Shown here piece by piece: positions 1 to 33,625 of a stretch of 33,625 bases of DNA. Source of the DNA: Patescibacteria group bacterium UBA2193 (lineage in GTDB: Bacteria; Patescibacteriota; Minisyncoccia; Moranbacterales; DUUL01). The translations under genes and the position numbers were made by a program. Below the pieces are notes generated by a model that was given only the letters and a program-made list of their open reading frames with translations, searched no databases and was not told where the DNA came from. The DNA is taken from contig DCVH01000021.1 in the NCBI GenBank assembly GCA_002327335.1, positions 1 to 33,625 of the forward strand. The letters run 5' to 3'. How positions within the stretch are numbered: the stretch's first letter is position 1; each line of letters starts with the position of its first letter.

Positions 1-37
1 ACAATAATCTTATACCAATGTCCTCGGACTTCCACTA

Positions 38-61
38 GATTCCCTTCTTCAAGGGAATGAC
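38..61. repeat. Degenerate copy of GC-rich palindromic element (family P1)
   Basis: gattcccttcttcaagggaatgac keeps the GGATTCC / GGAATGAC arms seen at 419-465 and 15417-15441, but the GC core has decayed. Confidence 0.45.
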
Positions 62-90
62 ATAACACATTTTCTTACTTTATCCCGATT

Positions 91-115
91 GTCATCCCCG
101 CGAAGGCGGGGATCC
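91..115. repeat. P1 palindromic element, reverse orientation
   Basis: gtcatccccgcgaaggcggggatcc forms the hairpin ccccgc/gcgggg. It encodes the last residues (SGSPPSRG) and the stop of the GIY-YIG ORF. Confidence 0.8.
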
Positions 116-409
116 AGAAATCAGGTTTATGTATAGATCTTCCCAACCAGGATTAAATTCCTCTATTATTCTCAATTTCCATTTTCTGTTCCACTTTTTC
201 AATTGCTTTTCTCTGTAGATTGCTGCATTGATATCCCCTCCTTCTTCATACCATACTAAATTATTAATTTTATATTTTTTCGTGAATCCTTCTATTTCTC
301 CAGATTTATGTTCATAGACCCTTCTTAATAAATCATTCGTTACTCCAACATATAAAGTTCCATTCCTTTTGCTTGCTAAAATATATACAAAATAGTTTTT
401 GCTGTTCAT
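92..409 (-). CDS. GIY-YIG nuclease family protein (UPF0213/YhbQ-like)
   Basis: N-terminal YFVYILASKRNGTLYVGVTNDLLRRVYEH matches the GIY..YIG..R..EH pattern. Size is about 100 aa. The C-terminal tail is repeat-encoded. Confidence 0.85.
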   Translation of the reverse strand: MNSKNYFVYILASKRNGTLYVGVTNDLLRRVYEHKSGEIEGFTKKYKINNLVWYEEGGDINAAIYREKQLKKWNRKWKLRIIEEFNPGWEDLYINLISGSPPSRG

Positions 410-418
410 TGAAAAACT

Positions 419-465
419 GGATTCCCGCCGGAGTTTATGCTCGCGAAGACGGGTGCGGGAATGAC
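419..465. repeat. P1 palindromic element with expanded loop
   Basis: ggattcccgcc..gggtgcgggaatgac lies immediately upstream of the GIY-YIG start, in inverse orientation to the copy at 91-115. Confidence 0.8.
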
Positions 466-476
466 AAATTATAATA

Positions 477-1982
477 TTATTTAAGCCTCTCTTTCAAAAT
501 TTCCATCACAATTTGCGGGTTAGCTTTTCCTTGGGTTTCTTTCATAATTTGCCCCATCAAAAATTTGATGGCGTTTTCTTTTCCCGCTCTGTAATCTTCA
601 ACAGAACTTGGATTGTTGTCAATAACTTTTTTGACAATTTCTTCAAGTGCTCCCTGATCAGAAGTTTGCGCAAGATTTTTTTCTTCAATAATTTGCGATG
701 GATCTCCTCCGGTTTGAAACATTTCTTCCAAAACAGTTTGCGCCGCGGAAGAATTTATTTCTCCTTCATAAACAATTTTGATAAGTTCTGCAAAATTTTC
801 AGGCGTTACTTTAACATCTTTCACGCTTCCTCCAGAAATCATTAAATGTTTTTGAATTTCAGTCATTAAATAATTTGCCGCCAACCGATAGAGTTTTATT
901 TTTCCTTCTTCATTGAAATCATGATCTTCCTCCGCCATCCAATTTTCAAGTTCACTGCAAGTTTGCTCGAAATAGCAAGAAGTGTCTTTGTCACTCACGA
1001 TTATTTTCGCATTCTCCGGCAATAAACCAAATTGTTCAATAAACCGCAAATTCTTTTGTTGAGGCAATTCACAAATAGTTCTTTTGATATTTTCAATATA
1101 CTCATCACTATATTTTAACGGCAAAATATCCGGCTCCGGAAAATATCGATAATCATCAGAATTTTCTTTTTCACGTTGAGAAAAACTTTCACCCAAAACA
1201 TCATCCCAGCCCCTGGTTTCTTGAACAACTTTTTCGCCTTCATCCAAGAGTTTCCCCTGTCTCTCTATTTCATAAATAATCCCTTTTTCAACTGCCTTAA
1301 AAGAATTAATATTTTTTATTTCCACTTTTGTTCCGGAAAGTGGATCTTTTCCAACTTCGTGAAGTGAAATATTTGCTTCACATCGCATTTGCCCCTTTTC
1401 CATATCAGCCGGAGAAATTTGAAGATATCGGAATAAAAGTCTAAGTTCCTCACAAAAAGCTTTCGCTTCACTTGCAGAAGTAATATCCGGCTCGGTCACC
1501 AACTCCATCAAAGGGACTCCGGCCCGATTGAAATCCACTAGAGTCTCCTTGGTTCCTTTTTGATGAATTGATTTTCCGGTATCTTCTTCGAGATGAATTC
1601 GAGTTATCCCAATTCTTTTTTTCTCAAGCTGACCTTCGCCATTTCTAAATTCAATCTCCATGAATCCTTTTTCACAAATTGGTTTGTCATATTGAGAAAT
1701 TTGATAACCTTTTGGAAGATCAGGATAAAAATAGTTTTTTCGATCAAACTTGGTATCATTAGCAACTTTGCAATTCAACGCCAAGCCTGCCTTCATCACA
1801 AAATCAATTGCCTCCTTGTTTGGAACCGGCAGACTTCCTGGTTGACCGGTGCAAACTGGGCAAATATTCTTATTTGGAGTTTTTTCTTCCCCCATTCCGT
1901 TTTTGCAAGCACAAAACATTTTGCTTTTTGTTGCAAGTTCCACGTGAACTTCCATTCCAATTGTTGGTTTATATTTTGTCAT
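477..1982 (-). CDS. gatB: Asp/Glu-tRNA(Asn/Gln) amidotransferase subunit B
   Basis: 501 aa. Shows GMEVHVEL, the PNKNICPVCTGQPGSLP zinc motif, RIHLEEDTGK and a C-terminal GatB/YqeY-like tail. Confidence 0.95.
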   Translation of the reverse strand: MTKYKPTIGMEVHVELATKSKMFCACKNGMGEEKTPNKNICPVCTGQPGSLPVPNKEAIDFVMKAGLALNCKVANDTKFDRKNYFYPDLPKGYQISQYDKPICEKGFMEIEFRNGEGQLEKKRIGITRIHLEEDTGKSIHQKGTKETLVDFNRAGVPLMELVTEPDITSASEAKAFCEELRLLFRYLQISPADMEKGQMRCEANISLHEVGKDPLSGTKVEIKNINSFKAVEKGIIYEIERQGKLLDEGEKVVQETRGWDDVLGESFSQREKENSDDYRYFPEPDILPLKYSDEYIENIKRTICELPQQKNLRFIEQFGLLPENAKIIVSDKDTSCYFEQTCSELENWMAEEDHDFNEEGKIKLYRLAANYLMTEIQKHLMISGGSVKDVKVTPENFAELIKIVYEGEINSSAAQTVLEEMFQTGGDPSQIIEEKNLAQTSDQGALEEIVKKVIDNNPSSVEDYRAGKENAIKFLMGQIMKETQGKANPQIVMEILKERLK

Positions 1983-2082
1983 ATTGTAGATTTAAAAATT
2001 TGACTATGTTTTTTATTGACGCCAAAGGAAATAATTATTTTCTCACCTAACAAAATTTCGAAACACTTCATTAAACAAGAGA

Positions 2083-2164
2083 ATGGTTATTTTCGAACGT
2101 ATTAAAACTCACTTTTAAAATACAAAGAAATGAAGTTTTAGTCAGTGAAAAAATAATCATTTCC
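2083..2164. repeat. MITE-like element family M1, copy A
   Basis: Its reverse complement matches 30190-30269 with identical runs of 26 nt and 18 nt. It has A/T-rich terminal inverted repeats (aatggttatttt / aaaataatcatt). Confidence 0.7.
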
Positions 2165-2338
2165 TTGGTTTGTCAAAATTCTTAGATAATGTATTTTCAA
2201 GACTTAACACACTAAACTTCTTACTATAAGCTAAAAGCTATAAGCTATTAATTAAAAACTATCACCGCTTGCCTTATTCTAACACAAAATCTATAATAAA
2301 ACCATAAAACTTGCAAATCAACTAAATAAAAATTTTCT

Positions 2339-4192
2339 ATGAAAAATCAAGAATCCCCCAAAATCAAATTAAATCCTTTCGAAATAGTCTCATTTTTCTG
2401 GATATCATTTGCCATCCTCTCTCTTGCAACTGCCCTGTTTGGATTTTTTGATAAATGGAGCCTCTTGGCAATTTTGGCGATTCTCATCATTTCATTAATT
2501 TTTTTAATAAAAGAAAAAGTTTTTGTTTTTGAAAAATTTGATAAATTTTCCACGGCGATTTTCGCTTCCACCATTATTATTGGAATTTTCCTATCATTCT
2601 ATACAACACCGACTATTTTTGGTGGCAGAGATGAAGGATCCTATTCTTCATCAGCAATTCTCATCTCTCAAAAAAAAGGACTGACCTATAAAAACAAACT
2701 CGTTGATGAATTTTTCAAAATCTATGGCCCAGGGAAAGCGCTCAACTTTCCAGGATTCTATTATACCGAAGACGGAGCACTCAAGAGCCAATTTCTCCCT
2801 GGCTATCCCTCTTGGATTGCAATCTTCTATGAAATCGGCGGACTGAAAGGAATTCAATTTGCCAATCTTCTCCCTTTCGTTACTTTTCTCTTTTCCTTTT
2901 TTCTCATTATCAGACTGCTTCTTCAAAAAGCCGGCACCCCGGAAAAATCCATCAAAAAAGCCCAATTTATTTCTTTCGCAATTCTAGCCACCTCTTTCCC
3001 CTTGTTGGTTTTCTATAAATTCACTCTAAGCGAAATCTATTTTGCCGCTCTTTGTTGGTTTGCCCTCTATTTGATCCTGAAATATCTTGAAAACAAGTCT
3101 CTTCAAAATTACTTCATGATTTTCGCCCCACTGATATTAATAGTCTTCATTCGGATTGAAGCGGTTGCAATTATTTTCTTTTTTATTCTCATAATGATTT
3201 TGAAGGACGCCAACCATCTTCAGAAACCGCACTACCAGCTTCCTTTTATAATAACAGGGCTGTCATTCATCGCCGCGATATATTTTGAACCAAATTTTTT
3301 CATCGACTCTTTGAAAAACATCGTTCCTTTCGACATCAATCAAAACGGCACCATTGGAGAAGGCAATTCTGTCAGCAAAACATTCCTTTCGGACGACTGG
3401 AAAGGTTTCTACCTTCCAAAAATATTCTTCATATACAACCTGGTCGCATTATTTGCAATGGCGGTAATCGTGGTGATAAAATCAATGTTGAAATTCAGCC
3501 TTTCTGCAACCGATCGAGTCAAAAAAGACATTAGCAAAATCAATTCCTATATGCTGATTCCTTTTGTTTTTTTCTTCCCAACTTTTCTGTATTTTTTTGA
3601 TGCCAACATCTCGCTTGACCACCCTTGGCTTTTGAGAAGATTTGTTTTTTCCATTATTCCAATTCTAGTTCTTTATTCTGGAATATTCCTCGTCAGAATT
3701 CCTGCCGAGAAAAAATTACTTGCAAATCTGATTACTATTGCAATCATCGCAGTAAACTTTTCGCTCTTTATTCCGGAAATTACAAAGATAAATGAAAACT
3801 TTTTCACTTCTTCTCAAAACAAAACTCTTCTACCTCAAACAGAAAAAATTGCAAAAAACTTTGCTCCAAATGATTTGGTTTTAATTTCACAACAATCTTC
3901 CGGCTCAGGCTGGTCACTCATTTCAGAGCCAATGCGCAATCTCATGAATCTCAATGCCGTCTATTTCTTTAATCCCAAAGACTTGGAAAAAATAAACTTA
4001 GAAAATTTTAACAATGTCTATCTAATTGCTTCGAAGGAAGAAGCTGAACTCTATAGCACTCTCAATTTTGAAGGTGTGCCACAGAAATACAAAATCACCA
4101 ACAACATCATCAATCCTTCAAAAAATGCTGAGGAAAAACCACAATTTTCCAAATCTGAAACAATTGGAGAAATATATAAAATACAAAAATAA
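2339..4192 (+). CDS. Polytopic membrane protein, GT-C-type glycosyltransferase-like (ArnT/PMT_2-like)
   Basis: 617 aa with many hydrophobic spans. An RDEG acidic motif follows the early TM helices, and there is a soluble C-terminal domain. Family assignment rests on architecture only. Confidence 0.5.
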   Translation: MKNQESPKIKLNPFEIVSFFWISFAILSLATALFGFFDKWSLLAILAILIISLIFLIKEKVFVFEKFDKFSTAIFASTIIIGIFLSFYTTPTIFGGRDEGSYSSSAILISQKKGLTYKNKLVDEFFKIYGPGKALNFPGFYYTEDGALKSQFLPGYPSWIAIFYEIGGLKGIQFANLLPFVTFLFSFFLIIRLLLQKAGTPEKSIKKAQFISFAILATSFPLLVFYKFTLSEIYFAALCWFALYLILKYLENKSLQNYFMIFAPLILIVFIRIEAVAIIFFFILIMILKDANHLQKPHYQLPFIITGLSFIAAIYFEPNFFIDSLKNIVPFDINQNGTIGEGNSVSKTFLSDDWKGFYLPKIFFIYNLVALFAMAVIVVIKSMLKFSLSATDRVKKDISKINSYMLIPFVFFFPTFLYFFDANISLDHPWLLRRFVFSIIPILVLYSGIFLVRIPAEKKLLANLITIAIIAVNFSLFIPEITKINENFFTSSQNKTLLPQTEKIAKNFAPNDLVLISQQSSGSGWSLISEPMRNLMNLNAVYFFNPKDLEKINLENFNNVYLIASKEEAELYSTLNFEGVPQKYKITNNIINPSKNAEEKPQFSKSETIGEIYKIQK

Positions 4193-4233
4193 TTCGTCTA
4201 CCTCTTTTACGAGGGTGGGAAAATAAAAAACAA

Positions 4234-5340
4234 ATGAGCATTTCCATAGAAGAAAAAGAGAAATATCTTTTAGGTTTTTCTTTGTTACCAGACATCGGGT
4301 TGGTCAGATTTTCAAAAATAATCAAACAATTCCCCGACATCACCACGGCGTGGAACTTCGAAGAAAAACACCTGCTAAGTGCTGATATATCAGAAAAACA
4401 AATCCAAAAAATTATTTATGGGAGAAAAAACATCAACCTTGAAAAAGAATATTCAAAATTAAAAGAAGAAAATATTTCAATAGTCTCTTCTTTTATTGAT
4501 GAAAAAAAATTCCCGAAAAAAATTCAGGAAATTCCCGGGGCACCGCTTGTCTTATTTGTAAAAGGCAATCAAGAAATTCTTCACAAAAAACAACTGGCGA
4601 TTGTTGGCACTCGCCGACCAACTCCCTATGGAAAACAGGTAGCGGAAAAACTAGCCAATCAAATCGCCCAATCCGGCCTCATCATCACCAGTGGTATGGC
4701 AATGGGAATTGATTCTCTGGCACATCAAGCCGCACTTGATAATCATCAACCAACCATCGCCGTTCTGGGAAATGGACTTTCCAACAAAATTCTTTCCCGA
4801 TCCTTCTCCCACAATCTGGGCCAAAAAATTCTCTCTTTCGGTGGAGCACTCGTTTCCGAATACCCGCCAAACTTTGAAGCAACCAAATTCACCTTCCCTG
4901 CCCGCAACAGAATTATCAGTGGACTATCTCTCGGCACGCTTGTGATTGAAGCTGGAGAAAAAAGTGGATCGCTCATCACCGCTCGCTATGCCCTTGAACA
5001 AAATCGAGAAATTTTTGCCGTTCCCGGAAACCTTTTTTCCTCTCAATCAATCGGAACAAATTGGCTCATCAAAGAAGGTGCCACACCCACCACTGATGCC
5101 AACGACATTCTTTCCGCCCTTGGCTTTTCCGCTAAAACAATTGCTTCCTCAGATTCAGAAATTCAATTTGAAAATACCGAAGAAAAATTAATATACAAAA
5201 CTCTCAATCACGAACCGATGCCGATTGATATGATCGCAAAAATTTCAAAAATTGACCCGCGAATATTAAGTGGCAAACTTTCCATGATGGAATTGAAAGG
5301 AATTATTAGAAATATGGGAGGAGGATTTATTCGAAGCTGA
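4234..5340 (+). CDS. dprA: DNA processing protein DprA/Smf
   Basis: Contains GTRRPTPYG, GMAMGIDSLAHQAAL, FPARNRIISGLS and VIEAGEKSGSLITA. It lies upstream of topA, as is common. Confidence 0.9.
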   Translation: MSISIEEKEKYLLGFSLLPDIGLVRFSKIIKQFPDITTAWNFEEKHLLSADISEKQIQKIIYGRKNINLEKEYSKLKEENISIVSSFIDEKKFPKKIQEIPGAPLVLFVKGNQEILHKKQLAIVGTRRPTPYGKQVAEKLANQIAQSGLIITSGMAMGIDSLAHQAALDNHQPTIAVLGNGLSNKILSRSFSHNLGQKILSFGGALVSEYPPNFEATKFTFPARNRIISGLSLGTLVIEAGEKSGSLITARYALEQNREIFAVPGNLFSSQSIGTNWLIKEGATPTTDANDILSALGFSAKTIASSDSEIQFENTEEKLIYKTLNHEPMPIDMIAKISKIDPRILSGKLSMMELKGIIRNMGGGFIRS

Positions 5341-5462
5341 TTTAATTAGTAGTTGATCCTGATGAAATGATGCAATAAACTTGTAATTTCACAGGATAAA
5401 TAGTTTATAGCCTGCAATTAATAGCGACCAATTTAAAATTCTTCAAAAAAGATATAATGTAT

Positions 5463-5578
5463 TTATTTTTTGAACGTAATGGTTTTAAGAAGAAAAACAT
5501 AAACAATCAAAAGGCTATTATCTTTAGCCTGTTAGCTACTTCTAAGCAAGGATAAATTCAGTGAAAAAAATGAATGCA
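5463..5578. repeat. M1-related element, copy C (shared termini, different core)
   Basis: Its termini ttattttttgaacgtaat and ttcagtgaaaaaaatgaatgcat resemble the copy A termini ttattttcgaacgtatt and gtcagtgaaaaaataatcat. The core is longer and unrelated. Confidence 0.4.
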
Positions 5579-5600
5579 TTATATCTTTTCACAAAATCAA

Positions 5601-5820
5601 TACTATAAATATTCTACAAAATTGCTAAGCGCTGACAGAAAAAGAAAATGTAATACGGCTGTAAGGATGATAATGGTTTTTATTTAAAGAAAAAAGGTAG
5701 AGGGGGGTCGTGGGATTGATAATTTTTTACAAAAAATTTAGGGCGTAGCTACATGTAAGTTAGCTATAAATATTATACAAAGTTGCTATATACTGCCAAA
5801 AGAAGAAAAGAAATTACGAT
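5601..5820. repeat. Two tandem about 160-nt-spaced modules in the dprA-topA spacer
   Basis: ctataaatattctacaaaattgcta (from about 5603) is repeated as ctataaatattatacaaagttgcta (from about 5763). Similar purine-rich tails (gaaaaagaaaatgtaatacg / aaagaagaaaagaaattacg) follow each. Confidence 0.6.
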
Positions 5821-5867
5821 GCGGAGTGGTTCCTGAATTTTTTTAAAAAATTATTAATCCCACGGCC
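5706..5867 (+). ncRNA. Candidate structured RNA closed by a 23-bp stem
   Basis: ggtcgtgggattgataatttttt (5706-5728) pairs with aaaaaattattaatcccacggcc (5845-5867). Both mismatches are G-U wobbles on the plus-strand transcript and A-C on the minus strand. No ORF is present. Confidence 0.35.
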
Positions 5868-5917
5868 ATCTTTCAGCAGAAAAACAATCATTCTACTATT
5901 TAAATTAATTTATATTT

Positions 5918-5946
5918 TTGACATTTAACAACTTCCCTCTTATTAT
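5918..5946 (+). promoter_or_regulatory. Sigma-70-like promoter for topA
   Basis: TTGACA, 17-nt spacer, TATTAT, ending about 58 nt upstream of the topA ATG. Confidence 0.6.
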
Positions 5947-6004
5947 CAAAGAATATGCAAATTTAGTCCTGTTTATGAAAAAATAATAATTTAACTTTTA
6001 TTTT

Positions 6005-8239
6005 ATGAATCTAATTATCGTTGAGTCGCCCACCAAAGCCAAGACCATTTCTCGCTTTCTCAAAAACTCAGAATACAAAGTCACTTCGTCTTTTGGCCAC
6101 GTTCGAGACCTTCCCAAAAAAGGACTCGGCATTGATGTTAAAAATAATTTTGAACCGGAATATGAAATTCCGGAAAAATCAGAAAAGACTGTCCGTGAAC
6201 TGAAAAAACTTGCAAAGGATTCTGACCTGATTATTCTCGCAACTGATGAAGACCGCGAAGGAGAAGCGATTTCCTGGCATCTTGTTTCTGCCTTAAATTT
6301 AAAGAACAAAAAAACTCAAAGAATCACTTTCCATGAAATCACCAAGACTGCCATCGAGAAAGCGTTGAAAAATCCACGAGAAATTGACATTGCCCTCGTT
6401 GATGCCCAACAAGCTCGAAGAATTCTTGATCGACTAGTTGGTTATAAACTTTCACCATTGCTTTGGAAAAAAATTCGACTTGGGCTCAGTGCCGGACGAG
6501 TGCAATCCGTTGCCGTTCGTTTGATTGTTGAAAAAGAAGATGAGATCAAGGCCTTCAAACCTCAAGAATATTGGACAATCGACGCACAACTAAAATCAAA
6601 GATGGAAGAATTCGGAGCAAAAGTTTTCAAAGAAAATGAGAAGGCACTGGGAAAACTTGGAATTGAAAACAAGAAACACGCTGATGAAATAAAAGGCTTT
6701 TTAGAAAAAGCTGATTTCAATGTTGAAAAAATCAACAAAAAAGAAGTTTCCAAGAGTCCAATTCCTCCTTTCATTACATCAACCCTGCAACAAGCAGGAA
6801 ATAGTTATCTTGGTTATTCTGCCAAACAAACCATGCGCATCGCTCAACAGCTCTATGAAGGAATTGCGCTTGAAAACAAACAGGCCACCGGTCTCATCAC
6901 TTATATGAGAACAGATTCACTTTCCCTCTCAACGGAAGCTGTCACTGAAATCAGAAGCGTTATTGAAGAAAAATTCGGGAAGAAATATCTTCCGGAATCC
7001 CCCAAGATTTACAAAACAAAATCAAAAGGCGCACAAGAAGCTCACGAAGCGATTCGACCAACATCTGCAAAACTTGATCCTGAAAATATCAAACAATTTT
7101 TGGATTCAAAACAATTCCGACTATACAAACTGATTTGGGATCGAGCAGTCGCCTCCCAAATGGCTTCCGCAAAAATGGATTCCACTTCCGTTGAAATCAA
7201 AGCCACCCAAGGGAGCAAAGAACAAAATTATTCTCTCAAAGCGACGGGGTCGATTATTAAATTTGATGGCTATCTCGCCCTTTCCGGAACCAAAAGAGAA
7301 GACGAGCTTCTTCCTGACTTAAAAGAAAATGAGAAAGTTGATTTAATTAAAATTAATGCCGAACAAAAAGAAACGCAACCGCCTTCTCGATACAGCGAAG
7401 CGACGCTGGTCAAAGCTCTTGAGGAATATGGAATCGGAAGACCTTCAACCTATGCTCCGACTATTTCCACTATTCAAGATCGAGGATATGTTGAAAAAGA
7501 TGAAAACAAAAAACTTTTTCCAACTGACACCGGAGTGGTTGTGAACACCTTACTCGTGAAACATTTCGACAAAATCGTTGACTATGAATTCACCGCAGAA
7601 CTCGAAAAACACCTCGACGAAATTGCCGAAGGCAAAAAGGAATGGGTTGAAGTTATTAAAAATTTTTACGAACCATTTATGCAAAACATCAAAAACAAAG
7701 ACAAAGAAATTCAAAAAGAAGATTTTCAAAAGAAACTCGACAAGAAATGTCCGCAATGCGGATCAGAATTAGTGGAAAAATTTGGAAGATTTGGAAAGTT
7801 CATCGCTTGCAGCAATTATCCGGAATGCAAATATACCGAAAAAACTTCTGACGACAAAAAACAAGAAGATGTGATAAAAAAACAAGAAGGAGGAAAAGAT
7901 GGAAAAATTATTTGTGAAAAATGTGGCAAAGAAATGGAAGTAAAAAGAGGTCGGTTTGGAATGTTCATCGGTTGCACCGGATATCCGGAATGCAAAAATA
8001 TCAAAAAAGTTGAAAACAAAACTGGCGTAGCTTGTCCAAAATGTGGCAAAGATATTGTTGAAAAAAAATCAAAAAAAGGTGGCCGAGTTTTCTTTGGTTG
8101 CAGTGGTTATCCAAAATGTGACTTCGCCATCTGGAACAAACCAACCGGAGAGAAATGCCCCAAATGCCAAAGCCTGCTCGTATTCGGAGCAAAAGACACC
8201 GTGCGATGTTCCAACAAAGAATGTGATTTCAAGAAATAA
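6005..8239 (+). CDS. topA: DNA topoisomerase I
   Basis: 744 aa. It has a TOPRIM N-terminus (IVESPTKAKTI, DEDREGE), the active-site region GLITYMRTDS and several C-terminal CxxC..CxxC zinc ribbons. Confidence 0.95.
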   Translation: MNLIIVESPTKAKTISRFLKNSEYKVTSSFGHVRDLPKKGLGIDVKNNFEPEYEIPEKSEKTVRELKKLAKDSDLIILATDEDREGEAISWHLVSALNLKNKKTQRITFHEITKTAIEKALKNPREIDIALVDAQQARRILDRLVGYKLSPLLWKKIRLGLSAGRVQSVAVRLIVEKEDEIKAFKPQEYWTIDAQLKSKMEEFGAKVFKENEKALGKLGIENKKHADEIKGFLEKADFNVEKINKKEVSKSPIPPFITSTLQQAGNSYLGYSAKQTMRIAQQLYEGIALENKQATGLITYMRTDSLSLSTEAVTEIRSVIEEKFGKKYLPESPKIYKTKSKGAQEAHEAIRPTSAKLDPENIKQFLDSKQFRLYKLIWDRAVASQMASAKMDSTSVEIKATQGSKEQNYSLKATGSIIKFDGYLALSGTKREDELLPDLKENEKVDLIKINAEQKETQPPSRYSEATLVKALEEYGIGRPSTYAPTISTIQDRGYVEKDENKKLFPTDTGVVVNTLLVKHFDKIVDYEFTAELEKHLDEIAEGKKEWVEVIKNFYEPFMQNIKNKDKEIQKEDFQKKLDKKCPQCGSELVEKFGRFGKFIACSNYPECKYTEKTSDDKKQEDVIKKQEGGKDGKIICEKCGKEMEVKRGRFGMFIGCTGYPECKNIKKVENKTGVACPKCGKDIVEKKSKKGGRVFFGCSGYPKCDFAIWNKPTGEKCPKCQSLLVFGAKDTVRCSNKECDFKK

Positions 8240-8292
8240 ACTTCTAACTAAAAAATATAAGCGTTATTATACACATTTTGAGAAATGAAAAA

Positions 8293-8324
8293 ACGAGAGA
8301 AGATTTCTATCTTCTCCCGTTTTA
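8293..8324. terminator. Bidirectional hairpin terminator between convergent genes
   Basis: acgagagaagat-ttct-atcttctcccgt forms an 11/12-bp stem. It is flanked by an A-run upstream and ttta downstream. Confidence 0.6.
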
Positions 8325-8341
8325 TTATCCTTTACAAGAAT

Positions 8342-8980
8342 TTAAATTTTAATCATCGGCCTAACCGGCTGTTGAATAATACGATTGATTAAAATCTGGT
8401 AATAGCCAACCGCTTCAACCAAACCGAAATGCCCAGAAGAAACGATATCGGTGAAATAAGTCCCAAATTCTCTGGATTTTCCCCTACAAGCACGGATAAA
8501 CTCATCCTTTACAGGAAAAACAAAAAAACACGGAGGAAGATTTTTGATGGAAGAAAATTCCTGCCAAAGATCGAATTTTCTAATTTTTTCAATTTCCCGA
8601 AAAGATTTTATCGGGAAAAATAAAATTTTAAAAAAAACCTCTTTGAGAATTTCCCAAAAAATCCTAAACTCTCCCTTCCTGAGAAGTTTCAACACTTCCA
8701 TTGAAAATCCCCATAAATTAAAAAATGGATGATTCGGAAAAATTGAAGCACCGGCAGGAGCAATAAAAATCAATCGAGAGAACTTTCCTGGATTTTTTTT
8801 GACGTCCTCCAATAAATCAAGGGCGCCGGCTGAATAAGCAATGCCCACAACATCGTTAATAGATGGGATGGCCCCACACCAATGCTTCATGAAAAAAATA
8901 ATTTCAAGTTTTTCAAAAAAATCTTCCAGCAACCCAGCCAATTTGGGCCAACCACCATAAATTATAAAACATTTTTTCAT
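8342..8980 (-). CDS. Alpha/beta-hydrolase-like protein
   Basis: Shows an AYSAG nucleophile-elbow-like motif, then a later acidic residue (PVKDEF) and SSGHFG near the C-terminus, in Ser-Asp-His order. Weak call. Confidence 0.4.
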   Translation of the reverse strand: MKKCFIIYGGWPKLAGLLEDFFEKLEIIFFMKHWCGAIPSINDVVGIAYSAGALDLLEDVKKNPGKFSRLIFIAPAGASIFPNHPFFNLWGFSMEVLKLLRKGEFRIFWEILKEVFFKILFFPIKSFREIEKIRKFDLWQEFSSIKNLPPCFFVFPVKDEFIRACRGKSREFGTYFTDIVSSGHFGLVEAVGYYQILINRIIQQPVRPMIKI

Positions 8981-9056
8981 TTTAAAGACCCCTTTTTTAT
9001 TGTGTTTTCAAAAAACATCCAATGAAACATTAGTTTAATACATCAAATCAATATAA

Positions 9057-10175
9057 TCAAGCTTTTGTATATCTCGAAATATTAAGAAGAATTCCGACTC
9101 CGATAAGAATAAAAACGAGAGAAGTCGAACCATAGCTGATAAAAGGCAATGGAATTCCCGTTAAAGGGATTAATCCCACAATTGCCATGATGTTTATAAG
9201 TGCTTGGAAGATAATCCACGAAGTGATTCCCACTGCGACCAACTTCGCAAATTTATCCGGAGCCTTCTGGGCAATTTTATACCCCCTTAAAACAAGAAAT
9301 AGAAAAATTAGAATCAAAATTGACGCTCCAACCATTCCCAACTCTTCTGAAATTACCGCAAAAATACTATCCCCCACTGGTTCTGGTAAATAATTGAATT
9401 TTTGTCGGCTGTGTCCCAATCCAAGACCAAAAATCCCTCCAGAACCAATGGCAATTAATGCCTGATTGATTTGATAGCCAATTCCTTGCGGGTCAGCTGT
9501 CGGATCAAAAAAAGTCACAATCCGGTTCATTCGATAGGGTTCCAATTTTATCAACAAGTAACCGAGCGACAACCCGCCAAAACCAACGCCAAATAAATAT
9601 TTCAGCGGAACACCTGAGACGAAAAACATCACCATTGAAATTGAAATCGTCGCACCAAGCGTTCCAAAGTCTGGTTGCTTTATAATCAAAAAACTCACCA
9701 AGCCAATCACCACCAGAAATGGAACCAATCCTTCATAAAAACTTTTCACTTTGTGTCCTCGTGCCTCTATCCAATAAGCCAAATAAAGAATAATGGAAAG
9801 TTTCATTATTTCAGTCGGCTGAAAAGAAATCGGTCCAAGATCAATCCAGCGACTTGCTCCTTGTAAGCGCGTTCCAATCCCAGGAATAAAAACCAGAATC
9901 AACAAAATCAAAGAACCAATAAACATCGGGACTGCAACCTTCTTCCAAAAACTGTAATGAATTTTTTGAACAACAAACAAAGCAATTAATCCGGGGATGA
10001 CTCCATAGAGAAGTTGGTGATTGAAAAAATAATATTCGTTCCCAAATCTCGTTTTTGAAATCACCACTCCGGCAGAAGAAATCATAATCAAACCGAAAAG
10101 AAGCAAGGTAAAAACCAGCACCAAAATAATTGTATCGGGCTTGTGTGGTTTTTGTTTTATTTCGACATTTTTCAT
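9057..10175 (-). CDS. FtsW/RodA/SpoVE (SEDS) family protein
   Basis: Multi-TM protein with QPTEIMKL, QPDFGT and LPEPVGDSIFAVISEELG motifs. The ATG at 10175 is preferred over the TTG at 10193. Confidence 0.85.
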   Translation of the reverse strand: MKNVEIKQKPHKPDTIILVLVFTLLLFGLIMISSAGVVISKTRFGNEYYFFNHQLLYGVIPGLIALFVVQKIHYSFWKKVAVPMFIGSLILLILVFIPGIGTRLQGASRWIDLGPISFQPTEIMKLSIILYLAYWIEARGHKVKSFYEGLVPFLVVIGLVSFLIIKQPDFGTLGATISISMVMFFVSGVPLKYLFGVGFGGLSLGYLLIKLEPYRMNRIVTFFDPTADPQGIGYQINQALIAIGSGGIFGLGLGHSRQKFNYLPEPVGDSIFAVISEELGMVGASILILIFLFLVLRGYKIAQKAPDKFAKLVAVGITSWIIFQALINIMAIVGLIPLTGIPLPFISYGSTSLVFILIGVGILLNISRYTKA

Positions 10176-10223
10176 TTTTGCTTGTCCTATCAAATTGAAC
10201 TCTCAGTCATCATTTAATTGAAA

Positions 10224-10895
10224 TTATCTCCCTTGTTGTTTTTTGTTTCGCCATTTATTGATTTCTGCATGATTCCCATCCAGCAAAACTCGCGGAACTG
10301 TCCAATTATTGAAATCTTCTGGTCGAGTATAGACGGGATAATCAATATTTTCATTGCCACCATTGTGGCTTTCTGATTCCAAAGATTCTTCATTCCCCAA
10401 AACTCCTGGCAACAAACGAGAAACCGAATCAACCACAATCATTGCCGGCAATTCTCCTCCACTCAACACATATTCGCCAATCGAAAGTTCCTGATCAACA
10501 ATATTTTCCGCCACTCTTTCATCCACCCCTTCATATCTTCCACAAATGAATATCAAATGCTTGAAACCGCTCAACTTTTCAGCTGCTTGTTGATTATATT
10601 TTTCCCCCTTAGCAGAAAAAAGAATTGTTTTTATTTCTTCATTCAAAACACCTTTTTTATTCAGTTCTTCTTTGACAAAATTAACGCAATCAAAAATCGG
10701 CTGAACACTCATCACCATTCCCGGTCCTCCGCCATACGGAGCATCATCAACTTTTTTGTGCTTGTCTTTTGTGAAATCCCGTAAATTATATAATTCCAAT
10801 TTTATTTTCCCTTCCTCAATCGCACGAGAAAGTATTCCCACTTTAAAATAGGACTCAAACGCTTCTGGGAATATTGTGATTATGTGGAAAGTCAT
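10224..10895 (-). CDS. trmD: tRNA (guanine37-N1)-methyltransferase
   Basis: Contains FHIITIFPEAF, DDAPYGGGPGMVM, ICGRYEGVDERV and SIGEYVLSGGELPA. The start is set at the internal ATG (MTFHII). Confidence 0.9.
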   Translation of the reverse strand: MTFHIITIFPEAFESYFKVGILSRAIEEGKIKLELYNLRDFTKDKHKKVDDAPYGGGPGMVMSVQPIFDCVNFVKEELNKKGVLNEEIKTILFSAKGEKYNQQAAEKLSGFKHLIFICGRYEGVDERVAENIVDQELSIGEYVLSGGELPAMIVVDSVSRLLPGVLGNEESLESESHNGGNENIDYPVYTRPEDFNNWTVPRVLLDGNHAEINKWRNKKQQGR

Positions 10896-10899
10896 GAGA

Positions 10900-11062
10900 T
10901 AATTTTTGAATTTTTGAATTTTTGAAATAAATTTTAAATTAAAATTTTTAAACAATTTTAAGAAATATAACAATAAACCAAAACAGTTGCGTTGCCGTAA
11001 TTAAAAATTTATAAATTATTTATAAAATTAAAAATTACAAAATTCAAAAATTTTACAAAATG
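10900..11062. repeat. AT-rich imperfect palindromic intergenic block (family AT1)
   Basis: Left arm aatttttgaatttttgaatttttgaaat mirrors right arm aaaattacaaaattcaaaaatttt. It holds ttatttataaaattaaaaat (11016-11035), the reverse complement of a 20-mer shared with the 22682 and 30318 copies. Confidence 0.5.
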
Positions 11063-11121
11063 GCCAAAAACCGTGCCACATAAATGTAACACGGTTTTGG
11101 GATATTTAAAAGCAACTATGC

Positions 11122-11466
11122 TTATTGAATATCATTTACGATATCATCAATGCTTTGTCCAGCTTCTTTAACTTCAGCGTTCTCTTCTTTTCTTGCTCCT
11201 GAAAATCTTGCAGAACCTTCTGGTTCATTGATTTTAAGGTTCACTCGAGCATTGTTTTTCGCTCCAACAACTCGCAAAAGTGTTCGAATTGCCTTAGCAG
11301 TTGATCCTTGTCTACCGATGATCATTCCCATATCTTGCGGATTGACAGACAAAACGATAAGAACGCCTCGTTCGTCAACCTCTCGATCGATTTTTACATC
11401 GTCTGGGTTGTCAACAATAGATTTAACAATGTACGATAGAAATTCTATATCTGTGTTTTCAGCCAT
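11122..11466 (-). CDS. KH-domain RNA-binding protein (KhpA/YlqC-like) with C-terminal extension
   Basis: VLSVNPQDMGMIIGRQGSTAKAIRTLL contains the GxxG KH core. It sits upstream of trmD, as in rpsP-KH-rimM-trmD clusters. Confidence 0.8.
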   Translation of the reverse strand: MAENTDIEFLSYIVKSIVDNPDDVKIDREVDERGVLIVLSVNPQDMGMIIGRQGSTAKAIRTLLRVVGAKNNARVNLKINEPEGSARFSGARKEENAEVKEAGQSIDDIVNDIQ

Positions 11467-11666
11467 CTTTTCATACTGTTAATTCTAAACTTCCCTTCTT
11501 TGGACATCGACCTTTGAGGAAATGCCTCAGGGTAAGTATGCCCCCATTATATTATTTTTTGATATTTGTGTCAATGCGCTTGACTAAAAGCATTATTTTT
11601 GATAATTTTACAGCCATTCCAATGCATTTTGACAATAACATTAACCGAAAAGGGAGCGGGATTCTT

Positions 11667-11924
11667 ATGGATTTATTAGTCGACAAATTGAATGTGGGGG
11701 ACATTTTCACAGAAAAAGGCATTCGCCTAAAAGTTTTCACAGCAGAAAACGTTAAGTTCAAAAAAGGAGGAGGTAGAGGCTTTGCTTGCATTCTCGCAAA
11801 AATCGACGAATTTACCGATCCCAAAAATCCCCGCATTCACCCGCTTATCAATGGGCTATATGCCATTACTGAAGACGGGAGGGTAAACCTGGGGGAAGCT
11901 TCCGACTATATCCCCAAAAAATAA
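11667..11924 (+). CDS. Hypothetical small protein (85 aa)
   Basis: An ATG is preceded by aaagggagcggg (SD-like), and a strong terminator follows. I recognise no motif. Confidence 0.5.
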   Translation: MDLLVDKLNVGDIFTEKGIRLKVFTAENVKFKKGGGRGFACILAKIDEFTDPKNPRIHPLINGLYAITEDGRVNLGEASDYIPKK

Positions 11925-11949
11925 ACGGTTTCAAAAAAATTATCAAAAA

Positions 11950-11987
11950 GTCACGGAAAAAACATCTTCCGTGACTTTCGTTTTTTC
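11950..11987 (+). terminator. Rho-independent terminator
   Basis: gtcacggaa..ttccgtgac stem followed by tttcgtttttt. Confidence 0.7.
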
Positions 11988-11995
11988 TGTTCAAT

Positions 11996-12023
11996 TTGAC
12001 ATAATTTAAATTTGGCTTAAAAT
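11996..12023 (+). promoter_or_regulatory. Sigma-70-like promoter of the thrS leader
   Basis: TTGACA, 16-nt spacer, TAAAAT. Confidence 0.55.
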
Positions 12024-12029
12024 ATAGAT

Positions 12030-12304
12030 AGTACAATCCAGTAATTGATTTGGCTACCAATCAAATTTTTTCGAAAGAAAAATCGGCAAACGCCGACTAA
12101 ACCGGAAACAAATTGAAAGTGCCTGGTCCTTCTCCTTGTCATTCCCGCGACCGCGTGTCGCCTTAGCTTTAGCGGTGGCACAAGGCGGGAATCCATTCAA
12201 AGAAGAACCAGGAAATTGAGTGGAACCACGAGCAATGAAAACTCGTCTCAATGTTTGTCGCTTTTTAAAAACGCGACCAGACAAATTTTGAGACGAGTTT
12301 TTTT
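12030..12304 (+). promoter_or_regulatory. T-box riboswitch leader (Thr)
   Basis: - T-box motif aaattgagtggaaccacg lies at 12213-12230.
- Antiterminator: gag / 7-nt bulge tggaacc / acgag, loop, ctcgt / ctc (12218-12249).
- Competing terminator: aaaactcgtctcaa (12238-12251) pairs with ttgagacgagtttt (12288-12301), followed by a U-run.
- Thr codons ACC (12101) and ACA (12108) lie in the upstream stem region. Confidence 0.8.
12138..12194. repeat. P1 palindromic element with long loop, inside the T-box leader
   Basis: gtcattcccgcga..ggcgggaatcc sits at the tip of the hairpin cctggtccttct (12122-12133) / agaagaaccagg (12201-12212). Confidence 0.75.
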
Positions 12305-12330
12305 ATTTAATAATAAATAATCTAAATAAA

Positions 12331-14139
12331 ATGAAAGACCAAGAAAAAAAACAAGAAAAACAAGAAATTCTTCGACACAGCACTGCACATATCCTTGCAG
12401 GAGCTGTTCTGGAAATGTTTCCGGAAGCCAAATTCGGAATGGGGCCAGCCACCGAAGAAGGATTTTTCTATGATTTCGAACTGCCGAGAACTCTTATACC
12501 GGAAGATTTAGAAATATTGGAAGAAAAAGTCAAAAGCCTGATTAAAGCTAATTTTCCTTTTGAGAAAAAACAAATTTCCATCAAAGAAGCAATTGAGCAT
12601 TTTGAAAAAGCCCAGCAAAATTACAAAGTGGAAATTTTGAAAGACCTTGAGGATCAAGGAGAAAAAGAAGTGATGGTCTATAAAACCGGAAATTTTGTCG
12701 ATCTTTGCAAGGGACCACACCTTGAATCGACCGGGGAAATCAACGCCCAAGGACTGAAACTCACCAAAGTTTCTGGTGCCTATTGGAAAGGCGATGAAAA
12801 TCGAGAAATGCTCCAAAGAATTTCCGGGGTTGTTTTCACTGACAGAAAAGAATTAAAAAAATATCTTCTTCAAATTGAAGAAGCCAAAAAACGCGACCAT
12901 CGAAAACTTGGAAAAGAGCTTGATTTGTTTTGTTTTTCCGATCTCGTCGGCCCAGGACTTCCTCTTTTTTCTCCTAAAGGAGCAACGATCAAAAGAGTCC
13001 TTCAAAGATGGATTGAGGATGAAGAAACAAGAAGAGGTTACCAACCAACCGCGACGCCTGACATTGCTCGCGTTGCTCTCTATGAAAAATCGGGACATTG
13101 GCAACACTATCAGGATGACATGTACCCAGCCATGGAAATATATGATGATCGATACGTTCTACGTCCAATGACTTGTCCACATCAGTTCATGATCTACAAT
13201 TCCCAACCAAGATCATACCGTGATCTCCCGATAAGATATTCGGAAATATCAAGACTCTATCGTCGTGAAAAATCAGGAGAACTTTTTGGTCTCATGCGTC
13301 ATGCTGGAGGATGGAATTTTGCCGATGCTCATATTTTGTGTGCCCCTGATCAAGTTGAAAAAGAATTTGAAAATGTTGTTGATTTTGTCCAATACATTAT
13401 GAAAACTCTGGGAGTTACTGAATACTGGTATCGATTTTCAAAGTGGGACCAGAATGATAAAAATGACAAATATGTTGATGACCCAGAATCATGGGAGTCG
13501 TCACAAAACTCAATGAAAAAAATTCTTGATAAATTAAAGCTTGATTATGTTGAAGCGGAAGGAGAAGCAGCTTTTTATGGACCAAAACTCGATATTCAAC
13601 TTCAAAATGTCAATGGAAAAGATGAAACTGCTTTCACGATTCAAATTGATTTTGCTTTACCGGAAAAATTCGATATGACATATATCGATAATGATGGAGA
13701 AAAGAAAAAACCAATTGCAATTCATCACGGATCAATTGGTTGTCTCGAAAGAACTTTTGCTTTTTTAATTGAAAAATATGCCGGCGCTTTCCCGGTCTGG
13801 CTCTCCCCTGTTCAAGTTTCAATTCTGCCAGTCTCCGAAAAATTCAACGATTACGCTCAAAAAGTTTCCGAAAAACTTCGAGAATCCAATATGAGAGTTG
13901 AAATTGTTAATTCCGATGATTCTCTTGGCAAGAAAATTGCCGAAACCACCAAACAAAAAGTTCCATACATTCTCGTAGTCGGAGAAAAAGAAAGCGAAAA
14001 CGACACAGTGGCTGTTCGTGAAAGGAGTGATGGGAACAAACCCGCCGACGCCAAGGCTATGGCGGGCAAGCAAGACATAATGGGAATTGATGAATTTCTG
14101 AAGAAAATTTCAGAAGAAATTGAGACTAAAAAGTTGTAG
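12331..14139 (+). CDS. thrS: Threonine--tRNA ligase (no N-terminal TGS domain)
   Basis: 602 aa. It starts at the editing-domain HSTAH motif and has CKGPH and class II core motifs (FRDLPIRY-like YRDLPIRYSE, RREKSGEL, GSIGCLERT). An anticodon-binding domain is present. Confidence 0.95.
   Translation: MKDQEKKQEKQEILRHSTAHILAGAVLEMFPEAKFGMGPATEEGFFYDFELPRTLIPEDLEILEEKVKSLIKANFPFEKKQISIKEAIEHFEKAQQNYKVEILKDLEDQGEKEVMVYKTGNFVDLCKGPHLESTGEINAQGLKLTKVSGAYWKGDENREMLQRISGVVFTDRKELKKYLLQIEEAKKRDHRKLGKELDLFCFSDLVGPGLPLFSPKGATIKRVLQRWIEDEETRRGYQPTATPDIARVALYEKSGHWQHYQDDMYPAMEIYDDRYVLRPMTCPHQFMIYNSQPRSYRDLPIRYSEISRLYRREKSGELFGLMRHAGGWNFADAHILCAPDQVEKEFENVVDFVQYIMKTLGVTEYWYRFSKWDQNDKNDKYVDDPESWESSQNSMKKILDKLKLDYVEAEGEAAFYGPKLDIQLQNVNGKDETAFTIQIDFALPEKFDMTYIDNDGEKKKPIAIHHGSIGCLERTFAFLIEKYAGAFPVWLSPVQVSILPVSEKFNDYAQKVSEKLRESNMRVEIVNSDDSLGKKIAETTKQKVPYILVVGEKESENDTVAVRERSDGNKPADAKAMAGKQDIMGIDEFLKKISEEIETKKL
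14038..14070. repeat. GC-rich hairpin insert within thrS (P1-like core)
   Basis: cccgcc-14 nt-ggcggg (14041-14066) forms a GC island in AT-rich coding sequence. It encodes KPADAKAMAGKQ in the C-terminal domain. Confidence 0.4.
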
Positions 14140-14244
14140 TTGCTCATCCCTCCCTCCCAGCTTTACTTTCTTGAAAAATCATGCTATCAGTTAAGCTAAG
14201 GATAGTATTTCATTGACACTCAACCCAAAAAAAGGAGACGAAAA

Positions 14245-14637
14245 ATGAACGATCGCACAAAAAATTGTGGGATTAAGTTTAGGATCGAGGAAAGGTGCTT
14301 GACCATAAGGATTGAAAGGGACCGGGGGTTACCACCTTTGTTATTACAAGCACTTTCGGCGATGGCGCTTGTTGTTAACGAAGTAAGTTGTCAGTTGGAA
14401 ATAGCTTGTGGATATTTCCAATGCTTTGAGCGCTTGCCCCATGCGTTGATTATGAAACCAATCATGCATGAGATAAAAAAGGCCTCAGAAGAACTTGAAG
14501 TCATCATGCTAAAGCACGGGTTTGTGCCGCGCTACCCAAGCAGATTTAAGTGGAAATTCTTATCTGCTGAAGGCAAAATTGACTTTTGCCAGTTGGAGAA
14601 CGAATATTGGTTTTGGGATGAAAACACTCCCAAATAA
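14245..14637 (+). CDS. Hypothetical protein (130 aa), visibly GC-richer than its neighbours
   Basis: Strong SD aaggag lies 7 nt before the ATG. I recognise no motif. Confidence 0.55.
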   Translation: MNDRTKNCGIKFRIEERCLTIRIERDRGLPPLLLQALSAMALVVNEVSCQLEIACGYFQCFERLPHALIMKPIMHEIKKASEELEVIMLKHGFVPRYPSRFKWKFLSAEGKIDFCQLENEYWFWDENTPK

Positions 14638-14776
14638 AATGCACATTAAATTAAAAAATGCTTCGTATAAATAAAGTGGAGGGATGGCAATTAGATTCTC
14701 TTCACTTTTTTATTCCACCTAAACAACTTGAATTAAATCGAAAAATCTGCAAAACTGTAATTTATAATGAAAAACC

Positions 14777-15916
14777 ATGAAATATTTTATCAAAACATTT
14801 GGTTGCCAGATGAATGAAAGTGACTCCGAACGACTCGCTACGTTTTTTGAGTCCCAGGGATTCGAAAATGCAGAAGAAATTAATATGGCTGATGTTGTGA
14901 TATTCAACACTTGTGGTGTTCGGCAAACCGCCGAAGATCGAGTCTATGGTCAAGTCCATAATCTTCGAAAAAAATCCCCAGCAGTAAAAATCATTATCAC
15001 TGGCTGTGTTGCCCATCGCAAAGATGTTCAAAGAAGATTAAAAGATAAGGTTGATTTATTCACCAGTATTAAAAATATTTCAAAAATTAAAAATTTAGAT
15101 TTATTTAAAAATCAAGAATTAAAAATTAAAAATTCTACTAAAGAATATCTCGACATAATCCCAAAATACGCCAAAAAAAATTCCGCTTTCCTTCCAATTA
15201 TGACCGGTTGCAATAATTTTTGCTCCTATTGCGTGGTTCCCTATGCTCGCGGAAGAGAAAAATCACGACCAATTGAAGATATTTTTAAAGAAATTAAAAA
15301 GCTTTCTGAAAATGGGTGCAAAGAAATCACTTTACTTGGACAGAATGTTAACTCTTATTTATGTAAAGTAGAAAATACAACTAAAAATTTAAAACATACC
15401 AAGCAATCAAACGACTGGATTCCCGCCTTCGCGGGAATGACAAAGATTGTCTTTCCAACTCTGCTTGATGCATTAGCAAAAACTTATCCCAAGATAGATT
15501 GGCGCTTTTTGACTTCTCATCCAAAAGATTTTTCGGAAGAATTGATGAATGTGGTCGCGGAAAATGAAAATATTTCCAAAGAAATTCATCTGCCATTTCA
15601 GTCTGGCAGTAATAAGATTCTGAAGGCCATGAATCGCCCCTACACCCAAAAACATTATTTTAATCTTATCGAAAAAGCTCAAAAAATAATTCCGAAAGTC
15701 ACCTTCACAACCGATGTAATTGTTGGATTCCCAGGAGAAACTGAAAAAGATTTTCAAGAAACCGTGAAGGTTTTTGAAAAAGTGAAATATACTGAAGCCT
15801 ATATTAACAAATATTCTCCTCGCCCCGAAACCGTCGCCGAAAAACTTGGCGACCCCATTTCGTGGGACGAGAAAAAAAGACGAGAAAAATTTTTAAGAAA
15901 CTTGATTAAAAAATAA
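14777..15916 (+). CDS. miaB: MiaB-family radical-SAM methylthiotransferase lacking a TRAM domain
   Basis: N-terminal MTTase motif FGCQMNESDSE..NTCGVR, radical-SAM CNNFCSYCVVPYARG and VGFPGETE are present. The ORF ends right after the radical-SAM domain. Confidence 0.85.
   Translation: MKYFIKTFGCQMNESDSERLATFFESQGFENAEEINMADVVIFNTCGVRQTAEDRVYGQVHNLRKKSPAVKIIITGCVAHRKDVQRRLKDKVDLFTSIKNISKIKNLDLFKNQELKIKNSTKEYLDIIPKYAKKNSAFLPIMTGCNNFCSYCVVPYARGREKSRPIEDIFKEIKKLSENGCKEITLLGQNVNSYLCKVENTTKNLKHTKQSNDWIPAFAGMTKIVFPTLLDALAKTYPKIDWRFLTSHPKDFSEELMNVVAENENISKEIHLPFQSGSNKILKAMNRPYTQKHYFNLIEKAQKIIPKVTFTTDVIVGFPGETEKDFQETVKVFEKVKYTEAYINKYSPRPETVAEKLGDPISWDEKKRREKFLRNLIKK
15417..15441. repeat. P1 palindromic element inserted in frame in miaB
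   Basis: ggattcccgccttcgcgggaatgac is translated as WIPAFAGMT inside a variable loop. Confidence 0.85.
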
Positions 15917-15935
15917 CCAATATCTTCATCCCCTC

Positions 15936-15955
15936 CCTGCCTACCGGCAGGCAGG
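15936..15955. repeat. P2 palindromic element
   Basis: cctgcctaccggcaggcagg matches, in reverse complement, 28119-28138 with one mismatch. It is nested in tcccctc (15929-15935) / gagggga (15964-15970). Confidence 0.6.
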
Positions 15956-15995
15956 TTTTCAAAGAGGGGACCGAGGGGAGATTTTTTTGTATTCA

Positions 15996-16033
15996 AAAAG
16001 TCCGAATTGATTCAACCCGGACTTTTATTTTTT
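15996..16033. terminator. Bidirectional terminator between miaB and the three-gene cassette
   Basis: aaaagtccg-13 nt loop-cggactttt with T-runs on both strands. It overlaps the stop of the minus-strand ORF. Confidence 0.6.
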
Positions 16034-16252
16034 CTGCGACCGTCGCCTCTGTCGCTTTTTACGATAACGAGGGTCGGGTGATGGCAATACGTAGGTGAAG
16101 TTTATTGCTCTCTCAGCAATTCCTTCTGATTGAATAATCAGCTCCCCTGCTGGAGAAAAACACCTTTTTACTTCCCTTTCCAAAAACTCCCATTCTTTTT
16201 CTAGGTACTGTTTCAGAATTTCTTCCTCGGATGAATCTTCATCATTCATCAC
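16025..16252 (-). CDS. Hypothetical 75-aa protein with acidic N-terminus and arginine-rich C-terminal tail
   Basis: SD aaggagg lies 6 nt upstream. Its ATG overlaps the upstream stop (ATGA). The tail reads RYRKKRQRRRSQKK. Confidence 0.6.
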   Translation of the reverse strand: MMNDEDSSEEEILKQYLEKEWEFLEREVKRCFSPAGELIIQSEGIAERAINFTYVLPSPDPRYRKKRQRRRSQKK

Positions 16253-16512
16253 ACTCCTCCTTCTGACAGGATGAGCCTGAGTCTTTCGTGATAAATTTTC
16301 GAAGCTTCTTCGATGTCAATAAGCTTCTCTAGAACATATTTATCTGCATCACTCAAGTCTTTGGTTCCATATAGCTGTCGAATCCAAATTTCCATTATCG
16401 TTTTCAGATCAACATCAGTCGTCGGCGTCGAAGAAAACCTTGTTACCAAAGTCTCAAGGAACTTCCTTGCCTGATCTTTCGTGACAAATTCCCCCACAAT
16501 GTTCATCGTCAA
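16249..16512 (-). CDS. Hypothetical 87-aa protein (probably helical)
   Basis: Middle gene of the cassette, translationally coupled to the downstream ORF. SD-like aaaggaa lies upstream. Confidence 0.6.
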   Translation of the reverse strand: MTMNIVGEFVTKDQARKFLETLVTRFSSTPTTDVDLKTIMEIWIRQLYGTKDLSDADKYVLEKLIDIEEASKIYHERLRLILSEGGV

Positions 16513-16526
16513 TTCCTTTCAATATT

Positions 16527-16793
16527 TTATTTTCTTCCGTTAATATTTTTCAAAACATCCCCATTCAGATATGGAAAAAACACTTTCCTCCGACATTCCG
16601 GACATCTTATATTCCATCCAACGAATAAGACCTCTTGGGAGTTTATCTTTTTGCCTAATTTATAACCTTTTTCATTTTCTACTGTCTCAAGATGTGCCCG
16701 ACAAAAACCACAAGTGGTCTTTATTCCGGCAGGAGGATTTTCTGGCATTCCAGAACCGGGCCCGAATATACCCGATTTAATAATTTTTGGCAT
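16527..16793 (-). CDS. Hypothetical 88-aa zinc-ribbon protein
   Basis: CGFC..x31..CPEC forms a four-Cys ribbon. SD gaggtg lies 6 nt upstream of the ATG. Confidence 0.6.
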   Translation of the reverse strand: MPKIIKSGIFGPGSGMPENPPAGIKTTCGFCRAHLETVENEKGYKLGKKINSQEVLFVGWNIRCPECRRKVFFPYLNGDVLKNINGRK

Positions 16794-16847
16794 ATTCGCA
16801 CCTCGTCTTTTTTATTGTTAATTGTCAAAAAACATCCATGAAAAATC

Positions 16848-16876
16848 AGGATATCAAAGATATCTCGTTGAGTCAA
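16848..16876 (-). promoter_or_regulatory. Candidate promoter with overlapping palindrome for the three-gene cassette
   Basis: Minus strand reads TTGACT, 17 nt, TATCCT. The -10 overlaps gatatc-ttt-gatatc (16849-16864). Confidence 0.45.
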
Positions 16877-16885
16877 TAAAAGTGA

Positions 16886-17596
16886 TTATTTTTTATTCTC
16901 CCCAATCACCACAAATTCCCCTCGGACTTTGTCGGGGTTTGTTTCAAAATATTCAAGAATTTCATCGACATTTCCTCGTTTTACTTCTTCAAACATCTTT
17001 GTCAATTCTCGGCCAACAACCAAATTCGGCTTGGCCTCTCTCTCAAGACTCAATTCCTGAAGAAGTTTCAAATTTTTAATCAAACGATGAGGAGATTCAA
17101 AAAAAACCACAGGAATTTCACTATCCAAAAGTTTCCCGAAAAACTTGTTACGCCCCTTTTTCTGAGGGGTAAACCCCCAAAATTGAAATTTTGTCATATT
17201 CAGACCGGAGACTGAAATCAAGGCCGTCAAAGAGGATGGTCCGGGAATAGAAATAATCTCAACTTCATCCCCTAAAAGTTCCAGAACTTTTGAAATAAGC
17301 TCATTTCCAGGGTCAGATAGACCTGGAGTGCCTGCATCAGAAACAAGCGCCAAATTTTGCCCATTTCGAAGCTTCTCGATGATTTTCTCCACCTTTTGTG
17401 GGTTGCTTTTTCGATGAAATGAATCTGTCGGCTTGTCGATTTCAAAATGCTTCAAAAGATTCCGCGTCACCCGAGTATCCTCACACAAAATCAAATCAAC
17501 ACTTTTCAAGACTTCAACCGCCCGAAAAGTCATATCCCCCAAATTCCCGATCGGAGTTGCTACTATATATAATGTTGGTATTTTACTGCTATTCAT
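16886..17596 (-). CDS. rsmI: 16S rRNA (cytidine1402-2'-O)-methyltransferase
   Basis: LYIVATPIGNLGDMTFRAVEVL..ILCEDTR, SDAGTPGLSDPG and FFESPHRL are present. Confidence 0.9.
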   Translation of the reverse strand: MNSSKIPTLYIVATPIGNLGDMTFRAVEVLKSVDLILCEDTRVTRNLLKHFEIDKPTDSFHRKSNPQKVEKIIEKLRNGQNLALVSDAGTPGLSDPGNELISKVLELLGDEVEIISIPGPSSLTALISVSGLNMTKFQFWGFTPQKKGRNKFFGKLLDSEIPVVFFESPHRLIKNLKLLQELSLEREAKPNLVVGRELTKMFEEVKRGNVDEILEYFETNPDKVRGEFVVIGENKK

Positions 17597-17788
17597 TTAT
17601 ATTGTTATTCTTTATAAAACAATTAATCTGATTATGGATTTTCTGAATCAAAAGTCAAATGTCAAAAATCAAAATGTAATTCAAAATCTAAAAATTATTG
17701 ACATTTACAATAAACGTGCCACACTACATTGTCAAGTTCAAAAAGAAACAGGCCTTTAACATCAACTATGAATACAAGGAGGGATAAA

Positions 17789-18028
17789 ATGAATTTAATC
17801 CTTAGAATGAACCAGATGGTTTGGGTGTTTCTCACGGAATTCGGAGAAAAGACCTACATGGAGCATTTTTGTAAACTGGGAAAGCCCCCTCTTCCACTCG
17901 AAAAAACAGAGGGTGGCTGGTCAAAATTTGAACTGCAAGAATTGATGTTCTATTTTGGCTCCCAATGCGAATTTACTGGGCAAAGACAATTCGAGGACAA
18001 TAAGATACTGCTCTTCGAACCAAATTGA
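17789..18028 (+). CDS. Hypothetical 79-aa protein
   Basis: Strong SD aaggaggg lies 5-6 nt before the ATG at 17789, and a strong terminator follows. The upstream in-frame ATGs lack an SD. Confidence 0.55.
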   Translation: MNLILRMNQMVWVFLTEFGEKTYMEHFCKLGKPPLPLEKTEGGWSKFELQELMFYFGSQCEFTGQRQFEDNKILLFEPN

Positions 18029-18050
18029 GACGCGGAAACTTCCGAACACC

Positions 18051-18096
18051 AAACGGTCGTCATTCACACAAAACGAATGATGACCGTTTTTATTTT
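18051..18096 (+). terminator. Rho-independent terminator
   Basis: aaacggtcgtcattc / gaatgatgaccgttt forms a 14/15-bp stem, followed by tttttatttt. Confidence 0.75.
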
Positions 18097-18138
18097 CCGA
18101 ACCGCTTAAAGCTAACTAAAAAAACATCTATTAAAAAA

Positions 18139-18723
18139 TCATCTGACTTCACTTTTTCTTTTTTCCAATTCATCCATTGCAATTTTTTTTGAAGAATCAA
18201 AATACAAGAAATTAGACATTTCCATTTTACTCTTCAATATTTCACAATATTCACTTTGAGTAATTTTTGAATGTCTGACATCATCCCAAAAACCAATTTT
18301 CGAGAATCTCCATAATTTATCTGCATCCCTCATAGCTGCCTCATTTTTTGATATAAAAAACTTACGAGTATCATGTTGCGAAATAACCTCTAAAATTTCA
18401 TCTACTAGACTTGAGTCATAATTCACTTTACTTAAAATTATTTTTGCCAACTTCACGCCCTCATCTTGATGCCTCAACCGAACCTGGAGTATTTCGTTTA
18501 GATCATTTCCTTTGTCAAAAATCGAAAACCGTTCTTTTTTAGAAAGTTGGCTCCATCCAATATCATGAAGGATAGCGGAAGGAATCACTACATCATCATT
18601 TAATCCTTCGATATTAGAAAGCTTGGTAGCATAATAAGTCACAATTTCAGCGTGACCCTTATCATCTCTAGCGTCTTGATAAATTAATGCCAAATCCCAA
18701 ATCTCTTTATGTTTTTCTTTCAT
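18139..18723 (-). CDS. HD-domain phosphohydrolase
   Basis: H..AILHDIGW (His-Asp doublet) and later SQHD are present. 194 aa. Confidence 0.7.
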   Translation of the reverse strand: MKEKHKEIWDLALIYQDARDDKGHAEIVTYYATKLSNIEGLNDDVVIPSAILHDIGWSQLSKKERFSIFDKGNDLNEILQVRLRHQDEGVKLAKIILSKVNYDSSLVDEILEVISQHDTRKFFISKNEAAMRDADKLWRFSKIGFWDDVRHSKITQSEYCEILKSKMEMSNFLYFDSSKKIAMDELEKRKSEVR

Positions 18724-18780
18724 AACTTTTCTAAAAAAATATTTACAACCTGATCCAATTAATAATCACCAACATTATCC

Positions 18781-19050
18781 CTACAACAAAAATCGTTCCG
18801 AAAATGGTTTTGTTGTGTTTTGCAAACCAATTAGGCGACTCTCCTCGGAGGTGTATCGTGCTGCAAGAGGGGTAAAGGGGCAAGTCCATTTGTTAAACAA
18901 AAGCACTAAAATTTCCATAGCAAGCAAACCTATTGAAATGAACAAAATTGAATTGAAAGTGTTAGTGATGCCTGCATATAGAATATAAAAAGTGGCAAGC
19001 ACCATAACTATCCAAATCACAGAATGAATAATTTTTATTAATTTGAGCAT
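18781..19050 (-). CDS. Small membrane protein (DUF2784-like)
   Basis: Two or three hydrophobic helices are followed by WTCPFTPL, reminiscent of the CPLTPLE motif of that family. Recalled from memory, not searched. Confidence 0.4.
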   Translation of the reverse strand: MLKLIKIIHSVIWIVMVLATFYILYAGITNTFNSILFISIGLLAMEILVLLFNKWTCPFTPLAARYTSEESRLIGLQNTTKPFSERFLL

Positions 19051-19112
19051 AAAAAATATTGCTACCTCTAATATGAATTAAATTAGAAAAAACGCTTTTG
19101 ATAAAATAAATT

Positions 19113-19970
19113 CTAAAAGTTAATCTGCCTGTCTTGCTTTTTCATGTTTATTTTTTCCGGTCCAACTTCCATCATTAAAACATTTTCTACTATAAAATCA
19201 AAACAGCCTTTTAATGTGGACAATTCTTTAATTTTTCCTTCAATAATTTCTGGAGCTTTCTTTATTGAATCCAAGCTATCCAGCCCCCAAGGAGAAGATA
19301 TTTCAAATTTAAAAGCAGGCTTTCCCTCGGAATCAATAATGCCAATCCTTATATTGGGATCAGGCAAAAATTCTGCTTCTGTTTTTTGATCTCCTTTCAG
19401 TTTGGCCCGCATATAGGCTCTGTATTCCTGACTGTCTTCTTGTTCGGGACTCAAACTCGCATCCCTCATTTTTTTTGCAATCTTTTCAACTTTCCCTTGA
19501 CCTTCCGCTCCTAATTTTTTCTGAATAAAAGCCAATGGTGCATATGAACTTACTGGATTTTTTTCCTCAAAAACCTTTTCGGAAACATCATCACCAATTT
19601 CTCTGACACTCAAAGGAATTCCCTTTCCCAACCCAGACTCCACATAACCATCGCCTTCATTTTTCTTCAATTCAAAATTGAAACGCTTGGCACGCTCTTC
19701 TGTATTTTCGCCTTCTTTTAACGCAAGAGACCCCGCGATATATTCTGCAATTTCTCTTTTAACAAAAAATCTTTCCGCACCATCTTTTTCTCTGAATTCT
19801 TCCGCGTTATCATCTTCCATTTCAGATTCCATTAAATCAGCTTCACGCGCTAGATTTTCCTCCTCATTTTTTTCTTGCTTAGCTTCAATAACTGGAATCT
19901 CCTTTTCAATTGACGGTTGTTCTTGATTGTTATCAGCTAATTTATTTTCGAGATCGAATTCTGAATTCAT
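19113..19970 (-). CDS. Hypothetical acidic protein (285 aa)
   Basis: Long ORF with a Glu/Asp-rich N-terminal third. No motif recognised. Confidence 0.5.
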   Translation of the reverse strand: MNSEFDLENKLADNNQEQPSIEKEIPVIEAKQEKNEEENLAREADLMESEMEDDNAEEFREKDGAERFFVKREIAEYIAGSLALKEGENTEERAKRFNFELKKNEGDGYVESGLGKGIPLSVREIGDDVSEKVFEEKNPVSSYAPLAFIQKKLGAEGQGKVEKIAKKMRDASLSPEQEDSQEYRAYMRAKLKGDQKTEAEFLPDPNIRIGIIDSEGKPAFKFEISSPWGLDSLDSIKKAPEIIEGKIKELSTLKGCFDFIVENVLMMEVGPEKINMKKQDRQINF

Positions 19971-20229
19971 ATAATGTTTCTTTTATTTGGTTATTAAGGG
20001 AATCGAAAAAAATCTGAGGCAAGAATGGTTGTTTTATTTCTTGGAATTTTTCCGAACCTTTTTTAAATTCATTGATTTTATCCAGATCTTCCTGACTCAT
20101 TTTGTCCATAACCAAATCCAATGTTTTTTCAATCGAAACATTCATCAAGTCCCTTATGATTTCCTCTCTCGCCTCCTCCTCCATTTTTTCCAATTCAAGA
20201 TAAGAAATTATCGCTTCTTTTAATATCAT
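19942..20229 (-). CDS. Hypothetical acidic helical protein (95 aa)
   Basis: Overlaps the start of the next ORF by 29 nt. No motif recognised. Confidence 0.4.
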   Translation of the reverse strand: MILKEAIISYLELEKMEEEAREEIIRDLMNVSIEKTLDLVMDKMSQEDLDKINEFKKGSEKFQEIKQPFLPQIFFDSLNNQIKETLYEFRIRSRK

Positions 20230-20360
20230 TGTATTTTAAGTTATTTTAAAAACCACCCCTTCGACAAGCTAAAGCGCCAGCCCATAATCTCTTTTCGGCA
20301 GGTGATTTGAAAATTTTTCCATTTAAAATTCATTGGAAATTAAGAATTGAAAATTGGAAA

Positions 20361-22673
20361 TTATTTATTGATTTCCCCTTCCTCCCCCACCTGATCAAGG
20401 TGCACAGAAAGAAGTTGGGAAATTCCGTCGTCGTTCATGGAGACGCCGTAGAGAACTGAGGCTTCTTTCATGGTTTGGCGGTTGTGAGTGACCAGCACAA
20501 ATTGAGTCTTGTTGGAAAGTTGTCGCAAGATTTTCCCAAATCTTTGAGAATTGGCTTCATCAAGTGACGCCTCCACTTCATCAAGAATGGCAAAGGGTGG
20601 TGGATTGTGTGAAATAATTGCAAAAAGAAGCGCAATTGAAGTCAGTGTTCTTTCTCCTCCAGAAAGCATTCCCAAATTCGCGATTTTCTTTCCGGGCGGG
20701 CAAGCATTTATTTCAATTCCCGTTTGAATGTCATCTTCGTCAATTTCTTCTTCTTCCAAATCTGACACTTCTCCGTTTTCCTCTTCCTCTGTTTCTTTGT
20801 TGTTGTTTCTTCTTCTCGTTTCGACTCTCACTAACTCTGACTTCCCTCCTCCAAAAATTATCTTGAAATATTCTGAAAACTTTTCATTAATTTGCTTGAA
20901 AGTTTCTTCGAAGTTTCCCTTGATATTATGCTCCATTTCTTTGATTACTTTGCGAAGACTCTTGATGGCGTCTTCCAAATCCTCCGATTCTTTTTTCAAG
21001 AAATCATACCGCTCTTGAGTCTCTTGATATTCTTGCAAAATTGTTTCATCAATTGCGCCCACTTGTTCAAGTTGAAATTTGAGTCGCTCAATGTCATGCT
21101 CCCATTTGTTCACATCAACATGAGCATCAGTTTTTTTGATTTTTTCCGGACTGACTTTCATTTCTTTCTCGATTCGAATTTGCAAATCTTCTTCTCGAAC
21201 TTCCAATTTTGCAAATTCAAGTTTGTAATCATTGAATTGATCTTTTACTTTTTCAGTTTCAAATTGTTTTCTTCGAAGTTCATCTTCCAACCGAATTGTT
21301 TCTCTTCGATCTTCTTGATCTTTTTTAATCAAGTCATTGATTTTTCCACGAATTTCTTTTCGTTGAAGTTCCACCTTGTCCCGCTCTTTCCTTATTTTCT
21401 CAATTTCCAATTGCATTGCATCCAATCGTGCTTGACCTTCTTGATGAATTTTTTGAATTTTGTCTTCTTGTTTCTTCTTTTCAATTTTTCCTTTTATCAC
21501 GCCCTGATGAAGTTCTGAAAGATCAATTGATATTTTTTTTGCATATTCCTTGAGCTCTTCCAGTCCTCCAAGATTTTTCAACAACGAAAGTTTTTCAACG
21601 AGTTGGTTTTGTCTTTTTTGAAGATCATCAAGTCGAGTTTTTATGAAACTTGCATCAACCGGAATTATTTCAATTAATTTGATTTCTTTCTGCCGTTCTT
21701 TTTCAAGCTCCAATTTCCCCTGTTCAATGATGAGCCGTCTTTCCAAATCATTCGAAGCATAATTAATTTTTCGCTCTTCGTCTTCAAGCTTTCGAATCTC
21801 TTCTTGATGACTTGCTTTGTTGCCTGATTCTTTGCTGAGCTTGTCTTGAATTTCATCAATCTCTCGTTGATTAATCATAATCTTTTTGGAAAAATCATCT
21901 TTGATTCCTGAAGATTGTTCTTTCTCTTTTTGAATATTGCCCCAAAGAAACCCAAAAAGTTCGTTCTGTTTTTGATTCAAATTTTGTCGATATTCATCAC
22001 CTTTTTCTGCTTTCTGACTTTGACGACGAAGCATGTTGAGGTGCGGTTCGATTTCAGTCAATAGTCCTTTGACTCTTTCGATGTTGATTTTTGTTGATCG
22101 CAATTTTCTTTCACTTCTTTCTTTTTTAATTTGATGTTCTTTCACGCCAGCTGCCTCTTCAATGATCACGCGCCGTTCCACCGGAGTGGCATTCAAAGCA
22201 TGATCCGCCATTCCTTGATTGATGATGCAATAACTCCTTTGCCCAATTCCGGCTTTCGCCAACATATCAACAATATCCAAAAGTCTCACTCGACTTCCAT
22301 TGATAAGATATTCACTTTCTCCGCTTCGATAGATTTTTCTGGTTATCACCAAGTCCTCATAATCAATCGGAATTTTTTTGGAAGAATTGTCCAAATATAT
22401 TGAAACCTGGGCACTCCCCAGTTGAGATTTTTTTCCTGAACCAGCGAAAATAATGTCTTCCGATTTTTTCCCTCGAAGAGTTTTCATGGACTGTTCTCCC
22501 AGCGCCCATTTCAAGGCATCGGCAATATTTGATTTTCCACTTCCATTCGGTCCAACAATTGCTGTGATTCCAAGTTTTTTCCCGCCACTCAAAACTCCGG
22601 CTTTGGAAAAATCCAAAACCGTCTTTTTAGCAAACGATTTAAACCCACTGATTTCTATTTTTCTTAAAAACAC
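20361..22673 (-). CDS. smc: SMC-type ABC ATPase, short (770 aa), no recognisable hinge
   Basis: GTG start. The N-terminal head reads KIEISGFKSF..GPNGSGKSN. The C-terminal head reads LSGGERTLTSIALLFAI..ILDEVEASLD..THN. A single continuous heptad-rich segment lies between them. Follows rnc, as in rnc-smc clusters. Confidence 0.8.
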   Translation of the reverse strand: MFLRKIEISGFKSFAKKTVLDFSKAGVLSGGKKLGITAIVGPNGSGKSNIADALKWALGEQSMKTLRGKKSEDIIFAGSGKKSQLGSAQVSIYLDNSSKKIPIDYEDLVITRKIYRSGESEYLINGSRVRLLDIVDMLAKAGIGQRSYCIINQGMADHALNATPVERRVIIEEAAGVKEHQIKKERSERKLRSTKINIERVKGLLTEIEPHLNMLRRQSQKAEKGDEYRQNLNQKQNELFGFLWGNIQKEKEQSSGIKDDFSKKIMINQREIDEIQDKLSKESGNKASHQEEIRKLEDEERKINYASNDLERRLIIEQGKLELEKERQKEIKLIEIIPVDASFIKTRLDDLQKRQNQLVEKLSLLKNLGGLEELKEYAKKISIDLSELHQGVIKGKIEKKKQEDKIQKIHQEGQARLDAMQLEIEKIRKERDKVELQRKEIRGKINDLIKKDQEDRRETIRLEDELRRKQFETEKVKDQFNDYKLEFAKLEVREEDLQIRIEKEMKVSPEKIKKTDAHVDVNKWEHDIERLKFQLEQVGAIDETILQEYQETQERYDFLKKESEDLEDAIKSLRKVIKEMEHNIKGNFEETFKQINEKFSEYFKIIFGGGKSELVRVETRRRNNNKETEEEENGEVSDLEEEEIDEDDIQTGIEINACPPGKKIANLGMLSGGERTLTSIALLFAIISHNPPPFAILDEVEASLDEANSQRFGKILRQLSNKTQFVLVTHNRQTMKEASVLYGVSMNDDGISQLLSVHLDQVGEEGEINK

Positions 22674-22675
22674 TT

Positions 22676-22806
22676 ACGTAAAATTTTTAATTTTTGAATT
22701 TTTAATTTTATAAATAAATAAAAATTTTTAATTTTCTGATTTTAAAAATTTAGATTTAAATAATTATCTAAAAATTACAAAATTAAACATTAAAAATTAT
22801 CGCTTT
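22676..22806. repeat. AT-rich intergenic block (AT1)
   Basis: 22682-22718 matches 30318-30354 at 36 of 37 nt. 22742-22758 is identical to 15087-15103 inside miaB. Confidence 0.55.
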
Positions 22807-22811
22807 GCGAT

Positions 22812-23504
22812 CTATTTCCACCCCTTCGCTTTCAGCCCTGCCTCGGCAGCATTTCTCTGTGCTTCCTGCTTTGATTCTCCCTCTCCCTCGGCCACTTTTT
22901 CCTCTCCAAGAAAAACTGCTACGGAGAAACGTTTGTCATGATCTGGGCCCCATTCTTTGACAACTTCATAATGAGGTGTGACTTGAACAATTTCCTGTGC
23001 TTTTTCTTGAAAATAGCTTTTCGGATCTTGATAACTTTTCGTTTCCAACACCTCTGGGAGTTTTGAAATGATGTGTTTGTTAATGAATTTATCCGCTTCT
23101 TCATATCCTTGATCAAGATAAATCGCACCAATAATTGCTTCCATTGCGTTGGCAAGAATATATTGTCTTGCTTTCCCAGTATCTTTGCTTTCTCCTCGTG
23201 ACATTAATAAAAATTCTTCAATTTCAATTTCTTGTCCAATTTTGGCCAACATTTCACCATTGACGAGAGCTGCTCGCCAGTTTGTAAGATCTCCTTCTGG
23301 ATTTTGATAATTACTGAAAAGATATCTGGTCACAGACAATTCCAAAACGGCATCTCCCAAAAATTCCAATCTTTCATTGTGCGGGAGTTTGTAACTTCTG
23401 TTTTCATTGAGAAATGACCGATGGGTTAGTGCCTCTTGAAGAAATTGATAATCCTTGAATTTAAGGCCGATTTTTTCAGCCAACGCTTTTGCTTGTTCTT
23501 GCAT
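22812..23504 (-). CDS. rnc: Ribonuclease III
   Basis: Has the signature ERLEFLGDAVLE and a C-terminal dsRBD (GPDHDKRF..GEGESKQEAQRNAA). Confidence 0.95.
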   Translation of the reverse strand: MQEQAKALAEKIGLKFKDYQFLQEALTHRSFLNENRSYKLPHNERLEFLGDAVLELSVTRYLFSNYQNPEGDLTNWRAALVNGEMLAKIGQEIEIEEFLLMSRGESKDTGKARQYILANAMEAIIGAIYLDQGYEEADKFINKHIISKLPEVLETKSYQDPKSYFQEKAQEIVQVTPHYEVVKEWGPDHDKRFSVAVFLGEEKVAEGEGESKQEAQRNAAEAGLKAKGWK

Positions 23505-23659
23505 AAATAGTTTTAACGGCCGAGATGGAAACCATGAAATGAATTCATGACTTTCAACTGGGCGTTTTTAAATTAGTTGTTAGTTATTAGTTGATAGCTG
23601 GTAGTTTTTAAGCTAAAAACCATATTTGGATTCTAGCACAAAACTGTTAAAAATCAAAT

Positions 23660-23684
23660 AGCCTCCCTTTGGGAAAGGAAGGCT
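23660..23684 (-). terminator. Possible terminator of the nrdR-nrdD unit
   Basis: agcctcccttt-ggg-aaaggaaggct forms a 10-bp stem with one mismatch. It is followed on the minus strand by atttgattttt. Confidence 0.4.
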
Positions 23685-23705
23685 AGATGACAGAAGATCC
23701 ATTAT

Positions 23706-23963
23706 TTATTTTTTCGCCCCTGCAACAACATATTCTTTTCGATCACAATACTCCTGTGCTTTTCCGGCATTCCATTGTTGAACCGGACGAATATAGCCAA
23801 CGATTCTGGAATAGACTTCTGTTTTTTGGAAATTTCTCAACACCGAATCAGCTTCATGACACTTTCGACATTTGAAAAATTCTCCGCTGGTTGTTTCATA
23901 TTTCGCAACTTCTTCGTTATTTTCAAGTTCTCTTTTGCAATCATGACATATTTGTTTTTCCAT
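23706..23963 (-). CDS. Stand-alone NrdD C-terminal (glycyl-radical) domain-like protein, 85 aa
   Basis: C-terminal EVYSRIVGYIRPVQQWNAGKAQEYCDRKEYV nearly equals the NrdD C-terminus, including the RxxGY motif. The N-terminal half carries CHDC..x22..CRKC. It starts 16 nt after the nrdD stop. Confidence 0.6.
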   Translation of the reverse strand: MEKQICHDCKRELENNEEVAKYETTSGEFFKCRKCHEADSVLRNFQKTEVYSRIVGYIRPVQQWNAGKAQEYCDRKEYVVAGAKK

Positions 23964-23979
23964 ACTATTTTTTTAATTA

Positions 23980-26217
23980 TTAATTTTTCTTTTTTTCGAC
24001 TACATATTCCTTTCGATCCAAATATTCTTGTGACTTTCCGGCATTCCATTGTTGAACCGGGCGAATATAGCCAACGATTCTGGAATAGACTTCGCAATTC
24101 TGCTCAATGACACATTTTGGACAAGTTTTGTGCTCACCGGAAAGATATCCATGAACCGGGCAAACACTGAAAGTTGGAGAAAGGGTGAAATATGGAAGCT
24201 TGTAATTTGTTGCCACTCTTTTCACTAATGATTTTGTTGTTTCAATATCATTCAATCTTTCTCCGAGGAACATGTGAAGAACTGTTCCTCCGGTGTATTT
24301 TGTTTGAAGATTGTCTTGAAGATCAAGTGCTTCAAAAACATCATCTGTGTGGCCAACCGGCAACTGACTTGAATTAGTGTAATAAGGCTCCGCTCCTTTT
24401 TCAACATCTCCGTTGTTTGCAAAAATCATTTTTGGAAATCGCTTTTTATCTTTCAACGCAAGTCGATATCCAGTTCCTTCAGCAGGAGTTGCTTCCAAGT
24501 TATAGAGATGATTAGTCTCCTTTTGAAATTCAACCATTTGCTCTCGCATATGAACCAAAACTTCTTCGGCAAATTTCAATCCTTTTTTGGTGGTTATTTT
24601 TTCTCCAGAAAAATTCACAATCGCTTCATTTAAACCAACAATCCCAATGGTCGAGAAATGATTTGACCAATATGCTCCTCTTCTTTTGTAAATGTTCTTG
24701 AGATAAAATTTTGAATAAGGATAAAGACCAATTTCAGTAAGAGTTTCTACGGTTTTTCTTTTGATTTCAAGACTTTCTTTTGCCAACTCCATCAAAGCAT
24801 CCAGTCTCTTATAAAAATCTTTTTTGTCCTCTGAGAGATAGCCGATGCGAGGAAGATTGATTGTCACAACTCCAATTGATCCTGTCAAAGGAGCTGCTCC
24901 GAAAAGTCCACCCATTCGTTTGTGAAGCTCCCGATTATCCAATCTCAAACGACAACACATCGATCTTGCATCATCCGGATCCATATCAGAATTAATGAAA
25001 TTGGCAAAATATGGCACACCATATTTAGCAGTCATTTCCCAGACCGGGTTGAGATTTTTGTTATCCCAATCAAAATCTTTAGTAACGTTATAGGTCGGAA
25101 TTGGAAAAGTAAAGATTCGCCCCTGAGCATCCCCTTCGGTCATCACTTCCGCAAAAGCTCTGTTGATCATATCCATCTCTTTCTGAAACTCCTTGTAAGT
25201 TTCTTTTTGTGGTTCTCCCCCAATAATCACCGCTTGATCTCGATAGGTTTTTGGACACTCCAAATCCATCGTAAGATTGGTAAAAGGGGTCTGAAATCCC
25301 ACTCGAGTTGGAACATTGAGATTGAAAATGAATTCCTGCATCGCTTGTTTCACTGCCTCATAATCAAGCTTGTCAAATCTGATGAAAGGAGCCATCAGGG
25401 TGTCAAAATTTGAAAATGCCTGCGCCCCGGCTGCCTCACCTTGAGTGGTATAGAAAAAATTCACAAGTTGTCCCAATGCCGGTCGAAGATGCTTTGGCGG
25501 TTTGCAAGAAATTTTTCCAGAAACTCCAGTGAACCCTTGAGTCAACAAATCCTGCAAATCCCAACCACAGCAATAGGCAGCAACTTTGTCGAGATCATGA
25601 ATATGAAAATCTCCTTCTTCATGAGCTCTTTTGACTGACTTTGGATAAACTCTTTCCATCCAATACTTACTGCTCACGATGGATGAAATATAATTGTTCA
25701 GTCCTTGAAGAGAATAGGCCATATTGGAATTTTCTTTGACTTGCCAATCGATTTCTTTGATGTATTGATCAACAAGATCAACCGCTTCATCAAGTGATGC
25801 TTCTGTGTCTCTGATTTTTCGTCTTTTTTCTCGATAAAGAATATAGGCTTTGGCGGTATCATCGAAATCAAGAATCATCAAAACTTTTTCCACAAGATCT
25901 TGAAGTTCTTCAATGTGAGGAATATAGCCTGGTCGAGAATTTTTATTAAGCATTTGAACGACTTTTTTGGTGACTTCTTTGGCTTTTGTCATGCTCCCCT
26001 CACCGGTCTCTCTGAAAGCTTTGTAAACAGCTTCCGCAACCTTATCTTGCTGAAAACGAGCAATTGATCCGTCTCGCTTGATTATTTTCTTAATATTATT
26101 TGTCACTCTTTTTGGTTGTTTTTTAGCAACTTTAACTTTTGCAACAACTTTCTTTGCTTTTTCAGCAGCTTTTTCATTCTTCACCATTTGGTTTTTCTTT
26201 TTTTTCTGTTTTTTCAT
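23980..26217 (-). CDS. nrdD: Anaerobic ribonucleoside-triphosphate reductase (class III)
   Basis: 745 aa. It has a Lys-rich N-terminal tail, an ATP-cone (IIKRDGSIARF), a core with the MCCRLRLD-type motif, and a C-terminal Zn site plus RIVGY glycyl-radical motif. Confidence 0.95.
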   Translation of the reverse strand: MKKQKKKKNQMVKNEKAAEKAKKVVAKVKVAKKQPKRVTNNIKKIIKRDGSIARFQQDKVAEAVYKAFRETGEGSMTKAKEVTKKVVQMLNKNSRPGYIPHIEELQDLVEKVLMILDFDDTAKAYILYREKRRKIRDTEASLDEAVDLVDQYIKEIDWQVKENSNMAYSLQGLNNYISSIVSSKYWMERVYPKSVKRAHEEGDFHIHDLDKVAAYCCGWDLQDLLTQGFTGVSGKISCKPPKHLRPALGQLVNFFYTTQGEAAGAQAFSNFDTLMAPFIRFDKLDYEAVKQAMQEFIFNLNVPTRVGFQTPFTNLTMDLECPKTYRDQAVIIGGEPQKETYKEFQKEMDMINRAFAEVMTEGDAQGRIFTFPIPTYNVTKDFDWDNKNLNPVWEMTAKYGVPYFANFINSDMDPDDARSMCCRLRLDNRELHKRMGGLFGAAPLTGSIGVVTINLPRIGYLSEDKKDFYKRLDALMELAKESLEIKRKTVETLTEIGLYPYSKFYLKNIYKRRGAYWSNHFSTIGIVGLNEAIVNFSGEKITTKKGLKFAEEVLVHMREQMVEFQKETNHLYNLEATPAEGTGYRLALKDKKRFPKMIFANNGDVEKGAEPYYTNSSQLPVGHTDDVFEALDLQDNLQTKYTGGTVLHMFLGERLNDIETTKSLVKRVATNYKLPYFTLSPTFSVCPVHGYLSGEHKTCPKCVIEQNCEVYSRIVGYIRPVQQWNAGKSQEYLDRKEYVVEKKKN

Positions 26218-26450
26218 TTTCGTACTCCCCCGAGTTTAGTTAATTAAAAATATACTAATCTATAAATTACAAATTAAAAATCCTAAATTCCAAACAAACA
26301 CCAATATCCAAATTCAAAAAAAACAAAACTGTAAAATCGAAAATTTATTTGAAATTTGGAATCTTGAATTTTGATGAAAAAGACTAAAAATTTTCCTTAA
26401 TTCCATAATTCTTTATTCCCATTCAAGATTCAACATTCTTAATTCTAATA

Positions 26451-26891
26451 TTATAATTGTTCCAATTCCTTAATAAATCTTTTCCCAGATCCAAACGATT
26501 TGAACACTGAAGCAAACCTCAAATATGAAACTTCATCTCGCTCTTTCAATTTTGCCAACACAATATTTCCAATTTCCTTTGTGGCTATTTCAGTTTTTCC
26601 GCAAACATTTATTTGAGATTCAATATCGGAAACCAATTGCTCCACTTCAACTTCTGTCAATCTTTTGTTCGTTGCTCTCTTGAGACTCTCTTCTAGTTTC
26701 TCCTTTTTATACTCCTCCTTGTCTCCATTTCTTTTGACCACCAACAAATTCAAAATTTCAACTTGCTCATAGGTTGAAAATCTTCCTTTACACTTCTCGC
26801 ATTCTCTCCGACGACGAATCGTCCTCCCTCCGTCCGTTTCTCGGGAATCCACCACTTTCGTATCATCATGATTGCAATGAGGACATTTCAT
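26451..26891 (-). CDS. nrdR: Transcriptional repressor NrdR
   Basis: MKCPHCNHDDTKVVDSRE zinc ribbon (plus a second CxxC) and an ATP-cone. The start is set at the internal ATG. Confidence 0.9.
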   Translation of the reverse strand: MKCPHCNHDDTKVVDSRETDGGRTIRRRRECEKCKGRFSTYEQVEILNLLVVKRNGDKEEYKKEKLEESLKRATNKRLTEVEVEQLVSDIESQINVCGKTEIATKEIGNIVLAKLKERDEVSYLRFASVFKSFGSGKRFIKELEQL

Positions 26892-26964
26892 AAATATTGC
26901 TGTTATTGTGTATTTTTTGTTTAAATTTACTATATGTTGTGGTCTAAACCAACCTTGTAACACT

Positions 26965-26993
26965 ATTATATTTCACCCCAAAAATCTTGTCAA
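26965..26993 (-). promoter_or_regulatory. Consensus sigma-70 promoter of nrdR
   Basis: Minus strand reads TTGACA (26988-26993), exactly 17 nt, TATAAT (26965-26970). Confidence 0.7.
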
Positions 26994-27077
26994 GCCCTGG
27001 ACTGGTTTTTGGTTAATAGCTTCTAGTTTGTGGCTTTTTGTGGGAAAAATCATCGATGACCAATAAATTGTTCCTTA

Positions 27078-27106
27078 TTGAATAAACAAAACAAATAAGC
27101 TAAGAT
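27078..27106 (+). promoter_or_regulatory. Possible promoter
   Basis: TTGAAT, 17 nt, TAAGAT, ending about 34 nt upstream of the ATG at 27140. Confidence 0.35.
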
Positions 27107-27139
27107 GGGAATAATAACAAAAAAATCAGATAAAAACCT

Positions 27140-27940
27140 ATGTTAAATTTCGCTGCCATCATTCCTCATCCCCCATCTATCATCCCGGGAGCACCAAAAT
27201 CGGGGCTTTCTGCGGCAAAAAAAACGATTCGCGCGCTGGATGAACTTGGTGAAGAACTGAAAAGATTCCAGCCTCACACTATCATCATCATGTCTCCGCA
27301 TGGACCGATGCGATATGATAAATTCACAATCAACCTCAAAGAAGATTATAAAGGCAGTTTTGCGCATTTTGGAATTGAAAATGAAGAAACCTATTCTTTC
27401 AGAAACAACAAGTTTCTTTCAACCAAAATTCTGCAAAGAATGCGGGCTATTAACTCCCCTATTGAGCCAATTATGGAAGAAAATATTGACTATGGCTCAT
27501 TAATTCCTCTTCATTATCTGACAAAGTCGATGATAAAAAAACCGAAAGTGATTCTTCTGACATTCAACTCCCAAAACTGGAAAGCTCATTTTGATTTCGG
27601 TTGTCGCATCAAGGAAGCTTTAAATGAAACGGAATATAATGTCGCTTTCATCGCCAGTGCGGACCTCTCTCATCGAATCTCCGAAGACTCTCCGGCCGGT
27701 TATTCTCCCTATGGAATCAAATTTGATCAAACTCTGACAAAACTTCTCAAAAAAAACGATCTTGAAAAACTTCTTGATCTTAATCCGGAATTTTCAGAAG
27801 AAGCCGGAGAATGCGGCCTGAGATCAATCATGACAGCACTCGGAGTGGTGAACAGCTCCGGAGCAGAATTTATCCAATTTTCCTATGAACACCCTTTCGG
27901 AATCGGACACCTGGCCGGAAGATGGAAGCTTAAAAAGTAA
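27140..27940 (+). CDS. LigB-superfamily (class III extradiol dioxygenase subunit B / Memo-like) protein
   Basis: AAIIPHPPSIIP, IIIMSPHGP and ASADLSHR are spaced like the His-rich metal site of that fold. Subfamily is uncertain. Confidence 0.5.
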   Translation: MLNFAAIIPHPPSIIPGAPKSGLSAAKKTIRALDELGEELKRFQPHTIIIMSPHGPMRYDKFTINLKEDYKGSFAHFGIENEETYSFRNNKFLSTKILQRMRAINSPIEPIMEENIDYGSLIPLHYLTKSMIKKPKVILLTFNSQNWKAHFDFGCRIKEALNETEYNVAFIASADLSHRISEDSPAGYSPYGIKFDQTLTKLLKKNDLEKLLDLNPEFSEEAGECGLRSIMTALGVVNSSGAEFIQFSYEHPFGIGHLAGRWKLKK

Positions 27941-27958
27941 TCTTGCTATCATCTTAAA

Positions 27959-28040
27959 CTAGGCGGAAAGTATATCTTTTTATCCAAACAAGTCGCTTTG
28001 CTTTGTCTAAGGTGGATAAAAAAATATACTTTCCGCCTAG
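27959..28040. repeat. 82-bp near-perfect palindrome (27-bp arms, 28-nt spacer)
   Basis: ctaggcggaaagtatatctttttatcc (27959-27985) pairs with ggataaaaaaatatactttccgcctag (28014-28040), matching at 26 of 27 positions. Confidence 0.8.
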
Positions 28041-28118
28041 CACTAATAGGTCATAATGACCAAAATAAAAAATTCAAAAAAGTGATTTGGAACATTTGAA
28101 TTTAATATTTTGAATTTA

Positions 28119-28138
28119 CCTGTCTGCCGGTAGGCAGG
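28119..28138. repeat. P2 palindromic element
   Basis: cctgtctgccggtaggcagg is the reverse-orientation copy of 15936-15955. Confidence 0.6.
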
Positions 28139-28175
28139 TTCAAAATTTGTAATTTAGAATTTAGTGCTTCTCGAT

Positions 28176-30158
28176 ATGAATTATTACGAAATAATCCCAC
28201 TCACTCGAATATCACTTGGACACAGTCCTGCTTTCACCTATTCAAGCAAGGAAATTTTTGAGTTTGGTGATTTAGTGGAAATTGATTTTGCTAATAAAAA
28301 AATCAAAGGAATTGTTGAATTAAAAAAATCTTCAAAACCTCCCTATAAAACGAAGCCGATTCTCAAGCTTTTGCAAAAAAATGCCATCGATGAAAACCAG
28401 TTGGAATTGGCACAAAAAATTTCCCGCTACTATCTGACCGGACTTGGGATTGTTCTGAAATTTTTCATTACCAATCCAACAAAAAAATTAACCGCCCCCA
28501 CCAATCCTCAAGGAAAATCTTCTACTCAAAAAAAAGAAAAGATTACCCTAACACTGAATCAAAAAAAAGTAGTTAAAGAAATTAATTTCGCTGGTCAAAA
28601 AATTAAAAAATTTCTTGTCGCCGGTCCAGCCTCCTCCGGAAAAACAGAAATTGCGATGAGTTGCGTGGAAAAAACATTAAAAGAAAAAAAGCAATGTCTC
28701 ATTATTATCCCGGAAATTTTTCTTTCCTATCAAGAGATAGACCGCTATTTCAAGCGATTTGAAAGTCATGGCGTCGCTCTTTTCCATTCAAATCTCTTGG
28801 CCTCTCAGAAAAATTTCATCAAAAACGGAATCAAAAACGGAACTCTGAATTTGATTATTTCTACCAAGACTGGATGTTTTCTCCCGTTCAAAAAACTTGG
28901 ATTTATCGCAGTTGATGAAGAACAAGATGTCTCACACAAACAATGGGATCAAAGTCCACGCTATCACGTCAGAAAAACCGCCACATGGCTTCAAGAAATT
29001 CACACCGCCAAACTCATTTTTCTCACCGCCACTCCTTCCATGGAAATCCTCAAGGAAAGCCAAGAAAAATCAATGAAACATTTGAAATTGCCGATGCTTG
29101 AACTAAAGAAAATCAAAGTAGCAAAGCCGACTTTTGAATTTGTTAATATTTTGCAATATTTTTATAAGAAAAAATCAAACATCATCATCTCGAATGAACT
29201 GAAAATCGACATCGGCAATGCCCTGCAAAAAAAACAAACTTCTTTCATTCTTGTGCAAAGAAGGGGCAAAGGAAAATCGCTCATGTGCCTTGATTGTAAA
29301 AGCAAAATATCATGTCCAAAATGCAATCTCCCTCTTGTTCAAGTTGGCGAAAAATATCAATGTCTCCATTGCAATTTCAAAATTTCCAACTTCTCACGCT
29401 GTCCAAAATGTCGAAGCCTCAGAATCGTTAATCTGGGATTCGGGACTGAAACAGCTTATGAAAAAATCAAAACAATTTTTCCGAAAGCTCGCATTGAAAT
29501 TATCGACCAGACCGCTTTGAAAAAAAAGAATTTCAGGGAAAACCTTTTCAAAAAACTTCAAACGCAAGAAATTGATATTCTGATTGGCACACAATCTATT
29601 ATCAAAGGATTCGATTTACCAAACATCTCACTGACTGCTGTTCTCAACGCTGAAAGCTGGAGTGGAAAAAGCGACTTCAAATTTGATGAACGATGGCTCG
29701 GAAGCCTCTTTCAAATCGCCGGCAGAGTCAATCGCCCCGGAAGCCTTCAAAACGGCAAATTCTTTATCCAAACATTCAACCCGCAAAACCCGCTTTTCAA
29801 CCATTTGAAAAAATGGGATTGGAAAGATTTTGCAAACAATGAAATTGAAACAAGAAAGGCAGTCGACTACCCTCCTTTTTCTCGATTTATTAAAATAATT
29901 CACAGAGACATTGATAAAAGCAAAGTTGATAAAAACACCGAAAAGGTTTATAATCAACTTCAAAGGGCAAAAGCAAAAGAAATTCTATCAATTACCCCGC
30001 CTTTTTATGGGAATATTGAAAAAATGAGAGATTCCTACCAAAAATTCATCCTAATAAAAACAAAACCAGTCAAAGAATATTCCCCGATTTTAAAGAAAAT
30101 ATTCAACAAATTGGGAGAAAACTGGTATTTTGATGTTGATCCGGAGAACATCTTTTAA
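28176..30158 (+). CDS. priA: Primosomal protein N' (replication restart helicase)
   Basis: Walker A GPASSGKTE, VDEEQD, a Cys-rich Zn-binding insert (CLDCKS..CPKC..CLHC..CPKC) and LIGTQSIIKGFD. The ATG at 28176 is preferred over the GTG at 28164. Confidence 0.9.
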   Translation: MNYYEIIPLTRISLGHSPAFTYSSKEIFEFGDLVEIDFANKKIKGIVELKKSSKPPYKTKPILKLLQKNAIDENQLELAQKISRYYLTGLGIVLKFFITNPTKKLTAPTNPQGKSSTQKKEKITLTLNQKKVVKEINFAGQKIKKFLVAGPASSGKTEIAMSCVEKTLKEKKQCLIIIPEIFLSYQEIDRYFKRFESHGVALFHSNLLASQKNFIKNGIKNGTLNLIISTKTGCFLPFKKLGFIAVDEEQDVSHKQWDQSPRYHVRKTATWLQEIHTAKLIFLTATPSMEILKESQEKSMKHLKLPMLELKKIKVAKPTFEFVNILQYFYKKKSNIIISNELKIDIGNALQKKQTSFILVQRRGKGKSLMCLDCKSKISCPKCNLPLVQVGEKYQCLHCNFKISNFSRCPKCRSLRIVNLGFGTETAYEKIKTIFPKARIEIIDQTALKKKNFRENLFKKLQTQEIDILIGTQSIIKGFDLPNISLTAVLNAESWSGKSDFKFDERWLGSLFQIAGRVNRPGSLQNGKFFIQTFNPQNPLFNHLKKWDWKDFANNEIETRKAVDYPPFSRFIKIIHRDIDKSKVDKNTEKVYNQLQRAKAKEILSITPPFYGNIEKMRDSYQKFILIKTKPVKEYSPILKKIFNKLGENWYFDVDPENIF

Positions 30159-30189
30159 ACAACGATATTAGAACGTGGTCAATCAAATA

Positions 30190-30269
30190 GGTAATTATTT
30201 TTTCACTGACTAAAACTTCGTTCATTTTGTATTTTAAGGTGAGTTTTAATACGTTCAAAAATAATCACC
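30190..30269. repeat. MITE-like element family M1, copy B
   Basis: Inverse-orientation copy of 2083-2164. Terminal inverted repeats are ggtaattattttt / aaaaataatcacc. Confidence 0.7.
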
Positions 30270-30295
30270 TATTCGATTAAAGAATGGAATAAAAT

Positions 30296-30440
30296 CACAA
30301 GTTTAATAATCTTGAATAATTTTTAATTTTTGAATTCTTAATTTTATAAATAAACCTAACTTTTTAATGTTTAAAAATTGAAACATTGGAAATTATTTAA
30401 AAAATTATAAAATTAAAAATTATAAAATTTTAACTTACGC
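30296..30440. repeat. AT-rich intergenic block (AT1)
   Basis: Contains the 37-mer aatttttaatttttgaattcttaattttataaataaa (30318-30354). The distal arm aaaattataaaattaaaaattataaaat is its imperfect inverse. Confidence 0.55.
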
Positions 30441-30492
30441 CCAAACACCTCTCAAGCAAACTAAAAACCCCATAACCAATAAATAACAATAA

Positions 30493-30939
30493 ATGAACAT
30501 CCTGAAATATCCAAATCCAATTTTAAGGGAAAAATCAGAAGAAATAAAAGACCCAACTGATCCAAAAATCAAACAACTCATTCTTGATATGACGAAAACC
30601 CTTCGTGCCAATCAAGGTCTCGGATTGGCTGCTCCGCAAGTCGGCGTGAATGTCCGTCTTTGCATCATTGAGATCGAAAATGAACTTTTCGTGTTAATTA
30701 ATCCTGAAATCAAAAACGAATCAGACGAAAAAATTATCGCCGAAGAAGGATGTCTCTCTTTCCCAGGAAAGTTTATGCCCGTTGAAAGAAGCAAGCGAGT
30801 GAAAGTCAAGGCCATCGACGCCAGCGGAAAAAGCCAAATAATCCGCGCCCGAGGTCTTTTCGCCCGAGCCCTCCAACACGAAATCGACCACCTTAACGGA
30901 GAATTATTCATAGACAAAGTCACAGAACAGGAAAATTAA
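30493..30939 (+). CDS. def: Peptide deformylase
   Basis: GLAAPQVG, EGCLSFPG and QHEIDHLNG motifs are present. Confidence 0.95.
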   Translation: MNILKYPNPILREKSEEIKDPTDPKIKQLILDMTKTLRANQGLGLAAPQVGVNVRLCIIEIENELFVLINPEIKNESDEKIIAEEGCLSFPGKFMPVERSKRVKVKAIDASGKSQIIRARGLFARALQHEIDHLNGELFIDKVTEQEN

Positions 30940-31044
30940 ATCTAAAAAAGTTTGCATAACCTACGAATTATTGCTATTAAAAAATTAAAAGTTTGCACAA
31001 AAACTAGTTAGGCGAAATAAATTTTATTCAAATTCAATTAACAT

Positions 31045-31674
31045 ATGTCTCCGGAAGAAAAGAAAAAACATGATGAGAGAGAAAAGCAGGTGCTCACTTT
31101 TCTAACACAGTCAACAGAAGAGATTAATCAAGCCTTTTCGATTATTGAAGGTAAGTCAATCATAAATGATAGACCCAAGTTGATACTTGTGTTTACGGCG
31201 CTGGATATTTTTTATACTTATTGGCAAGAATATTTGGGTGAAAAAGTTTCACAAAAAGTAGGATTTCCATCTTGGATTGATAGTTTTTGTTTCGTTGAAG
31301 AAAACAATGCGTACCAATCAAATCAATGCTTGAAAAAAGTGACCTCACGACAGTTATATGAATTAAGAAATTCTCTGGTTCACTTCTATGGACTAAGGCG
31401 CAAAACGGACAACATTAACTTAATGGTCATATCAGACTTAAAAGACAAAAAATACATCGACGAGTTAACTCAAAAATTTGATGAAAAAACCAAGGAAGTT
31501 AATGTTATCTTACAACCTAAGTTCCTTAGAGATTTAATATGGGAAGGCGGAATTTTAATGATGGAAAAAATGATTAATAATCTGAAAATTTCTCCCAAAA
31601 AACATGTCGAAGGTATAAAAAATATTCATACTGAAGTAATTGAACGTGGGGCAGCCCGAATTGAATTTGAATAA
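31045..31674 (+). CDS. Hypothetical protein with HEPN-like Rx4H motif
   Basis: LYELRNSLVHFYGL contains R-N-x3-H, as in HEPN RNase domains (HepT/Abi-type). It is otherwise helical and unassigned. Confidence 0.45.
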   Translation: MSPEEKKKHDEREKQVLTFLTQSTEEINQAFSIIEGKSIINDRPKLILVFTALDIFYTYWQEYLGEKVSQKVGFPSWIDSFCFVEENNAYQSNQCLKKVTSRQLYELRNSLVHFYGLRRKTDNINLMVISDLKDKKYIDELTQKFDEKTKEVNVILQPKFLRDLIWEGGILMMEKMINNLKISPKKHVEGIKNIHTEVIERGAARIEFE

Positions 31675-31883
31675 AATTTACATCGCCTAACACCTGCATA
31701 TGCGGTTCCAAAGAAAAAACCACCAGTAGGATTTTTCCTTTCTTAGGATATTCCTCATTTAAGTCGGTAAGCTCATCGATGGAGCCAAGACATTTCACTC
31801 GCCATTACTCTGCCTTCCGAAACTGGTGGTGGAAATATGTTAACAAATTTGTTTTTAAAAAGCAACATCGCACAACACCAAAA

Positions 31884-32732
31884 ATGAAATCAATCAAATT
31901 ATATCAACATCTAGAAAAAGATTTTGTCACTCCCGAGATGAGTGATGAATGGGCGGAGTATATGGCTTCTATTGGAGATTTTCTTAGTGAGAACTTTAAG
32001 AAAAGATCCATAGGATTAGTTTGTGATTTTGCAACAGAAATCAACAAAGTATACACTGCTGTTTTTCCATCAAAAGAAGTTATGCAAATAATTTTAGATG
32101 ATGAGATTCAAGACGCTATGCTTTTTGTTCACCACCCATCCATATGGGACATCAGAAAAGCGCCAGAAGTTTTTCAGCAAATGGATAGAGACTTATTGCA
32201 ACAATTCAAAAACAGAAGAATTTCTATTTATAATCTTCATGTGCCTCTGGATAATTTCGGAGAATATTCAACAAGTGTAACTTTAGCAAGAGCATTGGGA
32301 ATAAAACCTGAAAAATCTTTTGCTCCTTACTTTGGCTCTATGTGTGGAGTTTTCGGAAAAACTGATGTGGCAACAGCTCAAGATTTAAGAAAAAAATTCC
32401 AAAAAGCTGTTGGCCACGAAGTTAGTTTGTATAATTATGGAGACAATGAAATCGAAGAAGGAATCGTTGCTGTTGTGGCTGGTGGCGGGCTGAATGAAAC
32501 AATCGAAGAAATTGCTCAAAACAATGTGCAGACCTTTATTACAGGTATTTCTGCAAAAAATGATCATTCAAAAAAAGCACACGAATTTGCCGAAAAACAC
32601 AGAATAAACATTCTCGGAGGAACACACTACTCAACTGAGAAATTTGCCTGTATGGCAATGTGTAAATATTTTAAAAAAATTGGATTGCCTTCAGATTTTA
32701 CAGAAGATAAAACTGTAATGGAGGATATGTAA
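31884..32732 (+). CDS. NIF3-family dinuclear metal centre protein (GTP cyclohydrolase 1 type 2 homologue)
   Basis: FVHHPSIWD, NLHVPLD and GGTHYSTEKF are present. The start is set at MKSIKLY. Confidence 0.8.
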   Translation: MKSIKLYQHLEKDFVTPEMSDEWAEYMASIGDFLSENFKKRSIGLVCDFATEINKVYTAVFPSKEVMQIILDDEIQDAMLFVHHPSIWDIRKAPEVFQQMDRDLLQQFKNRRISIYNLHVPLDNFGEYSTSVTLARALGIKPEKSFAPYFGSMCGVFGKTDVATAQDLRKKFQKAVGHEVSLYNYGDNEIEEGIVAVVAGGGLNETIEEIAQNNVQTFITGISAKNDHSKKAHEFAEKHRINILGGTHYSTEKFACMAMCKYFKKIGLPSDFTEDKTVMEDM

Positions 32733-32733
32733 A

Positions 32734-33144
32734 TTGCCCCTCAGCGACTTTCCTGCTCCAGTTCAGAAATTTCTCATGATCCAGATGTATAATTTTTTCA
32801 ATAATTTCATGATCGACAAGTCAACAATAAAGAAATATACAGGACGCATTCCGGCTTGTGGATGTTTCTGTGGTGGCTGTCCAGTTTATAACCGTGATAA
32901 AAATCCTTGTCTTGGTGCAGAAATTAATCTTGAAAGATGTGAGAAATGTACAAAATTTCATTTATGCTGCAAAGACAAAAAAATTAACCACTGTTATGAA
33001 TGCGATGAATTCCCTTGCAAAAAAATGAAAACCTTTTCCAAAAGTTGGTTAAAATACGGACAAGATTTTATTGAAAATCAAGAATTATTAAAAAGGGTTG
33101 GTGAGATAAAATTTAGAGAGCTGTATAACAAAAAAGCTACATGA
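32734..33144 (+). CDS. Cys-rich protein (DUF3795-like)
   Basis: ACGCFCGGCP, C..C..C and CYECDEFPC clusters are present. The start is uncertain: TTG at 32734, or ATG at 32776 or 32809. Confidence 0.5.
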   Translation: MPLSDFPAPVQKFLMIQMYNFFNNFMIDKSTIKKYTGRIPACGCFCGGCPVYNRDKNPCLGAEINLERCEKCTKFHLCCKDKKINHCYECDEFPCKKMKTFSKSWLKYGQDFIENQELLKRVGEIKFRELYNKKAT

Positions 33145-33190
33145 GAATTTTAGAATTCTACAAATTTTTTCAACTTATTTTTTGCTCATG

Positions 33191-33218
33191 AAAAAAGACG
33201 TCAACTATATAGCTGACG
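33191..33218 (-). terminator. Rho-independent terminator of the small peptide gene
   Basis: On the minus strand, cgtcagct-atat-agttgacg is followed by tctttttt, 10 nt after the stop. Confidence 0.6.
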
Positions 33219-33227
33219 CCCCTGGTT

Positions 33228-33359
33228 TTAAATCATTGAATCAATTACGGTAGCAATTCCGGCAACAAAGAGCCATAACGTCCAAGTGCCAGTTCCCACG
33301 GAAACAGCAGCAACGATCAAGCATGCTCCAGCTATTGTTCTAGTCCATCTTATCTCCAT
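33228..33359 (-). CDS. 43-aa hydrophobic peptide (not in the ORF track)
   Basis: MEIRWTRTIAGACLIVAAVSVGTGTWTLWLFVAGIATVIDSMI. SD agggag lies about 10 nt upstream, and it has its own promoter and terminator. Confidence 0.55.
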   Translation of the reverse strand: MEIRWTRTIAGACLIVAAVSVGTGTWTLWLFVAGIATVIDSMI

Positions 33360-33462
33360 TTTTTTATTCTCCCTCTCAATGTTCTATAAAAGAGCAGCCC
33401 CTCGCAATAGCGAGAAACCATTCTTTTGGTTAAAAGAAGATTACTCCAGCTATTGACCGTCT

Positions 33463-33491
33463 AGTATAGCAGAAAACGAGCTACTTGTCAA
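33463..33491 (-). promoter_or_regulatory. Near-consensus sigma-70 promoter
   Basis: Minus strand reads TTGACA (33486-33491), 17 nt, TATACT (33463-33468). It shares the 11-mer ggcttgacaag with the nrdR promoter. Confidence 0.65.
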
Positions 33492-33539
33492 GCCTGCGCG
33501 CCAAAATATTACAAGTCTTAATTAAATAAAAATTAATTC

Positions 33540-33625
33540 ATGAAAAGAATTCTAATATTAGGATCTTGCGGGGCGGGGAAATCAACTCTTGCTAAGAAAT
33601 TGCATGATATCTTAAAAATAGAGAT
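33540..33625 (+). CDS. P-loop NTPase/kinase-like protein (5' fragment, runs off the window)
   Basis: MKRILILGSCGAGKSTLAKKL contains a Walker A motif at the extreme N-terminus. Confidence 0.6.
   Translation, partial: MKRILILGSCGAGKSTLAKKLHDILKIE

What the first reader, a model, noticed from the sequence alone, without database searches (positions are those of the whole stretch)
38..465. GIY-YIG nuclease gene bracketed by inverted copies of a dispersed GC-rich palindromic element
- **Bracketing.** The roughly 100-aa GIY-YIG gene has P1 elements (GGATTCCCGC-loop-GCGGGAATGAC) on both sides in opposite orientation, at 91-115 and 419-465. A decayed third copy lies at 38-61.
- **Overlap.** The downstream copy supplies the last eight codons and the stop of the gene.
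- **Dispersal.** The same element recurs at 12138-12194 and 15417-15441, with a degenerate core at 14041-14066.
- **Interpretation.** A nuclease flanked by the hairpin repeats that are scattered through the genome resembles REP elements with their RAYT transposase. The enzyme here would be a GIY-YIG, which would be a different mobilisation chemistry.
Basis: partly seen in the sequence, partly recalled or inferred. Interest (0 to 1): 0.65.

Follow-up and report, generated by a model that had tools for sequence, protein, structure and literature searches.

The report
Ssn nuclease gene with hairpin repeats
This is a small DNA-cutting enzyme gene flanked by the hairpin repeats it recognises, a pairing first published in 2025 for Neisseria (the Ssn nuclease and its NTS/SRM repeats), so it is a new example of a known system, not a new kind.

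Summary
A 105-aa single-domain GIY-YIG gene (92-409, minus strand) is bracketed by inverted copies of an 8-bp-stem hairpin. The downstream copy supplies its last codons and its stop. More copies lie at 35-62, 12137-12195 and 15415-15442, with a relic at 14041-14066.

The system is already described. The hairpins match the Neisseria NTS / "Ssn-related motif" (Chenal et al. 2025, PMC11893778), one copy at 27 of 28 positions. The protein is 59% identical (E 1e-40) to the 94-aa N. gonorrhoeae SsnA orthologue, with the three catalytic residues conserved. In 80 homologous loci from many phyla, 56 show the same layout, with the GTCAT ends pointing outward.

Characterised Ssn enzymes bind the hairpin in single-stranded DNA and cut a few nucleotides 5' of GTCAT. 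That is inferred here, not shown.

New support for mobility: a sister strain (gatB about 94% identical) has gatB directly next to alaS with no cassette. Solo hairpins also sit in frame inside miaB and inside a T-box-like leader.

Verdict: new member of a known kind, modest interest.

The parts
92..409 (-). ssn gene. Single-domain GIY-YIG protein of 105 aa in the Ssn family, predicted to be a site-specific ssDNA endonuclease. The last 8 codons and the TGA stop lie inside the downstream hairpin.
   Evidence: ORF. Pfam PF01541 at E 6.2e-17. 59% identity over 90 aa with no gaps, E 1e-40, to the N. gonorrhoeae 94-aa SsnA orthologue. Y9, Y20 and E67 are invariant in 26 homologues and align with Y6, Y17 and E64 of SsnA.
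418..466 (-). Upstream SRM hairpin, forward on the gene's coding strand, with the GTCAT end pointing away from the gene. It is a long-loop variant (26-nt loop). It lies 11 nt after the gatB stop and 8 nt before the ssn ATG.
   Evidence: Sequence. Arms-only pattern hit. Fold -8.3 kcal/mol, z -1.6, not more stable than shuffles. A near-identical long-loop copy lies 5.4 kb beyond the window edge at L001:15746-15790.
90..117 (+). Downstream SRM hairpin, inverted relative to the upstream copy, with the GTCAT end pointing away from the gene. It overlaps the ssn 3' end and stop. The stem carries a compensatory T-A to C-G change relative to the NTS consensus.
   Evidence: Matches the published SRM degenerate motif. 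Fold -9.7 kcal/mol, z -3.7.
35..62 (-). Third SRM copy, TGTCATTCCCTTGAAGAAGGGAATCTAG. It is head-to-head with the 90-117 copy, with 27 nt (63-89) between the two 28-nt units. Both flanking motifs are intact, and two stem pairs are changed compensatorily.
   Evidence: Sequence. Fold -6.3 kcal/mol, z -3.2. Head-to-head dimers are the usual arrangement of CGTC-tagged REPs (PMC3733652).
12137..12195 (+). Solo SRM in the apical loop of a stem in a T-box-like leader upstream of thrS. It carries a 32-nt secondary insertion (12150-12181) in its own loop.
   Evidence: Arms-only pattern hit. T-box RF00230 at 32.3 bits, E 1.6e-5, below the gathering score, with 77 nt where the model has a 5-nt loop. A related strain has the short canonical form, seen as a joint 12149 to 12182 that skips 32 nt.
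15415..15442 (-). Solo SRM, identical to the Neisseria NTS consensus at 27 of 28 positions. It is inserted in frame in miaB and encodes WIPAFAGMT in a variable loop.
   Evidence: SRM motif hit. It lies in an extra loop segment relative to B. uniformis MiaB, PDB 7mjz. Frame checked.
14041..14066 (.). Possible relic of an SRM core (CCCGCC..GGCGGG hairpin, no flanking motifs) inside the 3' end of thrS.
   Evidence: One of only five CCCGC..GCGGG cores in the window, against 0.085 expected. Alignments to solved ThrRS structures stop at residue 567, just before it. Its fold is not better than shuffles, z -1.4.

Best explanation
The locus is an Ssn-family nuclease cassette. A small single-domain GIY-YIG gene is flanked by inverted copies of its cognate hairpin, the Ssn-related motif (SRM, also NTS or CGTC-tagged REP).

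**Inferred activity.** Four homologues have been characterised biochemically. By homology to them, the protein should:
- bind the hairpin only when the DNA is single-stranded;
- read its orientation from the GTCAT flank and from the C that follows the palindrome;
- cut with Mg2+ a few nucleotides 5' of GTCAT.

With the GTCAT ends pointing outward, the predicted cuts fall just outside each end of the cassette, on opposite strands.

**What the sequence data show.** The cassette SRM-ssn-SRM, plus one more SRM, is a discrete insertion between gatB and alaS of a small AT-rich uncultivated bacterium. It is missing from a sister strain. Units of the same layout sit in unrelated genomic contexts in many phyla. 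Solo hairpins are scattered elsewhere in the genome, including in frame in miaB and inside a T-box-like leader.

**What is inferred.**
- The biochemical activity of this particular protein.
- Its cellular role. The likeliest role is cleavage of SRM-marked ssDNA, for example incoming transforming DNA, as in Neisseria.
- Whether it also drives spread of the hairpins.
For: **Hairpins.**
- They match the published SRM motif and are strongly enriched.
- One copy equals the Neisseria NTS consensus at 27 of 28 positions.

**Protein.**
- 59% identity, no gaps, E 1e-40 to the gonococcal 94-aa SsnA orthologue.
- Y9, Y20 and E67 correspond to the residues Y6, Y17 and E64, whose mutation abolished cleavage in the paper.

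**Homologous loci.**
- In 80 named-genome loci, 52 have a strict SRM within 150 nt, at 2.66 per kb against 0.044 per kb further out.
- With a sequence-agnostic hairpin test, 56 of 80 have the window's orientation (upstream forward, downstream reverse) and 76 of 80 have at least one hairpin.
- Of the between-locus DNA alignments that reach the upstream SRM, 117 of 144 end within 1 nt of its outer edge. For the downstream SRM the figure is 92 of 119.

**Insertion polymorphism.**
- A sister strain with about 94% nucleotide identity in gatB (same 90% protein cluster) has gatB, then 166 nt, then alaS. It has no ssn and no SRM anywhere in 11.6 kb.
- The window strain has 544 nt between the same genes.
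- Two more distant relatives also have gatB adjacent to alaS.

**Published properties consistent with the variants seen here.**
- Long loops are tolerated by SsnA in vitro.
- A dprA gene, which handles incoming ssDNA in transformation, lies 4 kb away.
Against: - There is no biochemistry for this protein or for any homologue from this lineage.
- The genome seems to hold few copies. Only about 2 contigs carry the short form, and each long-loop type has roughly 5 copies in a 0.93-Mb data set. A genome-wide effect on recombination would therefore be small.
- The sister strain keeps an SRM in the thrS leader, yet shows no ssn of 80% or higher nucleotide identity at its own read depth. Hairpins can therefore persist without a close copy of the nuclease.
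- In N. gonorrhoeae the SRMs nearest to ssnA point the opposite way, with GTCAT inward. The cassette geometry is therefore not universal.
- The CDD family assignment (cd10448) could not be run.
Confidence: 0.85

Rival explanations
1. The cassette is an autonomous mobile element and Ssn is the enzyme that mobilises both the cassette and the solo hairpins, in the way RAYT is thought to mobilise REPs but with hydrolytic GIY-YIG chemistry. It is compatible with the best explanation and adds a claim about function.
For: - Inverted hairpins form the ends of a compact unit, and homology stops at their outer edges.
- The cassette is present in one closely related strain and absent from the other.
- A second SRM-ssn-SRM cassette sits right after gatB in a lineage with 60% GatB identity.
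- Proteins 60-75% identical occur across many phyla, with more than one copy in some genomes.
- Solo copies look like insertions into a CDS and into an RNA leader.
- CGTC-tagged REPs have no other known dedicated enzyme (PMC3733652).
- The authors of the Ssn paper raise the same hypothesis.
Against: - No transposition or homing has been shown for any Ssn enzyme.
- By established knowledge, GIY-YIG enzymes hydrolyse DNA and form no covalent intermediate. A rejoining step would have to come from host repair.
- I see no target-site duplication at the cassette or at the miaB copy (sequence).
- The empty site in the sister strain holds unrelated sequence rather than a clean excision or a solo SRM.
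- The two hairpins are cleavable on opposite strands, unlike the IS200/IS605 ends, which lie on the same strand.
Confidence: 0.3
2. The gene is a domesticated host function only. Ssn and the hairpins serve the host by restricting SRM-marked incoming ssDNA during natural transformation, as in N. meningitidis, and the cassette is not mobile today.
For: - This is the only in vivo role demonstrated for an Ssn enzyme: transformation with NTS-bearing DNA rose 5-fold in the knockout.
- dprA is encoded nearby.
Against: - The cassette is present in one strain and absent from the other, at about 94% nucleotide identity in gatB.
- There appear to be few hairpins in this genome.
- The cassette occurs in unrelated contexts across phyla.
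Confidence: 0.25
3. The gene is a classical double-strand homing endonuclease of the I-TevI type, free-standing or intron-borne, and the hairpins are unrelated terminators that lie next to it by chance.
For: The GIY-YIG domain is shared with homing endonucleases. NCBIfam gives only a weak hit to the group I intron endonuclease model (20.4 bits against a 56 cut-off).
Against: - The protein is a single 105-aa domain with no DNA-binding extension.
- There is no intron or other Rfam family in the window.
- The hairpins have no T-run.
- Flanking by the same hairpin in 56 to 76 of 80 loci excludes chance.
- Phage genomes hold only four remote hits at 35-37% identity.
Confidence: 0.03

Closest known systems
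Ssn nuclease family with NTS / Ssn-related motif repeats (SsnA of Neisseria meningitidis NMV_0044/NMB0047; Chenal et al., Nat Commun 2025, PMC11893778)
   Same: - Single-domain GIY-YIG protein of about 100 aa.
- 59% identity to the gonococcal orthologue.
- Catalytic Tyr, Tyr and Glu conserved.
- Hairpins with the same 8-bp stem (ATTCCCGC), GTCAT 5' flank and ATCCAG 3' flank.
- Hairpins on both sides of the gene and dispersed elsewhere in the genome.
   Different: - The host is an AT-rich uncultivated bacterium from hydrocarbon and wastewater metagenomes, not a proteobacterium.
- The nearest hairpins point GTCAT-outward, whereas they point inward at the gonococcal ssnA.
- There are few copies rather than hundreds.
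- Long-loop subfamilies (26-nt loop, and a 32-nt nested insert) dominate.
- One copy is in frame in an essential-type gene, whereas only 2% of NTS are intragenic in N. meningitidis.
CGTC-tagged REPs (Di Nocera et al., BMC Genomics 2013, PMC3733652), which include Neisseria dRS3 and Rickettsia RPE-4/RPE-6
   Same: - Short GC-rich stem-loops tagged (C/T)GTC at one end.
- Often arranged as head-to-head dimers, like the 35-62 and 90-117 pair.
- Sometimes inserted in frame in coding regions.
   Different: That survey found no dedicated enzyme for the class. Here, and in the Ssn paper, a GIY-YIG gene is flanked by them.
REP / RAYT systems (REPtrons; IS200/IS605-like TnpA-REP)
   Same: - A nuclease gene bracketed by inverted copies of a dispersed extragenic hairpin.
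- The hairpin is recognised as single-stranded DNA.
   Different: - RAYT is an HUH tyrosine transposase that forms a covalent intermediate, and its REPs carry a GTAG tag.
- Here the enzyme is a hydrolytic GIY-YIG, the tag is (C/T)GTC, and no transposition has been shown.
UPF0213 / YhbQ-type small GIY-YIG proteins (PDB 1ywl, 1zg2)
   Same: Small stand-alone GIY-YIG domains of about 100 aa.
   Different: Sequence similarity is only marginal (E 6e-4 and 1e-3). They form a separate subfamily that is not known to be linked to hairpin repeats.

Membership tests
Ssn nuclease family (cd10448-type) | Single-domain GIY-YIG protein of roughly 90-150 aa | tested here: met
   105 aa. Pfam GIY-YIG covers residues 5-79, with no other domain.
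Ssn nuclease family (cd10448-type) | BLASTP E < 1e-10 with at least 75% coverage to Neisseria SsnA (the paper's criterion) | tested here: met
   59% identity over 90 of 94 aa, E 1e-40, to the N. gonorrhoeae 94-aa orthologue found in record NZ_CP119140.1. The N. meningitidis sequence CAX49033.1 itself was not available.
Ssn nuclease family (cd10448-type) | Catalytic residues equivalent to Y6, Y17 and E64 of SsnA | tested here: met
   Y9, Y20 and E67 align with them and are invariant in 26 homologues.
Ssn nuclease family (cd10448-type) | SRM in both the 5' and 3' flanks within 500 bp | tested here: met
   The copy at 90-117 matches the published motif. The copy at 418-466 has both arms and both flanks, but its 26-nt loop exceeds the motif's N(0-5).
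Ssn nuclease family (cd10448-type) | Top CDD assignment is cd10448 (GIY-YIG_unchar_3) | not testable with these tools
   No CDD library is on hand. NCBIfam has no specific model for it.
Ssn nuclease family (cd10448-type) | Cleaves only ssDNA, site-specifically, just 5' of its hairpin | not testable with these tools
   This needs purified protein. It has been shown for four homologues in PMC11893778.
SRM / NTS / CGTC-tagged REP repeats | Matches HGTCWYN(0-2)YYVSBRHN(0-5)WNVSBRGN(0-2)RNCYNB and forms a hairpin | tested here: met
   Two strict matches against 0.02 expected. The three short-loop copies fold better than shuffles, z -3.2 to -4.6. Three further copies (418-466, 12137-12195, 35-62) fail the strict pattern: the first two have longer loops, and the third has changed stem pairs.
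SRM / NTS / CGTC-tagged REP repeats | Multi-copy and dispersed in the genome | tested here: met
   Five copies plus a relic in 33.6 kb. One more lies at L001:15746-15790. Further copies appear in contigs of the same organism. The total looks like tens, not hundreds.
REP / RAYT (REPtron) | The flanked gene encodes an IS200/IS605-like HUH tyrosine transposase | tested here: not met
   The gene is a GIY-YIG only.
REP / RAYT (REPtron) | Repeats carry the GTAG tag | tested here: not met
   The tag is TGTC/CGTC.
GIY-YIG homing endonucleases (I-TevI type) | A C-terminal DNA-binding domain, and residence in an intron or a phage intergenic site | tested here: not met
   No extra domain. No intron RNA in the window. 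Only four remote hits in phage genomes.
UPF0213 / YhbQ subfamily | Close sequence similarity to EF2693 or BH0048 | tested here: not met
   E 6.4e-4 and 9.8e-4 only.

The most novel reading that the evidence does not exclude
Ssn is the long-missing mobilising enzyme of CGTC-tagged REPs. On this reading the GTCAT-outward SRM-ssn-SRM cassette is an autonomous selfish element. It moves by hydrolytic cleavage of hairpins in single-stranded DNA followed by host repair, which would be a transposition or homing chemistry not yet described. It also seeds solo hairpins into essential genes and RNA leaders of reduced genomes. The pair of strains with and without the cassette found here would be a natural before-and-after case.
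Probability: 0.25. Interest if true: 0.7.

Novelty: new member of a known kind. Interest (0 to 1): 0.3.

Why it matters
The main point, a GIY-YIG nuclease tied to a dispersed hairpin, was published in 2025. This window adds three things.

- **Wider host range.** It places the system, with nearly the same hairpin sequence as in Neisseria, in a small AT-rich uncultivated bacterium.
- **A natural strain pair.** It gives two strains about 94% identical in gatB, one with the cassette and one without, plus a polymorphic 32-nt insert inside one hairpin loop. This is the kind of material needed to test whether Ssn mobilises these repeats, which is still open.
- **Natural substrate variants.** The long loops and the TT/AA stem pairs could be used to map Ssn specificity. 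That is relevant to the proposed use of these enzymes as site-specific ssDNA cutters.

Tried and rejected
**Searches that found nothing useful**
- Rfam at gathering thresholds found nothing in the window.
- NCBIfam has no model for this protein.
- PDB sequence search gave only marginal UPF0213 hits, so no Ssn structure is solved.
- Phage genomes hold only four remote GIY-YIG hits, so phages are not an evident vehicle.
- The paper's supplements are not held.
- A search for the hairpin-encoded peptides and the hairpin DNA in the literature found only the Ssn paper and one unrelated gonococcal paper.

I obtained the sister-strain contig another way.

**Analyses that did not resolve**
- Aligning the empty and filled gatB-alaS spacers gave no clean junction. 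Only the last ~45 nt before alaS and the gatB end are alignable, and a weak resemblance of the sister-strain spacer to a decayed hairpin is not convincing.
- The sister-strain assembly breaks at the miaB hairpin region, so presence or absence there could not be decided.
- I looked by eye for target-site duplications around the cassette and the miaB copy and saw none.
- I did not run a structure prediction, because Pfam and 59% identity to SsnA already settle the fold.

Full report
**What is in the sequence**

The region holds one ORF on the minus strand, 92-409, of 105 aa. It is a single GIY-YIG domain (Pfam PF01541, E 6.2e-17, residues 5-79). It lies between gatB (477-1982, minus) and alaS. 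alaS begins just beyond the left edge of the window, as contigs of the same organism show.

In gene orientation the layout is:
- the gatB stop, then 11 nt;
- TGTCATTCCCGC, a 26-nt loop, then GCGGGAATCCAG;
- 8 nt, then ATG and the ssn coding sequence;
- CTGGATCCCCGCCTTCGCGGGGATGACA, which contains the last eight codons (SGSPPSRG) and the TGA stop;
- 27 nt, then TGTCATTCCCTTGAAGAAGGGAATCTAG.

The two copies next to the gene are therefore inverted, with their GTCAT ends pointing outward. The third copy is head-to-head with the second.

Further copies lie at 12137-12195 and 15415-15442. A bare GC core lies at 14041-14066.

**Is it more than chance?** Yes.
- The core CCCGC..GCGGG occurs five times, against 0.085 expected from dinucleotide shuffles.
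- An arms-only pattern hits four times, against none in 100 shuffles.
- The half-site patterns are also enriched.
- The short copies fold as 8-bp stems with a GAAG loop, at z -3.2 to -4.6. The long-loop copies keep the same outer stem but are not more stable than shuffles (z -1.4 and -1.6).
- The copy at 35-62 is not decayed. It keeps both flanks and the hairpin through a compensatory double change.

**What it is**

A literature search led to Chenal et al. 2025 (PMC11893778).
- They define the Neisseria Transformation Sequence CGTCATTCCCGCGMAVGCGGGAATCYRG and a degenerate Ssn-related motif (SRM).
- They show that these hairpins flank homologues of a 94-aa GIY-YIG gene, ssnA, across phyla.
- They show that SsnA binds the hairpin only as ssDNA and cuts a few nucleotides upstream, in one orientation only.

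The window matches this system on both sides.
- The copies at 90-117 and 15415-15442 match the published SRM pattern, against 0.02 expected.
- The copy at 15415-15442 equals the Neisseria consensus at 27 of 28 positions.
- The other copies keep both arms and both flanks but have longer loops or changed stem pairs. The paper reports that loop identity is not essential and that extended loops are tolerated.

For the protein I needed a Neisseria sequence. A PLSDB record labelled as a plasmid, NZ_CP119140.1, is in fact a 2.17-Mb N. gonorrhoeae replicon and holds the orthologue.
- It is 94 aa, with Y6, Y17 and E64 at exactly the positions mutated in the paper.
- The window protein is 59% identical to it over 90 residues without gaps, E 1e-40.
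- Its Y9, Y20 and E67 align with those residues and are invariant in 26 homologues.

The family is very large and very conserved. More than 8000 proteins score E <= 1e-5, and many are 60-75% identical across Patescibacteria, Chloroflexi, Omnitrophica, Planctomycetes and Proteobacteria.

Several homologues carry N-terminal 'SFPRKRES' or C-terminal 'GSPPSRG' tails. These are translated hairpins, so the same overlap recurs elsewhere.

I fetched 80 loci from named genomes.
- With the strict published pattern, 52 have an SRM within 150 nt and 24 have one on both sides. The density is 2.66 per kb near the gene and 0.044 per kb further out.
- With a test that asks only for GTC followed by an 8-nt arm whose complement lies within 80 nt, 76 of 80 have a hairpin. 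Of these, 56 have the window's arrangement, upstream forward and downstream reverse.
- DNA similarity between cassettes in unrelated contexts stops at the outer edge of the hairpins. Of the alignments that reach the upstream hairpin, 117 of 144 end within 1 nt of its edge. For the downstream hairpin the figure is 92 of 119.

At the gonococcal ssnA the nearest hairpins point the other way (GTCAT inward), within an array of alternating copies. The outward geometry is therefore typical of the window's relatives but not universal.

**Is the cassette an insertion?**

Among 80 metagenome loci with related GatB:
- two (64% and 62% identity) have alaS directly after gatB, with no ssn and no hairpin;
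- one (60% identity) has its own SRM-ssn-SRM right after gatB.

The best evidence comes from a sister strain in a wastewater run. Its gatB is about 94% identical at the nucleotide level (96 differences in 1513 nt) and falls in the same 90% protein cluster.
- Its 11.6-kb contig reads dprA, a 617-aa gene, gatB, 166 nt, alaS.
- It has no ssn and no SRM-type hairpin anywhere.
- The window strain has 544 nt between gatB and alaS and four hairpins across the syntenic stretch.

The two spacers cannot be aligned apart from their ends. I therefore cannot say whether this was a gain or a loss, or where the exact junctions are.

The same sister strain does carry the hairpin in the thrS leader, in the short canonical form. 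The window's copy has an extra 32 nt in its loop.

**How it most likely works**

Shown for four homologues and inferred here:
- The protein binds the hairpin extruded in ssDNA.
- It reads orientation from the GTCAT flank and from the C after the palindrome.
- It hydrolyses the strand a few nt 5' of GTCAT.

With the outward geometry, the predicted cuts fall just outside each end of the cassette, on opposite strands.

The one demonstrated cellular role is restriction of hairpin-bearing incoming ssDNA during natural transformation. A dprA gene 4 kb away makes such a pathway plausible here, but the low hairpin count argues for a small effect.

The REP/RAYT-like reading is not excluded. It fits the discrete unit, the strain polymorphism and the insertions into genes. 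However:
- it has never been demonstrated;
- GIY-YIG chemistry gives no rejoining step;
- I see no target duplications.

The same idea is already in the paper's discussion. It also complements the 2013 observation that CGTC-tagged REPs, the class that includes dRS3 and some Rickettsia RPEs, lack a dedicated transposase and can sit in frame in genes.

**Verdict**

The locus is a new member of the Ssn/SRM kind in an uncultivated AT-rich bacterium. Its variant features are outward orientation, long-loop subfamilies, and copies inside a gene and inside an RNA leader. These are worth a note but do not make it a new kind of system. The organism was not identified. Its sources are hydrocarbon and wastewater metagenomes, and a 0.93-Mb data set with contigs identical to the window suggests a small genome.

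Noticed in passing
window 12036-12253 (and the terminator-like hairpin 12238-12301): A T-box-like leader lies upstream of thrS (RF00230, 32.3 bits, E 1.6e-5, well below the gathering score of 93). The SRM hairpin sits where the model expects a 5-nt loop of the last stem before the T-box sequence, and 77 nt are present instead. A 22-nt inverted repeat followed by a T-run comes next.
   Followed up: partly
window 12150-12181: A 32-nt module (ACCGCGTGTCGCCTTAGCTTTAGCGGTGGCAC) is inserted in the SRM loop at CGCG^AAGG. It is absent from the same hairpin in a sister strain. Loose ends of contigs from the window's own organism show the same module following ...GCTCGCGA in another hairpin copy, so it looks like a nested repeated insert. 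Collapsed contigs suggest about 5 copies of each long-loop type. Its origin is unexplained.
   Followed up: partly
window 15415-15442 within miaB (14777-15916, +): An SRM hairpin is inserted in frame and encodes WIPAFAGMT. It lies in a loop about 19 residues longer than in the solved B. uniformis MiaB.
   Followed up: partly
window 14041-14066 within thrS (12331-14139, +): A GC-rich hairpin core without SRM flanks encodes part of '...NKPADAKAMAGK...' near the C-terminus. Alignments to solved ThrRS structures end just before it. The sister strain has the same length here. It may be an old, decayed insertion.
   Followed up: partly
L113:4872-5861 (-): A MiaA gene in a related metagenome contig carries 'VIPAKAGIQKSEPGFRVTPGMT' in frame. 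That corresponds to one canonical SRM, and a second SRM-like hairpin is inferred from the peptide alone (not checked at DNA level). Of 17 strict solo-pattern hits in about 0.94 Mb of fetched loci, 10 lie in open frames of 120 codons or more. About three of the 17 look like false pattern matches, and frames in GC-rich genomes may be spurious.
   Followed up: partly
L100:2818-3195: A second SRM-ssn-SRM cassette lies immediately after gatB in a lineage whose GatB is only 60% identical, and its Ssn is 62% identical. It is either an old shared insertion or an independent one at the same kind of site.
   Followed up: no
L167 (NZ_CP119140.1 1880757-1884080): A PLSDB record labelled a Neisseria gonorrhoeae plasmid is 2.17 Mb long and is evidently the chromosome. 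It has almost no annotation. ssnA there sits in an array of at least nine NTS copies of alternating orientation.
   Followed up: partly
window 22682-22800 and 30312-30437: A second, AT-rich repeat (TAATTTTTAATTTTTGAATT.TTAATTTTATAA) occurs at two intergenic places, each within a cluster of imperfect inverted repeats.
   Followed up: no
window 27959-28040: A 28-nt inverted repeat, 96% complementary with a 26-nt spacer (CTAGGCGGAAAGTATATCTTTTTATCCA / TGGATAAAAAAATATACTTTCCGCCTAG), lies between two ORFs.
   Followed up: no
window 2339-4192 (+): A 617-aa ORF with no Pfam hit on record lies between gatB and dprA. It is conserved in position in the sister strain.
   Followed up: no
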